This document shows positions 1 through 64,000 of a stretch of DNA of 64,000 nt, piece after piece. This DNA comes from Escherichia coli (GTDB taxonomy: Bacteria > Pseudomonadota > Gammaproteobacteria > Enterobacterales > Enterobacteriaceae): assembly GCF_965641715.1 (NCBI RefSeq), contig NZ_OZ282455.1. The stretch is one strand, 5' to 3'. The translations under genes were made by a program, and so were the position numbers. The notes below the pieces were generated by a model that was not told where the DNA came from, did no database searches, and saw only the letters and a list, made by a program, of their open reading frames with translations. How positions within the stretch are numbered: position 1 is the first letter of the stretch; every line of letters starts with the position of its first letter.

Positions 1-79
1 TAAGGCCGCGCAGCCCGAGCCTCAGCCGCAACCGCCGGAGGGGGAGGATTACGGGTTTTCAGACGATATCCCGTTCTGA
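1..79 (+). CDS. ssb: single-stranded DNA-binding protein, 3' end only (partial)
   Basis: Frame ending at the TGA at 77-79 translates ...PEPQPQPPEGEDYGFSDDIPF*, the Pro/Gln-rich tail and acidic DDIPF tip typical of SSB C-termini; position matches plasmid leading-region order ssb-psiB-psiA. Confidence 0.6.
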   Translation, partial: KAAQPEPQPQPPEGEDYGFSDDIPF

Positions 80-97
80 CTGGCCTGACTGTGATAA

Positions 98-370
<273 letters not shown>

Positions 371-428
371 GAGAGGTGCCGGACGCGCGAACGTCCGGCA
401 GGACATAAGCAATTATAAGGGGATGATT

Positions 429-2387
429 ATGCCTGTAACGAAGTGTGAACCAGAAACCACCCGCAAAGCAAGCCGTAAATCTGCAAAAACGCAGGAAACA
501 GTCCTGTCTGCCCTGCTGGCGCAGACGGAGGAAGTGAGCGTGCCGCTGGCCTCACTGATTAAGTCACCGCTGAATGTGCGCACGGTGCCGTATTCTGCGG
601 AGTCCGTCAGCGAACTGGCAGGGTCCATTCAGGGCGTCGGACTGCTGCAGAATCTGGTCGTGCATACCCTGCCTGGTGAGCGCTACGGTGTCGCCGCAGG
701 TGGTCGCAGACTGGCAGCACTCAATATGCTGGCTGAGCGTGGAATCATTCCGGCTGACTGGCCTGTCCGCGTGAAAATTATTCCGCAGGAACTGGCGACG
801 GCTGCATCGATGACCGAGAACGGTCATCGCCGGGATATGCACCCTGCCGAACAGATTGCCGGATTCCGCGCAATGGCGCAGGAAGGCAAAACAGCGGCAC
901 AAATCGGTGATTTGCTGGGCTATTCACCCCGCCACGTTCAGCGAATGCTGAAACTGGCAGACCTTGCGCCTGTCATCCTTGATGCGCTGGCAGAAGACCG
1001 CATCACCACAGAGCACTGTCAGGCGCTGGCGCTGGAGAACGACACCGCGCGTCAGGTGCAGGTGTTTGAAGCTGCCTGTCAGTCGGGATGGGGCGGAAAA
1101 CCGGAAGTACAGACCATTCGTCGTCTGGTGACCGAAAGTGAAGTGGCGGTGGCGGGGAACACTAAATTCCGCTTCGTGGGGGCTGATGCCTTCTCGCCAG
1201 ATGAACTGCGCACTGATTTGTTCAGCGACGATGAGGGTGGCTATGTGGACTGTGTTGCGCTCGATGCCGCCCTGCTGGAAAAACTCCAGGCTGTTGCAGA
1301 GTACCTTCGGGAAGCTGAGGGCTGGGGATGGTGTGCCGGACGCATGGAGGCCGTTGGTGAGTGCCGTGAAGATGCCCAGGCATACCGCAACCTGCCGCAG
1401 CCGGAAGCAGTGCTGACGGAGGCGGAAGAAGAACGCCTGAACGAACTGATGGCACGTTACGACGCACTGGAAAACCAGTGTGAGGAATCTGACCTGCTGG
1501 AAGCAGAAATGAAGCTGATGCGCTGCATGGCGAAGGTCAGAGCGTGGACGCCGGAGATGCGTGCCGGAAGCGGTGTGGTGGTGTCCTGGCGTTATGGCAA
1601 CGTGTGTGTCCAGCGTGGTGTGCAGTTGCGCAGCGAGGATGACGTGGCTGACGACGCTGACCGCACGGAACAGATGCAGGAGAAAGCGTCAGTGGAGGAA
1701 ATCAGTCTGCCACTGCTGACGAAAATGTCTTCCGAACGCACGCTGGCAGTCCAGGCGGCACTCATGCAGCAACCGGACAAATCTCTGGCACTGCTGGCAT
1801 GGACGCTCTGCCTGAATGTGTTTGGCAGCGGGGCGTACAGTAGTCCCGCCAGAATTTACCTGGAATGTGGGCATTACTCACTGACCAGCGCTGCGCCGTC
1901 AGGGAAGGAAGGTACCGCATTCATGGCGCTGATGGCAGAGCACTTTCGCCTTGCTGCCCTGCTGCCGGATGAATGGGAACGGGACATGACGACGTTCCTG
2001 TCACTCAGCCAGGAGGTGCTGTTATCCCTGCTCAGTTTCTGCACTGCATGCAGCATCCACGGCGTTCAGACCCGTGAGTGTGGTCACACGTCACGCAGTC
2101 CGCTGGACTCGCTGGAAACCGCCATCGGCTTTCACATGCGCGACTGGTGGCAGCCGACAAAAGCAAACTTCTTCGGACACCTGAAAAAGCCGCAGATTAT
2201 CGCAGCCCTGAATGAGGCAGGACTGTCCGGTGCCGCACGGGACGCGGAGAAGATGAAGAAAGGTGATGCGGCTGAACATGCAGAGCACCATATGAAAGAC
2301 AACCGCTGGGTTCCAGGCTGGATGTGTGCACCACATCCACAGACAGATGCCACTGAACGCACCGATAACCTGGCTGATGCCGCCTGA
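429..2387 (+). CDS. ParB-like nuclease domain protein (leading-region, 652 aa)
   Basis: Long ORF; N-terminal region has ParB/Srx-like signature (LQNLVVH...GERY.VAAGGRRLAAL); AAGGGG RBS 6 nt before the ATG at 429; lies upstream of psiB as in IncF/IncI leading regions. Confidence 0.8.
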   Translation: MPVTKCEPETTRKASRKSAKTQETVLSALLAQTEEVSVPLASLIKSPLNVRTVPYSAESVSELAGSIQGVGLLQNLVVHTLPGERYGVAAGGRRLAALNMLAERGIIPADWPVRVKIIPQELATAASMTENGHRRDMHPAEQIAGFRAMAQEGKTAAQIGDLLGYSPRHVQRMLKLADLAPVILDALAEDRITTEHCQALALENDTARQVQVFEAACQSGWGGKPEVQTIRRLVTESEVAVAGNTKFRFVGADAFSPDELRTDLFSDDEGGYVDCVALDAALLEKLQAVAEYLREAEGWGWCAGRMEAVGECREDAQAYRNLPQPEAVLTEAEEERLNELMARYDALENQCEESDLLEAEMKLMRCMAKVRAWTPEMRAGSGVVVSWRYGNVCVQRGVQLRSEDDVADDADRTEQMQEKASVEEISLPLLTKMSSERTLAVQAALMQQPDKSLALLAWTLCLNVFGSGAYSSPARIYLECGHYSLTSAAPSGKEGTAFMALMAEHFRLAALLPDEWERDMTTFLSLSQEVLLSLLSFCTACSIHGVQTRECGHTSRSPLDSLETAIGFHMRDWWQPTKANFFGHLKKPQIIAALNEAGLSGAARDAEKMKKGDAAEHAEHHMKDNRWVPGWMCAPHPQTDATERTDNLADAA

Positions 2388-2441
2388 TGAACAACCACAC
2401 CGCCCCGCCGGAGACGGGGCGGCAGCAAGGGAGATACCGTG

Positions 2442-2876
2442 ATGAAAACTGAACTGACCCTGAATGCCCTGCAGTCCATGAACGCACAGGAATATGAAGA
2501 TATCCGTGCTGCGGGAAGCGATATGCGCCGTAATCTCACTCACGAGGTGATGCGTGAAGTGGACGCACCGGCTAACTGGATGATGAATGGCGAGTATGGC
2601 AGTGAGTTCGGGGGCTTTTTCCCCGTCCAGGTTCGTTTCACGCCAGCCCACGAACGTTTCCACCTGGCATTATGTTCGCCGGGAGACGTCTCTCAGCTCT
2701 GGATGCTGGTTCTGGTGAATTGTGGTGGACAGCCTTTCGCCGTCGTTCAGGTGCAACATATCTTCACGCCTGTCGCTATCAGTCACACGCTGGCGCTTGC
2801 CGCGACACTTGATGCGCAGGGGTACAGTGTTAACGACATCATCCATATCCTGATGGCAGAAGGAGGTCAGGCATGA
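2442..2876 (+). CDS. psiB: plasmid SOS inhibition protein PsiB
   Basis: 144-aa product [27 protein letters not shown]...ILMAEGGQA matches my recollection of PsiB along its length; stop overlaps psiA start. Confidence 0.9.
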
Positions 2877-3592
2877 GCGCACGTTCACGGGCACTGATCC
2901 CCCTCAGCGCAGAGCAACAGGCCGCCATGCAGGCTGTGGCTGTCACCGAACAACGTCGTCGTCAGGGACGCACACTTTCAGCATGGCCTTATGCCAGCGC
3001 TTTCTTTCGCTGCCTGAATGGCAGTCGCCGGATTTCGCTGACCGATCTCCGCTTTTTTGCTCCTGCGCTGACGAAGGAGGAATTTCATGGCAACCGTCTC
3101 CTGTGGCTGGCTGCCGTGGATAAACTGATTGAAAGTTTTGGTGAAGTCTGTGTTCTTCCCCTGCCATCCGATGCGGGGCATCGTCTGTTCCCGTCCGTTC
3201 CTTTTCGTGAAGGTGAGCGGCGTCGTCAGAAAACCACGCTGACAGAGCAGAAATACAGCCGCCAGCGGGAACGTGAGGCAGAACGACGGGAACTGGAATA
3301 CCAGACATGTTTTGCTCAGGCGCAGATTGACCTTGCGTTTCATACTCCCGCCACGGTCGGAAGCTGGTTGTCCCGCTGGTCTGGTGTTGTTGAGGAGCAT
3401 GATCTGGAAACGATTTTCTGGGGGTGGTGCGGGCGTTTTCCATCACTGTCATCATTTGACCGGTTTTTCTGGCAGGAGGAACCACTCTGGCGGCTGATTT
3501 TTGAAGCCGGTGAGGCCGGTCGTGGTGCACCGGTACAGGTACGTGCACTTGAGCAGTGGATGATCCCGAACAAGCTGGAGAACGCAATATGA
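2873..3592 (+). CDS. psiA: plasmid SOS inhibition protein PsiA
   Basis: 239-aa ORF immediately after psiB with ATGA overlap; size and position as in F/IncI psiB-psiA operon. Confidence 0.8.
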
Positions 3593-4185
3593 TGAAATCA
3601 GACGAACAATATCACGTTCCCGTGTGGATGCGACCTCTGTTGCCGTTGCTCTGCAATACCGGTGGTAATGATCCGGAGGAACTGCTGAATGATACAGAAA
3701 CCACCGCCAGTGCGAATATTGTCCGTTATGTACTGATAGTTGCAGTGCGGTCGCAGATTGATCTGCTGCAGCTACTGTACAGGAAAGGACTGTTGCGCAC
3801 AGAGATACCAGGTGGCTTTTCACCGGAAGAAGCGCAGGAACTCCTGGATAATCTGGTGCGCAGCCATATCAGCAAGGCGCTGTCGGGTGAGCGAATGGCA
3901 GCCCGTGACAGAAATGCCGATCTGACCTGGATTCGCCAGCAACTGGTCGATGCCGCCTGGTTTGTCCGTGCCACACTGGAAGCGCATGGGATGGGCGTCG
4001 GAAATGAGAGTCCCTCTGCTCCGCCGGAGACAATGCCGGACATACAGACACGGGAACTGGTTATGTTGATCAAGCGACTGGCATCATCGCTGAAAGCGGT
4101 GAAACCCGACAGTAGCGTGGTGCGTGAAGCGCAGGACTGGCTGTGCGACAGAAAACTTGTGGATATCACAGATATTCTCCGGTGA
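3589..4185 (+). CDS. hypothetical protein, translationally coupled to psiA
   Basis: ORF whose ATG overlaps the psiA stop (ATGATG); no family recognised. Confidence 0.55.
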   Translation: MMKSDEQYHVPVWMRPLLPLLCNTGGNDPEELLNDTETTASANIVRYVLIVAVRSQIDLLQLLYRKGLLRTEIPGGFSPEEAQELLDNLVRSHISKALSGERMAARDRNADLTWIRQQLVDAAWFVRATLEAHGMGVGNESPSAPPETMPDIQTRELVMLIKRLASSLKAVKPDSSVVREAQDWLCDRKLVDITDILR

Positions 4186-4199
4186 ACCAGACATGTATA

Positions 4200-4647
4200 T
4201 TTTACGCAGGGACACGCCGATCATGATCGTTTCATATCAGGGGTGGTCTGGAGGTCATGCGGCGTGTCCTCTGCACTCGCCGGAATAAGGAAGTCGCCGG
4301 CGGCTCCGCTTTTACCCGGCCATGCGGGGCATGGCCTTGTGGGTTTTCAGCTCTGTGGCCTCAGCGTCGTGTGCGGGCTGTGCCGTGCCTCCATCTTAGC
4401 CGGGCTGGCAGGGATGCAAGGGTACGCTTCGCCGCTGCGGTCACCCGGTCCCTCCTTCCCGTCTGCCGTGATTTTCCGGTCGTTCACCCGCTCAGATTTC
4501 GCGGTCTCACCCTCCAACTCCCGCCAGCCGTGTGCGTCAGGCTGCGGCTTCCCTTGCGCCCTGTGCATCCCCGCCTTATCGCCCGGCTTTTATGGAGGCA
4601 CGGCACCGCCCGGTGCCGCAGAACATGTGACTATGGAGGATTCGGGA
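4200..4647. promoter_or_regulatory. GC-rich structured leader upstream of ardA; candidate single-strand promoter region
   Basis: Roughly 450 bp of GC-rich sequence with no convincing coding signal (it only appears as an in-frame extension of the ardA ORF); inference from the known ssDNA-promoter arrangement upstream of leading-region genes. Confidence 0.3.
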
Positions 4648-5148
4648 ATGTCTGTTGTTGCACCTGCTGTATACGTTGGAACCTGGCACAAATACAACTG
4701 TGGAAGTATCGCCGGACGCTGGTTTGACCTGACCACGTTTGATGATGAGCGCGACTTTTTCGCCGCCTGCCGTGCTCTTCACCAGGATGAAGCCGATCCT
4801 GAACTGATGTTTCAGGATTATGAGGGATTCCCGGGGAATATGGCCTCTGAATGCCATATCAACTGGGCCTGGGTTGAAGGCTTCCGCCGGGCACGGGATG
4901 AAGGCTGCGAAGAGGCTTATCGTCTCTGGGTGGATGATACCGGTGAGACGGATTTTGACACCTTCCGCGATGCCTGGTGGGGCGAGGCTGACAGTGAGTA
5001 GGCTTTTGCGGTTGAGTTCGTCAGTGATACCGGCCTGCTGGCTGACGTGCCGGAGACGGTGGCGCTCTATTTTGACTATGAGGCGTATGCGCGGGATTTA
5101 TTCCTGGACTCCTTCACCTTTATTGACGGTCATGTGTTCCGTCGGTGA
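4648..5148 (+). pseudogene. ardA: antirestriction protein ArdA interrupted by an in-frame amber codon at codon 118 (4999-5001)
   Basis: [33 protein letters not shown]... matches remembered ArdA; ORF stops at TAG 4999-5001 but the same frame continues AFAVEFVSDTGLLADVPETVALYFDYEAYARDLFLDSFTFIDGHVFRR* to 5148, giving the 166-aa ArdA length if the TAG were CAG. Confidence 0.8.
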
Positions 5149-5496
5149 TTTACTCCCCCGCTCCGGCGGGGGTATGGCCTGCCAGGCCGCCGGAAAACCC
5201 TGGCAGGCTTACGCCTGCCTGAAATGCAGGAGGGCCGCGCCTGCGGCGCTGCCCTTCCTGCCCGTCATGGTGTGAGGCATTTTTCTGTTATGTCGTTTCT
5301 GTTGTTCTGATTTCCGGAGGCGGGGACACCTTCGGCTCCCGGCTGCCTGGCGGCATCCGGTCGTCAGGCCCGACTCCGACAGGCAGCTGCTGGCGCACCC
5401 GCCAGTCTCCGCCGAACCCGCTGGCGCGGTTTCGGGCTGCCGCTACGGTCCGATGTCTGAAAAACCAGGCTTGCAGCGACCGTTCCGGTCGCGCCG

Positions 5497-5860
5497 CCCC
5501 TGTCGCGCCGGAAACGGCGCTCCCTGCACACCTGACGGTGTGTAAGGCCACTGCGCCTGATGGCGCAGTCAACCCTTCCGCCGCCACCCCTGCGGCCTGT
5601 TTCCCGCTGTGGACTTTCCGGGGGCTGGAGTAACCACATCCCGTTTCAGCAGTCTAGGGGAAGATATACCGTCCACAAAATTTTTAGCCATAAACCCGGC
5701 AAAAAATTTTGCGTCCGCCCCCGGACAGCTGCCCCGTGACGTGGTGACGGACGCCCCATCGGAAAGGTCCACTGCGGGGAGAAACCCCGAAGAAGTGGAC
5801 GGCAGAAGGGGCTTTCGCCCCTCCGGGGAGCAACCGGTCGGCCCGGCGACCTGATTCAGC
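5497..5860 (+). repeat. Frpo-like structured repeat, copy 1 (candidate ssDNA promoter)
   Basis: About 360 bp highly similar to 8372-8725; contains inverted repeats CACACC..GGTGTG and CTGCGCC..GGCGCAG; sits directly upstream of an ORF start. Confidence 0.6.
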
Positions 5861-5876
5861 AGAAGGAGACGTTTTC

Positions 5877-6311
5877 ATGACAGTCAGCAGCACGATTTCC
5901 GTTTTTTGCCGCGACGGGGTGTTCCGTACCGTTTACTGCCACCTGCACGGGGAGCCGACCTGGAACGGTCGCATCCTGCATACCCACTATGCCACCGGTC
6001 AGCAGGCCGAAGCCCTGGTTGAACACGGTGATATCCGTTGCCTCGGTCCCCGTTGCGACAAACCCGCCGGGCATACGCTTCAGAACCCGGTGGACGGTGT
6101 GACGGCTTATTACGGACGTGACAGTGGTTTCCGGATGGACAGTGAGGCGCGTGAGTACCGTTCTTTCAGGGAGGCTATTGCCACTGAAAGCACTGAAGAG
6201 GTGCGCTTCCATTATGTGTTCATCGACGGCTACTGGAAGGTGATGTACCGCACGCCGGAAGGCTGGAAGATGAAAGCGCTCGCGCTGGCACTGCGTCGCT
6301 GTCCGAAATGA
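5877..6311 (+). CDS. hypothetical protein (144 aa) downstream of Frpo-like repeat 1
   Basis: Clean ORF with GGAGA RBS; no family recognised. Confidence 0.6.
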   Translation: MTVSSTISVFCRDGVFRTVYCHLHGEPTWNGRILHTHYATGQQAEALVEHGDIRCLGPRCDKPAGHTLQNPVDGVTAYYGRDSGFRMDSEAREYRSFREAIATESTEEVRFHYVFIDGYWKVMYRTPEGWKMKALALALRRCPK

Positions 6312-6317
6312 AAAAAA

Positions 6318-6338
6318 GGCAGGGCGATAAACCCTGCC
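6318..6338 (+). terminator. hairpin after orf144 (weak terminator candidate)
   Basis: GGCAGGG-CGATAAA-CCCTGCC stem-loop preceded by an A-run; no strong T-tract on plus strand. Confidence 0.3.
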
Positions 6339-6404
6339 TCTCTCCGCCGGCGCTTCCCCGCCAGGAAGTCCGGCATCTCAATCACTATCTATGGAGATTA
6401 TGCC

Positions 6405-6671
6405 ATGAGACCATCAATTATCTTCGCAACCGCCGAGTATGTAAAGCGTCTGCGTGAAGAGTGCCTGCGGGAGAATAAACCCCTGCACCGCCATACCCGC
6501 TTCAGACGTCAGGAGCTGGCACAGGATGAGATTAACCCGGACGTCCTGGCGATGAGCGGCCATATCGCCAGACGCTGCAGTGAGCAGAAGCGGGTGCGTA
6601 TCCCCGCTATGAAAGTCAGCGAATGGGGCCACCTGCTCCGCGCGCTTGAAATTGAGCGGGTCTGCCACTGA
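6405..6671 (+). CDS. hypothetical protein (88 aa)
   Basis: ORF preceded by GGAGA; basic, no family recognised. Confidence 0.4.
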   Translation: MRPSIIFATAEYVKRLREECLRENKPLHRHTRFRRQELAQDEINPDVLAMSGHIARRCSEQKRVRIPAMKVSEWGHLLRALEIERVCH

Positions 6672-6735
6672 TTAACCCTTGCCGTCTGCCTGTGCAGGCG
6701 GCAGGATACGTTCAGACATCTCACCAGGAGGAACC

Positions 6736-7662
6736 GTGAGTAAGAAGAAAACCACCACGACGCCCACGCCGCATGATGCCGCGTTCCGGTCGTTCCTGGC
6801 GAATCCCGACGTCGCCAGAGATTTTCTGGAACTGCATCTTCCGGCGGAGTACCGGCAGTTGTGCGACCTGTCCACGCTGAAGCTGGAACCCGCCACCTTT
6901 GTTGAGCCGGACCTGCATCAGTACGCCAGCGATATCCTCTGGAGTGTGAAAACCACCGGGGGTGAAGATGGCTATGTTTATACGCTCATCGAGCACCAGA
7001 GCACCGAAAATCTGTACATGCCTTTCCGCATGTTACGTTACAGTGTGGCGGCGATGCAGAGACATCTGGAGCAGCACAAAACGTTGCCACTGGTCATTCC
7101 GGTGCTGTTCTATCACGGTGAGCGCAGCCCGTACCCGTACAGCATGAACTGGCTGGACTGTTTTGAGAATCCGGCGCTTGCGGCTAAAATATACACAAAG
7201 CCGTTTCCGCTGGTTGATATCACTGTCGTTGATGACAATGAAATCATGAACCATCGCCGGATGGCCGCACTGACGCTGCTGATGAAGCATATCCGCCATC
7301 GTGACATGATGGAGCTGCTGGACAAACTCCCGCAGGTCATGGTGGAAATTTCAGACGAGCAGGTGCGTGTTCTGATTCATTACATCGTTAACGCAGGGGA
7401 CTCTGTATCACCGGAATTTATGCGGGCGCTGGCTGAGCGTCTGCCGCAGCATGAGGATAAACTGATGACTATCGCAGAACGTCTTGAGCAAAAAGGTCGC
7501 CAGGAAGGCAGGATGGAAGGACGCATGGAAGGACGCATGGAAGGAGCGCTTGAAAAAGCCCTGGCTATTGCGTGCCAGCTTCAGAAAATGGGGATGACGC
7601 CGGAGCAGATTAAGCAGGCTACCGGACTTTCCGATGACGAACTGAAGAAAATCACTCACTGA
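6736..7662 (+). CDS. Rpn-family (YhgA-like, PD-(D/E)XK transposase_31) recombination-promoting nuclease
   Basis: HDAAFRSFL...LIEHQS...PLVIPVLFYHGE motif block typical of Rpn/YhgA-like proteins; GTG start after AGGAGG chosen; C-terminal tail carries GRMEG tandem repeat. Confidence 0.75.
   Translation: MSKKKTTTTPTPHDAAFRSFLANPDVARDFLELHLPAEYRQLCDLSTLKLEPATFVEPDLHQYASDILWSVKTTGGEDGYVYTLIEHQSTENLYMPFRMLRYSVAAMQRHLEQHKTLPLVIPVLFYHGERSPYPYSMNWLDCFENPALAAKIYTKPFPLVDITVVDDNEIMNHRRMAALTLLMKHIRHRDMMELLDKLPQVMVEISDEQVRVLIHYIVNAGDSVSPEFMRALAERLPQHEDKLMTIAERLEQKGRQEGRMEGRMEGRMEGALEKALAIACQLQKMGMTPEQIKQATGLSDDELKKITH
7495..7547 (+). repeat. 15-bp tandem repeat inside rpn encoding GRQEG-RMEG-RMEG-RMEG
   Basis: ggacgcatggaagga repeated in tandem; seen directly. 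Confidence 0.8.
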
Positions 7663-7671
7663 GTAAACATC

Positions 7672-7702
7672 ACAGCCCGGCAAAATGCCGGGCTTTTTTG
7701 TC
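7672..7702 (+). terminator. rho-independent terminator after rpn
   Basis: AGCCCGGC-AAAAT-GCCGGGCT hairpin followed by TTTTTTG. Confidence 0.75.
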
Positions 7703-7723
7703 AGCAGGAGCAGAGCAAACAGC

Positions 7724-7882
7724 ATGACGATTGCAGAACGTCTTATTCAAAAAGGCGCACTTGAAGTGGCGCGGGAAATAGCCTGCCGGCTGCGGGATAT
7801 GGGCTGGACGCCGGAACGGATTCAGGAGGCAACCGGACTTTCCGGTGAAGAACTGAAAAAGCTGTTTCCTGATGAGCAGTAG
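7724..7882 (+). CDS. standalone RpnS-like small protein (paralogue of the Rpn C-terminal tail)
   Basis: 52-aa product MTIAERLIQKG...TPERIQEATGLSGEELKK aligns with Rpn residues from the internal Met (MTIAERLEQKG...TPEQIKQATGLSDDELKK); DNA also visibly similar. Confidence 0.5.
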   Translation: MTIAERLIQKGALEVAREIACRLRDMGWTPERIQEATGLSGEELKKLFPDEQ

Positions 7883-7912
7883 CCTGGCATTCAGCCAGGC
7901 TGTGAATCACGC

Positions 7913-8164
7913 TCACACATCCTCTGCCGTTTCCCCCAGTTCATTTTCCAGTCGCCTGATGATATCTGCCTTACGCATCCCCTGCATGTGAGGCAGCAGG
8001 TCACGGACTGAAAGTGCCTGGGTGGTCCTCCAGACGGTGACGTCCACCTGTTCCGCATTTTCCCAGGCGTGCCATGTTCTCTGCGTCACGCCAAATTCTC
8101 TGGCCGCTTTTTCGCGTGACCAGAGCATGCTTTTTCGCCAGATTCGCAGTTCCCAGCCGGTCAT
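7913..8164 (-). CDS. XRE-type helix-turn-helix transcriptional regulator
   Basis: 83-aa ORF with WSREKAAREFGVTQRTWHAWEN helix-turn-helix-like segment; one of only two leading-region protein genes on the minus strand. Confidence 0.55.
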   Translation of the reverse strand: MTGWELRIWRKSMLWSREKAAREFGVTQRTWHAWENAEQVDVTVWRTTQALSVRDLLPHMQGMRKADIIRRLENELGETAEDV

Positions 8165-8179
8165 AAAACACCTTTAAAA

Positions 8180-8266
8180 AAGTGAAAAAACTTCACTTTA
8201 TTTTATCATCATAATCACCAAATTAACGCGATAAATAAGTGTGAAAAAGTGAAGAAATTTCACTTT
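8180..8266. promoter_or_regulatory. two palindromic operator-like sites (AGTGAA-N4/5-TTCACT) in the promoter region of the HTH gene
   Basis: Perfect inverted repeats at about 8181-8198 and 8248-8264 in an AT-rich region immediately upstream of the minus-strand HTH gene. Confidence 0.5.
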
Positions 8267-8371
8267 TTTTGCTTGTAAATGTCGTGCGGTTTTCTCTGTT
8301 TTCACCTGTGCGGGAGTGGTGTGCCAGTGACCACCACATGCCATTGTTGTGCCGTCGTTTTTCTTCAGTCG

Positions 8372-8725
8372 CGCCGTATGCGGCGCTCCCTGCACACCTT
8401 ACGGTGTGTAAGGCCACTGCGCCTGATGGCGCAGCTGTCTCTGCCTGTCTGCCGCCGCACTGCGGCCTGTTCTCCGCAGACGGACTTTCCGGGGGTACAT
8501 ACATGACCACATCCCGTTTCAGTCGTCCAGGGGAGAGATGTACCAGCCACAAAACTTTTTGCCGCAGGCGTCAAAAACTTTTGCGTCTGCCCCCGGACAA
8601 CTGCCCCGTGACGTGGTGAGCGTCCCCCGTCGGAAAGGTCCACTGCGGGGAAATCCCCGAAGACCCGGACGGCAGAAGGAGCTTCGCTCCTCCGGGAAAT
8701 GACCTGGCTGACCCGGCAGTCGTGA
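8372..8725 (+). repeat. Frpo-like structured repeat, copy 2 (candidate ssDNA promoter)
   Basis: Paralogous to 5497-5860 including the GCGCTCCCTGCACACCT.ACGGTGTGTAAGGCCACTGCGCCTGATGGCGCAG core; ends just before an ORF start. Confidence 0.6.
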
Positions 8726-8740
8726 CGATGAGGAGACAAT

Positions 8741-9592
8741 GTGATGAATCAGACTTTACCCACTGCTGACCTGAATACTGCCGGCACGACAGATGTTATT
8801 CCGTCTGTGGCTATCGACCGCATCATCGCGCAGCGTAACGAAGGTATTGCACTGTTCATGCAGGCGATGGAATGCCTGGCGACAGCGCGCAAGATTCTGC
8901 TCGATGCGTCAGGTGATATTTTTCTTTACGGGTTTGAAGACTGCGTGACTGATTCCGTTCGTCGCATAGATAAACCGGAAGAAGCGAAAAGGAATATCAC
9001 CCGTCTTGCCGACCGGAAAATCTGGGATCGCCTGATGACAGATACGGGCATGTACACCTTCATGAGTTCATGCCAGCGTGATGAGTGGAACAGCCAGCTG
9101 ATGAGCGACACCTGTCCTGAAATCACCCTGGACAATGTACTGGCAACATTCCGCCATCTGAATGCCTGCAAGATGCAGACATTTGAACAGGGACTGATTG
9201 ATGTCTACCGGAAATTGTCATGGGATTACAGAACCAATAATCCCTGCCGTCTGGGTAAGAAAATCATTATTGAAAACCTGCTGTACCGCTGGAGTAACGG
9301 GCGTGTGACGCTGGACTGCAGCGGACGGGAGGCACTGGATGACCTGGTACGTCCGTTTTATCTGCTGGAGGGGCGCAACGTTCCTGACTTCAGGAACAGT
9401 ATCGGGGCGCAGTATGGTGAATTTCTCGGGAACGGCGACAATGTCGGTAAGCTGTTAGAAGGGGAATATTTTACGGTGCGTGGCTACCAGAAAGGGACCG
9501 TACACATTGTCTTTAAGCGTTCTGACCTTGTTGAAAAACTGAATGATATTATTGCACGGCATTATCCAGGTGCATTGCCGCCACGAGTCTGA
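8741..9592 (+). CDS. hypothetical protein (283 aa) downstream of Frpo-like repeat 2
   Basis: ORF with GAGGAG RBS; no family confidently recognised. Confidence 0.6.
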   Translation: MMNQTLPTADLNTAGTTDVIPSVAIDRIIAQRNEGIALFMQAMECLATARKILLDASGDIFLYGFEDCVTDSVRRIDKPEEAKRNITRLADRKIWDRLMTDTGMYTFMSSCQRDEWNSQLMSDTCPEITLDNVLATFRHLNACKMQTFEQGLIDVYRKLSWDYRTNNPCRLGKKIIIENLLYRWSNGRVTLDCSGREALDDLVRPFYLLEGRNVPDFRNSIGAQYGEFLGNGDNVGKLLEGEYFTVRGYQKGTVHIVFKRSDLVEKLNDIIARHYPGALPPRV

Positions 9593-9602
9593 TTAAACAG
9601 AA

Positions 9603-9636
9603 AAGCCCTGGTATTTATGCCGGGGCTTTTTTTTCT
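9603..9636 (+). terminator. rho-independent terminator after orf283
   Basis: GCCCTGG..CCGGGGC hairpin followed by TTTTTTTT. Confidence 0.7.
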
Positions 9637-9677
9637 GTAATCATCATAATCTCAGAACACGATGTGACATTGTCACA

Positions 9678-10019
9678 TCAATTGTTGTTCATATCGATGC
9701 CATCTTTCCTGCCTGAATCTGTCTTTTTAGGTGCTGTTTTAGAGGAAGAACGGCGGGATGGTTTTTTCGATTCTGCTTCCCGAATAATGTCACGAAGTGC
9801 CTTCTCTCCTACTTCATACCCTGCATTTTTGAGCGTGTCACGAACATCTGCCAGTGTATAACCCTTTGTCCTTACCAGGACAATAATGTCATCACGAATG
9901 GCATCAAGAAAATCACGCAATGTTTTCCGTTGAGCGGTGAGATCTGGCAATTCCGATAAAGCAGCTTTTGCCAGCTGGATGTCATCATCTGAGTAAAATT
10001 TTTTAGAAGCCATTGGCAC
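9678..10019 (-). CDS. hypothetical protein with basic Ser/Lys-rich C-terminal tail
   Basis: 113-aa ORF from the six-frame track, divergent from nikA across oriT; no family recognised. Confidence 0.45.
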   Translation of the reverse strand: MPMASKKFYSDDDIQLAKAALSELPDLTAQRKTLRDFLDAIRDDIIVLVRTKGYTLADVRDTLKNAGYEVGEKALRDIIREAESKKPSRRSSSKTAPKKTDSGRKDGIDMNNN

Positions 10020-10149
10020 TTTCTCTCCGTTTCATGTTGAAGTCTGATTTTATCATCAAAAACTGACTCCTGGCAGGGCTGCGCCCTGCCTCTGCCGTCT
10101 GCATAAGACTATGATGCACAAAAATAACAGGCTATAATGGCCTGAAAAA

Positions 10150-10246
10150 CGGGACAGGATGTGCAATTGTAATACCGTCACACGCGACGCTATTACAATT
10201 GCCATCTGGTCAGGGCTTCGCCCCGACACCCCGTAAGGAGCCTGAA
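10150..10246. other. oriT: origin of transfer (oriT) region
   Basis: Imperfect inverted repeat AATTGTAATACCGTCACACGCGACGCTATTACAATTG immediately upstream of nikA; position and sequence consistent with my recollection of R64 oriT; nick site not resolved. Confidence 0.6.
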
Positions 10247-10579
10247 GTGAGTGATAGTGCGGTAAGAAAGAAAAGTGAGGTACGGCAAAAGACAGTTGTC
10301 AGGACACTCAGATTCTCTCCTGTTGAGGATGAAACCATCAGGAAAAAAGCTGAAGATTCCGGACTTACTGTATCTGCTTACATCCGAAATGCAGCACTGA
10401 ATAAGCGAATTAACTCCCGTACAGATGATGCTTTTCTGAAGGAGTTAATGAGACTGGGAAGGATGCAGAAGCATCTGTTTGTTCAGGGAAAAAGAACCGG
10501 TGACAAGGAATACGCAGAAGTGCTTGTTGCCATAACCGAACTTACAAATACATTGCGTAAACAGTTAATGGAAGGTTGA
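10247..10579 (+). CDS. nikA: relaxosome accessory protein NikA (110 aa)
   Basis: GTG start after AAGGAG gives 110 aa (VSDSAVRKKSEVRQKTVVRTLRFSPVEDE...), the size I recall for R64 NikA; directly upstream of the relaxase. Confidence 0.8.
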   Translation: MSDSAVRKKSEVRQKTVVRTLRFSPVEDETIRKKAEDSGLTVSAYIRNAALNKRINSRTDDAFLKELMRLGRMQKHLFVQGKRTGDKEYAEVLVAITELTNTLRKQLMEG

Positions 10580-10589
10580 GGATTCTCCG

Positions 10590-13289
10590 GTGAATGCAGT
10601 CATTCCAAAAAAGAGAAGGGACGGCAAGTCTTCGTTCGAAGACCTGGTATCCTACGTCTCTGTCCGGGATGACATGACCGATGAGGAACTGGATTTATCT
10701 TCTTCTTCGCAGGCTGAACAACCGCACCGAAGCCGTTTCAGTCGCCTTGTTGATTATGCGACACGTCTTCGAAATGAGTCATTCGTGGCGCTGGTTGATG
10801 TCATGAAGGACGGCTGCGAATGGGTCAACTTTTATGGTGTCACCTGCTTTCATAACTGTACTTCTCTTGAAACTGCCGCTGCAGATATGGAGTACATTGC
10901 CCGGCAGGCACACTATGCAAAAGATGACACTGATCCTGTTTTTCACTACATTCTTTCCTGGCAGTCACATGAAAGCCCGCGTCCGGAACAGATTTATGAC
11001 AGTGTACGTCATACGCTGAAATCACTCGGCCTTGCCGACCATCAGTATGTCTCTGCCGTGCATACTGATACAGATAATCTGCACGTCCATGTGGCTGTTA
11101 ACCGGGTACACCCTGAAACGGGTTATCTGAACCGGTTATCCTGGAGTCAGGAAAAACTCAGTCGTGCCTGCCGTGAGCTTGAACTGAAGCATGGTTTTGC
11201 TCCGGATAACGGTTGCTGGGTCCATGCACCGGGAAATCGTATCGTTCGCAAAACCGCCGTTGAACGTGATCGCCAGAACGCGTGGACACGCGGGAAAAAA
11301 CAAACTTTTCGCGAGTATGTCGCGCAGACAGCGGTCGCTGGTTTACGCAGTGAACCTGTAAATGACTGGTTATCCCTGCATCGTCGTCTTGCGGAAGATG
11401 GTCTGTACCTGTCTCAGATGGACGGAAAATTTCTGGTGATGGATGGCTGGGATCGCAACAGGGAAGGTGTACAGCTTGACTCGTTTGGTCCCTCCTGGTG
11501 TGCAGAAAAACTCATGAAAAAAATGGGTGACTACACGCCAGTACCAAAAGACATTTTCAGCCAGGTGGAAGCACCAGGACGCTATAATCCGCACTTCATT
11601 GCCGCTGATGTTCGCCCGGAAAAAATCGCTGAAACAGAAAGTCTGCAGCAGTATGCCTGTCGTCATCTTGGAGAACGTCTGCCGGAAATGGCACGGGAAG
11701 GACGGCTGGAAAACTGCCAAGCTATTCACCGCACACTGGCTGAAGCGGGATTATGGATGCGTGTTCAGCATGGTCACCTGGTTATCTGTGACGGTTATGA
11801 TCATAACCAGACTCCCGTTCGTGCTGACAGCGTATGGTCGCTGCTGACGCTCGACAATGTGAATCAACTCGATGGTGGCTGGCAGCCTGTACCAACAGAT
11901 ATTTTCCGCCAGGTTACGCCAACAGAACGCTTCCGTGGTCGTCGTATGGAGAGCTGTCCTGCGACCGATAAAGAATGGCACCGTATGCGTACAGGCACGG
12001 GGCCGCAGGGGGCTATCAAACGCGAACTGTTTTCTGACAAAGAAAGTCTGTGGGGATACAGCATCAGCCATTGTAGCCCTCAGATTGAAGAAATGATCAC
12101 ACAGGGTGAGTTTACCTGGCAGCGTTGTCATGAGCTGTTTGCACAACAGGGACTGATGCTACAGAAACAACATCACGGGCTTGTTGTCGTTGATGCCTTT
12201 AATCATGAGCAAACGCCGGTGAAGGCCAGCAGCATTCATCCTGATCTGACACTGGGGCGTGCAGAGCCACAGGCCGGACCTTTTGTGAGTGCCCCAGCAG
12301 ATTTGTTTGACAGGGTGCAACCTGAAAGTCGCTATAACCCGGAGCTGGCTGTCAGTGACAGGTACGGGGTCAGCAGTAAACGTGACCCAATGCTGCGCCG
12401 GCAGCGACGTAAAGCCAGAGCTGAGGCCCGTGCTGACCTGCGTGCCCGCTATCTGGCATGGCGTGAACAATGGCGTAAACCAGATCTGCGTTATGGGGAA
12501 CGTTGTCGGGAAATTCATCAGGCATGCCGTCTGCGGAAGTCACACATTCGTGCGCAGTACGATGATCCGGCATTACGTAAGCTGCATTATCACATTGCAG
12601 AAGTTCAGCGAATGCAGGCATTGATCAGGCTGAAAGAAGACATCAGGGATGAGCGACAGAAACTTATTGCTGACGGGAAGTGGTATCCACCCTCTTACCG
12701 TCAGTGGGTCGAAACTCAGGCTGCTCAGGGAGACAGGGCTGCTGTATCGCAGCTGAGAGGCTGGGATTATCGCGATCGCCGTAAAGACAGGTCACGCACA
12801 ACGACGACAGACCGCTGTGTCGTGCTTTGTGAACCGGGCGGAACGCCGGTATACGGTAATACCGGTGATCTCGAGGCCCGTCTGCAGAAGAACGGGAGTG
12901 TTCGTTTCCGTGACCGTCGGACGGGAGAGTTTGTCTGTACGGATTATGGTGACAGGGTTGTTTTCCGTAATCACCATGACCGCAATGCGCTGGCAGATAA
13001 ACTGGATTTGATTGCACCGGTATTATTCGGGCGTGATCCTCGCATGGGTTTTGAACCAGAAGGAAACGACAAACAATTTAACCAGGTCTTTGCTGAAATG
13101 GTTGCCTGGCATAATGTGACAGGCCGTACCGGTCACGAAGACTACAGGATTACGCGACCGGACGTGGATCATCACCGTGAAGGAAGTGAACGCTACTACC
13201 GCGATTATATCGCGGCGAACAGCAACGATGACGCATCACTGCCTCCGCCGGAGCAGGATAAACGCTGGGAACCGCCTTCTCCAGGTTAA
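10590..13289 (+). CDS. nikB: relaxase NikB (MobA/MobL-type, 899 aa)
   Basis: 899-aa ORF with histidine-triad-like motif HTDTDNLHVHVAVNRV; length matches recalled R64 NikB. Confidence 0.85.
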   Translation: MNAVIPKKRRDGKSSFEDLVSYVSVRDDMTDEELDLSSSSQAEQPHRSRFSRLVDYATRLRNESFVALVDVMKDGCEWVNFYGVTCFHNCTSLETAAADMEYIARQAHYAKDDTDPVFHYILSWQSHESPRPEQIYDSVRHTLKSLGLADHQYVSAVHTDTDNLHVHVAVNRVHPETGYLNRLSWSQEKLSRACRELELKHGFAPDNGCWVHAPGNRIVRKTAVERDRQNAWTRGKKQTFREYVAQTAVAGLRSEPVNDWLSLHRRLAEDGLYLSQMDGKFLVMDGWDRNREGVQLDSFGPSWCAEKLMKKMGDYTPVPKDIFSQVEAPGRYNPHFIAADVRPEKIAETESLQQYACRHLGERLPEMAREGRLENCQAIHRTLAEAGLWMRVQHGHLVICDGYDHNQTPVRADSVWSLLTLDNVNQLDGGWQPVPTDIFRQVTPTERFRGRRMESCPATDKEWHRMRTGTGPQGAIKRELFSDKESLWGYSISHCSPQIEEMITQGEFTWQRCHELFAQQGLMLQKQHHGLVVVDAFNHEQTPVKASSIHPDLTLGRAEPQAGPFVSAPADLFDRVQPESRYNPELAVSDRYGVSSKRDPMLRRQRRKARAEARADLRARYLAWREQWRKPDLRYGERCREIHQACRLRKSHIRAQYDDPALRKLHYHIAEVQRMQALIRLKEDIRDERQKLIADGKWYPPSYRQWVETQAAQGDRAAVSQLRGWDYRDRRKDRSRTTTTDRCVVLCEPGGTPVYGNTGDLEARLQKNGSVRFRDRRTGEFVCTDYGDRVVFRNHHDRNALADKLDLIAPVLFGRDPRMGFEPEGNDKQFNQVFAEMVAWHNVTGRTGHEDYRITRPDVDHHREGSERYYRDYIAANSNDDASLPPPEQDKRWEPPSPG

Positions 13290-13320
13290 AAAAAAGGCCG
13301 CGCCAGAATCCGGCGCGGCC
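13288..13320 (-). terminator. terminator hairpin between convergent nikB and trbC
   Basis: GGCCGCGCC-AGAATC-CGGCGCGGCC hairpin flanked by an A8 run (a T-run on the minus strand). Confidence 0.6.
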
Positions 13321-13325
13321 ACTGT

Positions 13326-15617
13326 TCAGTACATTCCGTCCCAGTCCGGACGGTTGGTTTTTTTATGATGAAACCCGTTTACAGGACGCCCTGTCGGGTG
13401 GTTATTGTCCTGTGGAAGCGTTAACAGGTTTATACCTGCTCTTTCTGCTCTCACTGATATCTGATTTTCCTCTTTTGTTTCAGGTAGTTCTGGTCTGTTC
13501 AGCGTGATATAGCGAATTCGTCGCTCTTCCCGTGTGGTCGTTTTAAGCGTATTCACCGCTGTTTCCCACAAGGCACTTTCACGTGCGTTGATATCTGTGT
13601 CGTACTCTTCCAGCATTGCCATAGCCGCCTGACGTCCTGCAATGCGTTGCTGGAATGTATCCACGATCGTGTGCGGCTCTGTGCGAATTTTTCGTCTTTT
13701 TCTGGAGGGTTTTGCAGTCAGGACGCCAATGATGGCACTGACATTTTCCGGTGACGGTATTCGACGTTGAGTAGTACGGGGAACAAGACGGCGGAGACGG
13801 TCCAGGCGTGGCGCATCCACGCTGATATACCTGTTTATAACAACGGGATCGCTGCTGCAGCTTTTCTCATCGTCAGGGATGAAGAATGATGCTGATGGTA
13901 CGGTTTCTCCCCGGAAAATAGAAAAGAACTCGCCAGGATGAAGTTCAATCAACTCCTGAACATTTATCTTGCTTTCCATCAGGATGCTGATTTGTGGGCT
14001 GTCAATCCATGATTCACCAAATATGCCGTCCTGACGCTGCAGGTTGTTCATTCTCGCCCTGGCTTCTTCACCGGCGGCGCTTTTCAGCGTTCTGGCCGTA
14101 CTACCCTCGCTGACAATCCTGCCGGCAAATTTTGTCCCCGTGTTCTGCATCAGTGTTGCAGTATTCGTGGCTGTTGTCTGTCCTTCTATACGTTCCTGGT
14201 CCTGTGCCATCAAAATCAGAGCAAAATCCAGTGAACGCACCTGAGTGGCTTCCACAGCAATACGGTCCGTATAGTATGCCCCCACTTCATCAAGGAAACA
14301 CAGATAAGGGAAACGCCCCTTATATTTTTTGACTTCCAGTGCATCGGAATCAGTTCCTTCGAGGCGGTAGCCCAAATCACGGGCGAGAATCATACTTTTC
14401 TGGGTGATAAACATTCGTCCAAGAGCAGACGTTGTATGCGCTGATGTATCCAGAGCGGGGATCATTACCATCAGAATCCTGTCGCTGTGAATGCTGTCAC
14501 GGATATCGATATCACCGGAATCTTCAGCAAAAATATCCCCGAATGCTTCCGTGAATGTGCTGAAAGTTTCAGAAAACTGCCCGGAGAGATAAGCATGTTG
14601 TTTTCTGGGTTCTTCCGTCCAGGCTGATGGTGTCCTGACCAGCGACAGGTCGAAACCGGGAACGTCCTGAAGGTAGTTACGTAACGGTGCGATAGCTTCT
14701 TCCGGCCACTGATCATCGAGGCCACGACAGTAAAGTTTGGCCATCCCTTCGAGAGTCATATGTTCACGGAGCATCTGCAGCGACATTGTTTTGCCTTCGC
14801 GCACACACCAGAATTTAGTACCAAATACCAGTGCCTTATTCATGGCAATGGCCCGGGACTGCCACTCGCCCCCCTGGACGTTCTGGGGCAGCATTGACTG
14901 CATTGTCTCCGCTGTGAATGCCTCAGTGCTGTAACAGAAGGGATTCCAGGTATTTGACTGAGGACGCGTTTTTTCACCACTCAGAATGATTTCACTGCGG
15001 GATTTTCCTCCGTTCATGAAGTTAATGACTTCCACATCGTCTTCACGTCCAAAGCGTCTGGCCAGATACCAGATCGTTCTTGCCGTATCATTCTGTGCCT
15101 TGCCATCGACAAGGGTGAATCCTCTTGCCCAGCAAAGTGGGTTAATCGCCCAGGCAAAGATGGTTTCCGTTTTACCGCCACCGGTGGTGGCGAAAAACAT
15201 TATATGGCGGGTCAGATCGTCCATACTCAGCCATAACTCCCTGCCAATATCCCTGACGCGTTGATAACCAACATAGAATATGCCGCTGGCCGGTGATTCC
15301 AGAATGACCTCATACTGGAACAGGGTTGGCCAGAAGCTGAAAAGACTTCTTTTAATCATTCTGTCCTGTGACGGGTCAGCACATTCCAGCGTCATGGGCA
15401 TACGAAGAGGGCAGCGCCATCGCTGCAGACTAAATACCAGCATTGTTATCAGTGTGAACAACAGACATGCCGGTAATGCAAGTGGCCAGATAAAACTGGC
15501 CACAAGACTTGCCACCAGGCAAAAGCCATAGATATTGAGACTCTGGAGTGCATTCCAGACAGGATTTCCCCAGGCTGTACGGTGTAAAAGCTCGGGGTTA
15601 ACGCGATGTTCACTCAT
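13326..15617 (-). CDS. trbC: conjugal transfer protein TrbC (P-loop NTPase)
   Basis: 763-aa ORF with Walker A FATTGGGKTE and N-terminal TM segments; gene order trbA-trbB-trbC-nikB as in R64. Confidence 0.75.
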   Translation of the reverse strand: MSEHRVNPELLHRTAWGNPVWNALQSLNIYGFCLVASLVASFIWPLALPACLLFTLITMLVFSLQRWRCPLRMPMTLECADPSQDRMIKRSLFSFWPTLFQYEVILESPASGIFYVGYQRVRDIGRELWLSMDDLTRHIMFFATTGGGKTETIFAWAINPLCWARGFTLVDGKAQNDTARTIWYLARRFGREDDVEVINFMNGGKSRSEIILSGEKTRPQSNTWNPFCYSTEAFTAETMQSMLPQNVQGGEWQSRAIAMNKALVFGTKFWCVREGKTMSLQMLREHMTLEGMAKLYCRGLDDQWPEEAIAPLRNYLQDVPGFDLSLVRTPSAWTEEPRKQHAYLSGQFSETFSTFTEAFGDIFAEDSGDIDIRDSIHSDRILMVMIPALDTSAHTTSALGRMFITQKSMILARDLGYRLEGTDSDALEVKKYKGRFPYLCFLDEVGAYYTDRIAVEATQVRSLDFALILMAQDQERIEGQTTATNTATLMQNTGTKFAGRIVSEGSTARTLKSAAGEEARARMNNLQRQDGIFGESWIDSPQISILMESKINVQELIELHPGEFFSIFRGETVPSASFFIPDDEKSCSSDPVVINRYISVDAPRLDRLRRLVPRTTQRRIPSPENVSAIIGVLTAKPSRKRRKIRTEPHTIVDTFQQRIAGRQAAMAMLEEYDTDINARESALWETAVNTLKTTTREERRIRYITLNRPELPETKEENQISVRAERAGINLLTLPQDNNHPTGRPVNGFHHKKTNRPDWDGMY

Positions 15618-16680
15618 GGCCAGACTCGCTGTCGGTGGTTTTCAGGAATAAATTAAGCGTGCCAGTTTCCTGCAGAATTCCTGTAGGCAGATGCCAGCCG
15701 GTGTCGGACAGCACCCATGGGGTACCGGCAAATCCGAACTTACGGAAGGCGACATTGTTAACATCAATCGCAGCTCTGGCTGCTTTCAGGCATGTTTCAT
15801 CTGCAGGCGTTGTTTCTTCTGATGGCGTCATCATTCCGTTATCTGCGGAATACAGTCGGTGCCAGCCGGCAGCACGTTTCTGAGCATCTTTTTCACACAG
15901 CAGTGGTGCCACACGGTCGGTGGATTCCTCTCCACCAATAACTGAAACCGGGTAGATAACGACATTGAAGTCGCTGGCCAGGCGTTTTAAGGCCGGCTCC
16001 AGAAGTCTGCAGTTAGGACAGGCAGGATCGAGAAATGCGAACAGGGTTCGTTCATGACCGGATGACAGGTTGATGGTAAACATGCCCCGATCGGCGTTCC
16101 GCTTCAGAACAGTAGCCAGATTATGTCGCGCAGCTGCGGCTTCCGGATTTTTGCTTGTGATTGTTTTCTCCGGGACCTGGACGTCTTTTTTCGGGGGAAC
16201 CGGGAGTTGAATGCCTTCATTTAATGGCACAGTGTGATTCAGGTGAGGGGGTAGCAGTCGTGGCTCACCTGCTGTCTGTACTGCTTCAGGCGTTGTATCA
16301 TCCCAGAATACACGATCAACATAGCGGAACAGAGAGAAGCCAATCGTTGCCATTACGAACAGCACAACGCTGGCGATTATGCCACGGAACAAAGGTGTTC
16401 TGCTGAAGCGGCGTTCCATCAGATATTCAAGGCGCAGGCAGGAATCAATAGCTGTAAGTATCTGGTCAGCGTTATGCTCCTGTTTATCAATCAGGACGGT
16501 TTCTCTGTTACGGGTGCCCATGGCGTCAAAGGCTATATGAATCAGTTGATTATTTCGTGTTACCAGCCCTGACAGGGCATCCCGTGGAAGGACGGCAATA
16601 ATTTCTGTCCTGCCATCCGGCCAGATTGCCTGCACGGAAATATGTTTTGCAATGCGTGTTGCAAAGTACTCGATTGTCAT
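15610..16680 (-). CDS. trbB: TrbB, thioredoxin-fold disulfide isomerase-like
   Basis: 356-aa ORF with CPNC active-site-like motif (FLDPACPNCRLLEPAL). Confidence 0.7.
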   Translation of the reverse strand: MTIEYFATRIAKHISVQAIWPDGRTEIIAVLPRDALSGLVTRNNQLIHIAFDAMGTRNRETVLIDKQEHNADQILTAIDSCLRLEYLMERRFSRTPLFRGIIASVVLFVMATIGFSLFRYVDRVFWDDTTPEAVQTAGEPRLLPPHLNHTVPLNEGIQLPVPPKKDVQVPEKTITSKNPEAAAARHNLATVLKRNADRGMFTINLSSGHERTLFAFLDPACPNCRLLEPALKRLASDFNVVIYPVSVIGGEESTDRVAPLLCEKDAQKRAAGWHRLYSADNGMMTPSEETTPADETCLKAARAAIDVNNVAFRKFGFAGTPWVLSDTGWHLPTGILQETGTLNLFLKTTDSESGHE

Positions 16681-16698
16681 TTTCAGTTCTCCGGATAA

Positions 16699-17907
16699 TC
16701 AGAATTCGTTGTCTGTAGCAGGTGTGCGGGGCAGGATGTCGTCGGTGAGGGACCAGTTGGTCAGGATGCGGCGTTTCCGGTCGCGATCTGGTTGTGGTTC
16801 ATCCCAGATAAGACCGAGACTGAGCATATCCCGCCGTAAGCCTTCCACCGCTTCATCAACACAGGGTTCAGGGCAGGGAAGACCAAAACGCATGGCTTCG
16901 GCCTCTGCACGTGCAACGGCCACCACGCCAGCGCCTTCAATAAATCCTTTCGTGGTATTGGCGCGGTGTAATGCATAAAACAGCGTCCTGTCCACGCCTT
17001 TCAGCCAAATCCAGTTGGGTGGCGTAAGCCGCAGGTCATGTGCATACAGCCAGACCAGCCCACTGCGGACGTAGCGATGTTGTTTCAGCCATTGCTGTGC
17101 TCCGTTGCTTTTAATCACTCTCTGGAAAGCTGATTTGGCCAGTGAATAAACAGGGGTACAGAATTTCCCACTGTCCCGTTTGCTTTTAATTCTGCATGAG
17201 AGGTTCAGTGTATCCATGAGCTTTAATGCTGCCTTACGATCATCCAGGAAATACTGAAGACCAAATATGGCAAAGAGCGCTTTTTCATGTGGTGCCATGT
17301 CTTTCCAGGACGTTAAAGGTTTACCCAACTGGGCCATGAAACATCGTCTTGCAGCTGCAACATCGAGCTGCATATTGGTGATGAGAGTATGCTGCTCGAC
17401 AAATGCTTCCGGGGTGAGAGCAACCCGCCGTTCAGGTCGTTTGCCACCATGAAAGAGTTTTTCCGGATCACCATCTGCCAGTACAGGGGCGATAGCAGGG
17501 GACAACGAAGCAAAGATGTGTGGCAGTCGGGTAATATCTACTGGTCTGCGGGTGAAACGGCTTTGTCCCGGATGTTGATACCATTCCCACAAACACCAGA
17601 GTGTCACAGGTAAGAGGTACATCCACAGAATACCTATGGTCTGCTCCATGACGTTAACCCACTGGCTATAGCTTATGTTGGCGGCGTTGTTACCGGTCAT
17701 GGCAAGCAGGTTGTATCGTGGTGCTGCATAGTTATGAAATGGCCCCCAGTCGACCAGTCCCCATAAGGTATGAAGAATCAGGCAGCTGGCGTAAACCACT
17801 TCCGGCAAGAATAACCATATGACGAATAGCAGCAGGATAAGAAGGACACCAACAGCGCCCCATATCTGCATAGGATCTTCTGCGACAGGCTGTCGATTGT
17901 AAGACAT
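16699..17907 (-). CDS. trbA: TrbA membrane protein
   Basis: 402-aa ORF with hydrophobic N-terminus at the R64 trbA position. Confidence 0.65.
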   Translation of the reverse strand: MSYNRQPVAEDPMQIWGAVGVLLILLLFVIWLFLPEVVYASCLILHTLWGLVDWGPFHNYAAPRYNLLAMTGNNAANISYSQWVNVMEQTIGILWMYLLPVTLWCLWEWYQHPGQSRFTRRPVDITRLPHIFASLSPAIAPVLADGDPEKLFHGGKRPERRVALTPEAFVEQHTLITNMQLDVAAARRCFMAQLGKPLTSWKDMAPHEKALFAIFGLQYFLDDRKAALKLMDTLNLSCRIKSKRDSGKFCTPVYSLAKSAFQRVIKSNGAQQWLKQHRYVRSGLVWLYAHDLRLTPPNWIWLKGVDRTLFYALHRANTTKGFIEGAGVVAVARAEAEAMRFGLPCPEPCVDEAVEGLRRDMLSLGLIWDEPQPDRDRKRRILTNWSLTDDILPRTPATDNEF

Positions 17908-18140
17908 GACAAAGTCTCCATTTCTGGAATTTAAATCAAACGGAAAGGTTAAAAATTTATTTGCAGGCGATAAGAGCTAACCAGAGGAATTAGCCGTGCG
18001 ATAAAAGGATTGTTGCAGATACGAAAGTCGTTAGAATAGCTGCGGGCGCTTGAGGCTGTATGCCGAAAGCGTTTTGTGGACGGTATACAGCAGAAAGCCC
18101 CTGGAGATTTTTTTATCAATCAACCAAGGGCTCTACTGTA

Positions 18141-18344
18141 ATGCCTAGACAACATTATAGTAGCCCGATAACCGCCGTAAGGCAATGGAGGGGCTATGAT
18201 GCCACAGCGAACGTTTTTAATGATGTTAATCGTCATCTGTGTGACGATTCTGTGTTTTGTCTGGATGGTGAGGGATTCGCTTTGCGTACTCCGGCTCCAG
18301 CAGGGAAACACAGTGCTTGTGGCAACGTTAGCCTACGAAGTTAA
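18141..18344 (+). CDS. pndC: PndC (mok-type overlapping reading frame)
   Basis: Reading frame overlapping pndA and ending inside it, as in hok/mok and pndA/pndC. Confidence 0.45.
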   Translation: MPRQHYSSPITAVRQWRGYDATANVFNDVNRHLCDDSVFCLDGEGFALRTPAPAGKHSACGNVSLRS

Positions 18345-18351
18345 ACGTTAA
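18199..18351 (+). CDS. pndA: Hok-family toxin PndA (50 aa)
   Basis: MPQRTFLMMLIVICVTILCFVWMVRDSLCVLRLQQGNTVLVATLAYEVKR: single TM helix plus conserved DSLC motif of Hok/PndA. Confidence 0.8.
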   Translation: MPQRTFLMMLIVICVTILCFVWMVRDSLCVLRLQQGNTVLVATLAYEVKR

Positions 18352-18360
18352 CGGGCAACA

Positions 18361-18390
18361 CGGCGGCAGGTTTTCTGCCGCCGCTTTGTT
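18361..18390 (+). terminator. terminator hairpin after pndA
   Basis: CGGCGGCAG-GTTTT-CTGCCGCCG hairpin followed by a T-rich stretch. Confidence 0.5.
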
Positions 18391-18422
18391 GCGAAGGCTG
18401 ACCTCATTGCGCCCTTTCTTCT

Positions 18423-18674
18423 TCAATGAAGCGTATCCGGTATTGTTTCATTTCCCCTGAAGCCGATTAGCTCCAGCCGAATGCCTTTGCCATCGGGGGC
18501 CACGTTCTGCATTTCGCAGATACCACGTCGGGTCATGAGTGTGAAGGCTGTCATTGCCAGCATGGCTAACGCGTTTTCCTCGCTTCCGCTGCGTTTCTCG
18601 AGAGCATCGGCAATTTCTTCTATGCTCCCCACCTGAAAGCAAGAGTCGAATTCTTTACTCCACTTTTCTGACAT
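18423..18674 (-). CDS. hypothetical protein (83 aa)
   Basis: ORF only; no family recognised. Confidence 0.35.
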   Translation of the reverse strand: MSEKWSKEFDSCFQVGSIEEIADALEKRSGSEENALAMLAMTAFTLMTRRGICEMQNVAPDGKGIRLELIGFRGNETIPDTLH

Positions 18675-18828
18675 CGGATTTTCTCTCTGTATTTATGGGT
18701 AGTTATCGAACTGAATGTGCCAGTTTTTTCAGGAGACGGCAAAGTTGAGATGATTGGTTCTGATTCAGAGCATGAGTTTCCTCGGTGTGACGGGCATGTC
18801 GGGCGGATTTTGAGAAACAACAGATGTA

Positions 18829-18860
18829 AAAAAACCGACTGGTGAGGTCGGTTTTTTTAC
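18829..18860. terminator. bidirectional rho-independent terminator
   Basis: A7-ACCGACTGGTGAGGTCGGT-T7: hairpin flanked by A-run and T-run. Confidence 0.7.
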
Positions 18861-18890
18861 TGTTCCGTTACAGAGTGGGTGGCCCTGACC

Positions 18891-18914
18891 GGAGGAAATC
18901 TCTTTTCAACTAAC
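18891..18914 (+). repeat. direct repeat copy 1 (GGAGGAAATCTCTTTTCAACTAAC)
   Basis: 24-bp element repeated at 19078-19101 with one mismatch. Confidence 0.7.
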
Positions 18915-19077
18915 GTTCTTATAATAGCGAGCTGTTCATTTGATAGCAACCATCCTTATAATCCGCAGGTTAGCTCTGTCTGGCGACACTTCTGCCGTGA
19001 TATCCATCGGGACTATGGATGCAAGATTTTAAGTCCTGGCTGAACAAACAGGTGGTGCTGTGTTCAGTGCTCTGGCA

Positions 19078-19101
19078 GGAGGAAGTCTCTTTTCAACTAA
19101 C
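19078..19101 (+). repeat. direct repeat copy 2 (GGAGGAAGTCTCTTTTCAACTAAC), in the 5' leader of the small toxin-like ORF
   Basis: As above; lies about 60 bp upstream of the 35-aa ORF; GATTTCCTCC at about 19148-19157 is complementary to the repeat's GGAGGAAATC. Confidence 0.7.
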
Positions 19102-19160
19102 ACTGAAAGTGCCGTTGTGACAGGCAATGTAAGAGTAAGCAACGGTGATTTCCTCCAGTG

Positions 19161-19268
19161 ATGGAGAAGCGGATGATTAATCTGTTAATCATCGTTCTCA
19201 GGGCAGTAGTTGCCGTTGCAAACGCGCTGATTGCTGTTCTGGAACTGATCCGGGAACTTGTCGACTGA
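19161..19268 (+). CDS. 35-aa hydrophobic peptide, DinQ/TisB-like type I toxin candidate
   Basis: MEKRMINLLIIVLRAVVAVANALIAVLELIRELVD: single predicted TM helix resembling DinQ/TisB-type peptides as I remember them; too short for the ORF track; followed by a hairpin. Confidence 0.5.
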   Translation: MEKRMINLLIIVLRAVVAVANALIAVLELIRELVD

Positions 19269-19288
19269 TAAGCCTGGAAACGTAACTA

Positions 19289-19317
19289 AGGGCAGGGAGT
19301 TACCGCTTCCTGCCCTT
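19289..19317. terminator. hairpin between the convergent small toxin-like ORF and orf58
   Basis: AGGGCAGG-(loop)-CCTGCCCT stem-loop. Confidence 0.45.
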
Positions 19318-19332
19318 TAACAAAAAGAGATC

Positions 19333-19509
19333 TCACGTTAAAAATTTGTACCCTTCTTTAACTTCCAGTGCCTGCTCCTTTGACTCAAACATCAGTCTTG
19401 TTTTCCCGGGAACACCCCATGAAATGTATTCAACATCTATCCACCATTTTCCATATTCTTCATATGGCCCGGATATTACTTTTTTGACAAAGGCGTCTAC
19501 CAGATTCAT
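19333..19509 (-). CDS. hypothetical small protein (58 aa from internal Met)
   Basis: MNLVDAFVKK... preceded by AAGGAAAAA RBS; the longer 94-aa track ORF probably over-extends. Confidence 0.35.
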   Translation of the reverse strand: MNLVDAFVKKVISGPYEEYGKWWIDVEYISWGVPGKTRLMFESKEQALEVKEGYKFLT

Positions 19510-19894
19510 TATTTTTTCCTTTTTGTGTTGAAAATAATTAATGCCAGAGCACAGCGAAAATAATGAATGCGCTGGCTGTGATAATTGCGATTTTCTCCCA
19601 TATGATATTTTTCTCATGGGGGATTCTACGGAGATTATTTCTTCGCATTGAGATACCGGTATTCATGTTTTATCTTGGACTTTTGTTTTGTTGTCTGTCT
19701 GGCAGGCTGTTCTGCGCCCGTTTGTGACAAGGTTAGCTTATGGGGTTAAATGGTCACGGACATCATGCGGACGGTTCCCTGTCACATGCCATCTGGTTTT
19801 TTCATTCAAATTGAGAGATATTGCTAAGTTGAGTCGCTTGCGATAGTGGACTCCTGTTTGTAAGTGAGTGCCATTGTTTATTTCATGAAGAGGA

Positions 19895-20110
19895 TTGATT
19901 ATGAGCATGCCTCCTGCGATAGCTAATACTTTCTTGTTTGAAATGATGAAGAGTAAATCAAAAGACGTTACACTTGCTGCGATCTATGCATTAGGTGAAG
20001 GCCGGTGTCAGGCGGAGAACATTACTCGTGAATTACATAGATTGAGTCAAAGTGATGATATGGAAATAAAAATTGCTGCGATTAAAGCACTTGGTCGAAT
20101 TTATCGGTAA
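19895..20110 (+). CDS. hypothetical small protein with HEAT-like repeat motif
   Basis: 71-aa ORF with repeated AA(I)xALG motifs; weak. Confidence 0.3.
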   Translation: MIMSMPPAIANTFLFEMMKSKSKDVTLAAIYALGEGRCQAENITRELHRLSQSDDMEIKIAAIKALGRIYR

Positions 20111-20181
20111 CGGCATAAGTTATCTGTTGTAATGAACAAAAGCCGGCTCATTTGAACCGGCTGTTATGGAGGGAGCTTATC

Positions 20182-20856
20182 TTAAAATACTTCGGCTACA
20201 GGCATGCCTGCAATCTGCTCCCACTCCTTACGCTTCTCCTGAATTAGGCGAGGAAAGTCGACAGGGTAATCATATCCTCTTTCTGCCATTGCATGCATTG
20301 TATCCGCCATCATTTTGGGATGGATGCATCCTGACGGAATTGAGACCATTGGTATATTTATGTATTTTGTATAAATCTCTAGTGTCTTGGCGTCGGTCAC
20401 AGTGCGTGTGAAGTTGTCAATGTCAAAGCCGATAATATCCATTATATTTCCAGGGTAAGCACGAGCATACAGCATAGTGCCTTTTTTGGTATCCACGCCA
20501 AAATAGACGCCCTGAGTAAAAGACAGTCCCTCATATTCTTTGTCAGGTGAATAAAAACCGGTGTTTTTTATCTCCGCGACAATTTTTTTTATTTTGTCTT
20601 TTCTTGAGCTTGCTCGGGAATACATCAATATTGCAGGGGCAATTAGTAAAAACAGACAGACGCAAGTATAAATATAATCTTCTTGCGTCACATATCTTGA
20701 AGATGTAATGGAGAGCACTCCGAAAAGAATAAAAATGGATAACACTGGTATGCTTATGAAATATATAAATCTAAGGGCGTAATATAATGTCCACCAAGCA
20801 GGATATCTATTGATTGTTTTTACCATTTGCATAATAAACCCTCCATAAACACTCAT
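20182..20856 (-). CDS. excA: entry exclusion protein ExcA
   Basis: AT-rich 224-aa membrane-protein ORF immediately downstream of traY, at the R64 exc position. Confidence 0.7.
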
Positions 20857-20905
20857 CGATATTTTAATGCGATTGAGTGTTTATGGCAAGGTTGTTTTAT
20901 TAAAA

Positions 20906-23143
20906 TTATCCTTTTATTCCATCTTTATTATCATCCTTTGTGACATTTTTTAGTCTGTCCTCTCTAACTCCAGGGCTGTGTCTAATATTTCTATTAGAAC
21001 CTGCAAAAATATCTTTTACTGATGAGGTGAGGTTGCCAAGAGTATTTACACCATCTCTACCACCCAAGAAATTGATAACATGGTCAGGAAGATATGCTTG
21101 TAAAGCAAATATTGCAGCTACAGACGTTGTACACATACGGGCGTAAATTAGCAGGAACCCGGCAAGGCTGAATATCCCTGTTAATGATTTTACCTGTACG
21201 TTAACTAGTGCTGCGCCAAACAGTGAGTTTAATATTGTGCCGACGGCAATGATGGCGACAGAGGCAAAAAAGAAACCGAATACCATGAGAGGTGGTCTTA
21301 TCATGCTGTCAATTAAGTATATATATCCGTAAGCTGCTCGACTTCCTCTGTCCTCTGATGTTCCTAGATGTGTTGCTGCCCACAGAGGCCCGGCGGTGCA
21401 TCCTATTAATACGCTTACTATCCAGTTCCCAATGCCTGTCATCCAGAAAATGAATGGTATAAATGGTAGGTAAATTGATAAGGAAAAACCCGCACAAAAC
21501 AACAGGAACAACAAGAAATATATTGGGGGAGCTGCAGCATCCAGCAGAGCAACAAATCCTTTAGGTAATCCAGAGAACAAATTAACAGCCTTTCCGAAAA
21601 TAGAGTTATCACCCATTGTCGCGAGAACTCTGACAGTTGTATATCCTGTCCAGAGAATTTCTGTTGTACCCAATGTATAATCGCCGATGTTTTTCATCTT
21701 AATTAATGGGTTAACTTGGTTGCTGGTTGTTCCTGTTCCTGACCATTCAGTAGCAGCTTGGTTTGTCCATTTTAATATGGTTGGCGCTATACTTTTCATG
21801 ACCACACTTTGTGGGTCTGTGCTATTAGCTGCATTACTTTCATCTTGAGTTGTTATCGTTCCTATCGTTGGAGTATATGTGGAGTTCTGCAATTGAGTCT
21901 TGTATGCCCCCATAACAGCACTAAATAAATCAGTATCGCCAACTTCCCCAAGTGATGACATTGAAGTTACAGCTGGAGCTCGGTCTGCCAGCTCTGCCAG
22001 ACGTTGGTTAGCAGTGGCAAAGGTCTGATACCACGCGCCAAGCGTCACCCATCCATAGGTTGTGAGATAAGACTTGAGAGCTTCTTTCCTGGATTGTTCT
22101 CCGTTATCAATAGGTAATGATTTTTGTACAGCACGTTCATACTCGTCGGCTGCTCTCTGAATCCGTGTCTCGATATCCGGCAATGTTCCGTTGCCAGAAT
22201 TTCTTTTTTCCAGAAATGTTGTCACAAACTCACTGGCAGCGTTGTCCATGTCGCTAATCATATTATCCATGGCTGCACGTTGTGCTGAGATAACACCGCT
22301 GTATTCGTTTTTACTGAAGGGATTAAAGAATTTTCCAATCGTCGATTGATCTGTTGTTCCGTTTCCTTCTACTGACAGGCTGGCTGAACCACAGATACCG
22401 CTGCCATTGGATACCGTGACAGTGTAATTACCACTGGCGGTTTTAGCTGATTCTGTCATCAGTGAAGTCGAGGATTTGACCGTCTGATTAAAATCATTTA
22501 GTCCTGCGTTAACCGCATACTTACACAGTTCCATTTCAAAAATGCCACGCGCTGCTGTTCGTGTGGATGCCTGAACTGGCTGTACAGTCATTGAATAACC
22601 ATTTGCGATATTATCAGCGGCAAGTTGCACCATCACATTGGCGGACCCAACCCCCATTATCGATGCGCCCCATAACATAATGAGCTGAGCGATACTCCAG
22701 CCATTTCCGGTTGGAACGATCATCAGAAAACCTGCAACGACACTCAGTGTGCCGACGATATCGCGTCCGGTGCTGAATACCTGTCCCTGATGCCCCGAAC
22801 GCACAACATGACGGATACCAATGAACATAAACCAGACAACGGCAAGTACGGCGATGATACTGTTGAACGCCCCGAACATGCTTCCGATCAGAGTGGGGGC
22901 GCTGGTTGACAGTGGATTGGTGACTACATCACCGAATATCGTGACCAGCGCCTGACGGGACAGATCGTCAGGATTGGTTGCGGCAGACACAATATCCTGA
23001 TAGGTCACTGAAGCCATTGCCGGCAGTGAGGATATAGCAAGGCCTGCACAGAGTGCGCGAAGTAAAATTTTCACAGTAACTCCGGAATAGAATTGCGTAT
23101 GGGCAAAGGCCACACAGGATTTAATTAAGGGGGATGGCGACAT
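20906..23143 (-). CDS. traY: conjugal transfer integral membrane protein TraY
   Basis: 745-aa polytopic membrane ORF; length matches recalled R64 TraY. Confidence 0.8.
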   Translation of the reverse strand: MSPSPLIKSCVAFAHTQFYSGVTVKILLRALCAGLAISSLPAMASVTYQDIVSAATNPDDLSRQALVTIFGDVVTNPLSTSAPTLIGSMFGAFNSIIAVLAVVWFMFIGIRHVVRSGHQGQVFSTGRDIVGTLSVVAGFLMIVPTGNGWSIAQLIMLWGASIMGVGSANVMVQLAADNIANGYSMTVQPVQASTRTAARGIFEMELCKYAVNAGLNDFNQTVKSSTSLMTESAKTASGNYTVTVSNGSGICGSASLSVEGNGTTDQSTIGKFFNPFSKNEYSGVISAQRAAMDNMISDMDNAASEFVTTFLEKRNSGNGTLPDIETRIQRAADEYERAVQKSLPIDNGEQSRKEALKSYLTTYGWVTLGAWYQTFATANQRLAELADRAPAVTSMSSLGEVGDTDLFSAVMGAYKTQLQNSTYTPTIGTITTQDESNAANSTDPQSVVMKSIAPTILKWTNQAATEWSGTGTTSNQVNPLIKMKNIGDYTLGTTEILWTGYTTVRVLATMGDNSIFGKAVNLFSGLPKGFVALLDAAAPPIYFLLFLLFCAGFSLSIYLPFIPFIFWMTGIGNWIVSVLIGCTAGPLWAATHLGTSEDRGSRAAYGYIYLIDSMIRPPLMVFGFFFASVAIIAVGTILNSLFGAALVNVQVKSLTGIFSLAGFLLIYARMCTTSVAAIFALQAYLPDHVINFLGGRDGVNTLGNLTSSVKDIFAGSNRNIRHSPGVREDRLKNVTKDDNKDGIKG

Positions 23144-23170
23144 GCCAGTGGTACTGGCATCTGGACGTGA

Positions 23171-23755
23171 TCAGTATTGTTTACTGGTTACGGCAATTAA
23201 TGTGGCATTGCGCCAGCCATTGCGGTCGTTCAGAAAATCACGGAAAGTCCCCTGCTCGGGTTCGCTGACTTTTCGTTCATGCAACTGCCAGAGGCGGTAT
23301 GTAACAATCAGTGCTCTGGAAGCACAAAGAGCGACGCCTGACAGTATCAACACAAGAGTGCTGATGGCGCGTACCAGAGTCGTAAGAGGTAATGAAGAGG
23401 CGGCAAAGAGCATACCACTGAGAAACAAAGCGATGGCCAGCAGACTCCAGCAACAGAATCGCCATACTGTTCTGCGCCGGCGGAAACGACGATCCAGATC
23501 GTCTACTGACATATGGCTGGCCTGCAGAGCTTCTTCCCACGTGAGGTGGAGTTGCGCCTTTTTATTATTTACCTGACGAAATCTGTCCAGCCTGCGTTTT
23601 TGTTGTTCCAGCATATGCTGTACAGAATTCGTTATCAGGCGAGTCTCCATCAGAGGAACAAAAATGTTAATAATCCCCCGGGTGGCTATGCGGGTTATGG
23701 ATGGTGATTTTTTGACGTTTTTCGTCTGGTCTGAATTTTCCGGTAACTTATTCAT
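23171..23755 (-). CDS. traX: TraX
   Basis: 194-aa ORF with two hydrophobic segments; synteny. Confidence 0.65.
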   Translation of the reverse strand: MNKLPENSDQTKNVKKSPSITRIATRGIINIFVPLMETRLITNSVQHMLEQQKRRLDRFRQVNNKKAQLHLTWEEALQASHMSVDDLDRRFRRRRTVWRFCCWSLLAIALFLSGMLFAASSLPLTTLVRAISTLVLILSGVALCASRALIVTYRLWQLHERKVSEPEQGTFRDFLNDRNGWRNATLIAVTSKQY

Positions 23756-23783
23756 TTTTTCAGTCCTGTTCTGACGTCAGCTT

Positions 23784-24986
23784 TCAACGTGCGTTTGCCT
23801 GATTGATTGTTTTCTCAAGGCTACCGAGTTGTTTTTCATAATACTGGCGGGCGGTCAGAGCCAGTTGCTGTCCAGAGATGACATTACCCTGGCGGATCTG
23901 TTCTTTCAGGTCGTTCAGTTGCCAGTTCATTTGCGCAGTGATTCTTACCAGTTCACGGAGCAGGTTATCTCCCTGCATTTCCTGTAAATCCACCAGGTAT
24001 GCTGTGTTGGCGTAGCGCCGGCCAGCCTCAAAAGCTTCAAACTCACGGGTACTCATATATCCCCGTGCTTTTGCTTCTGGTGAAGCCACCTGGTCGAAGT
24101 AAGCGGCCGCTGAGTCTGACTGCAGTGTTTCAGCCAGTGCTTTACGTGTGCTTTCATTAGGCGTGCTGTCAGCAATCAGCGTCAGTTGGGGATTCGACGC
24201 AGAATCAATGATGCCGTTGTATTCGTTCTGGAGTCCGACGTAGGTTCGCCCACTCTGGGTATTCACTTCTCCTTTACCCAGAGCACGACCGGCAGAGGGG
24301 CGGGAAGTGTTTTTCATGTAAGCCGTCGCTGCATCTATTTGCTTCTGATCCCATGTCAGTGCTGCAGGTGTGTCCGCTGTACCTGCGCCGTGGTAAATCG
24401 AGCGTACCTGACTGTCTCCACCTGGTATTTCGCCCACAGAAGGACAAACGGCGGTTCCTCCAAAACGTGCATATTCTGCTTCTGTACAGTAACTGGCGTG
24501 TATGGCCGCGCCATCATAAGCTTCCCGCACGGGAGAGTTTGCTGCGCTGGCCAGACGGTCGCGGATGCTACGGTTGCTCACACCGCCACCTTTACTGAGT
24601 TTTGAGGCTGCGGATGCTGAGGCACTTTTGCTTTCTGTTGCAATCCCTGATGCGGATTCACTGCAGATGGAGTCTGGCACGGTGAAGCTTTTCCGTGCCT
24701 CCTCGAGGCGCTGAGTTTCATTACTGAAAATCATCTGCTGACGTGTCGCCTGTCCGTTCTGGGCAATGACACTTGCCAGCTTTTCAGAGTTCTGATTGAT
24801 AGCGGTACCCGTGGCTGTCTGGGTACTCAGTATGTTGCCAAGGACATCTTTGATGGCTTCCATTCTGGGGATGACCTGCTCTTCAACAGGCCGGCTGGCG
24901 ACGACGGTGACTGAATAAGCATGAGCCTGGCATGCCGTTCCACTCAGGGTGGCTATAAGGGCTGCGAGTAATGTTTTTCTTTGCAT
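23784..24986 (-). CDS. traW: TraW lipoprotein
   Basis: 400-aa ORF with signal peptide; synteny. Confidence 0.7.
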   Translation of the reverse strand: MQRKTLLAALIATLSGTACQAHAYSVTVVASRPVEEQVIPRMEAIKDVLGNILSTQTATGTAINQNSEKLASVIAQNGQATRQQMIFSNETQRLEEARKSFTVPDSICSESASGIATESKSASASAASKLSKGGGVSNRSIRDRLASAANSPVREAYDGAAIHASYCTEAEYARFGGTAVCPSVGEIPGGDSQVRSIYHGAGTADTPAALTWDQKQIDAATAYMKNTSRPSAGRALGKGEVNTQSGRTYVGLQNEYNGIIDSASNPQLTLIADSTPNESTRKALAETLQSDSAAAYFDQVASPEAKARGYMSTREFEAFEAGRRYANTAYLVDLQEMQGDNLLRELVRITAQMNWQLNDLKEQIRQGNVISGQQLALTARQYYEKQLGSLEKTINQANAR

Positions 24987-25567
24987 TTTATTGTCTCCTG
25001 CTCGGGATGGAGCACAAGGTCAGGAAGGCTGTCGTATTTTCTGTTTTCAGGTAGTGGGGCCAGTGGGAAACACTGAAATCGCCTGGTGATATAACCTTTC
25101 CTGTTCCGGTTATCGATGATGCTGAAAGAACGACGTCTGACGCGCCGTAAGGTGGAAGGGTCAGTATCCATAACAGGCCAGTCACCGGCACTCAGTGCCG
25201 GCGTTCCGGGAACGGATGGCCATAACCAGGTATCATCGGACATCAGCGAAGCCAGCGGTGAAGGGAGTATCCACTGGATGACATGCTGAACGTCGAATGG
25301 TGCTTCATCCGGGACAGAAACCTGCCATATTGCCGTTGTTATCAGCTCATCTGTGCTGGACGGCAACAACAACCGCATGCCTGTAACCTTTCCCTGTGTT
25401 CTGGCATCCGAGGCGTATATCACTCTGGGATTGGGGGCCGGATGTAATCTGAAGACACGTGACGGCAGAGTGAATGAGAAACTGTCACCTTTTACCTCAA
25501 GTTTTTTAAGAAATACCTGCCCTCTGGCAGGTCTCCGGCAGCGTGGGGTGATATGAATTGTACACAT
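24953..25567 (-). CDS. traV: TraV
   Basis: 204-aa ORF; synteny. Confidence 0.65.
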   Translation of the reverse strand: MCTIHITPRCRRPARGQVFLKKLEVKGDSFSFTLPSRVFRLHPAPNPRVIYASDARTQGKVTGMRLLLPSSTDELITTAIWQVSVPDEAPFDVQHVIQWILPSPLASLMSDDTWLWPSVPGTPALSAGDWPVMDTDPSTLRRVRRRSFSIIDNRNRKGYITRRFQCFPLAPLPENRKYDSLPDLVLHPEQETIKCKEKHYSQPL

Positions 25568-28500
25568 CAGAGATTGTATCCCTGTTTTCGGATGAGCTCC
25601 GAGGCCAGTTCTTCAATAACATTGTCACTGTTATGTTGGCCCGCCCGGTGCTCAATTAATGACGTTGCAGAACCTCTGGGGAAGTTTTCGGCCAGAATCT
25701 TACGTGCCCGAACTGAACCTAACTTATTTGTCAGTGTTTTACGCAGGGCACTGTCTTTTGGCGATGAGTTCAGCGCCCATAGCTCCAGTGGACCGACGGT
25801 AAATTTGAGTATTCTCGCAAGCGTGCCACTTTTTACCCTGAATACTCCCAGAACAGGAACACCACTACCATCTGGTGCCGGGCCTTCCGGCATTTTCAGG
25901 AAGCGTTTCAGCATAAATTCAGGAACGTTGAAGTTATCCCTCAGTACGGGGATATCTTCGGGTTTGTAGCGCAGTAACCAGAGAGTATTTGCTGACTTAA
26001 GAACGCTTTCCGGGTAGTCCCTCAGATACTGCGTACTCAGAACCGTGCGGATAGCAAACTTGCGTTGCTCACGCTCCTGGGTATCCAGATTTTCCCAGAT
26101 GAAGTCAATGCCCCGGGCGTTATGCAGTTCATCATAAACTTTTGTCTTAACCTCCTGATCAAGTTGGTTAATACGTTTAAGAGCGATTTCATGGTATTCC
26201 CGTGGAAGCTGCTTTAACACTTCATCCCTGTATTGTGGCAGGGTGAAGTCACCACCGGCGATCTGACCTGCAAGCAGGTACATGATGCCGGTTTTAAGCC
26301 TGCCTGCAGGCGTTTTGTCACCGGCAACATTATTCAGATCGACAGCGATGACCCGGGTTTCCGGGTTGATCATAAACCGGGTATACCCGGATATCATGGG
26401 GTAGTCGTTATGTCCCTGCTCCAGGGCGCGGCGGATGTAGTCCAGCAGAAGCTCGTTTGAACCATCACGCTGAACAGTACCGAAAACATCCCTGAGACTG
26501 GTATGGCCCAGCATCGAGGACACTTCGGGAAGCTGGGGCATTGCCTGATAATGTGCCCGCTGAGCCGCCATGATATACCCGGCATTGTGGAGCATATCCC
26601 GGACTTCAAACCAGGTTGATCTGGCCCACCAGGCTGCATCATGTTTTTCATACAGTCCCGAGTCCTGCAGTGCTGAATCCACCAGTTCTTCCGTTGAGGC
26701 GCGATAAAGTCGCGGATTATTTTCACCGTACTCTTTAAAAGCCAGCTCGATAAGCTGGTTGATAATTTGTCGGGTGTCTCCGGGGTTACAGGGTTGACCG
26801 GTACCGGTATCGACACAGAGAGCACACAGCACCGATGACATGAAATTCTTTTCCGGCGTAATAGGCTTTTTAGCGCCGTACATCACGTCAAAAAGGTTAC
26901 GGGTGTAGTCCGGATCATTGCTCAGAATAATACCGACAGCTTCGTCTTTTCTTTCCTGAGGAAGACTGTCGCGAATAAGCTGAACCAGTCCCTGAGCACT
27001 GTATCCCTTATCGATATAGGCAATGAAGGGCAGGTTTTTCTGAGCAGATGATATCTGTATTTCCGACAACGTATTAATCAGAACTGATTTACCCAGTCCC
27101 GGATCGCCTGGTGCCAGTTCTGTATGTTTATTTTGTTGGGATGACGCCAGACCAACCTCAAATGCGGAACCGTCTTCTGTATGTAACATCAGATTCCCTT
27201 TGCCTCGCCAGACAGAGCCTGCCCTGTTAAGCGGGAAAAGCGAGATGGCATGTGACAACGGGGGATACAGGGGAACCGGGCCGGAGCCTCCGGATGCCGC
27301 GAGAATGGTATTCACCCAGGCGCGTCGGGGATCGCCAAATGTTGTCGTGGTGCCACATACGCCCCAGCCTTCAATGGCCGATTTCAGAATGGCCTGGTTT
27401 CGTGTGCATATTTCACGTGTTTTTCCCCACGTGGAGGCCATGATGGTCATTATGCAGACAGGTTCTTTTTCATCCGTTGCCGCCAGGGTCATAACGGATT
27501 CATACATTGGACGAACGGCAGAAATGAAGCTGCTGTAAGTCAGAAGCGTTTTCTTCAGATTAAGAGCCTTCATCCCGCCGGGCATCAGATCCATTCTGAT
27601 GCGCCAGGGGACTGCGCGGGGGACGGCACGGACCAGTTCGTTAAACGTCTGCAGATTTTGCGGAGGTAAAGTAATCGATACCATTCCGTGCCAGAGTCCA
27701 CCCGCCTGAACCAGGTTGCCCTGTGTGGTCACCTGAGTGTTGAATAACTGCAAATGCAATGAAGGAGCATGTAGTACGGATTCATCGTCAGTCCAGCGAT
27801 ATCCCGCTGGCTGGGCATCTTCAGGCAGGTGGGGTTGCCAGTTACGCGGTGTGCTGTGCCGTTCTGTCTGACGACGTATTTCACGCCCGACCTCGTGTAT
27901 ATCCAGTAGCCGGAGAATCAGGCCATCAGATGAATGTCTCAGTGCCTGTTCCACATTATCAAGAAAAGCTTCGTGGCGGATTTTCAGTGCAGATAAGGTC
28001 CACTGCCAGGGGGACTGGGCAAAGCGTGCTTTCGGTACCCGTTCAGCCAGTCTTCTGACAAGCTCATCATGGGCGGTGCGATCGCTGTTGCTGATAAGGT
28101 CGGGTCCACTCCAGATCGCCAGCCAGCAACGCTCCCGGACCAGCCATGGGGACAGTGTTGTGACTTTCTCATCGACCACATCCTGTAACTGGATACCTGT
28201 ATTAGCCAGTGAGCGCTTTTGTGGGGCGACCATGTCTTCGATTTCTTCTTTCCCCATGTCAGGATCACGCTCAAAAACGAAGCTGATTTTATGACCGCTG
28301 TTTTTATATGCCGTATTCAGGCTGTCACTCATGCTGGTGATCAGCGATTCCAGTGAACCTGGGCCAGTCTGGTCGGATGCTTCATCCATTTCCCTGAAAG
28401 CACCGCTGACTTCAAAGACAGAGAGATATTCTCCACGCTTTGTGGCTGCAATATAGGGCGAATTCAGCCATGGGCGACGTTCACGATCCTGTCTGTCCAG

Positions 28501-28611
28501 ACCTATTACAGTACGTAAATCGCAATACTCAACAAAACTGCTTGCGACAGAGAAACGGGATAGCGTGTTCAGACAGTCTTCGATAGTGAAGATTAAACGG
28601 TTTATGTTCAT
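25567..28611 (-). CDS. traU: TraU, DotO/IcmB-like ATPase
   Basis: Large ORF with P-loop GDPGLGKS; start placed at the internal Met giving 1014 aa, which matches my recollection of R64 TraU; track ORF extends to 28704. Confidence 0.8.
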   Translation of the reverse strand: MNINRLIFTIEDCLNTLSRFSVASSFVEYCDLRTVIGLDRQDRERRPWLNSPYIAATKRGEYLSVFEVSGAFREMDEASDQTGPGSLESLITSMSDSLNTAYKNSGHKISFVFERDPDMGKEEIEDMVAPQKRSLANTGIQLQDVVDEKVTTLSPWLVRERCWLAIWSGPDLISNSDRTAHDELVRRLAERVPKARFAQSPWQWTLSALKIRHEAFLDNVEQALRHSSDGLILRLLDIHEVGREIRRQTERHSTPRNWQPHLPEDAQPAGYRWTDDESVLHAPSLHLQLFNTQVTTQGNLVQAGGLWHGMVSITLPPQNLQTFNELVRAVPRAVPWRIRMDLMPGGMKALNLKKTLLTYSSFISAVRPMYESVMTLAATDEKEPVCIMTIMASTWGKTREICTRNQAILKSAIEGWGVCGTTTTFGDPRRAWVNTILAASGGSGPVPLYPPLSHAISLFPLNRAGSVWRGKGNLMLHTEDGSAFEVGLASSQQNKHTELAPGDPGLGKSVLINTLSEIQISSAQKNLPFIAYIDKGYSAQGLVQLIRDSLPQERKDEAVGIILSNDPDYTRNLFDVMYGAKKPITPEKNFMSSVLCALCVDTGTGQPCNPGDTRQIINQLIELAFKEYGENNPRLYRASTEELVDSALQDSGLYEKHDAAWWARSTWFEVRDMLHNAGYIMAAQRAHYQAMPQLPEVSSMLGHTSLRDVFGTVQRDGSNELLLDYIRRALEQGHNDYPMISGYTRFMINPETRVIAVDLNNVAGDKTPAGRLKTGIMYLLAGQIAGGDFTLPQYRDEVLKQLPREYHEIALKRINQLDQEVKTKVYDELHNARGIDFIWENLDTQEREQRKFAIRTVLSTQYLRDYPESVLKSANTLWLLRYKPEDIPVLRDNFNVPEFMLKRFLKMPEGPAPDGSGVPVLGVFRVKSGTLARILKFTVGPLELWALNSSPKDSALRKTLTNKLGSVRARKILAENFPRGSATSLIEHRAGQHNSDNVIEELASELIRKQGYNL

Positions 28612-28700
28612 AGGTGAGGGAACTCCGGACTTACAGGAGGGAGGTTTGTGCAGTTTGATTTTTTTAATGCCACCCCGCGCTGGAGTGGCATGAAGAAAAA

Positions 28701-29501
28701 TCAATCAACGTATTCTTTTTTGATGAATGAATCTGGTGTCAGAATCAGGGCAATCCCGTTCATTTTTTCACGCAGGGGCGAACGACCGGAAGGTGGATAG
28801 CGACGAAAAACGTCAGCGAAATCGGCCGGGCGGAAACTGCGGAATTTATCCTCAACCGCCAGTCTGTTTTGCATCAGTGCAGAGAGCGCTTCCCGTCCCC
28901 GCCGGACCCGGAACTTATCATTACTGAAAACTTCCTGTAATGAACGACGGTTAAGGGCCACGACCGTGGATGGATGAAGGTCGGGTAGCCACACCATAAC
29001 GCCCTGTGCTGCGGCATAACCATTCAGTGAATGCCAGGCGTGGCAGAAAGCACATAAGCTGTAAGGCGGGCCGTCTTCATGAAACAGTTCCTGCTCTTTC
29101 TCTGACAACGACTCTGTACTGGTGATTTCAGCTTTCTGTACATGGCGGAGTGAAAGACGTCTGGCAGACAGACGGGCCTGCTCAAGCGCCCGTTCAGCGG
29201 CTTTTACTGCCGTGTTGTACTTTTCCTTTTCGCCGGTTGCGACTGGTTCACCACGCTTTTTTAACTTATCCAGATGTTCTGTGGCCTTATTAAGACGAAC
29301 TCGTGTGTCACTGATTGTGTCGGTAAGCTGTCTGAGTGGCCATGAGTCATCCAGTCTGAAACGGTGCCTGACGTTTTGCCGGCAGCAGATACATCGACCG
29401 GGCGTTGTTAATTCCGGTTCCGGTAACAGTGGCTCCTGTGTATGAACCACATCAATTTCTGGAAAGGGATACAACCACAAGTCTTTAATGCTGTGTTGCA
29501 T
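28701..29501 (-). CDS. traT: TraT
   Basis: 266-aa ORF; synteny. Confidence 0.65.
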   Translation of the reverse strand: MQHSIKDLWLYPFPEIDVVHTQEPLLPEPELTTPGRCICCRQNVRHRFRLDDSWPLRQLTDTISDTRVRLNKATEHLDKLKKRGEPVATGEKEKYNTAVKAAERALEQARLSARRLSLRHVQKAEITSTESLSEKEQELFHEDGPPYSLCAFCHAWHSLNGYAAAQGVMVWLPDLHPSTVVALNRRSLQEVFSNDKFRVRRGREALSALMQNRLAVEDKFRSFRPADFADVFRRYPPSGRSPLREKMNGIALILTPDSFIKKEYVD

Positions 29502-29673
29502 GAGCAGGCTCCGTACTGGTGTAACGTTTCACGGCTTCCAGAATGATGTTTGCGATTTCATCGGAACAGCATTCTGCAAAAATGAATTCCTGATCGTCCC
29601 GACTGTCGTGGGCAATCACATTGCCGTTTTCTGTTCGTCGTAACGTTATGTGCTCCGGGCTCCAGGCAGACAT
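29485..29673 (-). CDS. traS: TraS
   Basis: 62-aa ORF overlapping traT start; synteny. Confidence 0.5.
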   Translation of the reverse strand: MSAWSPEHITLRRTENGNVIAHDSRDDQEFIFAECCSDEIANIILEAVKRYTSTEPAHATQH

Positions 29674-29736
29674 ATGTGCCTCCTTGTATTGCCGAACAGG
29701 AAGGGCACCGGATAAATGCCAGTGCCCTGGACAAGA

Positions 29737-30141
29737 TTAGCCAATGGAAATTGTGGAAATCCCCAGCTGTTTCTGGCTGCGACTCATCATTTCAGGTCCG
29801 GCGACAAGTAGCGCCCCAATGACGATAGATACAATGCAACCAGCCAGTCCCATCCCCCCTTGTTTCCCAACTTTTTTCAGGCCAATCAGGCCCCCGAGAA
29901 ACAGAATTACGCCGATGAACTGCGCAATAGTCAGTGATGATGACTGTGCTGTTTTGGCACCTTGTTCGACATTGCGAACCATATCGGCAAGATCTCCATC
30001 GGCAAGAACGGCTTTGGGCAGCAACATCATGGGAATGAGCAGCAGGAACTTAGTCAGTTTGCTCCGGCATGACATTACAAACAGTTGTGCGTGGATAAAT
30101 GCGGCGTACAGACGGGCCGCTACGACACGAATACGTGACAT
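29737..30141 (-). CDS. traR: TraR membrane protein
   Basis: 134-aa hydrophobic ORF; synteny. Confidence 0.6.
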   Translation of the reverse strand: MSRIRVVAARLYAAFIHAQLFVMSCRSKLTKFLLLIPMMLLPKAVLADGDLADMVRNVEQGAKTAQSSSLTIAQFIGVILFLGGLIGLKKVGKQGGMGLAGCIVSIVIGALLVAGPEMMSRSQKQLGISTISIG

Positions 30142-30191
30142 AGTTTCTCCTTAAATGGATATATCAGTGGTTTATATGAAGGTGAAAAAAA

Positions 30192-30719
30192 TCAGAAGAC
30201 GATTCCAATGCTTGCCAGCAGGGCATTGAGGACACGATCGATAAAGACCAGCAGGACGCCGGCAATAAATTTGACGTTTCCCTTACTGACGGATTCACTG
30301 GCACTCAGTGCGGTATGTCCATCGAGTCCGGCCTTGCGCCAGATGGATATCCCGTTCATTACAAATCCAACACCGGCCAGCTTGGCCAGCGACAGAACTG
30401 CATTTGCTGCGCCAGCAGCAGCGCCAAACGTCTGAGGTTGTACATATGCAATCGGGCCAAATGAGTCAGCCCTGAATCCCATTTGTACGCCTCCGGCGTT
30501 AATCATTGCCGGGAGTGATACGAGCATGCAGCTGGTTAACATCCCCGCAATAAATTTTCCGGGAGACATTTTTACCGGACCGGCTGAACGGGCGCGGGCA
30601 AACAGGGTAATCATGCTGATCACCCCGATGAATTCTCCCCAGGTAAACAGGAAATCCATTCCGGCACTGAAAATACTGCTGGCAAAGTTCTCAATGGCGG
30701 TCAGGGCATCCATGTTCAT
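30192..30719 (-). CDS. traQ: TraQ membrane protein
   Basis: 175-aa hydrophobic ORF; synteny. Confidence 0.6.
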   Translation of the reverse strand: MNMDALTAIENFASSIFSAGMDFLFTWGEFIGVISMITLFARARSAGPVKMSPGKFIAGMLTSCMLVSLPAMINAGGVQMGFRADSFGPIAYVQPQTFGAAAGAANAVLSLAKLAGVGFVMNGISIWRKAGLDGHTALSASESVSKGNVKFIAGVLLVFIDRVLNALLASIGIVF

Positions 30720-31423
30720 CAGCGTAACGTCCCTGCACTGGTGATGATGGTCCGGGTCGTCGGATCAATCCGCTGGATCACCACATTGCCCAGAGTCTGA
30801 CCTTCTCTGACAGCCCAGGTACTACCCTGCCAGCGAATCCAGGCCATGCCAGTTTCCATCGACATGATTTTCATTCCGTTAAGTACAGACGACGTTTTTT
30901 TCTTTGCTGGATGCGGTGTGGAAGAGGATTCGGTGACGCTTTTCTGTGTCATCATTCCGTTCAGGTGGCTCCGGATATCATCCAGCTGACGGCGCGTTTC
31001 CTGTGCGTATTCTTCATCCTTTTTTATAGCTTCGCCCAGCTTGTTAATGCTGTCGTGAAGCATATTCAGTGTTGCCTGAATTTTTTCATCGCGGTTATCC
31101 AGCTCTGTTTTTACATCCCGGGCAAGCTGGCTCATATCTTCTCCTGTCCGGACAGTCATGGTCTCAGTGGACTGAACGGAAGGTGATGATTCTTGTGTGG
31201 TTTGCCAGGTCTGTACGCCAGCATCCGCATCATTAAACGGAGGCATGCCTGTTTCCGATGGTGCTCTCAGGAACAGATACCATATGGCTGCGAGCAATAC
31301 TACTGCACATAGCCCCCATGTTGCTACAGATATCCCCCAGACGGAACGTTTCCAGAAAGGGGCGGGTTTCTCTTCGGGTTCACCGAAGCTGCCGGTTTCA
31401 TCTATTTCTGTTTCAGGTTTCAT
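30719..31423 (-). CDS. traP: TraP
   Basis: 234-aa ORF with one TM segment; synteny. Confidence 0.6.
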   Translation of the reverse strand: MKPETEIDETGSFGEPEEKPAPFWKRSVWGISVATWGLCAVVLLAAIWYLFLRAPSETGMPPFNDADAGVQTWQTTQESSPSVQSTETMTVRTGEDMSQLARDVKTELDNRDEKIQATLNMLHDSINKLGEAIKKDEEYAQETRRQLDDIRSHLNGMMTQKSVTESSSTPHPAKKKTSSVLNGMKIMSMETGMAWIRWQGSTWAVREGQTLGNVVIQRIDPTTRTIITSAGTLR

Positions 31424-32712
31424 TATGGTGTCTCCGGTTGTTCATCATACCGACGTTGCATCACAGCTTTTCTTTGCTCCATGGCTGTCTGCATTCGTGC
31501 CTGCGAGCGTTGTTCCGTCTGTGATGTACGATTAACTGAAGGGGAAATGCCACTGGAAAGGGAAGATGACCTGGCGTCGTTTGTCATTACCGGGTCAACA
31601 AACAGAATTGATACGACTTCATGCTGATACACTTCTACCTGTTTATAGGGCTCACTTTCTGCCTGGCGGGTTAATATCTGACTTCCTCTTTCCGCCATAC
31701 CACCGGCAATAACGCCCGCAACAGCTTCACCACTGGGCATTCCCACGCGTCCGGTAACCGTGCCATAGTTACCCTGAATAACCTGCGTGTTGGCATCTTT
31801 ATAAAGTGTGCCAATACTGCCCACACCTCCTAACACTGACGGCAGAATGATATGTTTAAACCAGCGTGTATTCACATTGCTGGCCACGGATGACATCAGG
31901 TTGTCTTCCCGTTGAGCATATGCATTGACCTTAAGGTCCATGCCGTTCCAGCTCATCCGGTCGAAATGGATCTCCACGCCGTTACCCACCAGTTTGACTC
32001 CCGGACTGAACAGCGTTGCCCCTGCCCAGGGGCCAGCGGGAATGGTTGCGATAACCTTGGATGACGGGTTATCAGAATCCACTGCCGTATCAATATATGC
32101 TGGTATACGGGTCAGAGCAGGTATCAGTTGTATCCCTTTTTCTGCTACCGGCGTGGACAGGCTGGCATTCTGTAATGCGAATTGCTGCGTACCATTCTGC
32201 CCTGTTGTTTCTGCCGGAGATTTATTCCACATAGCCGTTGCTATGGTTGGTGTACTACCGGCAGGATGCTGATCTTTTATTCTTACAATCAGCTTTTGCA
32301 GCCGCTCCATACGTTTTTCACTGGCTGCTCGATCCTCCTGTGGTGTGCCGGAAGCCTGGCGATGAGCATAGTTTTCCGGTTTTGCTGCAGGCTGTTGTTG
32401 CTTTTCCGGAGTGTCCGGAATATCAAGCCCCTGTGGAAGACTGGCAATGAACGTCTGATTATTGCGGGCTGCAGCTGCGGCCCCTCGTTCATTATCAGCT
32501 CTTAACAGTTCACGATAGTGAGGCGTTTCGGTAACGCTGCGCGTTCCGCCGCTTGCTGCACTGTTAATGTTCACGGCTGACTGCATATCGCTGTTACTCC
32601 CTGATATTTTGGAAAACGCGATATAGCCGACGCCAAATAAGATGATGCTGCCCAGTCCAAGCAGGGCAGCCAGTTTCTTTCCGGATTTACCGGCATCCTG
32701 TTCAGCACTCAT
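31423..32712 (-). CDS. traO: TraO (DotG/IcmE-like)
   Basis: 429-aa ORF with N-terminal TM segment; synteny. Confidence 0.65.
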   Translation of the reverse strand: MSAEQDAGKSGKKLAALLGLGSIILFGVGYIAFSKISGSNSDMQSAVNINSAASGGTRSVTETPHYRELLRADNERGAAAAARNNQTFIASLPQGLDIPDTPEKQQQPAAKPENYAHRQASGTPQEDRAASEKRMERLQKLIVRIKDQHPAGSTPTIATAMWNKSPAETTGQNGTQQFALQNASLSTPVAEKGIQLIPALTRIPAYIDTAVDSDNPSSKVIATIPAGPWAGATLFSPGVKLVGNGVEIHFDRMSWNGMDLKVNAYAQREDNLMSSVASNVNTRWFKHIILPSVLGGVGSIGTLYKDANTQVIQGNYGTVTGRVGMPSGEAVAGVIAGGMAERGSQILTRQAESEPYKQVEVYQHEVVSILFVDPVMTNDARSSSLSSGISPSVNRTSQTEQRSQARMQTAMEQRKAVMQRRYDEQPETP

Positions 32713-32714
32713 GA

Positions 32715-33698
32715 TTACTCCAGTTCTGGTGTCACGTGAACGGACTGGCCATTCACAGAGAAAGTCAGTAGTGGGGTGACGGGAAGTTTCCAGAGATGAG
32801 TTCCGTCGGCAGAGGACAAGGTCTGTTCAAATTCATCGCGCAACATCGCCCGGGAACGAACCAGTAGGTCATCGCCGTGTTGCCAGATCGTTGTATCCGG
32901 GACATTACCTGTGAATTTCAGCCTCTTAACTGAAGGGTCCCGGGGAGGAATACCATCCAGAAATGCCTGTAATGTTGCATCATGCAGGGCGATTTTATCC
33001 GTCGGGATGGAGACAACCGGGCTGGTTGGTCCCTGCCGTGGTATTCGCAGATCCAGACGACTGTCCATTTCCTGACTGGATGACGGCGTATCTGTTTCGC
33101 CACTGGTTACGTTCAGGATGACCGGTACCGACAGACCTTTCAGGTAGACAGAAATGTTTCCGGATGCCCATGGCCGCAATGGTGTGATTGTCACCATGTT
33201 CTCGTTGTACTGCACATCAAAGAGTTTTGGTGCCGCGTTATAAGGAGGATCGGATTGTGGCCATGGTGAACCGTTGATATCGGTAAATGTCACTACGCTC
33301 AGGTTGTTCATGGCTGTGCGAACAAGAGGAAGGCTGGCACCGGGGGACAGATTAACTGTCAGAGAGCTGATACGGGGTACAACACTGGTGATGGGCGCAT
33401 TGATGGCCCGCTCGTTATCCGCCATGAGACTGCGTAGTGAGCGAATCTCATCGGCGGAGAGCTCAGAATCAAGTCTTGCCGCATCCTGTACCAGCGGGCT
33501 GGCCTGCCCGGGGGCAGGCAGCTCACCTTTTACCAGTGTTGCCGGAACACCTCCGGTGTTTTGGGAGGCGTTCTGAACGTGATCGCTGGCAGAATTTGTC
33601 GTTTGTGGTGTGCGTGCGTTCTGCCATCCTGCGTTATCTGCAGACGTGGCGGCGCTGCACACCAGGAGCAGTGTGCTCAGTAAATAACGTGATTGCAT
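32715..33698 (-). CDS. traN: TraN (DotH/IcmK-like secreted protein)
   Basis: 327-aa ORF with signal peptide; synteny. Confidence 0.65.
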   Translation of the reverse strand: MQSRYLLSTLLLVCSAATSADNAGWQNARTPQTTNSASDHVQNASQNTGGVPATLVKGELPAPGQASPLVQDAARLDSELSADEIRSLRSLMADNERAINAPITSVVPRISSLTVNLSPGASLPLVRTAMNNLSVVTFTDINGSPWPQSDPPYNAAPKLFDVQYNENMVTITPLRPWASGNISVYLKGLSVPVILNVTSGETDTPSSSQEMDSRLDLRIPRQGPTSPVVSIPTDKIALHDATLQAFLDGIPPRDPSVKRLKFTGNVPDTTIWQHGDDLLVRSRAMLRDEFEQTLSSADGTHLWKLPVTPLLTFSVNGQSVHVTPELE

Positions 33699-33708
33699 AT
33701 TACTTATC

Positions 33709-34401
33709 TCAGGAGTTCGGTCCGGCGTTACGGGAGATCATCTGCCGGATTTCCATACCGGATGGTTTCAGTCTGGGGTCAACACGCTGGATGGTGATTT
33801 CGAAAACAAAAGACTGTTCTGGCTTGCTGGTTGTCTGGCCGACCAGACGCATACGGACAGGATACTGAAATGTCCAGAACCATACGCCGTCGGACATTTG
33901 TCCCTGTCGTACCAGAACGCCAGCGCCTGTCGTGGCGGTCAGATTCATCTTCTCTTTCTTGATCGTCTCCAGAATGTTAGATGCCTGTAATGCATTCACA
34001 TATCCGGCAAAACCTTCGTCAGAAAAACGCGGAGACAGAGAGGAAATCTGTGAACGATAGTGCACAAAATCCAGGTTGAATGCGGTCGCCAGTGCCTGGC
34101 TGCCAAAGGCCATTGCGTCATTCTGACTCCATGCTGGCTGATTTGTTGGTGCCAGCCTGACCAGACGACCATTGTCTGTAGCGAAATATTCGCGCTCCAC
34201 ATTCGTTGAGTGCCAGTACTGAATGGCGTTACCAGTAATACTGATAAGAAGACATGTGCCCGTACATAAAAGCGCTTTTATCAGCGCAGGGACATTATTT
34301 GCCCGCTGTTCTGACTGCTTCATAGCCCTGATTGTGCTCTTCAGTATTTCCGGGTCAGGTGCCGGATGTGATGGCGAGGATGGCTCGGTATTTTCGGTCA
34401 T
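33709..34401 (-). CDS. traM: TraM
   Basis: 230-aa ORF with one TM segment; synteny. Confidence 0.6.
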   Translation of the reverse strand: MTENTEPSSPSHPAPDPEILKSTIRAMKQSEQRANNVPALIKALLCTGTCLLISITGNAIQYWHSTNVEREYFATDNGRLVRLAPTNQPAWSQNDAMAFGSQALATAFNLDFVHYRSQISSLSPRFSDEGFAGYVNALQASNILETIKKEKMNLTATTGAGVLVRQGQMSDGVWFWTFQYPVRMRLVGQTTSKPEQSFVFEITIQRVDPRLKPSGMEIRQMISRNAGPNS

Positions 34402-34745
34402 AGGTTGTAGTCCTTCCAGGGATCAATATTCCCCGGCAGCTTTTCATTCACCTTGTCCACGACCGCGTCGCAGACCTGGTTTTCCAGCTGCGACAGAATG
34501 TCGTCAAGGCTGGGGAACTGGGGGAGGTTTATGCTGATTTTTTTGATTCGTGACAGACAGGACTGCAGGGATGAGGAAACATCGTTTTCACGTTGTGACC
34601 ATGCATCCGCAGCTGCACGTGCTCGCTCATATCCTGTATTACTACCGGCCTGTGCCGCGCTACCCGCACGACAGGTTGCAGCACTTGCCGTGGATGAAAT
34701 CAGGATAAGGCCGAGCACGGCAACCAGAGACTTATGCATGTTCAT
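34398..34745 (-). CDS. traL: TraL
   Basis: 115-aa ORF with signal peptide; synteny. Confidence 0.55.
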   Translation of the reverse strand: MNMHKSLVAVLGLILISSTASAATCRAGSAAQAGSNTGYERARAAADAWSQRENDVSSSLQSCLSRIKKISINLPQFPSLDDILSQLENQVCDAVVDKVNEKLPGNIDPWKDYNL

Positions 34746-34762
34746 ATGGCTTCCTTACCGGC

Positions 34763-37700
34763 TCATCGGCCGGGGCTGTGGGAGAGATCCTGATGCAGAG
34801 TTTTTTCCTGCCTGTCCTCCGGCTTTTGGCTGTTGGACCACTGCTGCCATGACTGCTCGAAGCCCAGGTTCCGGTACAACGCATCAGGTTGTTTTTCCGG
34901 CGTGTAGACAGCAGCAAAAAGCGGTTCTTCCCGGGTTTTCAGATGAAACTGCATAAGCTCCGGTGCGGGGCGATTCGTGCTGTCAGCATCGTGGTTTACC
35001 GCTTCACCATAACCTGCAAAGCGTAAACCTTTGTCGGTCAGCGCATTGATAACCAGCTGACTGTTGTCGGCTGATGGGGTGGCCAGTGCCGGATACAATG
35101 TGCCGTTCAGCCGGACCACACCCTGCAGATGTTCATCGGCACTCTGGACAAGTAGCAGGTTGAGTTCACGCGTATCCTTATCCACTGATCCCAGAACAGG
35201 TGTCAGCTTGTCAGGGGCTGCGCTGGTTATTTCTGTTACCTGATTTGCGTTCTGTGGCGCGGAGACCGGATGTCGGTCTTCACCGATAAACAGATGTGAG
35301 CCGACGTTTTCTGGCATACGTAACGTTTTCATCTCTTCGGGCCACCCCTGGCTGATTTGCGCAGCCACTTTCATAAAGGTTTCGACCGGAATCGCCTGAA
35401 TACGCTGACCTTTATCCGGATTATCATGTGATACCGAGATCCCGTTGGTAACTGACTCCATGGACCACTTATTCCGGAAACGTGCTTTTTGCTCTCCCGG
35501 GAGGATGAATTGTTCGCGGTTCTGAAGTGTCAGTGTCACCACGTCACCTTTCTGATGGTTTTTGACCAGACTTTCCAGTTGCTCCCCCCAGTAGAGTTTG
35601 CTGCCACTGCGGTTTTTAAGCTCAACAAAGAAACTCTCTCCTTTGCCGGGTGCATATTCAGCACGACCAAAATTGTGCAGTACGGCAGTCACGCTCTCTC
35701 CCGGGCGAAGTTTTCCTGGTGGTTCTTCACCTTGTGCCGCATCTGCCGTTTTGCCAGGTTCAGCCGGTGATGATGCAGGGACGGTGCTGACGGTTGATGC
35801 TTCAGGGGCTATTGGGGACGCCGGGGATTGTGTGGCTTCTTTTTCCTGAACAGGGTCTGGGACTGCTGGTTGTTCAGGGGTATTCCGGTTAAGTTCCGGT
35901 GTTGGCTTATGGGTGACAACAGCATCCTTACTGACAGCCATTTCCTTGCGTAATTTTTCTAGTTCAGCCCGTTGATCTGGCAATTTCATCCGGACATCGA
36001 TGTTGTGCTCGATAATCAACTGCATTGCTTTTTGCTTAAAGGCATCACTGCCCGTCAGCTCTATGACGCCCCCATAAAATTTGGTGGCCACAGCAAGTGC
36101 GGCCAGAACGCTGCGATCGTCATTGCTGGCACCGTTGACCATTTCCAGCCGGTTTACCCGGTCAATGAAGGCAGGTTTGCCATCCAGTTTGTACAGGACG
36201 GTTCTGTCTGCTCGTTTTTCCCAGTCGAGCTCTTTAAGAATTTCGTCCATGTTGAGCGATATCGGTGCATCAGAACGTTCCGGGGCGTAGACAATACTGT
36301 CAGGTATCGGTGGAGTCGTCGTGGTTTCCGCTGAGGGCGTGGGATCACTGTTCTCATGTGCCTGTGAATCCGTTTTTTTACGCGTAAAAAAGCCACGCGC
36401 TTTGTCGAGAAACGATGAAGTATTATCAGAAGGTGATGTGCTCTGAACAGGTTGCTGTGGAGTGGGTTCATCCCGGACAGCCGGTTCTGCAGTATCTGTT
36501 GTGGCCTGAAGTTCTGACTCATCTGCCTGAACGTGGTCTGTGTCCGGTTGCGACGGCATATCACTGTTTTCCTGCAGATGCTCAGGATTTTCATTGTTCA
36601 TCAGCTCCTGATATGCGCTGTAGTTTTCGTATTCTTCGGGGCCATCTGACTCAGGAAGGAACGGCTCTGGCTGAAGGGGAATGTCTTCAGTTACATGGTT
36701 GACCGCCTCTTCCCGGGGAGTATCCGGGGATATTCCGGTGCTTTGTTTGTCATCAGGCTCCGTCATCACGGTCATTTCCTCTTTGACTGCATCAGGGGAA
36801 GGTGATGGCTCGGCTGATTCATTCATGGTTTCAGATGAGGGACTGTCTTCAGGGGATGCGGGGGCGGCAGCAGGGGCCGGTATTTCAGGTGAAGTGCCGG
36901 ATTCCTGTTGTGACTCGTTTTTTTCCGGTTGTGACAGTTCGGCTTCAAATTCACGCCAGTCTTTATCTGTGGCCACCGAGACAACTTTTTCCGGAGGTTC
37001 CGCCGGATGAGCGGGTTCATCAGGGGCAGATGCCGTTGTACTTTCCGGGGACGCCGGTGATTCTGCAGGGGAGTCCTGAACTACAGAGCTTTCCGTTTGC
37101 GCCTGAACGTTATCAGCGTGCCGCTCATCTTTGCCGTTATTTTCAGTGGCGTGACTGGTAAATGACTGTGTTTCATCAGCAATGTTACTGCTGGAAGCAG
37201 CTGGTTGTTCCTGCTGCGTGGCGGACGGCAGAGAAGGTCCCTGGTCATGGCTGTGCCCTGTATCGGGTGATGTTTCAGGATATTCTGTCGGAGTCATGGT
37301 TTTTTCCTCAGTGTGGACCGGTGTAAAAACGAGGTTGCCGATCACCAGTGCCTCGCGGATTTCCGGGGTGTTACTGTTGGGGGTGGAAACCCCGATGTGT
37401 TCTAACTGGGCGTTGATGACATGCTGAAAAGCGGCCCGTCCCCGGCTTGCGTCCAGGTCATTGAAATCGGTCAGCCCCTGCGCTTTTTCGGCATCGGTGA
37501 ACGCAGGAAAGATGACCGTTCCTCCTGTCAGTTCTGCGGCTTTTGTTGCACTGACGATACCTTTGTTAACCCGGATTGCATGATCGTTGTCGGCACAGAA
37601 GATAAAGGGGCTTTGCGTCCACTTTTGCCGGGCATTTTCGGCAACGGCAATCATGTTGCCTCCATCCACCGTCATCAGTACCGGAAGGCCCGTGGCTTCG

Positions 37701-38530
37701 TGCAGGGAGGCCGCAGTGGCATAGCCCTCGGCAAACAGTACCGGCTGACCGTTGCGCGGTGTGCCCAGCGCAAACCAGTTACCGGTTTTCTCTGAATCTT
37801 TCAGGATGCGGGCATCCTTCCCCCCGGTGACCGGAATACGCTGGTAAGAGCGTATCGCGCCGTTACGGTTACTGAAGGGAATAACCAGTTCATTTTTGTT
37901 GTTTACCCGCACCCCCGGTGCAGCCTGAATGCCTTTCCGGGTCAGGTATTCATGTGCTGTGGCCTGCGGCCATTTGTTGACATAGCGGCGGGCATACGCG
38001 GCCTGTCGGTTGTACTGTGCTTTCAGTTCCCGCTCCGCGTCCTCCCTGCGTTGCATTGAATGCGCTTTCAGGTGGAGTCTTGCGCGGGGATCTGTCTGTT
38101 CTCCGCCGGAGAAGGTCCAGGTGATCGGCGAATCATCCGCGCTGCGATAATCCCTGTACCAGCCGGCAGGTCTGCCGTCCAGGAATCCGCGATATGCGCC
38201 ACTTTTTTGTCCTTTTTTGTCATCGGCGGTCGGGACACGGTGGATTTTCCCGTCCATGACCGGCAGTTCTTTCAGAACCAGTCCGGCATTCTCCAGAACC
38301 TGGGCAAACTCGGTGACCGGATCACTGCCGTTCATGGAGACGTCCTGTGGCCGGGGCAGCCAGCGGTCCAGCCTGGACAGGTCCGCCCCCGGGCGGGCGA
38401 ACCAGAGTTTGTGCTCCTTGTCCCAGATGACGGGCGTGTGCCCGTTCATCGGGGGATGTGCTTTTTTGAGATCTTCTATTTCATCTGCAGGCACGGCAAG
38501 CCAGGTGCGGTAGCGGGATACAGACGGCAT
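34763..38530 (-). CDS. sogL: conjugative DNA primase Sog (SogL; SogS expected from an in-frame internal start)
   Basis: Very large ORF with N-terminal primase-like region, a long acidic Pro/Ser/Glu-rich low-complexity linker and a C-terminal domain; start at Met 13 gives 1255 aa, the size I recall for SogL. Confidence 0.8.
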   Translation of the reverse strand: MPSVSRYRTWLAVPADEIEDLKKAHPPMNGHTPVIWDKEHKLWFARPGADLSRLDRWLPRPQDVSMNGSDPVTEFAQVLENAGLVLKELPVMDGKIHRVPTADDKKGQKSGAYRGFLDGRPAGWYRDYRSADDSPITWTFSGGEQTDPRARLHLKAHSMQRREDAERELKAQYNRQAAYARRYVNKWPQATAHEYLTRKGIQAAPGVRVNNKNELVIPFSNRNGAIRSYQRIPVTGGKDARILKDSEKTGNWFALGTPRNGQPVLFAEGYATAASLHEATGLPVLMTVDGGNMIAVAENARQKWTQSPFIFCADNDHAIRVNKGIVSATKAAELTGGTVIFPAFTDAEKAQGLTDFNDLDASRGRAAFQHVINAQLEHIGVSTPNSNTPEIREALVIGNLVFTPVHTEEKTMTPTEYPETSPDTGHSHDQGPSLPSATQQEQPAASSSNIADETQSFTSHATENNGKDERHADNVQAQTESSVVQDSPAESPASPESTTASAPDEPAHPAEPPEKVVSVATDKDWREFEAELSQPEKNESQQESGTSPEIPAPAAAPASPEDSPSSETMNESAEPSPSPDAVKEEMTVMTEPDDKQSTGISPDTPREEAVNHVTEDIPLQPEPFLPESDGPEEYENYSAYQELMNNENPEHLQENSDMPSQPDTDHVQADESELQATTDTAEPAVRDEPTPQQPVQSTSPSDNTSSFLDKARGFFTRKKTDSQAHENSDPTPSAETTTTPPIPDSIVYAPERSDAPISLNMDEILKELDWEKRADRTVLYKLDGKPAFIDRVNRLEMVNGASNDDRSVLAALAVATKFYGGVIELTGSDAFKQKAMQLIIEHNIDVRMKLPDQRAELEKLRKEMAVSKDAVVTHKPTPELNRNTPEQPAVPDPVQEKEATQSPASPIAPEASTVSTVPASSPAEPGKTADAAQGEEPPGKLRPGESVTAVLHNFGRAEYAPGKGESFFVELKNRSGSKLYWGEQLESLVKNHQKGDVVTLTLQNREQFILPGEQKARFRNKWSMESVTNGISVSHDNPDKGQRIQAIPVETFMKVAAQISQGWPEEMKTLRMPENVGSHLFIGEDRHPVSAPQNANQVTEITSAAPDKLTPVLGSVDKDTRELNLLLVQSADEHLQGVVRLNGTLYPALATPSADNSQLVINALTDKGLRFAGYGEAVNHDADSTNRPAPELMQFHLKTREEPLFAAVYTPEKQPDALYRNLGFEQSWQQWSNSQKPEDRQEKTLHQDLSHSPGR

Positions 38531-38619
38531 GAGTGCTTCTCCTGAAAAAAGACGGAAAAAAACCACCGCCGGAAGCCGGGGGTGGCTGGGGGGATAGAAA
38601 ATCGGGGGAGAAATGTTTG

Positions 38620-39171
38620 TCAGGGTTTCCAGTCTGTACCCTTATTCCAGCGATCCTGCCAGTGTTCAAGATATTGTGCGGCTACATCCGGCATATTCTT
38701 GAGCACAACGACATTCTCTGAATTCTTGCGTGCAGCAGCACGAGAGAAGTTATAGGAGCCAGTTTCAACCGTGTTTCCGTCAACAATGATGACTTTGTCG
38801 TGATGGATGGGGAAGGCATCTACAGTCCGGAGAGGAATGTCCAGCAGGTTGATATATTTCATCGCTTCCTGACTTGCCCGGTTCGTATTCCCCTTGTCAT
38901 CAACAACAATACGGACGTCCACTCCGCGTTTTTTCGCTTTTGCCAGCGCATGCATTACATCCGGGTCGGTGAAGGAATATGCCATCATCCTGATGGAGCT
39001 TTCCGCACTGTTGATTGTGTCAAGCACCAGAGCGGATGCGCTTCCTTCAGGAGAAAAGCCGACCTTCACGGATGGCGTGTCGATCATTGCAAACGATGGT
39101 GTCGTGAACAGTAACGGGCATGCCAGTAGCGATACCCGGAGCAGAGTAACGATAGTTTTTTTACCTGACAT
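38620..39171 (-). CDS. nuc: phospholipase-D-family endonuclease Nuc
   Basis: Signal peptide plus HKD motif (HHDKVIIVDG...GSYNFS); start chosen at MSGKK, track ORF is longer. Confidence 0.75.
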   Translation of the reverse strand: MSGKKTIVTLLRVSLLACPLLFTTPSFAMIDTPSVKVGFSPEGSASALVLDTINSAESSIRMMAYSFTDPDVMHALAKAKKRGVDVRIVVDDKGNTNRASQEAMKYINLLDIPLRTVDAFPIHHDKVIIVDGNTVETGSYNFSRAAARKNSENVVVLKNMPDVAAQYLEHWQDRWNKGTDWKP

Positions 39172-39185
39172 AAAGACTCCAGAAT

Positions 39186-39476
39186 TTAATCGAGGCCAGT
39201 CCAGTCTCGTGGTGATTCCGTATGGTGGCGATACCACCATGGACGACCGGAGGCGATGGCCCCTCTCAGAATGCTGAAAATGCGTGTACAGATAGTCCTG
39301 ACAGTCCAGCCTGAACGGTCGAGAATAACGAAAAATAAAATGATGCCGGTGCAAATCCAGAAGGTTGTTTTGGAGGGAAAGGGGCATATAAACAGATAAA
39401 TCATGGTGAACGGCAGAGGTACGCCCTGGATGTTGACTGGCGGTGTTGCATATCGCCAGAAACCTTCTCTTTTCAT
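39186..39476 (-). CDS. traK: TraK (IcmT-like small membrane protein)
   Basis: 96-aa hydrophobic ORF between nuc and traJ. Confidence 0.55.
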   Translation of the reverse strand: MKREGFWRYATPPVNIQGVPLPFTMIYLFICPFPSKTTFWICTGIILFFVILDRSGWTVRTICTRIFSILRGAIASGRPWWYRHHTESPRDWTGLD

Positions 39477-40621
39477 GACCGTAACTCCCCTGGCGGGATA
39501 AAAAGAATCGCTTCTCTTCGGTCAACTTCATTCCGGATATACATTTCCAGAATCTGGTCCCGGATACGGCGCTTCTCCTGCCGGATTATGGCATCAATGT
39601 GATGCCCCCACTCTGCATGCGGCATTCCGGAAAGATTGTCGCGAAGCTCATCGTTAATGACGATATATTCCCGGACGGCTTTACGACCACCGTCATTTGT
39701 TCTGACCAGAACCTGAACCAGAATGAACTGCAACAGTGACAGGACAGCCCAGGCCATCGAATCCCTGATGACAGGGGGAAACAGCCCAAGAAGACGTGCC
39801 AGCGTTTCACCAGGAGATTTCGTATGCATGGTGCTCAGGCAGTAATGCCCGGTGTTGCCTGCCTGTACCGCTGCGTCGGCGGTTTCGTTATCCCTGATCT
39901 CACCAACACCGATAATTTCGGGATTACGTCGTACAGCAGAACGCAGTCCGGCAGCAAAACTGACCACATCACGCCCGATTTCTGCCTGATGCGGTGGGAG
40001 CAGATCGTTTTCATTTCCCAGGATATATTCCACCGGGTCTTCATATGTCACGATTTTGGCGTCGGGGAAATTGTCCATAATGTAACGGTACAGTGCTGAA
40101 CACAGCGTTGATTTTCCTGACCCGGTTTCACCACATACAAATCCCAGACCGCTTTTGCAGACCATTGCTTCAAGCAGGTCTGGTTCAATGTTCATGGAGA
40201 GAATGTCCGGTATTTCTGTCGGGATGACACGCATGGTTATTGAGATTGCTTTCTCCTCCGCACCAGATGTGCCCTGAATGAGGTGAGAGCGTAACCGGAT
40301 GCGTTCTCCGCGTTTAAGACCATAGCGCCCGGATGCATCCCCGTTAATCTGTATCGTCCTGTCAACCGGATTGCCTGCCAGAACGCGGGGAATGACTTCC
40401 CGACCGAACAGTTCATCAATCAGGGAGGACATGAGTGTGGTTGGTAACGTTGCACTGGAACAACGCACCCGTCGGCCAAAGCGACTGACAGATACAGGTG
40501 ACCCGCCGGTCAGATCCACATCACTGACTTTATGTGCGGCACACCAGACAAAGAAATGCCGTAGTTCATCTGCAGTGAAACGCTGAAACGGAAAAAGACC
40601 AAACTCATCAGGAATATTCAT
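39473..40621 (-). CDS. traJ: TraJ, PilT/DotB-like secretion ATPase
   Basis: 382-aa ORF with Walker A GETGSGKST. Confidence 0.8.
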   Translation of the reverse strand: MNIPDEFGLFPFQRFTADELRHFFVWCAAHKVSDVDLTGGSPVSVSRFGRRVRCSSATLPTTLMSSLIDELFGREVIPRVLAGNPVDRTIQINGDASGRYGLKRGERIRLRSHLIQGTSGAEEKAISITMRVIPTEIPDILSMNIEPDLLEAMVCKSGLGFVCGETGSGKSTLCSALYRYIMDNFPDAKIVTYEDPVEYILGNENDLLPPHQAEIGRDVVSFAAGLRSAVRRNPEIIGVGEIRDNETADAAVQAGNTGHYCLSTMHTKSPGETLARLLGLFPPVIRDSMAWAVLSLLQFILVQVLVRTNDGGRKAVREYIVINDELRDNLSGMPHAEWGHHIDAIIRQEKRRIRDQILEMYIRNEVDRREAILFIPPGELRS

Positions 40622-41436
40622 CGGGAGCCTCCTTCAGTGCCTATAAGCGGACGCCAGTGAGATTTCTGAAGATTGAATTCCGCATGATTTTTAAGGCGAC
40701 GAACACGATCTCCAGTGACCAGTTTTTTCCCGTCACCTGTAACGGTTTGCATTTGATCAGAAACATCCGGACGGGTGATCATGCCCTGACGCCAGAGAAG
40801 TGAGTACAGCATCATGCCCCGGTAATCACGGGTGAGGGTTTTCTGGTTGGCTTCAAGCGTCAGGTCGGCGTTTTGTCTTCCTTCCTGCCATCCCTGCCGT
40901 AATGCGGTTTCCCACACTTTTCGTTGCACGCTGTCTTCTGGAACGACGCTGCCTTCTGTACCCGGAGTGGCTGTTGTTGAAAGCCCCCGGAGAAGCCAGT
41001 CACGCCAGCCCGGTGGATTGCTGACAAAGCGTTCAGGGCGAATGATGGTCCAGACCCGGGAAGAGGTCCGGATTTGATCTGGCGTGATATGAGCTACGTC
41101 CTGTGCTTCATCAATAACCGGTGGTAGCCAGCCTTCCGGGCTAATCAGTGGCCGGAAATCGTATAAGGCATTAAGTGTGCTTTCCCGGGCGTTGAGCGCC
41201 TGAATCAGCTCCCATGAACGCTGAGCCTTGCCACCACGAAATCCAAGCGTTTTACCTGCGTCGGTCAGCATTTTCCAGCGTGTTTCTGACAGACTATCCG
41301 GCTTTTCACTTCGTGGTTTAAGCCATGCATTAATGTCAGGTGGTGGCGTATTGACACCACCTGGCGAGATGGTAGGGGAAGAAGAACAACCAGTAAGCAG
41401 TATTACTGGCAAAAGGAGAGAGGTGAGTGCTTTCAT
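40618..41436 (-). CDS. traI: TraI lipoprotein (DotC-like)
   Basis: 272-aa ORF with lipobox LTGC. Confidence 0.7.
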   Translation of the reverse strand: MKALTSLLLPVILLTGCSSSPTISPGGVNTPPPDINAWLKPRSEKPDSLSETRWKMLTDAGKTLGFRGGKAQRSWELIQALNARESTLNALYDFRPLISPEGWLPPVIDEAQDVAHITPDQIRTSSRVWTIIRPERFVSNPPGWRDWLLRGLSTTATPGTEGSVVPEDSVQRKVWETALRQGWQEGRQNADLTLEANQKTLTRDYRGMMLYSLLWRQGMITRPDVSDQMQTVTGDGKKLVTGDRVRRLKNHAEFNLQKSHWRPLIGTEGGSR

Positions 41437-41891
41437 TTTTTCCGGTTCTCCGGCTGCATGAAGCTGACCTGTAACAAGCCCGGATATTGATGGATTGTTG
41501 CTCTCCAGGCTGTCTGGGCTTCAATAAGTCTCAACGTATTGGAAAACGTCATATCCCGGACGTGAAGGTTGACTGGTAACGGCAGGCGGACACCATTGTA
41601 GTTAAACTGCATCCCCCTGACTCTGGCCAGTTCGTTCAGTAATTCAATTGCATCACCTTCCCAGTCAAAGGAAAGGCGATCGCTGTTAGCTGTCAGAAGA
41701 TGAGACCCCGTTGAAACCGGAAGTTGGCCGGAAAATACACCTTTGTCCCATAATGTGTACTGAGTGTGCCGGGTAACCGCCACATCAGAGGCAGCACCGT
41801 AGTTACGCGGAACAGGAGTATGCTGAGAAGGGGAGTTGCAGCCAGCCAGAAAAAGGGCGGCAAGACACCCCGCAGGTATAATACGGTTCAT
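41433..41891 (-). CDS. traH: TraH lipoprotein
   Basis: 152-aa ORF with lipobox LAGC. Confidence 0.65.
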   Translation of the reverse strand: MNRIIPAGCLAALFLAGCNSPSQHTPVPRNYGAASDVAVTRHTQYTLWDKGVFSGQLPVSTGSHLLTANSDRLSFDWEGDAIELLNELARVRGMQFNYNGVRLPLPVNLHVRDMTFSNTLRLIEAQTAWRATIHQYPGLLQVSFMQPENRKK

Positions 41892-42096
41892 AATAATTCC
41901 TGAGCAGTTAAATCAGAATGGGATATACCGGTGCTCCGGTACAGACAGGATGATGTTTGTTTCCGGCTATACTTGCGTTACCGGAAATAAATGCCAGTGT
42001 GGCCAGGTAAATAGCCTCATAGTTTACTGAAGGTGATTATTCCTGATACTGGCTGGTTGATGTGTCGTCAGACATAAAACGAATATGAGCGTAATC

Positions 42097-42230
42097 TTTA
42101 ACGCTCCGCGCCGAATCGATCCATGATGGATGACTCGACGATTTATGAATCGAACGTACCGGCGCTTGTCCCTGAAACAGTTCCCGGCCCTCGTCCGGAT
42201 AACCTGCAATTCAGACAGGCACATGTGCCC
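42097..42230. repeat. conserved ~135-bp intergenic element, copy A (between traG and traH)
   Basis: Shares TAACGCTCCGCGCCGAA.CGATCCATGATGG and CCCTCGTCC.GA.AA.C.GCA.TTC.GACA blocks with copies at 62168-62300 and 63231-63365. Confidence 0.6.
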
Positions 42231-42285
42231 GTACACTCTTGTATCTTACTGAGTATATCAGAATTTATGTAAATTCAAATATCCT

Positions 42286-42870
42286 CTATGCCTCTTTGTT
42301 GTATTTTCCGTCAAGTATGAGCCGGGTACCATCGTAATGCATGATCAGGGCATCAAGGTACGCCGGTTTGAATTTCTTGCCGAGCCTATCTCTGGCCAGA
42401 AATGATAAACAATGATTATGTGTCATTATTACTATGTTCCTTTTATGAGATTCTCTTGCGATTGATTCAAGCGTCTTATAAAGATCATTATTGCAGTCTG
42501 ATAAACTGTCCATAACGACGGGTTCTTTACCGGAGAAGAATTTTGCAGTTTGTATGGTTCTTACCGCATTGCTGGAGTAAATATCATATTCACTGAAGAT
42601 TGTTGCGAACTTAATACCTTCCTGCTGTGCTTTCTCTGTACCGGTAATAGTGATTCCGCTTTTATCCGAATAGCATGGCATATCTGAACGGTCGCAACGT
42701 TCTCCATGGCGGAAAAGGAAAATAACGGTGTTATCAGCATTAATTTCTTTTGCCTGTTCCAGGGTGATATCGGGAAGCGAGCTTTTTGCTTTTGTCACTG
42801 CCGCTACCAGGAAAACAGAAAATAAAAGAATGAATGCTGTTTTTGAATAAGAAGAACGTGGTTTCATCAT
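42286..42870 (-). CDS. traG: periplasmic histidine-phosphatase-family protein (Ais/PmrG-like) at the traG position
   Basis: Signal peptide plus RHGERCDRS...HNHCL motifs resembling Ais (LPS core heptose phosphate phosphatase) as I remember it; gene name by position only. Confidence 0.55.
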   Translation of the reverse strand: MMKPRSSYSKTAFILLFSVFLVAAVTKAKSSLPDITLEQAKEINADNTVIFLFRHGERCDRSDMPCYSDKSGITITGTEKAQQEGIKFATIFSEYDIYSSNAVRTIQTAKFFSGKEPVVMDSLSDCNNDLYKTLESIARESHKRNIVIMTHNHCLSFLARDRLGKKFKPAYLDALIMHYDGTRLILDGKYNKEA

Positions 42871-42929
42871 GTTATTTAAACTGAATATAAAAATACCCCC
42901 GGGTTTAGTGCCGGGGGCGGGGACAGTAA

Positions 42930-44132
42930 TCAGAAAGTGAACTGAAGTTGTGCCATTGCACCGTAATCGTGGTCAGTTCCTACCAGGCCGGAAACATCGA
43001 TATGTACGACGTCAAATGGAGAGATACCAACGCCAGCGGTGAAGGCGCTTCCGGAGTTTGATGCCATGTTCTGACGATAACCGGCACGCAATTGCGCCCA
43101 TTTCCATGCGTTAAATTCAGCACCAACACTTGCAAACTGACGTTTGCTGTCAGAAGTGAAGCCACTGGCAGGAGTCAGATCAATGTCAAGAGCAGTGGTA
43201 AACAGGTCATTATGCCAGGATACACCGGCGGTTGCCTGCGGACGAACTTTGAAGGTTTCTTTAAAGCCATTGACGACTTTAGTATCAATACTGCGTGGAA
43301 TGATGTTCTGGGCAACAAGACCGACAGTCCAGTTGTCATTCAGGTCTGTATAAGCACCAATATCGGCGTTGAATCCGTTTTTCGTGTTGTGGTACTTGTC
43401 ACCGTCAAAATCGTCTTTGTCGTAATCACGAACCGTTACGTTGTAGTTAAACAGGTCCACACGCTGATATTTTGGTGTGACGCCAAGAGACCATTTTTGT
43501 CCGGCCGTTTCCAGTTCTTTGGCAAATGAAATTCCGACGTCGGTAATTACAGCTGCACGCCCGAATGCGCGTGAGGTCAGGGCATTCTTATCGACGTCGG
43601 TAATTGTTCCATTGGCAACTTTGTCCAGATAATCCAGGTCTGCATCGTTTACTTTTCCGTTTACGCTGACAGTTCCGTAAGACTTGACCATAAGGGCAAA
43701 CGGCAGAGTGTCATTTGCCATGGCTGCTACAGCTGATACACCTACCTGAGCATCTGCATTGATATTGCGGAATTCCTGCAGACGATGTTTAAGATTTGCC
43801 GCTGCCTGTTGTACGCCATGCTGGTTATCTACAGCACTGTCAAACAAATCCCAGTCATCTTTAACATCATCAGCTTTATTTGATACATCATCAGGATCAG
43901 CAACTTGTGCCCCAACAGACGGCAGAAGAAGGCTGAAATCATCATTGCTGTTGTGCTTTGTCAGTAAAGCCGGGTTTGCCAGAGGTGCCACACCATAATG
44001 GGAAGATGCTACCCCGGTACCACCCATTGCATCGTTACGCGCTTCAAAATATGACGTCGCTGCTGCAGCGTTAAAGGAAAATAATACAGCAGATGCAATG
44101 ATGGTGCGGGTAATATGATTTTTCTTCATCAT
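42930..44132 (-). CDS. traF: predicted outer-membrane beta-barrel protein at the traF position
   Basis: 400-aa ORF with signal peptide and C-terminal ...LQFTF terminal aromatic typical of OMPs; name by position. Confidence 0.55.
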   Translation of the reverse strand: MMKKNHITRTIIASAVLFSFNAAAATSYFEARNDAMGGTGVASSHYGVAPLANPALLTKHNSNDDFSLLLPSVGAQVADPDDVSNKADDVKDDWDLFDSAVDNQHGVQQAAANLKHRLQEFRNINADAQVGVSAVAAMANDTLPFALMVKSYGTVSVNGKVNDADLDYLDKVANGTITDVDKNALTSRAFGRAAVITDVGISFAKELETAGQKWSLGVTPKYQRVDLFNYNVTVRDYDKDDFDGDKYHNTKNGFNADIGAYTDLNDNWTVGLVAQNIIPRSIDTKVVNGFKETFKVRPQATAGVSWHNDLFTTALDIDLTPASGFTSDSKRQFASVGAEFNAWKWAQLRAGYRQNMASNSGSAFTAGVGISPFDVVHIDVSGLVGTDHDYGAMAQLQFTF

Positions 44133-44216
44133 TTAATTTCCTGTTTATCAGAATTTAGACAAAACAACGCTATGACACGGATGTGCCGTAATTTTTACTT
44201 TGGTACTATCTGGTAT

Positions 44217-45041
44217 TTACCAGGGTAATAAAGACGTATTAAATAAGCTAACAGGTAGTATTTGCCCTGTAATAAGGTTCCCGGCAAGGCCAGGTCTCAA
44301 CGTGACGCGTCGCAAAGACATTGTTGTATTCTGCCTGGTTGTATATTCAGTTAACCATTTTCTTTTTTCATCGTTCAGAAGTGTTGGTGATAATGATAGT
44401 GCCGGATATATTACAGAGCCATTTATTTCTTTTTTCTGTCTCAATATTACCCCGCAATATTCTCTTTTCGTGTTTCCGGCGAAGGGGAAACTATGCCAGA
44501 AAATAACTTCAGTGTTGCTGCTATCACTAATAAGCATTCTGAAATTATCAGCAGTATCTGGCCATTCACCGGACAACGCTATCGGATAGTTTTCATGGCC
44601 ATTCAGCCAGTCCGGATTGAGATTAAAACATTCAGCAAGATGTTCGAGAGCGTCAGCTGAAAGATAGTCTGCAAGTCTGGCCGGGTCCTGTATAACCGTG
44701 GAGCGGATATTCCATGGCGACAGCAATGTTGCCAGTAATGGCGCATTTATATCATGCGACAGCATGATGTATTCAATTCTGCTTATTATGTTTCCTGTGG
44801 TGTTATCCGCAGGCATAAACATATTATGAAGAGCATCCTCAAGCAGGATTCGGGTTAAATCAGCGGTGGATATGGCTAATTGTTCGCTCATTATCCCCAG
44901 AACTTCTCTTACCCCTTGGGGGTAACGGACCTGCAGAGGTGTCGGGTTTATCTGACGACCGTTGATGAGTTTTTCGCCGATTGCTTTTTTGTCCAGCGAG
45001 AGCATCATTCGGGCCGCAATACCGGTCGTATTCAGTCTCAT
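44217..45041 (-). CDS. traE: hypothetical protein at the traE position
   Basis: 274-aa ORF; name by position only. Confidence 0.5.
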   Translation of the reverse strand: MRLNTTGIAARMMLSLDKKAIGEKLINGRQINPTPLQVRYPQGVREVLGIMSEQLAISTADLTRILLEDALHNMFMPADNTTGNIISRIEYIMLSHDINAPLLATLLSPWNIRSTVIQDPARLADYLSADALEHLAECFNLNPDWLNGHENYPIALSGEWPDTADNFRMLISDSSNTEVIFWHSFPFAGNTKREYCGVILRQKKEINGSVIYPALSLSPTLLNDEKRKWLTEYTTRQNTTMSLRRVTLRPGLAGNLITGQILPVSLFNTSLLPW

Positions 45042-45191
45042 TGTTCCTCCGACTGAAAAAGTCTTTTCAGCTCATGTGGTTATTGTATCTTCGGTGTTTT
45101 TTCTGGTGAAACGAATAATTTCGATCATGCAGATCGAATGTGTTTGGCGAGTTGTTGCAACTCGCCTTTCTGTATGTGTTTTGAATGATGT

Positions 45192-46346
45192 TTACAGCGG
45201 GGTGCTGCCCGGGTTCAGAGGGCAAATCATAATGTAGTCAGGGTCGTTAACAGGTAACGCTCCGGGAGATGGGACACGTTCGCCTTTCTGTGCTGCAATG
45301 GCCAGTGTACGCAACAAAACCTCACTGGCGCGGTGAACTGCTTCCTCTTTCGTTGTGGCAGTGACGTGAAGGTTATCAAAATCACCGATCTCAATACGAT
45401 GCGCTTTCTGCCCATTTTCTTCATCGATGGTCGTGATATGGGCAGGATACGGCACAAACCATGCTGCCACTTTTTGTGTCTGCCGCCGGCGGGCATCAAG
45501 CTTACTGACCAGTTGCCATGCACGAAGATGAGTATACCGTTTCAGCATATTCATGGAACGATGTCCTGATATTGCAGCAATCTCCATTACATTCAGGCTA
45601 CCCAGTTCGAAGAAGCGGCTTATTGCTTCATGCCGTAGATCGTGAAAATGCAGGTCCTCGATGCGAAGTCGTTGTGTGGCTATTCTCCAGGCATTTTTAA
45701 AGCCGGATGCGGTGTAATCAAAAACATTGCCGTGGAGATTAACGGGCATCATCTGAAGAAAGTTACGGGCACGTCTGGACAGAGGAACATCCCGTGAGTG
45801 ACCGTTTTTGGTTTCAGGTAAATGAGCCACACCGTGGCGCAAATCAATGTGCTCCCAACGTAAGGCCAGTATTTCGCCCTGCCGCATGGCTGTCTCAAGG
45901 GCAAGATGGAAAATGACATACAACATCAGATTTTTTTCGCGGAAATAGCGAGAAAGGCGACGTTCTTCTGAAGACGTTAGCCGGCGATCTCGTCCCGAGG
46001 ATACTTTCGGCTTGCGAACCAGTTCAACCGGGTTAGTACGACAGGTTCCCCATTCAACACGAGCAATATTGAACAGAGATGACAGAAGGGCGAGTTCAAG
46101 ACGTACAGTATTACCTGTAATGGGTTTACCCGTTCGGGGGTTGATTTCTGCTAAACGAACGTCTCTGTATGTAGCAATATCAACGGTTGTTATTTCGTCC
46201 ATATTCCGAAGGGCAATGGGATATCGCTTGATAACATTGCTCCGGTAAAACTCCTGTTGATGCCCTTTCTTGTGAACAGAAACTGTTTTCAGGTACTTAT
46301 CCAGTGCGCGTGACAGGGACATTTTACGGATGCGTGGAGACGGCAT
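45192..46346 (-). CDS. rci: shufflon-specific tyrosine recombinase Rci
   Basis: 384-aa product from MPSPRIRK with tyrosine-recombinase motifs ([14 protein letters not shown]); adjacent to 19-bp sfx repeats. Confidence 0.9.
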
Positions 46347-46397
46347 GCTAACCTCAAAAGAGGCAAAAAATAATGCCAACAATCATTCTCTGCAAGC

Positions 46398-46416
46398 GTG
46401 CCAATCCGGTACCTGG
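46398..46416 (+). repeat. sfx 19-bp repeat 1
   Basis: gtgccaatccggtacctgg. Confidence 0.85.
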
Positions 46417-46871
46417 GGCGCTCCTAAAATTCAATTCACAACGCAGACCTACAACATAGCTAAAAACACTCGTAATTTAAGGCTCGGGGTCCATGCATAT
46501 TGCTCATGGACTTACCTGAATGGCTCACCCTTTGGTGGTTTTCAACAGGTATATTCCGACCAAAACAACGTTTGGTATGTGAGTAATTATGCTTGGGGAA
46601 ATTATGAGTCTGGTGGGACCATATCAGTCACATGCCTCAATCTTCCTGGTGCTGGAGCTTAATTAAAGGGGCAACAGTAGGCATCGACATGTTCCTCATC
46701 AACACCATCACCAATACCGTACATGCGTGTTCCAGTCATAATGTATCCAGTCGGACATTGAATCGGCTTGTAATAGATCGAACCACCACTCTTACCGCCG
46801 ATAAAGTGATTCATTGCTACGGATGATTTGTACCAATTACATGCTGAGTAATTAATTTTATTACCCCCTGA

Positions 46872-46890
46872 CCACCGACCGGATTGGCAC
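46872..46890 (-). repeat. sfx 19-bp repeat 2 (inverted)
   Basis: ccaccgaccggattggcac. Confidence 0.8.
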
Positions 46891-46898
46891 TGGCCTAC

Positions 46899-46917
46899 GT
46901 GCCAATCCGGTACCTGG
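46899..46917 (+). repeat. sfx 19-bp repeat 3
   Basis: gtgccaatccggtacctgg. Confidence 0.85.
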
Positions 46918-47404
46918 AAATCATCATCAGCGTCGATATGGACGAATATAAAAACATTTACGTTATATCCCAAAAACACACAGGTCTTAGGGAGGTTTAA
47001 ACTGTGTATTAACACCTATCGTATTGACGGGCGTGAAATGGCAGAAACAGAAGTCGTTCCTATTGACATGCCTGACTCTAACGGCGAGATGACTTGGCAA
47101 GCCAAAAACTACACACAGTATTCGTCCTACTTTATGAAGATTACTTGCTTGAAATAGCTTATTGGCAAATGGCATATACAGTTATTGAACCATTCTGATC
47201 TTCGGTTGTATCGCACGCAGCCGACCATGAGTTATTGGCTGATGGGAATGACCTGGTAAGCCATATGTAACCAGTTCGTGAGGTGCATATTCCGCCGCCA
47301 CCTGTAACACGTTTTCCAGTTGGACAGGTAGCTGTTGCTCCAGGAAAGCGCCAACCTGTGGCCTGTGCTGTAGCAATTTGAAGCTCACCAGATCCTACCT
47401 TTCT

Positions 47405-47423
47405 CCAGGTACCGGATTGGCAC
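47405..47423 (-). repeat. sfx 19-bp repeat 4 (inverted)
   Basis: ccaggtaccggattggcac. Confidence 0.85.
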
Positions 47424-47431
47424 GTAGGCCA

Positions 47432-47450
47432 GTGCCAATCCGGTACGTGG
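47432..47450 (+). repeat. sfx 19-bp repeat 5
   Basis: gtgccaatccggtacgtgg. Confidence 0.85.
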
Positions 47451-47650
47451 GGGACAATAGGTGGAAAACTCAAAGTTACTCAGCTTTCCACCACAGGTTA
47501 TCTGGGGCAATTCGACTTCTGTGCCATTGCCAGAATGGGCAACGCAGAGGATGCCCACTACTGCCAGGTAGTTGAGAGCCCAGCAGGTTCACGCAAATGG
47601 TACAAATACGAGCATAAGACAGGTTGTATTGCGTCGTGTGTAACGCTCAA

Positions 47651-49087
47651 TTAAGTTTGATATCCAAATACTGAAAATACCCCGGCACCACATGATGTAT
47701 TTTCTGTTGGATAGGATGTTATCTGATAGGAAGTACCTGCAGGTACAGCAAAGCTGATAAAGGCTGTTTTTCCATATGCAGGGTTATTACTGGCATTCAC
47801 GCTAATTAGCGTCCCACCAACATATCCCTGCAGTCGGGATGTATTTGCACATGCACCTCCGGCAGATCCTCCATTACCTCCAGATGCATAAATAAACAAT
47901 GTACTGCCCCCTGAATTCCGCCCTGAGAATGAACCTCTATGTGAACCTAAGTTTGTGTAAGAACCATTGAGCGAACCAGAAGTCTTCCACGTACCGGATT
48001 GGCACGAAAGTATTGCCCCTGTATTATCGCGGCCTACAAGGCCGTTAGGCGAACATGATGCGCCAGCAACGGCAGTTCTTTCCAGTTGTAAGTATTCACC
48101 AGTATAAAGGCGACCATCAGCCCGAACAGTACCGCCTTTCACCTGACCGCCGGTATAGATGCCCTTGTTGTTTACACTTCGAACCCATGATCCGTCGGAC
48201 ATATAAAATCCGCCACCGTGAGTTTCATTGAGCCAGCCTTTGCTGTTACGAGTAATTAACCAACCATTATTACTTCTGATATCACCGCCAGCGGTGACAT
48301 TTACGTCAAAGTTTCCGCTATTGCCTTTTACCTGACCGCTGAAAGTGCCATTTACACCATTCACATTGCCGCTGAAATTACCAGTCTGGGCATTTACTGC
48401 CCCAATGTTATTCAGGTTATTTGATCCCATATCAATGGCCGTGTGCATTTTGTTTAAGTCAGGGCGACCATTGACCTGGAATCTGTAAAGACGATCAGTG
48501 TCCTCTGCTGCACCACTAAGTTCATCTGTCGATAACAGTACGGCAATATGCCCGTTACCGCTTTTGGCACCATAATTACTTAAAGCTACTGACCAGGAAC
48601 GTAATGCACCTGTGGCTGTTTTGCCGTCCTGGATATATCCACCAAGACCAGTGGTAATATCCTTAGCCATCTGGATAAGTGCTTTCACTGGATAAGGGGT
48701 GCCACCACTGGATACAACCATTGCCTGTAGTAATTCCGGGTTTTGGGCGTTTCGAACTACATATGCCTGTAACCGCTGCCCCTCGCTGTTTGTCTCAATA
48801 AAGCCGCTGGACAAAAAGCCGGTATTTTTCAGCATGGTTGTCGTGATAACGGCAGGGGTTGATGTGGTACTACTTGCCTGGAGAGTTGTGTAGTTTTTCC
48901 CTATATAAGAGCGGGCTGCACTGGCCCAGTTGCTGACAAGACGAGCTTCAGCCTGCCAACCTTTGGTTTTTAAATAGTCCTGCCATATGCCTGCTCCCCA
49001 GGCAACTATGATCATAACAATCAATAAAGCCGCGCCAATTTCCAGCGATGCCCAGCCTCGGTCATATTTTTTCATCAGATTACCCAT
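47651..49087 (-). CDS. pilV: thin-pilus tip adhesin PilV (constant region fused to the currently adjacent shufflon segment)
   Basis: 478-aa ORF with type IV prepilin-like N-terminus; crosses sfx repeat 6 into the shufflon. Confidence 0.85.
47987..48005 (-). repeat. sfx 19-bp repeat 6 (inverted), junction with the pilV constant region
   Basis: ccacgtaccggattggcac; encodes the ...CQSGTW... junction of PilV. Confidence 0.85.
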
Positions 49088-49731
49088 AGTGGTTGATAAA
49101 GATTATCCAGTAGCAAAAGGACATGGCCAAGACACAGCCATGGACCCAGTGGGCCTTCTTTATGTCCTTTTATGCACCATGTTGAATGCCATAAGACAAA
49201 TCCTCCTGCGCCCAGCAACACACTCCATATGGCGTTATATAGCCCTGACCATGCGGTAATACCTGCAATAAGCCACAGGTCTCCTGTGCCAATATTAAGA
49301 CGATGGCGGTTAACCAGTTTATGCAGACAGAATAAGACAATTGCGGCAGAGACAATTTCTGTTGCACGGAGCCACCATATATCAGTTGTGATTTGTGATA
49401 ATATTCCAGCGATTAAAAAACGCCTGGTGAATGTACCAGGTAAGAGGCCTGTTAGTGCATCCGTTACTGCCATTTGCAGCATGAACGAAAGAATAAGAAC
49501 AGCATGAATACGGTAGAGAAGTTGGGATGGCGATAAAATAATTAATGCCACAGCTATACTATATAGCCATATTCCTGACAGAACTGCAGTGTGTGTCTTA
49601 TACCAGAGATGTTCTGTATCAGATAAAAAATAACGAACTCTGAATAACAGAGTTCGTCCAATAATGGAAAATATGAACATCAATGGGAGGATATAAACAG
49701 GGGAGAGACTTATGCCTACGATTGTCTGCAT
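49075..49731 (-). CDS. pilU: prepilin peptidase PilU
   Basis: Polytopic membrane ORF; start at internal Met gives 218 aa; synteny. Confidence 0.7.
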
Positions 49732-50276
49732 TGTCTGCCTCCCTGCCCGGGAAGGCATATCCCTTTCATGTCACGATAAATTCTCCATACTTTATTAGCA
49801 TATTGCTCTCTTGTTTCATGTCTGTCCTTACGGAATCCGGCATTGTATGATCCAAGGCAATTCCAGCTGACGCCACATATCTGAAAATGTCTTGCCAGTA
49901 TCCAGCTTCCTATATGGATATTAAGACATGGTTTGGTAATTAAATCCTCAGACTTTTTGATTACGCCCATCTTTATAAGCTTTGGAATATGGGTTGAGTT
50001 TATTTGCATCAACCCATAATCCGTACTACTGGCTTTGCCTGTTTTTCTGTCCTTATTTATGTTAATTGCGCCCGGCTTCAATGAAGATTCCCCGGCAGAA
50101 ATGGCCTTCAACAATAATGGTTCAATTTGATAGCGTGCGCCGGCGGCGGCAAAGCAATTGTCCCACTTGTTAGTCCAGATTTGTTTGGGGGCGATGTATG
50201 AAGCTCGGGCGGGATAAATAAGAGAACAAAGCAGGATTAATGAAATAAGTCTGAGGGGCACTTTACCCCCGGACAT
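49716..50276 (-). CDS. pilT: lytic transglycosylase PilT
   Basis: 186-aa ORF with signal peptide and SLT-domain motifs (ES...GLMQIN...Y). Confidence 0.75.
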   Translation of the reverse strand: MSGGKVPLRLISLILLCSLIYPARASYIAPKQIWTNKWDNCFAAAGARYQIEPLLLKAISAGESSLKPGAININKDRKTGKASSTDYGLMQINSTHIPKLIKMGVIKKSEDLITKPCLNIHIGSWILARHFQICGVSWNCLGSYNAGFRKDRHETREQYANKVWRIYRDMKGICLPGQGGRQCRQS

Positions 50277-50285
50277 TAAAACTCC

Positions 50286-50900
50286 TTAGCCATTGATGGT
50301 GAAGATTAGTTTGTTTGTACCGGTGCTGCCATTATCAGCTGTGCATTGCGCACTGGCTTCTTCAGTAGTGACTTTTCCATCATTGTGAGTCGTACTGTTC
50401 AGGGTAATACCGTTAGTTAAACCAGTACGACTGATTTGTGTGGCAATCTGGATACAGGCATCCTGTGGGACTTTTTCATAGGTGACGGTAAAACCATTGT
50501 TGAAACCTGATGTTGAAGCCGGAGCAACAGTTACGGCACCGCCCCATGAGTTATAGAGCGTTGCAGTACCTGATGATGGAGTACCACGCACTGTCATAGT
50601 CTTGGGTACGCCACCCATCTGAATGAGAGCACCCGTCATTTTGGTTCCACTGGTAAACGTATATCCATCGCTACCTTTTAGCAGCCCCTGAGTACTTGTG
50701 ATGATTGTCTGTATGTTCGAGCTTTCATTTGCCACACCGGTTCGTGAACGCAACATATACAATCCACCAAAAACAAGGGCAAGTACGATAATTACAACAA
50801 GTGCTATTGCACCCTGTTCCATAATACCCCAGCCTTTGTCATGAGACGTTTCTTTCTCATTTTTCTTCAGAGCGTTAACATCAATATTTTGGATTAACAT
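50286..50900 (-). CDS. pilS: type IV prepilin PilS (thin-pilus major pilin)
   Basis: Leader followed by G/WGIMEQGAIALVVIIV hydrophobic pilin N-terminus. Confidence 0.8.
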   Translation of the reverse strand: MLIQNIDVNALKKNEKETSHDKGWGIMEQGAIALVVIIVLALVFGGLYMLRSRTGVANESSNIQTIITSTQGLLKGSDGYTFTSGTKMTGALIQMGGVPKTMTVRGTPSSGTATLYNSWGGAVTVAPASTSGFNNGFTVTYEKVPQDACIQIATQISRTGLTNGITLNSTTHNDGKVTTEEASAQCTADNGSTGTNKLIFTING

Positions 50901-50916
50901 AAATACCTCGTTTTAT

Positions 50917-52002
50917 TTAAAGATTACCCATACTGTTGTCGCCAATAGACTGAATGTCTACAACGGCCATGACCAGTAACAGGAGTGACATGACAAGAAA
51001 TATCAGCATAATTAAACGCACAACAGCTGCTCGTTTTTTTACTCGCTCCAGCGTTTGTACAAGCCACCGTTGGCCATAATTGCCGATTAGCTCCGTTGCG
51101 CCATCTCCCTGTAATAAAGACAGGAAGTTGGCTGCTTCCCTGGATGGGAACTGATAACCGCACTGACGCAAAGCCAGCCCAAGGTGATCCCCCTGGCGTA
51201 CGCGGTAAATAATGCTGTCAAGGCGTGTGCTTAACCATGGTGATGCAAAGTCCTGAAGAACGTTCAGTGAGTTGAGCGTTGTCATTTTGGCTTTCAGAAG
51301 TGCAGCCATATTCAGGAGGAATGCTGCCCCCTGTATATCCTTATAAATACTCCATGGCATTATATTGTCAGCCAAAGAGCGGCTTTTCCAGTTTTTCAGA
51401 GACCATGATATTACACCTGTGACCACTGCAAAAAGAACGGCACATATAGCGCCGTAATTATCGACAAACAAAGATAATCCATAGAGAAAACCAAGAGCAC
51501 CACTCCATGAATCAGGGGAGCTTATTTTGCTCAGTACAGGTATTAGCTCTGTATTAAGAACATATAATGTCCCCGTCATCATGATTAACAACCCCACCGG
51601 GTAAATAGCCATTTGCCATATGGCCTGATGGAGTTGCTTTTTGGCATCTGTAAGTGTGGTGGCAAATTGTAATGCATCCACAATGGAACCACTTCTTATT
51701 CCGGCACTGATTACTGCAGCCTCTTCCTGGGGAACCCATAAACCAAGAGTATATTCCAGAGAGTTTTCGCCACTGTTTTCACGAAGAGACTCAATACAGT
51801 CTGTGGCCAGTTCAGCAAAGGGATGCCATTTTCGTCCAAAGTCTGTCCAGGCATCCCGCATCTGTTCCAGTGCGGTCTTTAATGGCTGTTTATTTTCCAG
51901 CAGAAAACGCAGAGCTTCGTAAAACTGCACCCTGTAGGGGGCGCTGAACGTTTTTCTGACAATGAAACGTCTCAGCCGTTGACTGAAATTCATTTCACGC
52001 AT
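50917..52002 (-). CDS. pilR: PilR inner-membrane platform protein (PilC/TcpE-like)
   Basis: 361-aa ORF with three TM regions; synteny. Confidence 0.7.
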   Translation of the reverse strand: MREMNFSQRLRRFIVRKTFSAPYRVQFYEALRFLLENKQPLKTALEQMRDAWTDFGRKWHPFAELATDCIESLRENSGENSLEYTLGLWVPQEEAAVISAGIRSGSIVDALQFATTLTDAKKQLHQAIWQMAIYPVGLLIMMTGTLYVLNTELIPVLSKISSPDSWSGALGFLYGLSLFVDNYGAICAVLFAVVTGVISWSLKNWKSRSLADNIMPWSIYKDIQGAAFLLNMAALLKAKMTTLNSLNVLQDFASPWLSTRLDSIIYRVRQGDHLGLALRQCGYQFPSREAANFLSLLQGDGATELIGNYGQRWLVQTLERVKKRAAVVRLIMLIFLVMSLLLLVMAVVDIQSIGDNSMGNL

Positions 52003-52014
52003 GTTGTTCTCCTG

Positions 52015-53568
52015 TTAGGCATCATCGATGCTGAGGCGTTCGTCTTCGTCCAGAGGGATGATTCTGTCGGCTTCAAGAGGGTCCACCAGGCCTTCATTGA
52101 TACGGCGAAGAAGATGCTCTACACGACTGATGCCATGCATGTTTTCAAGCCAGTATTTACGTGCTGCAACTTTGCCGCGTGTTTTCAGAATCTGAAATAA
52201 GCGATTATCAGGTTCTATCACTTCAGCAATTACGGTCCTGCCGGTGAGGCCTTTACCTATTTCACCGCGCTTTCTGCCGTTAATAATTACGTCGTGATTA
52301 CAGTCGGAGCATCCGTGAGGATTTCGGAACCAGATATTATCTGTACTGCAGAGTGAATCTTTATTGCAGTGCCGCTCAAGGTAAGCGCGGTCGTCTTCGC
52401 TAAGTTCTGGTACTCGCTTTTCCCATGGAATACGGCAGGAGGGACACAGAGTTGGTACAAGACGCTGGCTGATCATCCCAATCAGTAATTGCGCATCGCA
52501 AATAAGATCGGCATTCATACCCATCGTAATCATCCGCTCCGGTATACCCAGAGCTGAGTTTGTATGTAATGTCGTCAGAACGATGTGACCGGTCTGAGCC
52601 GCGTAGGTTGTTGACATCATCGAGACAAGATCGCGCATTTCCCCTTCCATGATGGCATCGGGGTCAAGTCGCATTGCCGATGAAATAGCACGACTCCATG
52701 CCAGTTTGACGGCCTCTTCGTCGGATTTGTCACAGATAATCGGGGTTTGTGTTGCCCCCAGAATCTGTCCTTCCAGCGGATCTTCGATCGTCAGCAGGTG
52801 TCGCCCCTGATTATCGTCAAGATATACACGGCAGGCACTGCGTAACGTTGTTGATTTACCTGAACCTGTTGGACCAGACAGAACTATTTTCCCTTCCGGG
52901 CGGCGCAGCATGACGTTCAGCAACCGGATTTGCTCCGGTATAAAGCCCAGTTGCTTAAACGTGGGAACTTTGTCTCCGTCATCGGGTATCAGGCGCATAA
53001 CTGCAATCAGACCATCTCCCGTAGGTCTGTGACTGTATCGTGCACCAAATATTCCTATTTTTCGCATTAATTGTGGGGACAGGCGCGCATCCTGTTCCCT
53101 TTGAGGGAAGAAACTGGTTTCAGTCACATCAGCCATTGACAGAATGGCTGTTGCGCAAAGTGAATAACCCAACGCAGGTTGATCTTCATCTACAGTTTGC
53201 AGTTCACCGAATATTCTCATGCGAACTTTGAAAATAGACTCTGAAATTAAAAAATGAATATCTGAAGCACCAAGTTTTCTGGCTGTTTCAAAATAGGAGA
53301 GAACTTTCTTCTCACTTTCACTAACATCTGCAAGATCTTTCAGATGAATAATCCGTTCTTTCGGACCTTTATTTTCATCATCCTGACCGGCTTCCTGTAA
53401 CTCAGACAGCGAGACTACTTTTGGGGTGATGTCAGGGTATAAGTTTAGCAGTTCCTGGAGATTACTCTGTACGTCAGGTCTTGTTCGCTGATTTGTTTCG
53501 ATGAGAATTTCATGGGTGTCTCCCCGGGATATAAAAAGGAGAGCATCCTTCAAATTATATTTGTCCAT
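52015..53568 (-). CDS. pilQ: PilQ assembly ATPase (GspE-like)
   Basis: 517-aa ORF with Walker A GPTGSGKST and Cys-rich C-terminal cluster. Confidence 0.8.
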   Translation of the reverse strand: MDKYNLKDALLFISRGDTHEILIETNQRTRPDVQSNLQELLNLYPDITPKVVSLSELQEAGQDDENKGPKERIIHLKDLADVSESEKKVLSYFETARKLGASDIHFLISESIFKVRMRIFGELQTVDEDQPALGYSLCATAILSMADVTETSFFPQREQDARLSPQLMRKIGIFGARYSHRPTGDGLIAVMRLIPDDGDKVPTFKQLGFIPEQIRLLNVMLRRPEGKIVLSGPTGSGKSTTLRSACRVYLDDNQGRHLLTIEDPLEGQILGATQTPIICDKSDEEAVKLAWSRAISSAMRLDPDAIMEGEMRDLVSMMSTTYAAQTGHIVLTTLHTNSALGIPERMITMGMNADLICDAQLLIGMISQRLVPTLCPSCRIPWEKRVPELSEDDRAYLERHCNKDSLCSTDNIWFRNPHGCSDCNHDVIINGRKRGEIGKGLTGRTVIAEVIEPDNRLFQILKTRGKVAARKYWLENMHGISRVEHLLRRINEGLVDPLEADRIIPLDEDERLSIDDA

Positions 53569-53578
53569 ATCACATCAC

Positions 53579-54031
53579 TCAGAAAGTAAGGGTGGTGCCA
53601 TCACTTAACGTGACGCCAGACAATGAGATCGACTTCACCGTGACGGATGTACCCGGAAGCTGGCTACCAGTGGTGACGCTTGTCTGACGTCCATCAGCCA
53701 TGCGAAGAACGGCATGAAGACGTTTATCTTTGCCGTTTATTTCCATAATAACGGGCAATTCCTTTCTGTTTTTAGATGTCGGCTGCTCTGAAACTGATGG
53801 CAAAGAGGCAGTCATACCAGAGAAACCTGAAACAGTTTCAGATGACAGATTAACATCTGATTCTTCGAGTTGTTTCTGTAGCTGTGCGCCCTGAACTTTT
53901 GCCTGTAAAAGAATATTCCGGTTTTGTTGTGCTTCAAGTTCTCCTATTGTGACAAGAGGTTGTGTTGTTGCAAATGAAAAACCGGAGAAGAAAAATATGG
54001 ATGGAATAATGAGTGATTTACCTGGACGCAT
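53579..54031 (-). CDS. pilP: PilP
   Basis: 150-aa ORF with signal peptide; synteny. Confidence 0.6.
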   Translation of the reverse strand: MRPGKSLIIPSIFFFSGFSFATTQPLVTIGELEAQQNRNILLQAKVQGAQLQKQLEESDVNLSSETVSGFSGMTASLPSVSEQPTSKNRKELPVIMEINGKDKRLHAVLRMADGRQTSVTTGSQLPGTSVTVKSISLSGVTLSDGTTLTF

Positions 54032-55313
54032 AAATATGACCTTCTGAGGAATAACTGAAAGTACCGCCGTTTAATTCAAAATGGATATTGCTCAGACGAA
54101 CGCCGGTATCCTGAAATAAAGGGAACAACTCATCAGGATTTACAGGCGTTGATAAACTGAACTGATATTCTTTCCATTTCTGAACAGGGGCTGGTTCACC
54201 ATCGTTACCTGGTAATGGTTCCGGTATGGCTATTTCATTAATGGCCGGCGTTAACTGTTTTTTCTGAAACCACGTGAACACCCGCATCAGTTGTTCTGAG
54301 GGGGCAGGGACTGCCTCATCCCTGCGGGGCAGGGAAGGCAGTGGTCGGGTTACAGAAGCCAGGCGTGCACCATCTTTAAGGTTAAAGTCAGGAATAACAT
54401 TAAAGATTTCTTTGCTTCTTGCCAGAAAGCCTTCAATAGTTCCTCCTGGCTGTCGTTCGTAAATCAGTGTGAATGTCTCGGGAGTACATGTTCCACCGGT
54501 AAGTTTCCAGCCTTCTAGCGCGACCGGTGATGGTTTTCGAAGGTCCGCGCAGGCTTTCAGAAAATCACTGATTACAGGTTGTGACGCCCATGGATGCGGG
54601 AGCTCCGGTGGTGGTTCGAGCTTTTTAAACTGTAATCTTGCCCGTGCAGCTATCTCCTCGGCGGTCGGTCCGACATCAGGCTCTGGCTGAGTCATCCAGA
54701 ATACTGTGCCTGCGCCGGCTGCTACTAAAAACAGTACGGCAGGAAGTGTGAATTTGCTGCGATTGCCGACAGTAAGTTTGCAACGGCGGAGGTCTGCTGA
54801 TGATAACCGGGTAATAATACTTTCCCAGTTATCAGGATGTTCCAGAGACGATACAACCTGCCATTTTTCGGGGGGCTCTTCGTTCATCGCCAGAAAAAGG
54901 CTGACCTTTTGGGCAACGTCGGCATCATTTCCTGATAAGTCAGCCATAACGGCAGGCTGGCCATTAATGGAAGCAAGGAATAAGAGCTCCTTATCGCTGT
55001 ACCGGAAGACACCGTATCCATTTCTGACCCATGAGCAGAAAGCCAGTGCCAGGGAAAAATAATGATTGCGTTCTGGCCTGGTCAGTATTCCTGTGCCGGT
55101 AAGGCGGCTGATCTTTCCACGGGAATTTCTGCTGCCTACAGTCACTTTCAGGGAGGTAAGCCGTCTGGGTTTTACATGAGACTTGTGTTTATGATGTGAG
55201 GGGACGCGCTGTTTTTTTACGACAGGAGTCCATTTAAGACAGGCAGCCCACACGCGATGATTTACTTTAGGATCTGCGAGAAGCACTACCGGGTTGATAT
55301 CTTCATCAGCCAT
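54018..55313 (-). CDS. pilO: PilO
   Basis: 431-aa ORF; synteny. Confidence 0.6.
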   Translation of the reverse strand: MADEDINPVVLLADPKVNHRVWAACLKWTPVVKKQRVPSHHKHKSHVKPRRLTSLKVTVGSRNSRGKISRLTGTGILTRPERNHYFSLALAFCSWVRNGYGVFRYSDKELLFLASINGQPAVMADLSGNDADVAQKVSLFLAMNEEPPEKWQVVSSLEHPDNWESIITRLSSADLRRCKLTVGNRSKFTLPAVLFLVAAGAGTVFWMTQPEPDVGPTAEEIAARARLQFKKLEPPPELPHPWASQPVISDFLKACADLRKPSPVALEGWKLTGGTCTPETFTLIYERQPGGTIEGFLARSKEIFNVIPDFNLKDGARLASVTRPLPSLPRRDEAVPAPSEQLMRVFTWFQKKQLTPAINEIAIPEPLPGNDGEPAPVQKWKEYQFSLSTPVNPDELFPLFQDTGVRLSNIHFELNGGTFSYSSEGHIYASR

Positions 55314-56988
55314 TATTGCCTCCTGACGGGAAAGTCGGGGTAATGATGATCACAAGCGTGCTGCGTTCATTTTTCCCGGTTTGTGAACCACCAAATAATG
55401 GATTTGCTGGCGTAAATGTACCGGCTTTACTTGTCGTCGTATTGTTCTGATCGAAACCAGTAACGACAAGTGATTGCCCTTCTTTCAGATTGACCTTCTG
55501 GCTCAGTGAACGCAGTTTGGTATATGGCATTTCGATGTAACTGTTTCCGTCTTTTGACGTAAAGCTACGGATAGTTGGGGGATCAGACAGATTAAAGTTC
55601 ATCTGCAACTGGAGATTGCCTGTTTTCTGAATTAAAGGCAGCAGGGTCATATTGAATCCAGTGGTGATCATGCCCGGTGTTAATGTTGTTGTTGCTCCTA
55701 CATCCGTAGTCGTAGTTGTTGCTGACTGGGCGACGTAAACTGTCTGATCTGCCATCTGGATAGGTACCGGCGTCAGGTTTGTGACAGTGCTTTCTTGTGA
55801 AGTTACAACGCTGACATCGCCTTGTTCACTCAGTGCTTTAATCAGAAGGCTGGAACCGCTGAATTTGGCGGCATTCCCTGTTGCCGTATCCAGAATTGAT
55901 ACGCCTGCAGATGTAGCGCCTGTAAAATCTCCGCTTGCATTGTTCAACGTTGCTCCGGCGGAATGTAGCGATTTATAAACAAGGTTCCAGTCCAGACCGA
56001 ACTGTTCGTTTCTGGTATTGCTGACGCTCAGAACCTGTACGTTCAGGGCTACCTGGCGGTTCATAATACTGTTTTGTTCGTCTACATATCGTGCGACGGC
56101 TTCCTGGACAGCTGGAGTATCAGTGACTGTCAGCGTTGAGCTCGATGCAGATAACCAGTAACGGCCTTTTTCTGGTGTCAGCATTGCTTCAATAGTTTTC
56201 CGGATATCTTCATACAGATCGTATTCCTGACCAACGGTTGTGCTCTGAGAGGACGTTGCATCACCGGATGCTGAGTTATCCTGGCCTCCTGTTGCCCCCA
56301 TTGTGCTTGTTGAGCCAGAGCTGACACTGGAACTGCTGCTGGTTTTGGTGTTCAGCATATGAAGTGGATACGTTCTGGTTTCAGTCAGATAGAATACAAT
56401 CCGACCATTATCCATGCGCCAGTACAGACCACTCCGGCTGGCCATCAGATCCAGAAGACCATTGATATCTCCCTGCCACATGAGGTTATTCAGCGTTAAT
56501 GGCTGAGTGGAGGTAGCCATTGTTGTGCTGCCCAGGCTGCTTAACGGTAGACGTCCATTTTCATCTGGTGCTGGTAGTGTTCCTGTCATCTGGCGGGTAG
56601 CGCCTCCTTCAAGAGTTGAATTGGCTGCGTCAGGCGTGATGATCACAGGGATGCCGCATACGGCAGTAATACGTTGCCCCAGTTCCTGCAGAGTGATCTC
56701 TCCTTTTCTTGCCTGCGTGATGTAGCAGGCTGGAGCTGTTTGTTTTTTCTCTCTTGATACCTGAGCGACCGGAACAGGGTTTATCCATTGATTATCGAGC
56801 CAGGTAAGAGCCTGCGATTTACGGGCCGAAAGGGCTGATACCTTTTCCCGTGCATGTGCTGAGTCTTCCTGTGCTTTTTTCTGCATTTTGTTGATTTCGC
56901 TGAAAGTACATCCGGAGATGGAAAGAGCGACGGCGATCATGCAGGGGAGCACCGCCAGCTTCATTGAACGCTGGTGTGATTTTTTCAT
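55306..56988 (-). CDS. pilN: PilN secretin-like outer-membrane lipoprotein
   Basis: 560-aa ORF with lipobox ISGC and secretin-like C-terminal region. Confidence 0.75.
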   Translation of the reverse strand: MKKSHQRSMKLAVLPCMIAVALSISGCTFSEINKMQKKAQEDSAHAREKVSALSARKSQALTWLDNQWINPVPVAQVSREKKQTAPACYITQARKGEITLQELGQRITAVCGIPVIITPDAANSTLEGGATRQMTGTLPAPDENGRLPLSSLGSTTMATSTQPLTLNNLMWQGDINGLLDLMASRSGLYWRMDNGRIVFYLTETRTYPLHMLNTKTSSSSSVSSGSTSTMGATGGQDNSASGDATSSQSTTVGQEYDLYEDIRKTIEAMLTPEKGRYWLSASSSTLTVTDTPAVQEAVARYVDEQNSIMNRQVALNVQVLSVSNTRNEQFGLDWNLVYKSLHSAGATLNNASGDFTGATSAGVSILDTATGNAAKFSGSSLLIKALSEQGDVSVVTSQESTVTNLTPVPIQMADQTVYVAQSATTTTTDVGATTTLTPGMITTGFNMTLLPLIQKTGNLQLQMNFNLSDPPTIRSFTSKDGNSYIEMPYTKLRSLSQKVNLKEGQSLVVTGFDQNNTTTSKAGTFTPANPLFGGSQTGKNERSTLVIIITPTFPSGGNNG

Positions 56989-57001
56989 GAATATATCCAG
57001 A

Positions 57002-57439
57002 TTAGTTAACGTAGACGACAGAACCAGCAGTAATGCCTGCCGGGGGTGTCAGACCGGTTGCAGTTCCTGATAGCCAGGTGAGTTGCCCGTTTTGGAAGAT
57101 CCCTATTAGTGCAGAACCACGACTTTTTGAACGCAAAGTTTCAACAAGTCCTGGTTGTTCAGGCATCCATACCCACAGACGCCCCTGTTGTAACTGATGT
57201 TTAATTCGGGAGTCCGGAGTGACAGGGAGAGCCAGTTTATCTGAGGAAATTACTCCGTCCTGCTGGCCTGATACGTATCTGATATCATTGATTCTATTAG
57301 CAATCATTAGTATCTGACTTGCCCATACAGACGCACTTGCATATTGCTGGGCGTTTGTGGTTTCAGACATCTTCTGATTCTGGTAGCTACCAGTGATAAT
57401 CAGAATGGTCAGGCCGACGGCCATGACCAGCCATCCCAT
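57002..57439 (-). CDS. pilM: PilM
   Basis: 145-aa ORF with N-terminal TM; synteny. Confidence 0.6.
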   Translation of the reverse strand: MGWLVMAVGLTILIITGSYQNQKMSETTNAQQYASASVWASQILMIANRINDIRYVSGQQDGVISSDKLALPVTPDSRIKHQLQQGRLWVWMPEQPGLVETLRSKSRGSALIGIFQNGQLTWLSGTATGLTPPAGITAGSVVYVN

Positions 57440-58506
57440 TAGCGACCATCCCTTGTATCAGAAACTGTAATGATGCACTGCATGCGAGAAGCCTGTGCGT
57501 ATAAAGGTTTTTGCGCAGTCCGATATAACTCAAATACCTGCTCCATGGCTGATTCAAATGATCCCCGGAACATCAAAGGCGCATCAAGACGGTAATCGGT
57601 TACAGAAAGTGGCCATATGACCATCCAGTGCGTTGATGCCATGCTTTCGCATTTTGTTTCTTCTGCCCACTTAATAATGTTTTCCCTTAATGTAGTGCCT
57701 GCCGGCGCACGCCACTCTTTACCCTGAGATACCGGTTTGACAGGTGTCCCGGTCATGAGTGGGATAGACTTGACTGTAGAGCCGGTCGGAGTCGGGATTG
57801 CTGCGGGCGTAGACGGAGATACGCTGTTTCCCCTGAATGGGTTTCGTGGTTTGTTCTGGCTATTTGCTGTCGTTGAAGACTCCGGGGAAGTGGATGTGGT
57901 TACCATGGCTGCTGGCGAGATAGTGGTTGCCGTGTCCTGTGCCGGTGCAGCAGCCGATGTTGTGACGGTCAACATTTTATTATCCCAGTCCAGATGGCCC
58001 CAGAGGTGTTGTTCTTCCAGCAACCGGTTCAGAGAACGGGTCCACTGATCATTGGCAGACCATGAAACCAGTTTGGTATTCAGTTTGGGCGTGGCTGCAT
58101 TCTCTTGTCTGAATTTCCATCCTTCCGGTAGTAATGTTTTTATCCACTGACTGACGGTCCGGTTACGGGCCGTCGGCGATAGTGTTACAGGGGTGCTACC
58201 AGGCTTGCCTGTAATGATTAACCGGGAGAAATTCTGACTTATTGTTGGTGAAGGTAACGGTCGGGATTCGCTTACTGGCTGTGCTGTTTTTACTGTCTCT
58301 GGCACGCTGACTCTCGGGGGCGGAGTTATTTTAGGTGGAGAAAGTCGTTGTTGCGTAAGTGCCAGGACGCCAGCACTCTCACTGATTTGTCCGTCAACAA
58401 AAACCAGAGCAGGCGTATCTGATGGTGCCACGTTATTGCCGCCGGAAATTCCGGCACAGCCGGACAATAATGACGGCAGTATAAGTGTCAGATAGTTTTT
58501 TTTCAT
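57439..58506 (-). CDS. pilL: PilL lipoprotein
   Basis: 355-aa ORF with lipobox LSGC; synteny. Confidence 0.65.
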   Translation of the reverse strand: MKKNYLTLILPSLLSGCAGISGGNNVAPSDTPALVFVDGQISESAGVLALTQQRLSPPKITPPPRVSVPETVKTAQPVSESRPLPSPTISQNFSRLIITGKPGSTPVTLSPTARNRTVSQWIKTLLPEGWKFRQENAATPKLNTKLVSWSANDQWTRSLNRLLEEQHLWGHLDWDNKMLTVTTSAAAPAQDTATTISPAAMVTTSTSPESSTTANSQNKPRNPFRGNSVSPSTPAAIPTPTGSTVKSIPLMTGTPVKPVSQGKEWRAPAGTTLRENIIKWAEETKCESMASTHWMVIWPLSVTDYRLDAPLMFRGSFESAMEQVFELYRTAQKPLYAQASRMQCIITVSDTRDGR

Positions 58507-58834
58507 AACGGAGACTCCGTGTTCGTATATACGTGTTTGTTAGTTAATGCGGACTTTAAGTAAGGGTTCATTATTTTATGTGCAATTGGATGGGTAATGT
58601 ATACCGGTATTGAGAGAATTACTCCTGAATGTCCCGTTTTAGTCGCATTCAGAAGTCTGCTTGGGTCTTTAATATTGTTGATTAGTATTTTCATTATTCT
58701 ATCTTTTGAATTTTAATGTTGCATGTTATTTTAAAGGTGAGGTTGTGGATAGCCAATTAAGCCAGTGTTTTGGGATTTTTTGTGAAAATAAAAATCCTGC
58801 TTATGAGCATTCTTTTTATATCTAAATGTATTTT

Positions 58835-59428
58835 TTAATTGGTGTGGTGGGTCTGGAGAGGACGAATGACGACTGTCATTCCGTCCGAATGCAAATGCGG
58901 GAAAGACCACTGAAACAAGAGATATATAAAAGGAATTGATAATTTTTCGTACAGACTTGTTTTCCGTGGGTATGTAATAACTGAAAAACTCAAATCATAA
59001 GATTCCAGTCTCTTTATAAGTTTATTTATTCTTGCTGGAGTAAAGAGATGTGAATGCATGACAATGATTTCATCATTATTAATTGCTTTTGATATCAGAG
59101 AAAGCAATACATCCCAGTGTTTCCTCATTGACTTCGGGCAACGTGTGTCAGCATAGGGGCTAAGATGTATAGTTGATTTCTTGCTTCCCTTTTTCTTCTT
59201 CACAAAGAATGTGAAGTCGTATTTAGATGCAGACCTTACAATAAGAAGTACACATCTGAAAAGTAGTGGGAAAATGCAAATCACAACCACCACACAGAAA
59301 TATAACATATAAGGCAATGATAAGTTGTCAGTGTATGGATAACGTAAGTATTGCCATGGGGTAGTGATGTACAGACAAAGCGTACACCAAAGCAACCAGA
59401 GATATAATGGTGCGTTATTATTTTTCAT
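58835..59428 (-). CDS. pilK: putative PilK (membrane protein, AT-rich gene)
   Basis: 197-aa ORF with two N-terminal TM helices in AT-rich DNA; name by position. Confidence 0.45.
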   Translation of the reverse strand: MKNNNAPLYLWLLWCTLCLYITTPWQYLRYPYTDNLSLPYMLYFCVVVVICIFPLLFRCVLLIVRSASKYDFTFFVKKKKGSKKSTIHLSPYADTRCPKSMRKHWDVLLSLISKAINNDEIIVMHSHLFTPARINKLIKRLESYDLSFSVITYPRKTSLYEKLSIPFIYLLFQWSFPHLHSDGMTVVIRPLQTHHTN

Positions 59429-59552
59429 GTTGGCTGAGGCAGGCGACTAAAATAACAGACTAAGGAGGATTAACTGTTTAATTCTTTGGAACAAAAAAAT
59501 GCAGTTCCTGATCATCACACACCATTGAATAAACATTTTGCTTCGGTTGCGT

Positions 59553-59852
59553 TCATGATAGCCAGTCCTGTAGATGCTGATGGCGGGAGCTGCTGCCCTT
59601 GTGCCAGCGGCAGTGGCTGCCGGGAGCACGCTCCAGTCGGAACAGAAATCGGTTGTCGCGTAGTACCATCACGAGACAGTTATCCGGCGTGCAGAAACGT
59701 CGGGCAAGCTCATCGGGGTCTGTCGGTGTTTTCGTTGAAAACAGCCTGCGTTTGCAGTGCGTGTCGACGACCAGTACCTGTAGTCGTCCGGGATGTTGCT
59801 GTGGCATCAAAGACTCCTTCCGGAACGGGAAAAGAAGCAGCTGTACCGCCAT
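59553..59852 (-). pseudogene. degenerate partial duplicate of the 5' part of the downstream lipoprotein gene
   Basis: Leader plus N-terminal coding sequence is paralogous to 60400-60710 (HPQVTFTVDTVRTDT vs HPGRLQVLVVDTHCKRR) but lacks the signal peptide. Confidence 0.3.
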
Positions 59853-59869
59853 AACTGCACGTACCGGTT

Positions 59870-59995
59870 GCGAAAAAACGGCACAAGCGAGTAGTGACAG
59901 AAAGAATCCCGGGAACGGCAGAAAGGGGGGTACAGGCTGCGAAGGCGGGACACGGGGTGTGTCGGGAATTAACGCATGTGAGGCGTGATGAGAAC
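59870..59995. repeat. ~125-bp direct repeat, copy 1
   Basis: TTGCGAAAAAA.GGCACAAGCGAGTAGTGACAGAAAGAAT...GGTACAGGCTGCGAAG repeated at 60583-60710. Confidence 0.7.
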
Positions 59996-60520
59996 AACGC
60001 GTTTTTCGCTAGCTCCGCCTCCGGCGAATCCATTCATGACAAGGGACTGTTCCGGTCTGAGAGAAATGCTCTGCTCAACAGTCTGGTTTCGTTTCTGGTC
60101 TGTGGTCGAGAGTCGCAGAGTGATATTTCCGGAGCCCCCCTGAATATCCGGCGATATCTGCATTCTGACATCGGGGGATACATCAGCAGTAAAGGCATCC
60201 GGACCTACGGATGTTACCTGTGATTCAACACAGGACGTATTCTGCATCATCCTGTGGAGCGTTTCAGGTGTCAGCGTCAGGCTGTCATTAAAAAAAGCAC
60301 TGTGTGAAATGACCCCCTGAGCATCGGCAAACAGGTCCGGATGGCGCTCATTAAGAAGGCTTCCGTATTTTTCCGCCAGGCAGATTGGGTTGCTGGCCGT
60401 TGTGTCTGTTCGCACGGTATCGACCGTGAATGTCACCTGCGGGTGATGTTCCCTGTGGCCTGTGCAGCCGGACAGCAGTGCGGCGGCTATCGTCATCCAG
60501 AGTAGTGGTTGTTTTTTCAT
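59969..60520 (-). CDS. putative lipoprotein (pilI/pilJ region)
   Basis: 183-aa ORF with lipobox LSGC. Confidence 0.5.
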   Translation of the reverse strand: MKKQPLLWMTIAAALLSGCTGHREHHPQVTFTVDTVRTDTTASNPICLAEKYGSLLNERHPDLFADAQGVISHSAFFNDSLTLTPETLHRMMQNTSCVESQVTSVGPDAFTADVSPDVRMQISPDIQGGSGNITLRLSTTDQKRNQTVEQSISLRPEQSLVMNGFAGGGASEKRVVLITPHMR

Positions 60521-60582
60521 GCTGTTAATTTCCTCTCAGGGTAAAAAGAAAGACTCGCACCGTCATGTCGATGGGGGGCCGC

Positions 60583-60710
60583 TTGCGAAAAAATGGCACA
60601 AGCGAGTAGTGACAGAAAGAATGTCGGAAACGGCAGGAAGGGCGGTACAGGCTGCGAAGACTGGAAACGGGGTATGCCGGGGATTACACATCCTCAGTGT
60701 AATGTGATAG
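60583..60710. repeat. ~125-bp direct repeat, copy 2
   Basis: See copy 1. Confidence 0.7.
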
Positions 60711-61377
60711 TCGTCTGCTCCTGTGTTGCACCCCAGACATCTTCTGGCAGGCTGGGCAGCCCGATAAATAGGGTGTGAAAGAGGGTTTCTCTGCGTTCGA
60801 TCCCGAATTGATGTTCGTATCCTCTCACCACCTGAAATCCTTCGTCGGAGAATATTAACTCTGCCGTTTCCAGAAGCTGCATAGTTTTGCGGTGTAGTGG
60901 AGTGATCAGCTGCAACGTAACTGGTGCCCTCATATCGCCTGTCGGTAGAAAACACTCTTCGGTGCGACTTAGTTGTAGCAGGTGACGTTTCCCGGAACAG
61001 GCCCGTTCAATGGATTCATTGAACACCCTCTCAGGCCATGGGCAGACATATGTGCGCCAGCCTGCTTTTTGTAATTTACCCAGTGCAGCCCGAAAACGAA
61101 ACAACGGACATTCCCCGACAGTGGCAGAGCTGAGAAAGAGCGTATTCAGCGTTCCGATGATGGGAATATTGCGATCTTTTTCGGTCAATGCTTTTAACGC
61201 CATGATTTCGCCAGGGAGACTACGGAACTCAGGATGTCTGCTGGCACCAGAAAGCCATTCAAGCAGGTAATGCCGTAATCCGGTTTCACTGGTTATATTG
61301 TGGTTTTCCTGTGCCGTTTTCAGGGCATTCAGTGCACACCAGAGCAACTGGCGCACGGGATGTTCTGTCGTGGTCAT
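60694..61377 (-). CDS. hypothetical protein (227 aa) in the tra regulatory region
   Basis: ORF only; no family recognised. Confidence 0.45.
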   Translation of the reverse strand: MTTTEHPVRQLLWCALNALKTAQENHNITSETGLRHYLLEWLSGASRHPEFRSLPGEIMALKALTEKDRNIPIIGTLNTLFLSSATVGECPLFRFRAALGKLQKAGWRTYVCPWPERVFNESIERACSGKRHLLQLSRTEECFLPTGDMRAPVTLQLITPLHRKTMQLLETAELIFSDEGFQVVRGYEHQFGIERRETLFHTLFIGLPSLPEDVWGATQEQTTITLH

Positions 61378-61593
61378 GCGAATGTCCTACTGTGAGATGA
61401 AAAGAAGACCGGTATCCGCTCTCTCCGCCACACGTGATGGCACGGGCCGGCCTTTGATAAAACGAATCAATACTCTGGGGTGAAGCCTTTTATTTCTTTC
61501 GCCATTAAGAAATACACGATTCCATCAAAAGACAGGGGGAGTCCATGGTGGGGATGGCTTCGTGCAGGCTTCACTCCAGAATATTCTCTGAAT

Positions 61594-61621
61594 TGAAAAA
61601 AGCCCGGCCCGAAGGCCGGGA
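61594..61621 (-). terminator. rho-independent terminator immediately downstream of the NusG-like gene
   Basis: GCCCGGCC-CGAA-GGCCGGG hairpin followed on the minus strand by T6. Confidence 0.6.
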
Positions 61622-61629
61622 AATACTGG

Positions 61630-62184
61630 CTATGGGATGTTTACAAGGCGCTCCATAAAGCCGTGATGTTCGGCATTTGATACCAGTTCCAGGAGCAGGG
61701 ATATCCTCGACTCAGGCTGGAGAGTATTTTCCATTCTGAGGAGATACTGATATTGTGCTTTTGTCAGCCATATGCTGGAAGCCGCATTCAGCTCTTCCCT
61801 GGCTCCCGGATTTAGCACAGGGTCCGGGTAAATCTTCATTAATCCATCAACAATATCTTTATTGACGGGTTTTATTTCACCGCCAAACTTCACGAAATCA
61901 ATGAAGGCGCTATGGCGACGTAATGCCGATACTGGTTGAATGTCAAAATTAGCCAGAATAAAAAAGTACCCTGGAAAAATAGCGAATATTCTTTCACGGT
62001 AACAGCGCCTGGAGTCTGCCCGTCTTATCTTTCTTGTTATTAATGGAGTCCATGGTACGACGTTTTGCTCATTCAGCCATGAGAATAAAGATTCTCTGTT
62101 TTTGCCGGCTGTATTATATTGCGCAAGATACCAGTTCCGGTTATTCAGGTGTTCTATATTCACGAAGTTCAACGCTCCGCGCAA
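61630..62184 (-). CDS. traB: RfaH/NusG-like transcription antitermination factor (likely TraB)
   Basis: N-terminal NGN-like WYLAQY...LFPGYFFI and KOW-like FVKFGG motifs; track ORF begins at a TTG, true start uncertain. Confidence 0.6.
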   Translation of the reverse strand: MRGALNFVNIEHLNNRNWYLAQYNTAGKNRESLFSWLNEQNVVPWTPLITRKIRRADSRRCYRERIFAIFPGYFFILANFDIQPVSALRRHSAFIDFVKFGGEIKPVNKDIVDGLMKIYPDPVLNPGAREELNAASSIWLTKAQYQYLLRMENTLQPESRISLLLELVSNAEHHGFMERLVNIP

Positions 62185-62300
62185 AACCGATCCATGATGG
62201 ACGATTTTGCGATGTCAGGCGAATATGCTAAATCATATGTCTGAAGCAGTGTCCAGCCCATATCTGGATAAACTGCAGTTCTGACAGGCATATAACCAGC
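62168..62300. repeat. conserved ~135-bp intergenic element, copy B (at the 5' end of the NusG-like gene)
   Basis: See copy A. Confidence 0.6.
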
Positions 62301-62604
62301 AGACTCTAGTACGTTCTGTATCGGTGATTTGGCGAACTCACAGATAAAGAACGGCTAAGCACTAATATCAGCAATACAGTGGCACAGTATTGTGATACGC
62401 GAAATAAAACATCAGCACGTCAGTTCAGAGTAAGATCGCCATATATCGGGCATGAGCCAGATACAAATAACTGGGACACCGTCTGAAGTGATTTGCTTTA
62501 TTAAAGTAACTTGTGCTTGGTGTTTATGTTTATCAATTTGGGATCGCCTGTAAAGTGCAAAATGCAATTTCCATGAAAGTGTCCCCTTTAATGGGGACAC
62601 CTGT

Positions 62605-62913
62605 TCACATTTTTTCGTTTTCTTTAGCTGTATTGCTAATCATGAAAACGAAAGTTCGCATCAGCACAGCAGAGCGAAGTGCATCATATCCTTCCAGATT
62701 TAAATTCTTCAGGCTTCGCTTCAGGTAGGTTCGTACCGTTTCGGGAGAAAGCCGACAGTTCTGAGCAATGGCGTCGTAAGGAACACCCATTGCGTAAAAA
62801 ACGCAGACTTTAAGCTGGTTTGTTGATAGCTCGGGAAACATGCCTTCCAACAGAGTGATGGCCGGGAGTTTCTGTATCAGTTGAGGTGACATAGCAAAGG
62901 TCTCCGATGACAA
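62605..62913 (-). CDS. LuxR/GerE-type HTH transcriptional regulator (tra regulatory gene)
   Basis: C-terminal HTH pattern LKVCVFYAMGVPYDAIAQNCRLSPETVRTYLKRSLKNL. Confidence 0.55.
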   Translation of the reverse strand: MSSETFAMSPQLIQKLPAITLLEGMFPELSTNQLKVCVFYAMGVPYDAIAQNCRLSPETVRTYLKRSLKNLNLEGYDALRSAVLMRTFVFMISNTAKENEKM

Positions 62914-63230
62914 CTAAAAACGCTATCACCGAGTTCCTACGCTCATTGGTGATAGCCCAGACGGGGGTAGGAATACCGGCGTCATCGGAAACCGGCCAGG
63001 CTAATGCCTGCCCCGCCTGAGCTACCATAGATGACGACAAGAAATACAAGTTCCTGTCTTTATGGTATGGCAAAAAACGACGCCAAATGAAGAAATTAAC
63101 TTCTGCGCCGACGATGACTACGCGGGTTCCTACGCCCGATCACAGTTTTGCCTGTGACCAGTAAAGGGTACTTAGTATAACGCACCGAGTCAACTAACAG
63201 CTTAAAAAACATACAAAAAAGCGTCAAAAC

Positions 63231-63365
63231 TTAACGCTCCGCGCCGAAGCGATCCAGGCATGATGCTTCTGCTTTGTGGCGTTCGAACATGCTGGTCCAT
63301 ATGCACGAAACGGTGTCTGACCCTCGTCCAGACAATCCGCAGTTCTGACGAACATATGAACAAAT
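63231..63365. repeat. conserved ~135-bp intergenic element, copy C (upstream of the LuxR-type gene)
   Basis: See copy A. Confidence 0.6.
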
Positions 63366-63439
63366 ATGCTCTTGTAGAGGCTGTTGTTACACAATTGGCG
63401 GGTTGTGTAACAAATGGTTTTATCATCTAAGAATTATTC

Positions 63440-63600
63440 TATTTACGATCGAATGATCTACAAAATGATTTTTTAAAGGTTATTTAGATCGTTTAATTGC
63501 ATTAAAACAGAATATTATTCTGTTGGGTAGATCGGTTGTAAGATAAATGATCGTGAGTAGGACAAAAGTCGATCTTTTAATCCAAAAGAAAGATCTAAAG
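63440..63600. promoter_or_regulatory. AT-rich region with a cluster of GATC-containing short repeats
   Basis: At least seven GATC sites, mostly as (T)AGATC(G/T), within about 160 bp. Confidence 0.3.
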
Positions 63601-63892
63601 CAGAAAAATCTGCTTTTAAAAATAGATTTTATTTTTTTGACGCAGGTCAAGATTAACTTATTAGAGGTATCAGTGAGGAGGCACTGGAAGAGAAGAGATC
63701 GTTGTAATGCTTTTCAAATTAACGTAAAGCGGGTATATTTCGGCTGTTATTAGCTGTGCAGAGGGTGGCACTCTGTGGAGCAAAGCGGCGAAAGCCGGAC
63801 GGCAGAATGCGCCATAAGGCATTCAGGAGAGATGGCATGTACGGACAGTAAGTCAGAAGACTGAAGATGTTCCGGAAGCCATAAAAGGAAAA

Positions 63893-63943
63893 CCCCCACT
63901 ATCTTTCTTACGAACTTGGCGGAACGACGAAAGATAGTGGGGG
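63893..63943. promoter_or_regulatory. IncI-type replication-control stem-loop (target/antisense Inc RNA region); rep genes lie beyond the window
   Basis: Perfect 15-bp stem CCCCCACTATCTTTC / GAAAGATAGTGGGGG with a loop containing TTGGCG, the loop hexanucleotide I recall for IncI/IncB copy-number control RNAs. Confidence 0.45.
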
Positions 63944-64000
63944 CCTCACAGAATACGGGTAAAGTATAATGAAACCGTACCAGAGATTCAACCCTGTGCA

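What the first reader, a model, noticed from the sequence alone, without database searches (positions are those of the whole stretch)
42286..44132. traG and traF positions encode a periplasmic histidine phosphatase (Ais/PmrG-like) and an outer-membrane beta-barrel
The phosphatase resembles an LPS-core-modifying enzyme and is paired with an OMP in a transfer operon. This hints at cell-envelope remodelling during conjugation rather than a structural secretion component.
Basis: partly seen in the sequence, partly recalled or inferred. Interest (0 to 1): 0.3.

Follow-up and report, generated by a model that had tools for sequence, protein, structure and literature searches.

The report
IncI1 plasmid TraG phosphatase and TraF barrel
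Two accessory genes in the transfer region of a common IncI1 (R64-type) resistance plasmid encode an exported Ais/PmrG-like histidine phosphatase and a FadL-like outer-membrane barrel; both are already annotated, are dispensable for transfer, and are neighbours rather than a conserved pair.

Summary

None of this is new. RefSeq already calls the R64 gene "histidine phosphatase family protein". A published TnSeq study of pESBL lists it as a heptose(II)-phosphate phosphatase and scores traE, traF and traG as non-essential for transfer.

"Not a structural secretion component" is supported. "Paired with the OMP" is not:
- A terminator-like hairpin separates the two genes.
- traF travels with traE across I-complex plasmids, and at least about 490 traF-bearing plasmids have no Ais-like gene.
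- traG is a low-GC module of about 1 kb that is exchanged by recombination. A 73% allele sits between flanks that are about 100% identical (dN/dS 0.15).
- A rare relative carries a 41%-identical paralogue in the same slot.
- Other paralogues sit in a prophage and next to IS, integrase-fragment or fimbrial genes.

LPS-core dephosphorylation is inferred from homology only. A role in conjugation is untested.

The parts
42286..42870 (-). traG-position CDS (194 aa): exported Ais/PmrG-family branch-1 histidine phosphatase
   Evidence: ORF. Pfam His_Phos_1 35.1 bits and NCBIfam NF011945 295 bits. AF2 model pLDDT 76, with the top Foldseek PDB hits mostly histidine phosphatases. 100% identical protein in many IncI1 plasmids.
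42787..42870 (-). Codons 1-28 of TraG: predicted Sec signal peptide (MMKPRSSYSKTAFILLFSVFLVAAVTKA | KSS)
   Evidence: Basic n-region, then a 12-aa segment with Kyte-Doolittle mean 3.07 at residues 14-25, then T-K-A. No other hydrophobic segment. Modelled as a lone helix, residues 10-30. No dedicated signal-peptide predictor was available.
42703..42711 (-). Codons 54-56 of TraG: the catalytic RHG motif (CGC CAT GGA)
   Evidence: Read directly from the sequence. R54 and H55 are invariant in alignment A1. The Pfam and SixA profile matches begin at residue 50.
42895..42918 (-). GC-rich hairpin with a U-rich tail in the 59-bp traF-traG spacer (terminator-like)
   Evidence: 8-bp stem with 7 G-C pairs, followed by ATTTTTATAT. 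RNA fold -19.2 kcal/mol, z -2.56. An equivalent hairpin follows the traF stop in IncK2/Z, IncI-gamma and L019 plasmids that lack traG.
42930..44132 (-). traF CDS (400 aa): FadL/PorV/BamG-like outer-membrane beta-barrel of about 14 strands (Pfam TraF_2)
43968..43976 (-). Codons 53-55 of TraF: the N-P-A motif in the N-terminal hatch segment
   Evidence: N53 and P54 are invariant and A55 is >=90% conserved in 108 homologues at 28-60% identity. That NPA is the FadL hatch signature is from my own knowledge; a FadL 'delta NPA' mutant structure is listed.
41896..42950 (-). Exchangeable 'traG module' (traF stop to traH start): low-GC block that recombines independently of its flanks
   Evidence: Against locus L003, DNA identity is about 100% through traE-traF, 65-85% (lower where gapped) across this block, and 90-98% again from traH. 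GC is 40.3% for traG versus 51-53% for traH-J. dN/dS 0.15 and dS about 1.05 for the two alleles.
41892..42285 (-). traG-traH spacer (394 bp), partly shared with plasmids that lack traG
   Evidence: L019, which has no phosphatase, aligns to this spacer starting at the traG stop codon, including a 25-nt identical block at 42101-42125. Rfam finds nothing here.
44217..45041 (-). traE CDS (274 aa, no known domain): the conserved neighbour of traF
   Evidence: TraE and TraF are adjacent in all seven other I-complex plasmid types examined; in L019 only the C-terminal 108 aa of TraE were detected. No Pfam, NCBIfam or PHROG hit. A promoter-like site (45082-45110) and a GGAGG Shine-Dalgarno sequence lie upstream.

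Best explanation
The window carries the traE-traF-traG segment of an IncI1 (R64-type) plasmid.

TraG is a Sec-exported, probably disulfide-bonded, branch-1 histidine phosphatase. It belongs to a distinct plasmid lineage of the enterobacterial Ais/PmrG family. By homology it most likely removes a phosphate from the LPS inner core of the plasmid-bearing cell, heptose II phosphate in PmrG, after the LPS has been flipped to the periplasmic face. Its identity is shown here. Its substrate and effect are inferred.

TraG is an accessory cassette, not part of the secretion machine. It sits between a terminator-like hairpin that ends traEF and the spacer upstream of traH. It has foreign base composition, is swapped by recombination, and is missing from many sister plasmids.

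TraF is a FadL/PorV-like outer-membrane barrel of about 14 strands with an NPA hatch. It is the conserved partner of TraE, and is also accessory. Adjacency of TraF and TraG reflects a permissive, variable slot rather than a two-protein system.
For: - Identities.
- Plasmid identity and prior annotation.
- Dispensability: PMC4288162 Table 2.
- traG is absent while traE-traF-traH are kept in L001 (IncI-gamma/K1), L002 (IncK2/Z), L019 and L020.
- 1934 plasmids carry TraF against 1441 with any Ais-like match.
- Cassette behaviour: sharp identity boundaries, GC 40% versus 51%, dN/dS 0.15 with dS about 1 between alleles flanked by an identical traF, and homology in L019 resuming at the traG stop codon.
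- Hairpin.
- Family biology: PmrG dephosphorylates heptose II (Nishino 2006, as cited in PMC8129183). Canonical Ais lies beside arnBCA. Other paralogues sit in a prophage lysis-terminase gap, and next to IS elements, an integrase fragment, a fimbrial operon and an autotransporter gene.
Against: - No enzymology exists for TraG. It has only 38-43% identity to chromosomal Ais-like proteins and misses the PmrG equivalog cutoff (123.7 < 170).
- No solved relative is detectable by sequence, and the fold match is weak (best E 2.4e-3, TM 0.49).
- An Ais-like gene recurs in the same traF-traH slot of a deeply diverged I-complex plasmid (L013, 41% identity). This could mean the position is selected for a transfer-related role.
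- traG has no obvious Shine-Dalgarno sequence or promoter, so its expression is unproven.
- TnSeq tested only solid-surface mating into one K-12 recipient.
Confidence: 0.6

Rival explanations
1. TraG edits the donor surface to tune conjugation. By changing inner-core phosphate it alters how the donor's own LPS is seen by PilV thin-pilus adhesins (limiting donor-donor binding), or it loosens the outer membrane for pilus and T4SS assembly. TraF assists at the outer membrane.
For: - The gene is embedded in the tra/pil region next to pilV, the shufflon and rci.
- An Ais-like paralogue occupies the same slot in a deeply diverged I-complex plasmid.
- PilV adhesins of R64/TP114 bind LPS core structures, including HepII-a1,3-HepI-4-phosphate for PilVA' (PMC10654706).
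- traF expression in IncI1 pTF2 depends on the host waaP and waaQ genes (PMC6768964).
Against: - The HepII phosphate (WaaY) is not required for PilVA' recognition.
- traE, traF and traG are non-essential in TnSeq.
- traG is absent from hundreds of conjugative I-complex plasmids.
- A terminator-like hairpin separates traF from traG.
Confidence: 0.2
2. TraG is pure host-benefit cargo, unrelated to transfer. Like PmrG it reduces surface negative charge and so protects against Fe3+/Al3+, cationic peptides, or core-binding phages and colicins. This would be a plasmid version of lysogenic conversion.
For: - It behaves as a cassette with foreign GC.
- Paralogues are carried by a lambdoid prophage between the lysis and terminase genes, by phage GER2, and next to IS, integrase-fragment and fimbrial genes.
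- It is under purifying selection.
- It is dispensable for transfer.
Against: - An E. coli pmrG deletion had no effect on polymyxin or deoxycholate resistance in a PmrA-constitutive strain (PMC8129183).
- Hosts already carry a chromosomal ais.
- Common in-frame deletion and frameshift variants exist among IncI1 plasmids.
Confidence: 0.3
3. TraG acts on a substrate other than LPS heptose II phosphate, for example another periplasmic phospho-sugar, a lipid A or Kdo phosphate, or a phosphoprotein.
For: - It falls below the PmrG equivalog cutoff.
- It forms a separate deep branch from the canonical Ais/PmrG clade, with unsupported deep nodes.
- The family shows weak profile similarity to SixA, a small histidine phosphatase that acts on a phosphoprotein.
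Against: - It is a full-length, collinear match to the subfamily model (positions 4-200 of 201, 295 bits).
- The same RHGERCDRS and THNHC motifs and the four Cys are invariant with the Ais-like proteins.
Confidence: 0.15

Closest known systems
Salmonella PmrG / E. coli Ais (LPS core heptose(II)-phosphate phosphatase; NCBIfam NF011945 subfamily, NF052369 equivalog)
   Same: About 190-200 aa, with an N-terminal export signal, an RHGERCDRS catalytic motif, a THNHC motif and four conserved Cys. It is a full-length match to the subfamily model.
   Different: - Only 38-43% identical, on a separate deep branch, and below the PmrG equivalog cutoff.
- It lies in a plasmid tra region rather than divergent to arnBCA.
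- No evidence for PmrA control. Activity is untested.
FadL / TodX / TbuX hydrophobic-compound channels
   Different: 12-18% identity. TraF has large helical extracellular insertions (residues 83-121 and 163-173). No substrate is known, and it is encoded in a conjugation region.
PorV (T9SS shuttle) and BamG (Bacteroidota BAM subunit)
   Different: Below both PorV cutoffs (55.7 < 90; 26 < 250). No T9SS exists in Enterobacteriaceae.
Same-named proteins of other plasmids: F TraF (thioredoxin-like), RP4 TraF (peptidase), F TraG (VirB6-like), and the IncP/Ti TraG coupling protein
   Same: The names only.
   Different: No Pfam or NCBIfam match to any of those families. The Pfam description of PF13729, 'F plasmid transfer operon, TraF', and the use of IncI1 traF as an 'essential pilus assembly gene' in PMC6768964 are name collisions.

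Membership tests
Histidine phosphatase superfamily, branch 1 (PF00300) | Profile score above the curated threshold | tested here: met
   His_Phos_1 scores 35.1 bits against a gathering score of 21.7, E 1.4e-8.
Histidine phosphatase superfamily, branch 1 (PF00300) | N-terminal RHG motif carrying the nucleophilic His | tested here: met
   R54-H55-G56 (window 42703-42711). R54 and H55 are invariant in nine paralogues down to 32% identity.
Histidine phosphatase superfamily, branch 1 (PF00300) | Additional catalytic Arg residue(s) and a second His in the C-terminal half | tested here: inconclusive
   R58, R61, H151 and H153 are invariant, and R104 is conserved in 8 of 9 sequences. Which residues are the catalytic ones was assigned from motif pattern, not from a structural superposition.
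Histidine phosphatase superfamily, branch 1 (PF00300) | Alpha/beta phosphoglycerate-mutase-like fold | tested here: met
   AF2 model pLDDT 76, pTM 0.69. The top Foldseek PDB hits are mostly branch-1 enzymes (phosphoserine phosphatase 5zr2, TTHB049, FBPase-2, SixA, CobC, PGAM5), but weakly: best E 2.4e-3, TM 0.49.
Ais/PmrG LPS core heptose(II)-phosphate phosphatase | Subfamily model NF011945 above its cutoff | tested here: met
   295.1 bits against a cutoff of 142, covering positions 4-200 of 201.
Ais/PmrG LPS core heptose(II)-phosphate phosphatase | PmrG equivalog model NF052369 above its cutoff | tested here: not met
   123.7 bits against a cutoff of 170. None of the ten other paralogues tested reached it either; the best was 144.8.
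Ais/PmrG LPS core heptose(II)-phosphate phosphatase | Export to the periplasm (signal peptide) | tested here: met
   Basic n-region, hydrophobic residues 14-25 (Kyte-Doolittle 3.07) and a T-K-A site. Four invariant Cys are consistent with disulfides. This is a sequence inspection only, with no dedicated predictor.
Ais/PmrG LPS core heptose(II)-phosphate phosphatase | Chromosomal locus divergent to the arn (pmrHFIJKLM) operon | tested here: not met
   Canonical Ais (P0258) lies beside arnB, arnC and arnA. TraG lies between traF and traH on a plasmid. PmrA-dependent regulation was not examined.
Ais/PmrG LPS core heptose(II)-phosphate phosphatase | Dephosphorylation of heptose II of the LPS core | not testable with these tools
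   Needs LPS mass spectrometry or an enzyme assay. The activity is known for Salmonella PmrG only, from the literature cited in PMC8129183.
FadL-family outer-membrane barrel (TraF; Pfam TraF_2 PF13729) | Profile score above the curated threshold | tested here: met
   PF13729 scores 246.1 bits against a cutoff of 25. HMMER finds 1256 cluster representatives at E <= 1e-3.
FadL-family outer-membrane barrel (TraF; Pfam TraF_2 PF13729) | 14-stranded barrel with an N-terminal hatch domain | tested here: met
FadL-family outer-membrane barrel (TraF; Pfam TraF_2 PF13729) | Conserved NPA motif in the hatch | tested here: met
   N53 and P54 are invariant and A55 is >=90% conserved in 108 homologues.
FadL-family outer-membrane barrel (TraF; Pfam TraF_2 PF13729) | Signal peptide and a C-terminal aromatic residue for BAM insertion | tested here: met
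   Residues 1-25 have pLDDT below 50, with a hydrophobic core and an AAAA site. The C-terminus is ...QLQFTF.
PorV (T9SS) | PorV/PorQ family or PorV equivalog model above its cutoff | tested here: not met
   55.7 bits against 90, and 26 bits against 250.
Core component of the I-type (Dot/Icm-like, MPF_I) T4SS | Required for conjugative transfer | tested here: not met
   From the literature, not from a computation here. The pESBL TnSeq 'non-essential' probabilities are TraG 0.79, TraF 1.00 and TraE 0.93, with 0.00 'required for transfer' for all three (PMC4288162).
Core component of the I-type (Dot/Icm-like, MPF_I) T4SS | Conserved wherever the system occurs | tested here: not met
   traG is absent from L001, L002, L019 and L020, which keep traE, traF, traH, traI and traJ. 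TraF is conserved in I-complex plasmids, but its homologues also occur alone in chromosomes and in non-tra contexts.

The most novel reading that the evidence does not exclude
Ais-like phosphatases are a mobile 'LPS-core conversion' module used by several kinds of mobile element: IncI plasmids, lambdoid prophages and genomic islands. Under this reading the traF-traH slot of I-complex plasmids has captured such phosphatases more than once. The reason would be that removing an inner-core phosphate from the carrier cell changes how it is recognised, whether by the plasmid's own LPS-binding PilV pilus, by core-binding phages or colicins, or by cationic agents. That would be a plasmid analogue of lysogenic conversion acting on core phosphates rather than on O-antigen.
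Probability: 0.2. Interest if true: 0.5.

Novelty: already known. Interest (0 to 1): 0.2.

Why it matters
IncI1 plasmids are major carriers of ESBL and AmpC genes in E. coli and Salmonella, so every conserved backbone gene is a potential handle on spread.

This finding mainly clears up names. IncI1 TraG is not a coupling protein and IncI1 TraF is not a pilus-assembly factor. At least one experimental paper used traF as if it were (PMC6768964). Neither gene is needed for transfer under the laboratory conditions tested.

If the phosphatase does edit the LPS core of plasmid carriers, it could influence mating specificity, phage or colicin sensitivity, or metal and peptide tolerance of resistant strains. 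No data yet show any of this.

Tried and rejected
- Sequence searches of the PDB with TraG, TraF and the TraG-family profile found nothing.
- PHROGs gave no hit for TraG or TraE, and only an unnamed family for TraF.
- Rfam found nothing credible in 41700-45300.
- I searched for an RfaH ops element (GGCGGTAG) near traE/traF, because PMC6768964 reports one in the pTF2 tra promoter region. The only exact match in the window is at 14363 on the other strand.
- I tested whether the L013 slot phosphatase is the orthologue of IncI1 TraG. Pairwise identity (41%) is no higher than to chromosomal or island paralogues. An NJ bootstrap tree places them on separate deep branches with unsupported deep nodes. 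Ancestral presence versus independent capture therefore stays unresolved.
- I considered 'TraG hides the donor from PilVA''. Published waaY recipient data argue against it.
- Literature searches for IncI1 plus histidine phosphatase, IncI plus FadL, and PF13729 gave nothing useful.
- The IncI1 review PMC8139525 is not held.
- Only one deposited phage genome carries an Ais-like gene, so the 'phage-borne' aspect rests mainly on one prophage context (two near-identical loci).
Full report
**What is in the window.** On the minus strand the region reads pilV (47651-49087), shufflon, rci (45192-46382), traE (44217-45041), traF (42930-44132), traG (42286-42870), a 394-bp gap, traH (a DotD-like lipoprotein), traI, traJ (a PilT/DotB-like ATPase), nuc and sog. 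A 3.7-kb query across traI-traE matches 1369 plasmid records at >=99% identity. They are mostly conjugative MPF_I plasmids of Escherichia, Salmonella and Shigella. R64 itself (NC_005014.1) has the same order and a 100% identical TraF. The window is therefore an IncI1 backbone.

TraG (194 aa):
- It matches Pfam His_Phos_1 at 35.1 bits (gathering 21.7).
- The RHG motif (R54-H55-G56), R58, R61, H151 and H153 and four cysteines are invariant across nine paralogues down to 32% identity.
- The N-terminus is a typical export signal: basic residues, hydrophobic residues 14-25, then T-K-A. There is no other hydrophobic stretch.
- An AF2 model (pLDDT 76) retrieves mostly branch-1 histidine phosphatases from the PDB, but weakly: best E 2.4e-3, TM 0.49. 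No solved relative is found by sequence.

TraF (400 aa):
- It matches Pfam TraF_2 at 246 bits.
- It folds with pLDDT 92.6 into a barrel of about 14 strands with an N-terminal plug.
- N53-P54-A55 is essentially invariant in 108 homologues. From my own knowledge, this is the FadL hatch signature.
- The protein ends in ...QLQFTF.

**Already known.**
- RefSeq/PGAP labels the R64 gene 'histidine phosphatase family protein'. Several submitters write 'traG: histidine phosphatase domain protein'.
[quoted passage not shown] It scores TraG, TraF and TraE as non-essential for transfer, and 0.00 as 'required for transfer' (PMC4288162 Table 2).
- I recall that Komano et al. 2000 reached a similar conclusion for R64, but I could not read that paper here.
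- I found no paper addressing the function of these proteins.

**Is the phosphatase paired with the barrel? No.**
1. The 59-bp spacer holds an 8-bp, 7-GC hairpin followed by AUUUUUAUAU (-19.2 kcal/mol, z -2.56). A comparable hairpin follows the traF stop in relatives that lack traG. It therefore looks like the ancestral end of traEF. traG starts 25 nt further on, without an obvious Shine-Dalgarno sequence.
2. IncI-gamma/K1 (L001), IncK2/Z (L002), a Salmonella plasmid (L019) and an Enterobacter plasmid (L020) keep traE-traF-traH-traI-traJ. None has a phosphatase, and tblastn finds no remnant. The traF-traH distance varies: 103, 358, 520 and 595 bp, against 1038 bp in IncI1. In L019, homology to the window resumes at the traG stop codon.
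3. Across PLSDB, 1934 records carry a TraF homologue but only 1441 have any Ais-like match.
4. TraF_2 proteins form a large family, with 1256 representatives at 50% clustering. Members are found alone in a chromosome, on a plasmid-sized contig beside fimbrial genes, and beside T4SS/T4P genes. None of the three contexts examined has a neighbouring phosphatase.

**traG is an exchangeable cassette.**
- Locus L003 carries a 73%-identical TraG allele. Its DNA is about 100% identical to the window through traE and traF up to about 42954. Identity then falls to mostly 65-85% until the traH start, and returns to 90-98%.
- Between the two alleles dN/dS is 0.15 with dS about 1.05. Both are therefore functional genes that were swapped by recombination rather than diverging in place.
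- traG has 40.3% GC, against 51-53% for traH-J.
- Alleles at 87%, 86% and 73% identity exist in tra contexts. A 60% relative sits in a non-tra island.

**Variant and damaged alleles.** Some IncI1 variants look damaged: a six-residue in-frame deletion that removes the conserved C66 (a cluster of 365 sequences), a representative with R54H, and frameshift or fusion forms. That fits a dispensable accessory gene.

**A second phosphatase in the same slot.**
- A rare I-complex plasmid (CP057134, L013) has TraJ 57%, TraI 61% and TraF 86% identical to the window. It carries an Ais-like gene between traF and traH that is only 41% identical to TraG. Only three PLSDB records have this gene.
- In an NJ tree the IncI1 TraG clade and the L013 clade are each supported at 100%. 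They are not sisters. The canonical Ais/PmrG clade is separate, and the deep nodes have 30-40% support.
- Ancestral presence with fast divergence and loss, or two independent captures, both remain possible.
- Either way, the recurrence is the best argument that the position is not random. I have kept a conjugation-linked role alive at about 0.2 for that reason.

**The wider family.**
- The canonical Ais (P0258) lies divergent to arnB-arnC-arnA.
- One paralogue sits between the lysis cassette and the terminase genes of a lambdoid prophage, with a 72% relative in phage GER2.
- One sits next to an integrase fragment and perC.
- One sits next to a SPATE autotransporter gene.
- Two sit next to IS elements, one of them also near a fimbrial operon and the other near a DsbA-like gene.
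- The family appears confined to Enterobacteriaceae among the 295 hits.
- This pattern suggests a surface-modifying cargo gene that mobile elements pick up.

**Mechanism.**
- Shown: an exported histidine phosphatase of the Ais/PmrG subfamily with catalytic residues intact and under purifying selection; and a FadL-like barrel.
- Inferred: dephosphorylation of an LPS inner-core phosphate on the periplasmic side. This follows Salmonella PmrG acting on heptose II (Nishino 2006, cited in PMC8129183).
- Caveats: TraG misses the PmrG equivalog cutoff (123.7 < 170), and so did all ten other paralogues I scanned. Specificity is therefore open.

**Link to conjugation.** The evidence is mixed.
- PilV adhesins of R64 and TP114 bind LPS core structures. 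PilVA' binds HepII-a1,3-HepI-4-phosphate, but the HepII phosphate added by WaaY is not needed (PMC10654706). That argues against simple donor cloaking.
- traF transcription in IncI1 pTF2 rises 6.1-fold with cefotaxime. This depends on the host genes rfaH, waaP and waaQ (PMC6768964).
- From my own knowledge of the WaaP, WaaQ, WaaY order, both waa mutants lack HepII phosphate. This is a lead, not evidence.
- I found no ops element near traE.

**Verdict.**
- The proposed phosphatase-OMP partnership is not supported.
- 'Remodelling during conjugation' is untested.
- The feature is already annotated in the reference plasmid and in more than 1300 records, so novelty is low.

Noticed in passing
window 41892-42929; loci L001, L002, L013, L019, L020: The traF-traH junction is a variable slot across I-complex plasmids. 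It is 103 bp, 358 bp, or 520 bp with no phosphatase gene; 595 bp with an unannotated ORF of about 138 codons (L020); 774 bp with a 41% paralogue (L013); and 1038 bp in IncI1.
   Followed up: partly
window 42101-42125 (-) and 42252-42278 (-): A 25-nt block (CATGGATCGATTCGGCGCGGAGCGT) is 100% conserved between the window and L019, inside a spacer that is otherwise about 74% identical. Just after the traG stop there is a promoter-like TTGAAT-15 nt-TATACT (TATAAT in L019). This may be the traH-operon promoter or operator.
   Followed up: no
L013 (CP057134) versus the window: TraF is 86% identical, while TraE, TraH, TraI and TraJ of the same plasmid are 57-65% identical to the window. traF itself therefore seems to move by recombination among I-complex backbones.
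   Followed up: no
TraG variants P0001, P0002, P0007, P0009 (window 42286-42870 equivalents): The representative of the largest cluster has R54H in the RHG motif. A 365-sequence cluster has an in-frame deletion of MPCYSD that removes the conserved C66. Several forms are frameshifted or fused to other sequence. Part of the IncI1 population may carry inactive TraG.
   Followed up: partly
L017/L018 6001-6582; phage GER2 MG710528.1 46139-46711: An Ais-like phosphatase (P0207 lineage) sits as a moron between the holin/endolysin genes and the terminase genes of a lambdoid prophage. A 72% relative is annotated in Escherichia phage GER2.
   Followed up: partly
window 42930-44132 (traF); PMC6768964: A published reporter study deleted this IncI1 traF and described it as an essential pilus-assembly gene, citing F and RP4 TraF work. 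This is a name collision: IncI1 TraF is a FadL-like barrel that TnSeq scores as non-essential. The Pfam description of PF13729, 'F plasmid transfer operon, TraF', is similarly misleading.
   Followed up: yes
window 44217-45041 (traE): TraE (274 aa) has no Pfam, NCBIfam or PHROG match and no signal peptide. It is nevertheless kept next to traF in every I-complex plasmid examined (33-58% identity in the diverged lineages). Its function is unknown.
   Followed up: no
window 38620-39531 (-): The mechanical 303-aa ORF over-extends nuc. The PLD nuclease domain is at residues 170-295. The same interval also holds the 96-aa TraK/IcmT-like ORF at 39186-39476.
   Followed up: no

What the first reader, a model, noticed from the sequence alone, without database searches (positions are those of the whole stretch)
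46398..48005. Shufflon with three invertible segments and six sfx repeats; current pilV fused to the rightmost segment
Six 19-bp repeats in alternating orientation delimit three segments, each encoding alternative PilV C-termini on both strands. This is fewer segments than the four-segment arrangement I recall for R64, so the recipient-specificity repertoire may differ. The sequence is a snapshot of one inversion state.
Basis: partly seen in the sequence, partly recalled or inferred. Interest (0 to 1): 0.35.

Follow-up and report, generated by a model that had tools for sequence, protein, structure and literature searches.

The report
Three-segment IncI1 plasmid shufflon (ColIb-P9 type)
This is the well-known DNA-shuffling switch of IncI1 conjugative plasmids, which swaps the tip of a mating-pilus adhesin; it is the common three-segment version that lacks segment D, so it is real but ordinary.

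Summary
Window 46398-48005 holds six exact 19-bp sfx repeats (GTGCCAATCCGGTNNNTGG) in strictly alternating orientation. No seventh copy appears, even at 5 mismatches. The repeats bound three segments of 455, 487 and 536 bp. These lie between rci (45192-46346, minus strand) and the constant part of pilV (48006-49075, minus strand).

Each sfx reads in frame (CQSG[T/R]W) into an open tail of 73-117 aa. All six tails are 100% identical to R64's C, C', B, B', A' and A. Only R64's D' tail and its sfx are missing. The gene as written encodes PilVA. Rci is 100% identical to R64 Rci.

The three-segment A/B/C form is already described. The ColIb-P9 reference record has the same six sfx, and the literature states that ColIb-P9 has three segments and that the IncI1-ST3 blaCTX-M-1 lineage lacks D. 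In PLSDB, segment A is found in 1089 records and D in only 648.

The nearest relatives (99.7-99.8% identity) carry D in the same arrangement. The window differs from one of them that was compared base by base by a clean 329-bp deletion between two directly oriented sfx sites.

Verdict: a correct reading of a known element, with low interest.

The parts
45192..46346 (-). rci, the shufflon-specific tyrosine recombinase (384 aa from the ATG at 46346)
   Evidence: 100% amino-acid identity to R64 Rci over 384 aa. Pfam Phage_integrase PF00589, E=5.9e-24.
46398..46416 (+). sfx 1 (core GTGCCAA + right arm TCCGGTACCTGG); reads into the C tail; rci-proximal end of the shufflon
   Evidence: Its left arm TTCTCTGCAAGC is the same as that of the rci-proximal sfx in R64, ColIb-P9, R621a and p17-AB00090.
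46417..46871 (.). Segment C (455 bp). C tail on + (coding 46399-46659, stop at 46662). C' tail on - (coding 46889 down to 46662, stop at 46659).
   Evidence: 100% nucleotide identity to R64. Tails identical to R64. Labelled 'shufflon protein C / C'' in CP035009 and 'PilVC' in LC567094.
46872..46890 (-). sfx 2 (right arm TCCGGTCGGTGG); reads into the C' tail (CQSGRW...)
   Evidence: It is a hybrid site: the left arm of the D' sfx joined to the right arm of the C' sfx, compared with the D-bearing relative p17-AB00090.
46891..46898 (.). 8-bp spacer TGGCCTAC between back-to-back sfx 2 and sfx 3. In close relatives segment D and its own sfx sit immediately left of this spacer, between it and sfx 2.
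   Evidence: exact 329-bp deletion relative to p17-AB00090 (L002 3292-3620).
46899..46917 (+). sfx 3; reads into the B tail
46918..47404 (.). Segment B (487 bp). B tail on + (46900-47154, stop at 47157). B' tail on - (47422 down to 47162, stop at 47159).
   Evidence: 99.8% nucleotide identity to R64. B matches UniRef 'Shufflon protein B' and LC567094 'PilVB'. B' matches SwissProt SHU4_ECOLX.
47405..47423 (-). sfx 4; reads into the B' tail
47424..47431 (.). 8-bp spacer GTAGGCCA, the reverse complement of the other spacer
47432..47450 (+). sfx 5 (right arm TCCGGTACGTGG); reads into the A' tail
47451..47986 (.). Segment A (536 bp). A' tail on + (47433-47651, stop at 47654). A tail on - (48004 down to 47654, stop at 47651), which is the tail currently expressed.
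   Evidence: 99.8% nucleotide identity to R64. The 117-aa tail matches SwissProt 'Shufflon protein A' SHU1_ECOLX and the 73-aa tail matches 'Shufflon protein A'' SHU2_ECOLX.
47987..48005 (-). sfx 6, at the end of the pilV constant region; the fixed site through which every tail is joined
47651..49075 (-). pilV as currently assembled, i.e. PilVA (474 aa from MKKYDRGW; an in-frame ATG at 49087 would give 478 aa). The constant region is 48006-49075.
   Evidence: Pfam Shufflon_N PF04917, E=4e-185, residues 33-361. 462/474 identity to R64 PilVA, with all 12 substitutions in the constant part. The exact sequence is already on record on 120 contigs.

Best explanation
Identity. This is an R64/ColIb-P9-type shufflon of an IncI1-complex conjugative plasmid, in its three-segment (A, B, C) form.

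Mechanism. The tyrosine recombinase Rci, encoded immediately downstream, recombines any two inversely oriented sfx sites by crossing over in the 7-bp core GTGCCAA. This inverts one segment or a group of segments. Each sfx encodes the shared peptide CQSG(T/R)W in the pilV frame. Whichever sfx ends up next to the pilV constant region therefore splices a different C-terminal tail (A, A', B, B', C or C') onto the thin-pilus tip adhesin PilV. The tail decides which recipient lipopolysaccharide the type IVb thin pilus binds, and so which recipients are used in liquid mating. The window shows one of 48 possible arrangements (rci | C> <C' | B> <B' | A'> <A | pilV) and encodes PilVA.

Loss of D. Segment D and its sfx were removed by a precise recombination between the directly oriented D' and C' sfx sites.

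Shown here: the anatomy, the identity to R64 parts, the frame continuity, and the deletion junction. Inferred from published R64 work: that inversion occurs in this plasmid, and that the tails determine LPS specificity.
For: Parts and identity.
- Six exact sfx in alternating orientation, with no further copies.
- Six in-frame tails 100% identical to six of R64's seven.
- Segment nucleotide identity to R64 of 100%, 99.8% and 99.8%.
- Rci 100% identical to R64 Rci and a Phage_integrase member. PilV carries Shufflon_N.
- SwissProt/UniRef and record annotations label the tails A, A', B, B', C, C'.

Signs of sfx-core recombination.
- Across the window, R64, ColIb-P9, R621a and p17-AB00090, each right arm stays with its tail while left arms stay with their position. 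This is what crossover in the core predicts.
- Plasmids 99% or more identical hold the same segments in other orders and orientations.

Three-segment form and D loss.
- The ColIb-P9 record has the same six sfx variants and no D, and the literature says so (PMC5430464).
- D is absent from all IncI1-ST3 blaCTX-M-1 plasmids (PMC8305760).
- PLSDB full-length counts are A 1089, B 1069, C 818, D 648.
- The window equals p17-AB00090 minus exactly 329 bp. The flanks show 0 mismatches in 493 bp and 2 in 1115 bp, and the junction is a hybrid sfx.

Context and background.
- The locus sits at the end of a pil operon in an IncI1 backbone: synteny with R64, a PK-repZ hit, and NikB/Trb/Tra matches.
- sfx architecture and Rci's preference for inversion are described in PMC11852207. 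LPS ligands are cited in PMC5430464 and PMC9045228.
Against: A single assembled sequence cannot show that inversion is happening in this plasmid. PMC8305760 reports apparently stable shufflon arrangements within clones of one IncI1 lineage. Shufflons are known hot spots for mis-assembly (PMC5430464), so both the arrangement and the absence of D rest on the assembly being right. Whether Rci itself made the D deletion is not shown. Rci is reported to disfavour recombination between direct sfx sites (Gyohda 2006, cited; summary in PMC11852207).
Confidence: 0.96

Rival explanations
1. Assembly artefact. The plasmid really has four segments and seven sfx like R64, and segment D (or the true order) was lost when an assembler collapsed reads across the repeated sfx sites.
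For: Shufflons are documented as among the hardest regions to assemble, and mis-assemblies have been reported (PMC5430464). The closest relatives at 99.7-99.8% identity carry D at the very junction where the window lacks it.
Against: The junction is a perfectly formed sfx-spacer-sfx unit. Every right arm is still paired with its proper tail. The identical D-less arrangement occurs in two independent records, pCH42 and pUA1139. D-less shufflons are widespread, including ColIb-P9 (PMC5430464; PMC8305760). No trace of D is found anywhere in the window.
Confidence: 0.04
2. Frozen shufflon. All the parts are present but the system no longer inverts in this plasmid, so PilVA is effectively fixed.
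For: Only one state is visible in the window. One study inferred stable arrangements within clones of IncI1-ST3 plasmids (PMC8305760).
Against: Rci is 100% identical to the experimentally active R64 enzyme. All six sfx are exact. Near-identical plasmids show different arrangements. The stable IncI1-ST3 case has a 3-kb ISEcp1-blaCTX-M-1 insertion in segment B, which this window lacks.
Confidence: 0.08
3. It is an IncI2 (R721-type) three-segment shufflon rather than an IncI1 one.
For: R721 also has three segments (A, BD, C) (PMC5430464).
Against: The segments are 99.8-100% identical to R64 A, B and C. There is no BD-type segment and no D' tail. The backbone is IncI1-complex.
Confidence: 0.01

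Closest known systems
ColIb-P9 (IncI1) shufflon, three segments A, B, C
   Same: Same six sfx variants (ACC x3, CGG, ACG x2). Same three segments. Six tails identical at the amino-acid level. No D. Both records currently express PilVA. Described in the literature as three-segment (PMC5430464).
   Different: A different inversion isomer: ColIb-P9 is written rci|B> <B'|C'> <C|A'> <A|pilV, whereas the window is rci|C> <C'|B> <B'|A'> <A|pilV. The PilV constant region here has 12 substitutions relative to the R64/ColIb-P9 protein.
R64 (IncI1) shufflon, four segments A-D with seven sfx; the archetype
   Same: Rci 100% identical. sfx consensus identical. Segments A, B, C 99.8-100% identical. Same position between pilV and rci at the end of the pil operon.
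   Different: The window lacks segment D (about 310 bp), its sfx (right arm TCCGGTACTTGG) and the 99-aa D' tail. That gives six rather than seven PilV variants.
p17-AB00090 (NZ_MT158479) and NZ_CP117011: closest sequenced relatives, four-segment
   Same: 99.7-99.8% identity. For p17-AB00090, the same order and orientation of C, B and A was verified directly. For CP117011, co-linearity is inferred from its two-piece alignment and its roughly 330-bp longer span.
   Different: They carry D and its sfx between C' and B. Compared with p17-AB00090, the window is the exact 329-bp excision product.
IncI2 shufflons (R721: A, BD, C; TP114: four two-ORF segments)
   Same: Same logic: an Rci-family recombinase, 19-bp sfx sites, and a PilV constant region plus swappable tails (PMC5430464, PMC9045228).
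   Different: Different plasmid group, different sfx variable triplets, and different segment composition. Not compared at sequence level here.

Membership tests
IncI1 R64-type shufflon | Rci tyrosine recombinase encoded next to the invertible region | tested here: met
   ORF 45192-46346 (-) is 384/384 identical to R64 Rci. Pfam PF00589, E=5.9e-24.
IncI1 R64-type shufflon | Multiple 19-bp sfx repeats (7-bp core GTGCCAA plus 12-bp right arm TCCGGTNNNTGG) in inverse orientations | tested here: met
   Six exact copies in + - + - + - order. 0 of 100 shuffles reach the observed count. Architecture as described in PMC11852207.
IncI1 R64-type shufflon | pilV with a constant N-terminal region (Shufflon_N) ending at an sfx | tested here: met
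   PF04917, E=4e-185, residues 33-361. The constant region ends at sfx 47987-48005.
IncI1 R64-type shufflon | Each invertible segment carries alternative pilV 3' ends in frame with the sfx-encoded CQSG(T/R)W | tested here: met
   Six open tails, identical to R64 A, A', B, B', C, C'.
IncI1 R64-type shufflon | Located at the distal end of the thin-pilus (type IVb) pil operon of an I-complex plasmid | tested here: met
   ORFs upstream of pilV match R64 gene order and sizes for pilU/T/S/R/Q. A GspE/PilB-type ATPase and a GspF-type protein were detected. PK-repZ lies at 63885-64000.
IncI1 R64-type shufflon | Segments actually invert in vivo, singly and in groups | not testable with these tools
   Only indirect evidence: near-identical plasmids hold other isomers, and right arms track tails while left arms stay positional.
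R64 four-segment archetype (A, B, C, D; seven sfx; seven tails) | Presence of segment D, its sfx and the D' tail | tested here: not met
   No D sequence in the window (blastn best E=0.67). There is no seventh sfx.
ColIb-P9 three-segment form (A, B, C; six sfx) | Exactly segments A, B and C with six sfx and no D | tested here: met
   Same sfx set and tails as NC_002122. PMC5430464 states that ColIb-P9 has three segments.
PilV adhesin recipient-specificity switch | Different tails bind different recipient LPS structures and change the liquid-mating host range | not testable with these tools
   Taken from published R64 work as cited in PMC5430464 and PMC9045228. The tails here are identical in sequence to R64's.

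The most novel reading that the evidence does not exclude
The clean 329-bp loss of D is an Rci-catalysed excision between two directly oriented sfx sites. That reaction is one the asymmetric sfx design is thought to suppress. D is the only segment that is always bracketed by direct rather than inverted sfx. Rare excision of this kind, recurring independently in different IncI1 lineages, would explain why D is the segment most often missing from sequenced plasmids (648 records against 1089 for A).
Probability: 0.3. Interest if true: 0.2.

Novelty: already known. Interest (0 to 1): 0.07.

Why it matters
The practical value is for annotation and epidemiology. The window comes from an IncI1-complex conjugative plasmid whose thin-pilus adhesin can take six forms (A, A', B, B', C, C') and is written here as PilVA. 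The D' form is unavailable. Knowing this avoids two errors: treating shufflon isomers as different plasmids, and treating the missing D as a new variant. It does not change what is known about shufflons.

Tried and rejected
- Records not held. R64 under AP005147 and p105CF under MK764025 are not in the plasmid collection. R64 was obtained as NC_005014 instead.
- Papers not held. The primary shufflon papers (Komano 1987 NAR, Gyohda 1997, Ishiwa & Komano 2003) could not be read. Their content is cited only second-hand through PMC5430464, PMC9045228 and PMC11852207.
- Unreliable label. The author label 'pilVA' in the LC5670xx records cannot separate A from A', because it is applied to both the 117-aa and the 73-aa tail. 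SwissProt names were used instead.
- Invalid number. The position-by-position comparison with pCH42 (1985 mismatches) is wrong because of a 1-bp offset, and should be ignored. Co-linearity with pCH42 rests on the single-piece 99.4% BLAST match and the sfx/tail map.
- No specific NCBIfam model. NCBIfam has none for PilV or Rci; only generic sub-threshold Xer hits appeared.
- R721-type hypothesis rejected. The idea that the three segments might be the IncI2 R721 type (A, BD, C) was rejected on sequence identity to R64 A, B and C.
- Degenerate seventh sfx or D remnant. None was found.

Full report
**Observation**

The region 46398-48005 contains six exact copies of the 19-bp motif GTGCCAATCCGGTNNNTGG at 46398(+), 46872(-), 46899(+), 47405(-), 47432(+) and 47987(-). 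With up to three mismatches allowed, the 64-kb window has seven matches. Shuffles average 0.89, and none of 100 reaches seven. The seventh match is a 3-mismatch site at 52917 inside a pil gene and is at chance level.

A rescan of 45000-49300 at up to five mismatches, and a scan for the 12-mer GTGCCAATCCGG at up to two mismatches, returned only the same six.

The repeats alternate in orientation. They bound three segments of 455, 487 and 536 bp, and 8-bp spacers (TGGCCTAC and its reverse complement) separate the back-to-back pairs.

**Anatomy**

Both flanking genes are on the minus strand. pilV (47651-49075, or 49087 from an upstream in-frame ATG) carries the Pfam Shufflon_N constant region (E=4e-185). 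It reads through the sfx at 47987-48005 into the rightmost segment. Immediately beyond the leftmost sfx lies a 384-aa tyrosine recombinase (45192-46346; PF00589).

In the pilV frame every sfx encodes CQSG(T/R)W. Each of the six sfx continues into a stop-free tail of 73 to 117 aa, two convergent tails per segment.

**Comparison with reference plasmids**

I fetched R64 (NC_005014), ColIb-P9 (NC_002122), R621a (NC_015965) and several close relatives.
- R64 and R621a have seven sfx. ColIb-P9 has six, as does the window.
- All six tails in the window are 100% identical in amino-acid sequence to six of R64's seven. The missing one is the 99-aa D' tail, together with its sfx (variable triplet ACT).
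- The segments are 100%, 99.8% and 99.8% identical in nucleotides to R64.
- Rci is 384/384 identical to R64 Rci.
- PilV is 462/474 identical to R64 PilVA, and all 12 substitutions are in the constant region.

**Segment labels**

Labels were fixed from independent annotations.
- The 474-aa R64 protein with the 117-aa tail is SwissProt 'Shufflon protein A' (SHU1_ECOLX). The 430-aa form with the 73-aa tail is 'Shufflon protein A'' (SHU2_ECOLX).
- The RKVGSG tail is 'Shufflon protein B'' (SHU4_ECOLX).
- The KSSSAS tail is 'Shufflon protein B' in UniRef and 'PilVB' in LC567094.
- The two tails of the 455-bp segment are 'shufflon protein C' and 'C'' in CP035009, and 'PilVC' in LC567094.

The window therefore reads rci | C> <C' | B> <B' | A'> <A | pilV constant region, and as written it encodes PilVA.

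**How it works**

The published R64 model is as follows. Rci recombines inversely oriented sfx sites. An sfx has a variable 12-bp left arm, a 7-bp core and a conserved 12-bp right arm. This asymmetry is thought to restrict Rci to inversion (PMC11852207). Inversions change the PilV C-terminus, which binds specific recipient LPS structures and sets recipient specificity in liquid mating (PMC5430464 and PMC9045228).

The sequences agree with crossover in the core. Across the window, R64, ColIb-P9, R621a and p17-AB00090, each right arm always stays with its tail (A and A' ACG; B, B' and C ACC; C' CGG; D' ACT). The left arms stay with their position: for example, TTCTCTGCAAGC is always next to rci and GGCAATACTTTC is always at the pilV constant end.

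Plasmids 99% or more identical to the window hold the same segments in other orders and orientations (multi-piece matches; maps). With three two-ended segments there are 2^3 x 3! = 48 arrangements and six PilV forms (formula from PMC5430464). Actual inversion in this plasmid cannot be shown from one sequence.

**The missing segment D**

The nearest relatives (NZ_CP117011 at 99.8%, p17-AB00090 at 99.7%) are about 330 bp longer across the locus. For p17-AB00090 the sfx/tail map shows C, B and A in the same order and orientation as the window, with D between C' and B.

The window equals p17-AB00090 minus exactly 329 bp (D plus one sfx). The flanks show 0 mismatches in 493 bp on one side and 2 in 1115 bp on the other. 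The retained site is a hybrid: the left arm of the D' sfx, the core, and the right arm of the C' sfx. This is the product expected from recombination between the two directly oriented sfx sites that bracket D.

In all three D-bearing records examined, D is bounded by its own sfx and a second sfx in direct orientation. It cannot invert alone and is always exposed to excision. Whether Rci or host recombination or slippage over the shared 13 bases did this is not resolved. Rci is reported to disfavour direct-site recombination (Gyohda 2006, cited).

**Is it new?**

No. Four lines of evidence show the three-segment form is established.
- PMC5430464 states that R64, ColIb-P9 and R721 have four (A-D), three (A, B, C) and three (A, BD, C) segments respectively. 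The ColIb-P9 record confirms six sfx with the same variant set.
- PMC8305760 reports that IncI1 shufflons have 'up to four' segments, and that D is absent from all IncI1-ST3 blaCTX-M-1 plasmids.
- In PLSDB, full-length hits (at least 80% of the query) number 1089 for A, 1069 for B, 818 for C and 648 for D. Several hundred sequenced plasmids carry A but not D.
- The exact arrangement of the window also occurs in pCH42 (LC567086) and pUA1139 (MW655526). The window's exact PilVA sequence is already on record on 120 contigs.

**Rivals**

- Mis-assembly is the main caveat, because shufflons are notoriously hard to assemble (PMC5430464). However, the junction is a well-formed sfx-spacer-sfx unit, the pairing of right arms with tails is intact, no D sequence exists anywhere in the window, and D-less forms are common. 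I put this at about 4%.
- A frozen shufflon is unlikely. Rci is identical to the active R64 enzyme, all sfx are exact, and segment B is not interrupted. This contrasts with the ISEcp1-blaCTX-M-1 insertion in the IncI1-ST3 lineage.
- An IncI2 R721-type identity is excluded by sequence and by the IncI1 backbone.

**Verdict**

The feature is the textbook IncI1 shufflon in its ColIb-P9-type A/B/C form, currently encoding PilVA. Compared with R64 the repertoire lacks only D'. It is already known and of low interest. The only mildly interesting point is the clean excision of D between direct sfx sites, together with the apparent frequency of D loss across IncI1 plasmids.

Noticed in passing
window 46872-46898, compared with L002 (NZ_MT158479) 3273-3628: The closest relatives (99.7-99.8% identity) carry segment D at this junction. 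Compared base by base with p17-AB00090, the window is the exact 329-bp excision product, with a hybrid sfx made of the D' left arm and the C' right arm. In all three D-bearing records examined, D is bracketed by direct rather than inverted sfx sites.
   Followed up: yes
PLSDB hits to window 46918-47404; L007 (LC567094) 1942-5457: Many IncI1 plasmids match segment B only from base 32 onward, and in two places. In pS127 this is an ISEcp1-blaCTX-M-1 insertion inside segment B that truncates the B tail. Segment B in the window is intact.
   Followed up: partly
PLSDB counts; L006 (CP035009): Segments are lost unevenly across sequenced plasmids: A in 1089 records, B in 1069, C in 818 and D in 648. 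Some plasmids keep only two segments; for example, pLC1477_18-1 has four sfx and only B and C.
   Followed up: partly
window 48006-49075 (pilV constant region): There are 12 amino-acid substitutions relative to R64 PilV. Eleven are clustered in the first 93 residues, while the tails are identical. This suggests a mosaic or allelic N-terminal pilin region.
   Followed up: no
window 47651-47654: The convergent A and A' reading frames end on overlapping stop codons (TAA on the plus strand and TAA on the minus strand share bases).
   Followed up: no
window 62945-63032 (-): Rfam C4 antisense RNA family hit (77.5 bits, gathering score 45), about 0.85 kb upstream of the repZ leader. Its role here was not examined.
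   Followed up: no
window 18044-18201 (+) and 18826-18913 (-): A sok antitoxin RNA (134 bits) and an AgrB-like antisense RNA (55 bits). These indicate type I toxin-antitoxin loci (Hok/Gef and DinQ-like toxins are annotated at the equivalent R64 positions).
   Followed up: no
window 63885-64000 (+): The PK-repZ regulatory pseudoknot (145 bits) is cut by the window end. It marks the I-complex repZ replicon, so the window runs from the leading region and nikB through tra/pil to the replication control region.
   Followed up: no
window 52917-52935 (-): An sfx-like sequence with 3 mismatches (GAGCAAATCCGGTTGCTGA) lies inside the ORF at the R64 pilQ position (GspE/PilB-type ATPase). It is consistent with chance (0.89 such matches expected).
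   Followed up: partly

Follow-up and report, generated by a model that had tools for sequence, protein, structure and literature searches.

The window, by which we mean the whole 64,000-nt stretch of Escherichia coli DNA that was analysed, holds the junction between the regulatory and the pilus genes of a conjugative plasmid of IncI1 type, and at this junction the leader of the pil operon is partly duplicated on the two sides of a lipoprotein gene. On the minus strand the gene order is traA, traB, traC, leader copy A, the lipoprotein gene, leader copy B, pilI, a relic of pilJ, pilK and pilL. The repeat consists of non-coding leader sequence only, and the rearrangement is a real, fairly ordinary plasmid event, not a decayed gene copy. 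Considering jointly the structure of the locus, the history of its deletions and the role of the leader, we regard the account given below as the best explanation overall, with a probability of about 0.75. An earlier note on this DNA had described the leader of the pil operon as locally rearranged, with a tandem duplication; that description stands, while the specific reading attached to it, i.e. a partial gene duplication with decay of one copy, does not.

A repeat search returned a direct repeat of 108 nt with 88% identity, at 59864-59971 (copy B) and 60579-60686 (copy A) on the minus strand, with a spacing of 715 nt, and BLAST gave an E value of about 1e-34. Each copy is located upstream of a minus-strand ORF, as had been noted before. 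The copies are in direct orientation, have no terminal inverted repeats and include a block of 28 nt that is identical in both. At the 5′ edge of the repeat about 6-9 more bases can be aligned (ATGTG-TAAT versus ATGCGTTAAT), and the two copies are unrelated over the 60 nt that precede the core. At the other edge, the similarity ends about 58-59 nt before the ATG of the lipoprotein gene and 12 nt before the ATG of an ORF of 99 aa. The stretches between core and start codon had only a marginal collinear match of 23 nt (113 of 2000 shuffles were as good), and over their first 150 nt the coding regions resembled each other at the level of shuffled sequences (1073 of 2000 shuffles scored as well). 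The first part of the lipoprotein gene, which the earlier note had counted as duplicated, is thus not part of the repeat. The number of copies is two, since no third one was found either in the whole 64-kb window or at the leaders of other transfer operons; an 18-nt match to the leader at 52264 was at chance level and was discarded.

The ORF of 99 aa (59553-59852) is the pilI frame begun at an upstream ATG, a codon that reads ACG in R64-type plasmids; precisely, it is an N-terminally over-extended reading of an intact pilI gene (59553..59807, minus strand), which codes for 84 aa from the ATG at 59807 and is preceded by the Shine-Dalgarno (SD) sequence GGAAGGAG. Its 84-aa product matched the Pfam family of PilI (PF10623) over residues 8-83 with 110.6 bits, against a cutoff of 25, and an E value of 2.8e-32, and PilI genes of 255 nt are annotated by PGAP in related plasmids, R64-type ones included. 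The ORF had been taken for a lipoprotein remnant without signal peptide, on the assumption that the leader and the 5′ part of the lipoprotein gene were duplicated in tandem and that the downstream copy then decayed. A leader-like sequence is indeed present ahead of both ORFs, and in both copies there is an ATG at the same offset, about 12 nt past the repeat core. However, the downstream ORF is pilI, which is kept in R64-type plasmids that do not have the lipoprotein, and the lipoprotein and PilI share neither a BLASTP match nor any similarity at the DNA level beyond that of shuffled coding sequence, besides the fact that the upstream ATG is not conserved in the R64 type. Both genes are also found intact and distinct in related plasmids, an outcome that the earlier note had itself named as refuting its reading: the lipoprotein gene is in about 950 plasmid records and the pilI leader with the start of pilI in about 1,430, at 83% identity or more. 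We consider a history of tandem duplication and decay highly improbable. The ATG that lies 12 nt past the core was also evaluated as the start of a conserved upstream ORF, a candidate that was rejected because the codon is ACG in R64-type plasmids and the reading frames differ between the copies.

The lipoprotein gene (59969..60520, minus strand) codes for 183 aa, with a signal peptide that ends in the lipobox LLSGC (translated N-terminus MKKQPLLWMTIAAALLSGC). In the alignment of the family the residues L-S-G-C are nearly invariant, and Pfam LPAM_1 gave weak matches in 3 members; in the records with this gene identity goes down to 42%, in IncI2. As judged by sequence comparison, it is an intact, conserved accessory gene of I-complex plasmids and is unrelated to pilI, and no homology of its product to PilI, TraD or PilL was found beyond the signal peptide. 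The C-terminal half of the protein resembles the C-terminal part of the secretin domain. The motif QSLV(V/M)xGF...(K/R)xxV(L/I)ITP is common to the lipoprotein and to the PilN of the window, hhalign aligned the two over 54 columns (probability 79%, E 1.6e-5), and the best fold matches of the lipoprotein model (pLDDT 62, moderate) were secretins, the lipoprotein secretin BfpB among them. Compared with known secretins (PilN, BfpB, PilQ and GspD, PF00263), the protein differs in its length of just 183 aa, in having no N-domains and in its sub-threshold Pfam score: the lipoprotein of the window had no match to PF00263, and 3 of 13 homologues reached an E value of 0.0044 at best, below threshold.

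As regards the other genes of the locus, traC (60694..61377, minus strand) codes for a positive regulator of transfer genes of 227 aa, annotated as TraC in related plasmids, and its stop codon TGA (60694-60696) is 3 nt ahead of the start of the homology of copy A. The traB gene, just upstream, encodes a NusG/RfaH-like protein according to a profile search. On the other side of pilI there is a remnant of pilJ (59481..59525, minus strand) that corresponds to 45 nt of its 3′ end: with the R64-type PilJ as query, tblastn matched the last 15 aa alone (93% identity), and the remaining part of pilJ is absent from this plasmid. It is followed by a pilK-like gene (58835..59428, minus strand) of 197 aa, paralogous to R64 TraD (BLASTP of TraD against the pilK-like protein, 32% identity over 97 aa, E 1e-11). 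To our knowledge, traD, pilI and pilJ are dispensable for transfer.

Copy B starts at the stop codon TAA of the lipoprotein gene (59969-59971), and its 108-nt core makes up, from the 5′ end, two-thirds of the genuine pilI leader, which is about 164-165 nt long (59808..59971, minus strand). Copy A, on the same strand, is a partial duplicate, diverged by 12%, of the 5′ part of this leader. Together with positions 60687-60690 it keeps a relic of the region of the lipoprotein stop codon (TGTG-TAAT versus TGCGTTAAT), and it therefore derives from a leader that was once downstream of a lipoprotein gene. It is an older, diverged partial duplicate of the pilI leader, placed after traC, and it may have originated either by duplication in situ followed by divergence or by import from another lineage. 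Between copy A and the ATG of the lipoprotein gene there is a spacer of 58 nt (60521..60578, minus strand) with the SD sequence GAGAGGA, which the comparison with other plasmids identifies as belonging natively to the 5′ side of the lipoprotein gene: in its 3′ part it can be aligned with the sequence that precedes the lipoprotein homologue of IncI2 (locus L004), and a relocated copy of the lipoprotein gene in pMbl536 has the same left boundary (60574 in the window). An origin of the spacer from the 3′ end of orf92 was rejected, as it matches the 5′ flank of the IncI2 lipoprotein gene instead.

Related plasmids differ in the layout of this junction. In the IncK/Z and IncB/O type the order is traC, traD, orf92, lipoprotein gene, leader and pilI; in the R64 type traD is right after traC, the leader is single and the lipoprotein gene is gone save for its last 43 nt; the two-copy type is that of the window; in the pESBL type there is one chimeric leader, A-type on its left and B-type on its right, and no lipoprotein gene. 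The 1,431 leader records in PLSDB included about 460 of the two-copy, 550 of the single chimeric and 350 of the R64-like layout, and the corresponding records in complete E. coli genomes were 314, 226 and 214, where these counts represent the three main identity bands of each search and not a record-by-record classification. The same leader precedes pilI in all the I-complex plasmids examined, and in the related plasmids that we compared it is always at the junction between traC or the lipoprotein gene and pilI. Between this plasmid and IncK-like relatives the identity of the leader is about 87%, and that of the adjoining lipoprotein DNA is only slightly lower (83%). Two similar non-coding copies that flank a gene variably present among relatives could also be members of a family of dispersed repeats or mobile elements (REP/ERIC/MITE-like, or an integron-type cassette site). 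Nevertheless, 1,100 of the 1,105 occurrences of the element in 5,426 complete E. coli genomes were plasmid-borne, the median being one per genome, and its two copies per window, its fixed junction and its lack of terminal inverted repeats make such a family scarcely credible as an explanation.

The traABCD-pilI region of R64 is the subject of Kim, Funayama and Komano 1993, as cited in PMC11880322. The R64 type (locus L003) shares with the window traA, traB, traC, pilI, pilK and pilL, with identical order and strand, as well as the pilI leader, copy B being 95.7% identical to the R64-type leader. It differs in having traD, a single leader, pilJ and the 43-nt relic of the lipoprotein gene, whereas in the window traD is missing, pilJ is reduced to a relic, the leader has a second, partial copy and the lipoprotein gene is intact. 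The absence of traD in pESBL-EA11 and in other IncI1 plasmids was already recorded (PMC4288162, PMC5801416), and the gene table of pESBL supports the single-leader layout (PMC4288162). The pESBL-EA11 type has in common with the window traC, followed by the same junction and by the A-type 5′ part of the leader, and differs in its one chimeric leader and in the absence of the lipoprotein gene; from this comparison it is best read as a deletion product of the two-copy layout.

Homologous recombination between short direct repeats gives rise to deletion and gene conversion, and the junction has several features in common with this process, i.e. repeats of 108 nt with an identical block of 28 nt, relatives with a single hybrid leader and without the gene, and a copy B that is mosaic in some plasmids. 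The switch from A-type to B-type in the single chimeric leader falls inside the 28-nt identical block, and at the diagnostic sites four single-leader plasmids read AAAAAAAAAAA and then, on the other side of the switch, BBBB, one of the four differing at a single site. In copy B of loci L001 and L008 there are A-type states at three sites, which are not found in the outgroups; such patchy A-type states, carried by copy B in the commonest two-copy plasmids, are suggestive of gene conversion between copy A and copy B. What sets the case apart from the general process is that one crossover pattern is found in all the single-leader plasmids examined, which is compatible with a single historical event, so that the deletion may have occurred once and spread.

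We propose, by comparison of these loci, that the ancestral layout was likely traC-traD-orf92-lipoprotein-leader-pilI, which is still present in IncK/Z and IncB/O, and that the IncI1 lineages would be deletion derivatives of it. The R64 type would have lost orf92 and the lipoprotein gene, of which the 43-nt relic remains; the present two-copy type would have lost traD and orf92, with copy A in their place; the pESBL type would have lost the lipoprotein gene as well, by homologous recombination of copy A with copy B. The direction of these events is deduced from a handful of loci and from parsimony. It could have been the reverse, with the single-leader layout as the older one and a module made of spacer, lipoprotein gene and leader inserted into it, in which case the repeats would be the scar of a gene gain and not the substrate of a loss. 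In favour of an insertion, single-leader plasmids have exactly the 5′ junction of copy A (traC stop, GGA and relic of the lipoprotein stop region), as if the deletion of traD, orf92 and lipoprotein gene had come first; the spacer, the lipoprotein gene and the first 60 nt or so of the leader were transposed as a unit in pMbl536, with the same left boundary; and the spacer, shared with IncI2, is the flank that the lipoprotein gene natively has on its 5′ side. On the other hand, the single leader and copy A differ at two sites only, both in the last 19 nt, after 117 identical columns, and this clustering of the differences at the end indicates a homologous crossover with another leader-like sequence, so the donor of an insertion would need to have two copies already. 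We consider the reverse direction unlikely and retain the deletion history.

We also considered composition and predicted folding of the leader. On the sense strand, copy B has 37 C and 12 G in 78 nt, which is rank 1 for C minus G among the sense-strand windows of the whole 64 kb, and copy A, with 40 C and 19 G, is at rank 6 among 78-nt windows. Both copies are above the 99.9th percentile for C minus G and are C-rich and G-poor in the manner of a rut site, and the orthologous leaders rank first or second for C minus G within their own loci. The full pilI leader has a predicted minimum free energy of -55 kcal/mol, with z of -3.2 (0 of 200 shuffles) and -2.9, and the orthologous leaders have z from -1.5 to -2.8. 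For copy A no stable fold is predicted (z about 0-0.4), and the 141-nt segments, folded by themselves, did not reach significance (sense strand, z -0.7 and -1.0; antisense strand, about 0). In the predicted fold of the pilI leader a long-range helix of 11 bp is formed by a 5′ arm at 59929-59940 (GCAGCCUGUACC) and a 3′ arm at 59837-59847 (GGUACAGCUGC), and base pairs form between the 5′ edge of the leader, overlapping the upstream stop codon, and the SD sequence of pilI (59814-59821) together with its AUG. A compensatory double change was found in 1 of 42 predicted pairs, in leaders that are all at least 83% identical, for which reason consensus folding is uninformative. At its 3′ end the core can form a hairpin, CGCTTGTGCC-N-CGCAAGCG, which was discarded, as it is perfect in copy A only and contains a C-C mismatch in every pilI leader. 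To some extent, a stable fold conflicts with the presence of a rut site, which would be unstructured.

No sigma-70 promoter (-35 and -10 elements with a spacing of 16-18 nt) was found in either copy, by a scan outside which activator-dependent promoters fall, and the 108-nt core of either copy contains no intrinsic terminator. A weak hairpin of 6 bp with a T-run is present downstream of copy B (59850..59836) and overlaps the 3′ arm in the pilI leader, and the sole strong terminator nearby is at 61620..61603, after traB. No ops motif (GGCGGTAGnnTG-like) was found on the sense strand of either copy within 2 mismatches; a GGCGGTAC-like string in copy A is on the opposite strand. Rfam 15 gave no match in the leader, either at the gathering score over the whole window or at E values up to 1 in the region 58000-63000, where C4 and a chance SorX were the only matches. 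A search by eye of the leader for an FNR or CRP box, done since FNR regulates pil in pESI, gave none that was convincing.

TraB is required for pil transcription in pESI (PMC5013300), a plasmid that carries the single chimeric leader (locus L009). Anti-polarity control by RfaH and ops is known for long operons, such as the F tra operon, and for IncX PrfaH with an ops-like site (PMC7593976, PMC11880322). In common with these systems, the plasmid of the window has an RfaH-like TraB encoded upstream and a C-rich, G-poor tract, candidate for Rho entry, between the regulators and the pil operon. It differs from them in that the sense strand of the leader has no ops-like motif, and IncX PrfaH has its recruitment site in the 5′ UTR of the regulator itself. 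We tentatively suggest that the leader acts in cis, at the RNA level, as a regulatory 5′ leader of the pil operon. Its rut-like 5′ tract could sustain a polarity dependent on Rho, which the RfaH-like TraB would relieve, and pairing of the pilI ribosome-binding site with the 5′ edge of the leader at the upstream stop codon would, in the predicted fold, couple the translation of pilI to that of the upstream ORF. Copy A, which has the C-rich part only, may put the lipoprotein gene behind the same tract or may be a mere by-product of recombination.

A bolder version of this proposal combines all these elements: the leader would be a dedicated RNA switch of I-complex plasmids, in which Rho, through the C-rich 5′ tract, aborts transcription of the thin-pilus operon unless TraB is on the RNA polymerase, and the closing helix keeps the pilI ribosome-binding site covered as long as no ribosome has terminated at the stop codon within the 5′ edge of the leader, and copy A would have been co-opted to put a mini-secretin lipoprotein under TraB control, at the same time making its gene excisable. 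If true, it would explain why the R64 type has a 21-codon relic ORF that ends at the same stop codon; taken as a whole, we consider it quite improbable. At the other extreme, copy A could have no function at all, as the neutral by-product of recombination in a dispensable region, with the C-richness and the fold of the leader being incidental. It has no 3′ arm and no fold, its repeat core has no promoter, terminator, ops or Rfam signal, and relics of deletions abound at this junction (43 nt of the lipoprotein gene, 45 nt of pilJ, the loss of traD). In contrast, copy A and copy B alike are among the top 0.1% of C-rich windows, and the full leader is kept in about 1,430 plasmids through every rearrangement. 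We judge a copy A without function to be a real possibility, at somewhat less than even odds.

Among the major carriers of resistance genes, those for ESBL included, are IncI1 and related plasmids, whose thin pilus determines liquid mating and the choice of the recipient. The account given here explains a structural polymorphism that is common where the transfer regulators adjoin the pil operon, as traD, orf92, the secretin-like lipoprotein gene and pilJ can be either present or absent there, and, on the evidence of the sequences compared, the duplicated short leader is likely the substrate for the loss of the lipoprotein gene. It also corrects the annotation of the region, the "hypothetical" ORF of 99 aa being pilI and the lipoprotein a conserved secretin-like accessory protein, and the region can be used as a simple marker of plasmid lineages. 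Finally, composition and fold make the leader a place in which to look for a TraB control of pilus expression, which we put forward as a hypothesis.

The repeat search reported a sole long direct repeat in the window, of 108 nt and 88% identity, with its copies at 59864-59971 (copy B, in the 5′ part of the pilI leader) and 60579-60686 (copy A, after traC) and a spacing of 715 nt. By BLAST against the window, each copy matched its partner with an E value of about 1e-34, and neither query returned a third copy. The repeat is real and is now explained, and the earlier note was right in placing leader-like sequence before two successive ORFs. That note had also extended the duplication into the first part of the lipoprotein gene, but in pairwise and multiple alignments the identity drops directly past the 108-nt core, with 59 nt still to go to the lipoprotein ATG and 12 nt to that of a 99-aa ORF, and the first 150 nt of the two ORFs have no coding similarity (1073 of 2000 shuffles scored equally well). 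The segments between core and start codons gave a marginal collinear match of 23 nt, equalled by 113 of 2000 shuffles, and a shuffle test detected nothing in the 60 nt upstream of the core. A dispersed repeat was ruled out, since in complete E. coli genomes 1,100 of the 1,105 places found for the leader were on plasmids, and the median genome carried one.

The 99-aa ORF (59852..59553, minus strand) is by its sequence pilI itself, and its earlier reading as a gene remnant is refuted. The start is the second ATG, at 59807, with GGAAGGAG ahead of it; the resulting 84-aa product matches Pfam PilI (E 2.8e-32), PGAP calls the same 255-nt gene in related plasmids, and R64-type plasmids have ACG at the position of the upstream ATG. 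The surrounding ORFs, also on the minus strand, are traC (61377..60694), the 183-aa lipoprotein (60520..59969), a pilK-like gene of 197 aa (59428..58835) and pilL (58506..57439), with the NusG/RfaH-like traB upstream. Between pilI and pilK only the last 15 codons of pilJ remain (59481-59525, minus strand), the remainder having been deleted in the lineage of the present plasmid.

The leader is present in about 1,430 PLSDB records, and we observed four layouts among the loci extracted from related plasmids. IncK/Z and IncB/O relatives (L005, L006, L011) have traC-traD-orf92-lipoprotein-leader-pilI; the R64 type (L003) has traC-traD, a 21-codon relic ORF, the leader and pilI-pilJ-pilK; the two-copy type of the window itself (L001, L008) has traC-A-lipoprotein-B-pilI; and the single-leader type (L002, L009, L010, L012) has traC-leader-pilI, without traD or lipoprotein. 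The O104:H4 outbreak plasmid pESBL belongs to the last type, and its published gene table gives the same traC-pilI gap of 126 nt (PMC4288162). Class sizes were estimated in two independent collections, using the three main identity bands of each rather than going record by record: the two-copy, single-leader and R64-like classes number roughly 460, 550 and 350 records in PLSDB, and 314, 226 and 214 in complete E. coli genomes.

Copy A begins 3 nt past the traC stop with TGTG-TAAT. This string aligns with TGCGTTAAT, the final codons and stop of the lipoprotein gene, where copy B starts; by this alignment, copy A therefore derives from a leader that formerly lay behind a lipoprotein gene. The cores of A and B differ at 15 sites; of these, the single-leader plasmids (4/4) carry the A state at the first eleven and the B state at the last four, with one site differing in one plasmid, and the switch falls within a 28-nt block identical in both copies. 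Such a pattern is what a deletion of the lipoprotein gene by homologous recombination between copies A and B, leaving a single chimeric leader, would be expected to produce. Direct repeats around an accessory gene, with its recombinational loss, are a well-known kind of event. The reverse direction, in which a single-leader layout gained the lipoprotein gene, would require a donor already carrying two copies, and copy A differs from the single leader at two sites only, both in its last 19 nt; we therefore prefer loss to gain, although the single-leader plasmids share one crossover pattern, for which one historical event could account. In the commonest two-copy plasmids, three sites of copy B are in an A state that outgroup leaders do not share, which suggests gene conversion. 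That pESBL-type plasmids lack traD has been noted before (PMC4288162, PMC5801416); in the searchable literature we met with no account of the leader duplication, of the lipoprotein gene or of a chimeric single leader.

The R64-type relic (L003 2951-3016, between traD and leader) is a mini-ORF, MKINVDDPGKKSFALITPHVR*, with its own AGGA; the lipoprotein gene's 3′ end makes up its final 43 nt, and its stop is the TAA with which the pilI leader begins. This ORF may be a neutral leftover, or may be kept because a translated ORF must end there. In pMbl536 (IncK2/Z), a 97% identical lipoprotein gene lies between rci (shufflon recombinase) and traF (L007 2404-3049), far from traC and pilI, in a block that also holds the 58-nt 5′ spacer and extends ~60 nt into the leader. 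The left boundary of this block is within 5 nt of the copy A end. In the RefSeq record H180, the feature under the match is annotated "flagellar basal body L-ring protein FlgH" and is presumably this relocated gene.

The lipoprotein has a classical lipobox (LLSGC), and its homologues, all unnamed, occur only on I-complex plasmids, with identity down to 42% (IncI2). The 58-nt spacer from copy A to its ATG is the native 5′ flank of the gene, its 3′ part aligning with sequence upstream of the IncI2 homologue. Several lines suggest a secretin-like C-terminal half: the family profile aligns with residues 440-514 of PilN, the window's own secretin (E 1.6e-5), and three homologues have weak matches to Pfam Secretin. 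The window's allele (59969-60520, minus strand) is rare, with 8 plasmid records at >=99% protein identity and 479 at 80-90%, mostly 89.6%; the protein is far more divergent than the flanking traC and copy A (99-100%), a pattern suggestive of diversifying selection on this surface-associated protein or of its replacement by recombination. R64 TraD (L003 3040-3606) and the PilK-like protein (58835-59428, minus strand) are paralogues (32% identity over 97 aa, E 1e-11), and in IncK-type plasmids a lipoprotein gene follows TraD much as the lipoprotein PilL follows PilK. This parallel is a hint that a pair of genes was duplicated at an earlier time, although outside the signal peptide the lipoprotein has no similarity to PilI, R64 TraD or PilL, the last being its counterpart in the supposed units.

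Taken whole, with the upstream stop codon at one end and the pilI AUG at the other, the pilI leader is predicted to fold far more stably than shuffles (z -3.2 and -2.9; -1.5 to -2.8 for orthologous leaders), with a long-range helix of 11 bp (GCAGCCUGUACC / GGUACAGCUGC). In 4/6 pilI leaders, the pilI SD and AUG are predicted to pair with the 5′ edge, where leader and upstream stop codon overlap, suggesting long-range translational coupling; leader diversity is too low for a covariation signal. Copy A, without the 3′ arm, does not fold (z about 0). As a reasonable alternative to a functional role, it may be a neutral outcome of recombination in a stretch that the plasmid can dispense with. Scans of the core for promoter-like sites, terminator-like sites and Rfam families were negative; nearby, they gave one match only, a weak hairpin of 6 bp with a T-run (59850..59836), which falls in the 3′ portion of the pilI leader.

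Elsewhere in the window, Rfam gave a full-length match to the C4 antisense RNA family (RF01695; 62945-63032, minus strand; 77.5 bits against a gathering score of 45, E 1.9e-13) just upstream of traA. Going by published accounts that put it directly upstream of traA, the Hft ("high-frequency transfer") region of pESBL would fall at roughly this place; the Hft papers examined do not mention a C4 antisense RNA. The match could be a repressor element whose disruption yields superspreader mutants. PK-repZ (63885-64000, plus, cut by the window end), sok antitoxin RNA (18044-18201, plus) and AgrB (18826-18913, minus) also reached gathering scores and were assumed to be ordinary plasmid backbone elements.

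On its sense strand, the leader is rich in pyrimidines. When all sense-strand 78-nt windows of the 64 kb are ranked for high C and low G, copy B comes first (C 37, G 12) and copy A sixth, both being above the 99.9th percentile, and orthologous leaders rank first or second within their own loci. Such composition is a hallmark of Rho entry (rut) sites. A strong intrinsic-terminator-like hairpin (61603-61620, minus strand; CCCGGCCTTCGGGCCGGG then CTTTTTT) lies directly 3′ of the traB stop, about 225 nt ahead of traC, and transcription must thus pass a terminator to reach traC and the pil genes. In pESI, pil transcription needs TraB (PMC5013300), and plasmid NusG paralogues have been proposed as tra-operon antiterminators (PMC7593976). 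The leader sense strand has no ops-like motif; in IncX plasmids the recruitment site is within the regulator's own 5′ UTR. At 62170-62182 (minus strand), 7-19 nt upstream of the traB GTG start (62163), GCGCGGAGCGTTG resembles the RfaH ops element (GGCGGTAGCGTG), with a possible CGC/GCG hairpin, and lies in the traB 5′ UTR near the position where the IncX PrfaH ops-like site was mapped (-42 to -25). The string does not vary among the 6 loci compared, but the entire traB UTR is equally invariant there. The functional ideas are offered as hypotheses, and the context of the leader fits an anti-polarity scheme, in which a rut-like leader tract would be overcome by the RfaH-like TraB encoded upstream.

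Follow-up and report, generated by a model that had tools for sequence, protein, structure and literature searches.

The DNA examined here, hereafter the window, is a stretch of 64,000 nucleotides from Escherichia coli. Its final 1 kb is 100% identical to many IncI1-type plasmids from Escherichia, Salmonella, Shigella and Klebsiella, with 1,657 plasmid records matching it, and the right end of the window is the IncI1 backbone of an IncI1-type resistance plasmid. The gene layout was taken from the annotation of one identical plasmid, complemented by open reading frame (ORF) and Pfam checks. Three transfer genes run leftward on the minus strand, namely traC (61377-60694), traB (62184-61630, NusG-like) and traA (62913-62605, with a LuxR-type HTH), and the Inc RNA/repY/repZ region runs rightward (plus strand). 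The divergent gap between the transfer regulators on one side and the replication genes on the other is occupied by an array of seven GATC sites (63447-63595, unstranded), corresponding to positions 35926-36074 of pESBL (NC_018659.1). For comparison, diverged relatives were gathered by protein searches with TraB and RepZ, near-identical copies being uninformative. These relatives are a Salmonella Hadar plasmid (L003, 69.5% identity in the array stretch), an IncK2/Z plasmid (L004), an IncB/O-like plasmid (L007), pmk1 of Klebsiella sp. (L010, TraB 47% identical), the S. diarizonae plasmids L017 and L018, and an IncI2 plasmid (L022).

On the replication side, a promoter scan located a candidate sigma-70-like promoter of repY/repZ (hereafter the rep promoter; TTTTCA-17-TATATT, 63711-63739, plus strand). 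Both hexamers are conserved in five lineages, and the scan gives the same promoter at the corresponding place of the very distant relatives L007 and L010. Downstream of it is an invariant leader inverted repeat, GAATGCGCCATAAGGCATTC (63805-63824, plus strand), of which 18 bases out of 20 (ATGCGCCATAAGGCATTC) are shared without change by the window, L003, L010 and L007; an exact-pattern scan of genome contigs with this 18-mer returned five loci, mostly chance matches. The repZ leader, composed of stem-loop I with its TTGGCG loop and of the pseudoknot region, occupies positions 63885-64000 (plus strand) and ends at the window edge. It is recognized by the Rfam model PK-repZ with 144.9 bits (E = 3.7e-33); stem-loop I is that of an IncI/IncB-type rep leader, and the GATC array lies outside the PK-repZ model. 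The Inc antisense RNA gene is on the minus strand (63885-63991; CopA-like match of 38.2 bits, below threshold), with its promoter, TTGAAT-17-TATACT, placed by the promoter scan at 63991 to 63963 (minus strand).

On the transfer side, the array is adjoined on its left by a hairpin with 11-bp perfect arms (TTGTTACACAA-TTGGCGGG-TTGTGTAACAA, 63384-63413), which has a TTGGCG loop and is separate from the repZ stem-loop. A hairpin with a GGCG loop and a different stem is found at the same place in L003, L004, L010, L017, L018 and L007. The loop TTGGCGGG resembles that of repZ stem-loop I, and the flanking loop seems to track the stem-loop I loop of its own plasmid: both loops read UUGGCGG in the window, UUGGCGGA in L003 and UGGCGAC in L010. 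The hairpin might offer Inc RNA a second target or a decoy, provide the tra leader with an Inc-like loop, or belong to a separate antisense pair. Further to the left, two overlapping terminator-like hairpins followed by T-runs (63218-63251, minus strand) separate the non-coding stretch 63200-63430 from the C4 module described below; their core, GGCGCGGAGCGTT, is kept even in L010, just upstream of traB. An ORF of 74 codons (ORF74, 63426 to 63202, minus strand) was also considered as a gene with its promoter in the array, and was discarded as not conserved, its counterpart being interrupted by stops in all frames of L003 and having ATA as its start codon in pESBL.

The GATC sites of the array start at positions 63447, 63455, 63487, 63530, 63549, 63571 and 63592. 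The original prediction of at least seven sites in about 160 bp is therefore confirmed, with seven in 149 bp. The spacings between neighbours are 8, 32, 43, 19, 22 and 21 bp, five out of six falling within 8-32 bp, and the tra-proximal end of the array is formed by the pair with 8-bp spacing (cGATCgaatGATCta, 63447-63458). The array was also predicted to lie just before the stem-loop; it is indeed on the upstream side, but it ends about 295 bp before the repZ stem-loop region (63885-64000) and about 115 bp upstream of the -35 hexamer of the rep promoter. An eighth GATC (63697-63700) is located 11 bp upstream of this hexamer, in helical phase with the array.

The array lies in AT-rich DNA, whose GC content is 28% over positions 63440-63650 and varies between 26 and 34% along the stretch. 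From base composition, 0.49 GATC sites would be expected over 63440-63650 against the seven observed, and a local first-order Markov model gave a mean of 0.84 and a maximum of five in 20,000 simulations; the local probability of the array density is below 5e-5. In addition, GATC is under-represented in the 64-kb window as a whole (163 sites vs 268 +/- 16 in dinucleotide shuffles), and the next densest 160-bp stretches of the window contain three sites at most. The density is thus far above expectation and as unusual for the window as had been claimed: the cluster is a real feature, and not the result of chance.

In L001, a plasmid that is 100% identical, repZ contains a single GATC and the following 2.9 kb, in which the IncI origin lies, has none, and the array is therefore the only GATC cluster of the replicon. 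This GATC-free segment of L001 (4113-7001) starts within repZ and extends across the region beyond it. Because oriC and P1 oriR are likewise AT-rich with clustered GATCs, it may be asked whether the array is a vestigial or auxiliary origin, or an unwinding element, of the same type, and weak matches to the oriC 13-mers (one to two mismatches) are indeed present. However, neither iterons nor a repeat family nor an IHF consensus nor a conserved DnaA box was found in the array region; DnaA-box-like matches (one mismatch) are confined to both arms of the 63384-63413 hairpin, and these arms lack conservation in L003. Moreover, IncI plasmids have their origin downstream of repZ. An origin was accordingly rejected, and we consider this reading extremely improbable.

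A comparison with related plasmids revealed the array in diverged relatives, so that neither outcome that would have spoken against the original prediction, an ordinary density or absence from related plasmids, was observed. In a seven-lineage alignment, the GATC 4-mers of the window are kept on average in 2.43 of four independent lineage groups, as compared with 0.46 of four for the other 4-mers of the same stretch (permutation P < 1e-5), a result that comes from a small sample (seven lineages, two pairs among them related) of very diverged DNA and that might be inflated if the aligner had anchored on the GATCs. Such an artefact is argued against by pmk1 (L010), in which six GATC sites have gap-free spacings of 22, 19, 43, 32 and 8 bp, the mirror of the 8, 32, 43, 19 and 22 bp of the window. 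With blastn, the intergenic region of L010 retrieves itself alone, i.e. has no detectable similarity to the window, and this lineage is therefore strongly diverged. Array GATCs are kept in lineages beyond the reach of blastn, with the exact spacing kept in one of them.

The most conserved site is the GATC at 63549-63552, present in all seven aligned lineages. The 8-bp pair is kept in L003, L004, L010, L017 and the IncI2 plasmid L022 (cGATCtaatGATCt), and the GATC at 63697 is not conserved in L003 or L010. The bases flanking 42 collected GATCs display A/T richness only, with no extended motif, and selection therefore appears to act on GATC itself. This variability of the flanks points to a protein that reads exactly GATC (Dam, SeqA or MutH, for instance) and speaks against a regulator recognizing a longer motif. 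All the carriers of the array belong to the Enterobacterales (Escherichia, Salmonella, Shigella, Klebsiella, Citrobacter and Serratia), genera in which Dam and SeqA are present. An analogy with the P1 pac site, which reportedly contains seven GATCs in about 160 bp, was dismissed, since conservation of the P1 hexamer TGATCA/G is lacking in the array.

The sites are also phased with respect to the DNA helix. Relative to the first site, those of the window lie at 0, 8, 40, 83, 102, 124, 145 and 250 bp, which modulo 10.5 gives 0, 8, 8.5, 9.5, 7.5, 8.5, 8.5 and 8.5, so that one face of the helix carries six of the seven array sites, or seven of the eight if 63697 is included. Phasing was evaluated by the Rayleigh statistic with a period scan from 8 to 13 bp and Monte Carlo p-values. 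For the seven sites of the window, R was 0.87 at a best period of 10.4-10.5 bp (p = 0.005), and inclusion of 63697 (eight sites) gave R = 0.875 (p = 0.0013). Values for the relatives were R = 0.93 at 10.3 bp for L017 (p = 0.0006), R = 0.94-0.98 at 10.2-10.3 bp for the L007 array (p = 0.004), R = 0.86 at 10.4 bp for L010 (p = 0.02) and R = 0.84 at 10.4 bp for L018 (p = 0.025); the four sites of IncI2 L022 showed a trend that was not significant (R = 0.83, 10.3 bp, p = 0.13). Therefore, one-face phasing is significant in five of six lineages, with a best period of 10.2-10.5 bp in each, and it survives in lineages whose individual GATC positions differ.

These data bear on the possibility that the array is a chance or hitch-hiking cluster devoid of function. 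While transposon sequencing (TnSeq) of pESBL did not flag the array stretch (PMC4288162), such a cluster would have to combine the very low local probability, the conservation across lineages and a phasing that recurs independently in five of six of them, and we regard this as very improbable. SeqA binds pairs of hemimethylated GATCs located on the same face of DNA at limited spacing, and multimerises (PMC2691817). Neighbouring sites of the array lie on the same face and within about three helical turns of each other, as SeqA sites do, and a density above that given by composition and a selective conservation of GATC, both characteristic of SeqA clusters, are found as well. As regards the Dam- or SeqA-sensitive control of the rep promoter put forward in the original prediction, its Dam/SeqA part is hence supported by the GATC-specific conservation and the one-face phasing.

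The array region has further properties that do not involve methylation. AA/TT dinucleotides recur in it with a period of 10.2 bp (P < 5e-4), in periodic A/T tracts, and the DNA of the array is therefore probably intrinsically curved. Inside the array there is a palindrome, AACAGAATA-T-TATTCTGTT (63506-63524), with 9-bp arms that are 100% complementary and contain no GATC. Its core CAGAAT-N3-ATTCTG is kept in IncI2 (AACAGAATAATATTCTGTT) and in L018, and its right half is conserved in all lineages. The palindrome is a candidate operator, and its conservation suggests an additional sequence-specific binder; it resembles no regulator consensus known to us. In addition, a conserved block, CGATCTTTTAATCCAAAAG (63570-63588), surrounds GATC number 6, and its TTTT and CCAAAAG 4-mers are kept in two to three of the four lineage groups. 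On these grounds, the region might be read as curved AT-rich DNA acting as an H-NS nucleation site or an upstream bend, or as the site of a palindrome-binding protein, the GATCs either belonging to the sites of that protein or being incidental. The periodicity and the low GC content, the perfect 9+1+9 palindrome conserved as far as IncI2, and the block around GATC number 6 all speak for it. However, neither curvature nor H-NS binding needs GATC, whose 4-mers are about five times better conserved than the others while their flanks vary freely, and lineages in which the sites have moved still hold them in helical phase. We consider a methylation-independent function distinctly unlikely as an explanation of the array, although a role of curved DNA and H-NS, or of a palindrome binder, may coexist with a Dam/SeqA function or replace it.

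If the array is a target of Dam and SeqA, the question arises of which neighbour it serves. The array accompanies this rep family, including IncI2, whose RepA is 73% identical and whose transfer system is different (MPF_T, with traB absent); in IncI2 the pair with 8-bp spacing and the palindrome are retained, along with two more GATCs, and their distance from rep is unchanged. Extra, non-homologous GATCs are found around the rep promoters of L017 (five in 80 bp), L018 (four) and L007 (three). In the rep relatives IncFII, pYV and IncL/M the array is absent, and a gene of the CopB/RepB/RepC type is located upstream of rep.

Alternatively, the array could serve mainly transfer, as a switch responsive to Dam, or a sensor of hemimethylation, placed upstream of the regulatory operon traA/traB, by which expression of the tra regulators would change after replication or conjugative entry, as with Dam/Lrp at traJ of F-like plasmids. 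This would agree with pESI, the Salmonella Infantis megaplasmid, which has the array and traABC and lacks the IncI rep, the junction being at about 63690; with the IncB/O-type L007 and with L010, L017 and L018, where traB is the immediate downstream neighbour of the array, neither traA nor the C4 module intervening; and with the conserved hairpin between the array and the tra regulators. Furthermore, deletion or disruption of the neighbouring Hft region shifts transfer 10-20-fold, and the intergenic region therefore controls transfer (PMC4288162). The published Hft region of pESBL (NC_018659.1 35394-35663; PMC4288162), however, maps to about 62916-63185 of the window and excludes the array; the two are adjacent but separate, and identity of the array with Hft is ruled out. 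A traA::lacZ fusion depends on Hft itself (PMC5801416). Moreover, IncI2 keeps the core of the array despite its unrelated transfer system, and no conserved leftward promoter was found in the array: the predictions differ between lineages and do not align (63542 to 63514 in the window, 3602-3631 in L007, none in L010). A main role in transfer thus appears unlikely, if less so than a methylation-independent one.

The evidence for rep as the neighbour served is not uniform either. In addition to pESI, pSEP has an IncI-type rep from about 63684 rightward and no array, a case that is not decisive because an IncQ1 replicon is present in pSEP as well. Depending on the lineage, the array and the rep -35 are separated by about 100 to 250 bp, and a fixed promoter geometry is not evident. 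An IncI2 repA reporter starting at -497, and therefore without the 8-bp pair, is active (PMC8053102). The array-rep association thus favours the rep promoter as the target named in the original prediction, and pESI and pSEP count against it, as do the active reporter, the variable distance and the absence of the GATC at 63697 from L003 and L010. The breakpoints of the two chimeras nearly coincide between the array and the rep promoter (about 3311 in pESI, L005, and about 3001 in pSEP, L016), and on this evidence positions around 63684-63690 mark a module boundary or a recombination-prone spot.

Considering all of the above, our preferred reading, held tentatively and a little on the doubtful side of balance, is that the array is a protein-docking platform dependent on Dam methylation, with SeqA as its most likely ligand, in the divergent control region that separates the rep promoter of I-complex-type plasmids from their transfer regulators. 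The main target of such a platform would most likely be the rep promoter, and the array may act on both the rep and the tra sides. In the resting plasmid, all eight GATCs would be fully methylated by the Dam of the host, and would become hemimethylated upon passage of the replication fork, or upon complementary-strand synthesis after conjugative entry. Sites on one face at spacings of 8-32 bp could then, according to this proposal, bind a cooperative, high-affinity SeqA multimer, thus delaying remethylation of the array. Curved DNA coated by SeqA about 115-290 bp upstream of the rep -35, together with the GATC at 63697, would transiently alter the activity of the rep promoter, the simplest outcome being a lower transcription of repZ just after a round of replication; a refractory period would thereby be added to the slower copy-number control by Inc RNA. 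Transcription running leftward to the tra regulators may be influenced by the same SeqA event. The sequence data themselves establish the density, the GATC-specific conservation, the phasing, the position beside a conserved promoter and the distribution among plasmid families; what we infer from them is that SeqA binds, that remethylation is delayed and that transcription or copy number is affected.

A more ambitious version of this proposal is that the array works as a 'history sensor' common to the replication and transfer control of I-complex plasmids. Hemimethylation would mark a plasmid that has just been replicated or has just entered by conjugation, and SeqA, once bound to the array, would briefly reset the rep promoter as well as the transcription running leftward to traA/traB. 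We regard this as improbable.

Several known systems may be compared with the proposed platform. SeqA sequestration is reportedly established at E. coli oriC and the dnaA promoter, where, as in the array, a dense GATC cluster has neighbours within about three helical turns on one face; the array likewise stands beside the promoter of an initiator gene in a Dam+ SeqA+ host. Unlike them, the array, a putative sequestration site, is carried by a plasmid whose initiation is governed by an antisense RNA and a cis-acting initiator. Unlike oriC, moreover, it is upstream of the rep promoter and outside the origin, the origin region of the plasmid being GATC-free. Clustered GATCs in plasmid replication control are also said to occur in P1 oriR and in the ColE1 RNA II primer promoter, and to block function there when hemimethylated. 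Those of P1 are in heptamer repeats inside the origin core, whereas the array has no repeat unit, and ColE1 has three GATCs within the primer promoter itself, as compared with seven sites 115-290 bp upstream of the promoter.

As for conjugation, Dam and Lrp reportedly control traJ and finP of pSLT and F-like plasmids. There too GATCs are upstream of a conjugation regulator in an enterobacterial conjugative plasmid, and hemimethylation after replication or transfer is the signal, a feature shared with our proposal. However, traJ/finP have one or two GATCs in an Lrp site or promoter, while the array is a phased set of seven with no recognizable Lrp, OxyR or IHF motif, and is associated with a rep family. 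SeqA is also said to activate lambda pR through upstream GATCs; in this case an effect of SeqA on transcription comes from GATCs upstream of a promoter, but, unlike the seven-site array, the sites are few and respond to full methylation. Finally, conserved GATCs in intergenic regulatory regions are found in the phase-variation switches of pap, agn43, opvAB and std, in which a DNA-binding regulator and methylation compete (PMC4856963, PMC6735912). Those switches have 2-4 GATCs within Lrp, OxyR or HdfR sites and heritable undermethylated patterns; in contrast, no extended motif surrounds the GATCs of the array, and its candidate operator, the palindrome, has no GATC. A search of the accessible literature found no account of the array, which would be a new case, GATC clusters acting via SeqA/Dam being already well known.

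Plasmids of the IncI1, IncI2, IncK and IncB/O groups count among the main vehicles of ESBL, AmpC and mcr-1 genes, and textbook accounts of their copy-number control rest purely on antisense RNA and a pseudoknot. If the proposal is correct, a conserved SeqA-type array by the rep promoter would add to this control an epigenetic layer that follows the replication cycle. Its location between the control regions of rep and tra might in addition allow the array to connect replication or conjugative entry with the expression of transfer genes. A true history sensor would provide a post-replication refractory period, and would help explain the high-frequency-transfer state of freshly infected ColI/IncI1 hosts, a classic phenomenon still unexplained to the best of our knowledge. 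Even if inert, the array would still mark the rep/tra module boundary at about 63685-63690, where the chimeras pESI and pSEP are joined.

A gene of the ProQ/FinO family was noted downstream of rep in L003 (4967-5369), L010 (959-1465), L018 (201-824) and L022 (5412-5999). The IncI2 member of this family, PcnR, has been described as regulating copy number through the rep leader (PMC8053102), and by analogy PcnR-type control may be widespread in I-complex-like plasmids.

The Hft 'superspreader' locus in turn contains, as judged from Rfam and base-pairing, a complete C4 antisense RNA module of the P1-immI type (62903-63171, minus strand). The C4 RNA is at 63032-62945 (minus strand; Rfam C4, 77.5 bits, gathering score 45). 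The loop of this RNA, UCCGAUGAC, finds its complement in GUCAUCGGA (62911-62903), a segment that overlaps the traA Shine-Dalgarno. For GUAGGAA at 62940-62934 the pairing partner is a second element, UUCCUAC; a1/b1-like copies of both targets are located upstream, at 63133-63127 and 63118-63112. A link between C4 RNA and traA was found neither in the two Hft papers (PMC4288162, PMC5801416) nor in the other literature searched. The 'ash family protein' ORF of this locus (Hp1 of pESBL, 62810-63073, minus strand) matches Pfam Phage_ASH only over residues 9-52, a stretch that is the DNA encoding the C4 RNA, and Hp1 is therefore probably an RNA gene read as a protein; in published work, its overexpression had no effect on transfer. 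The module is predicted to be aimed at the traA ribosome-binding site, which would give a simple explanation for the superspreader insertions.
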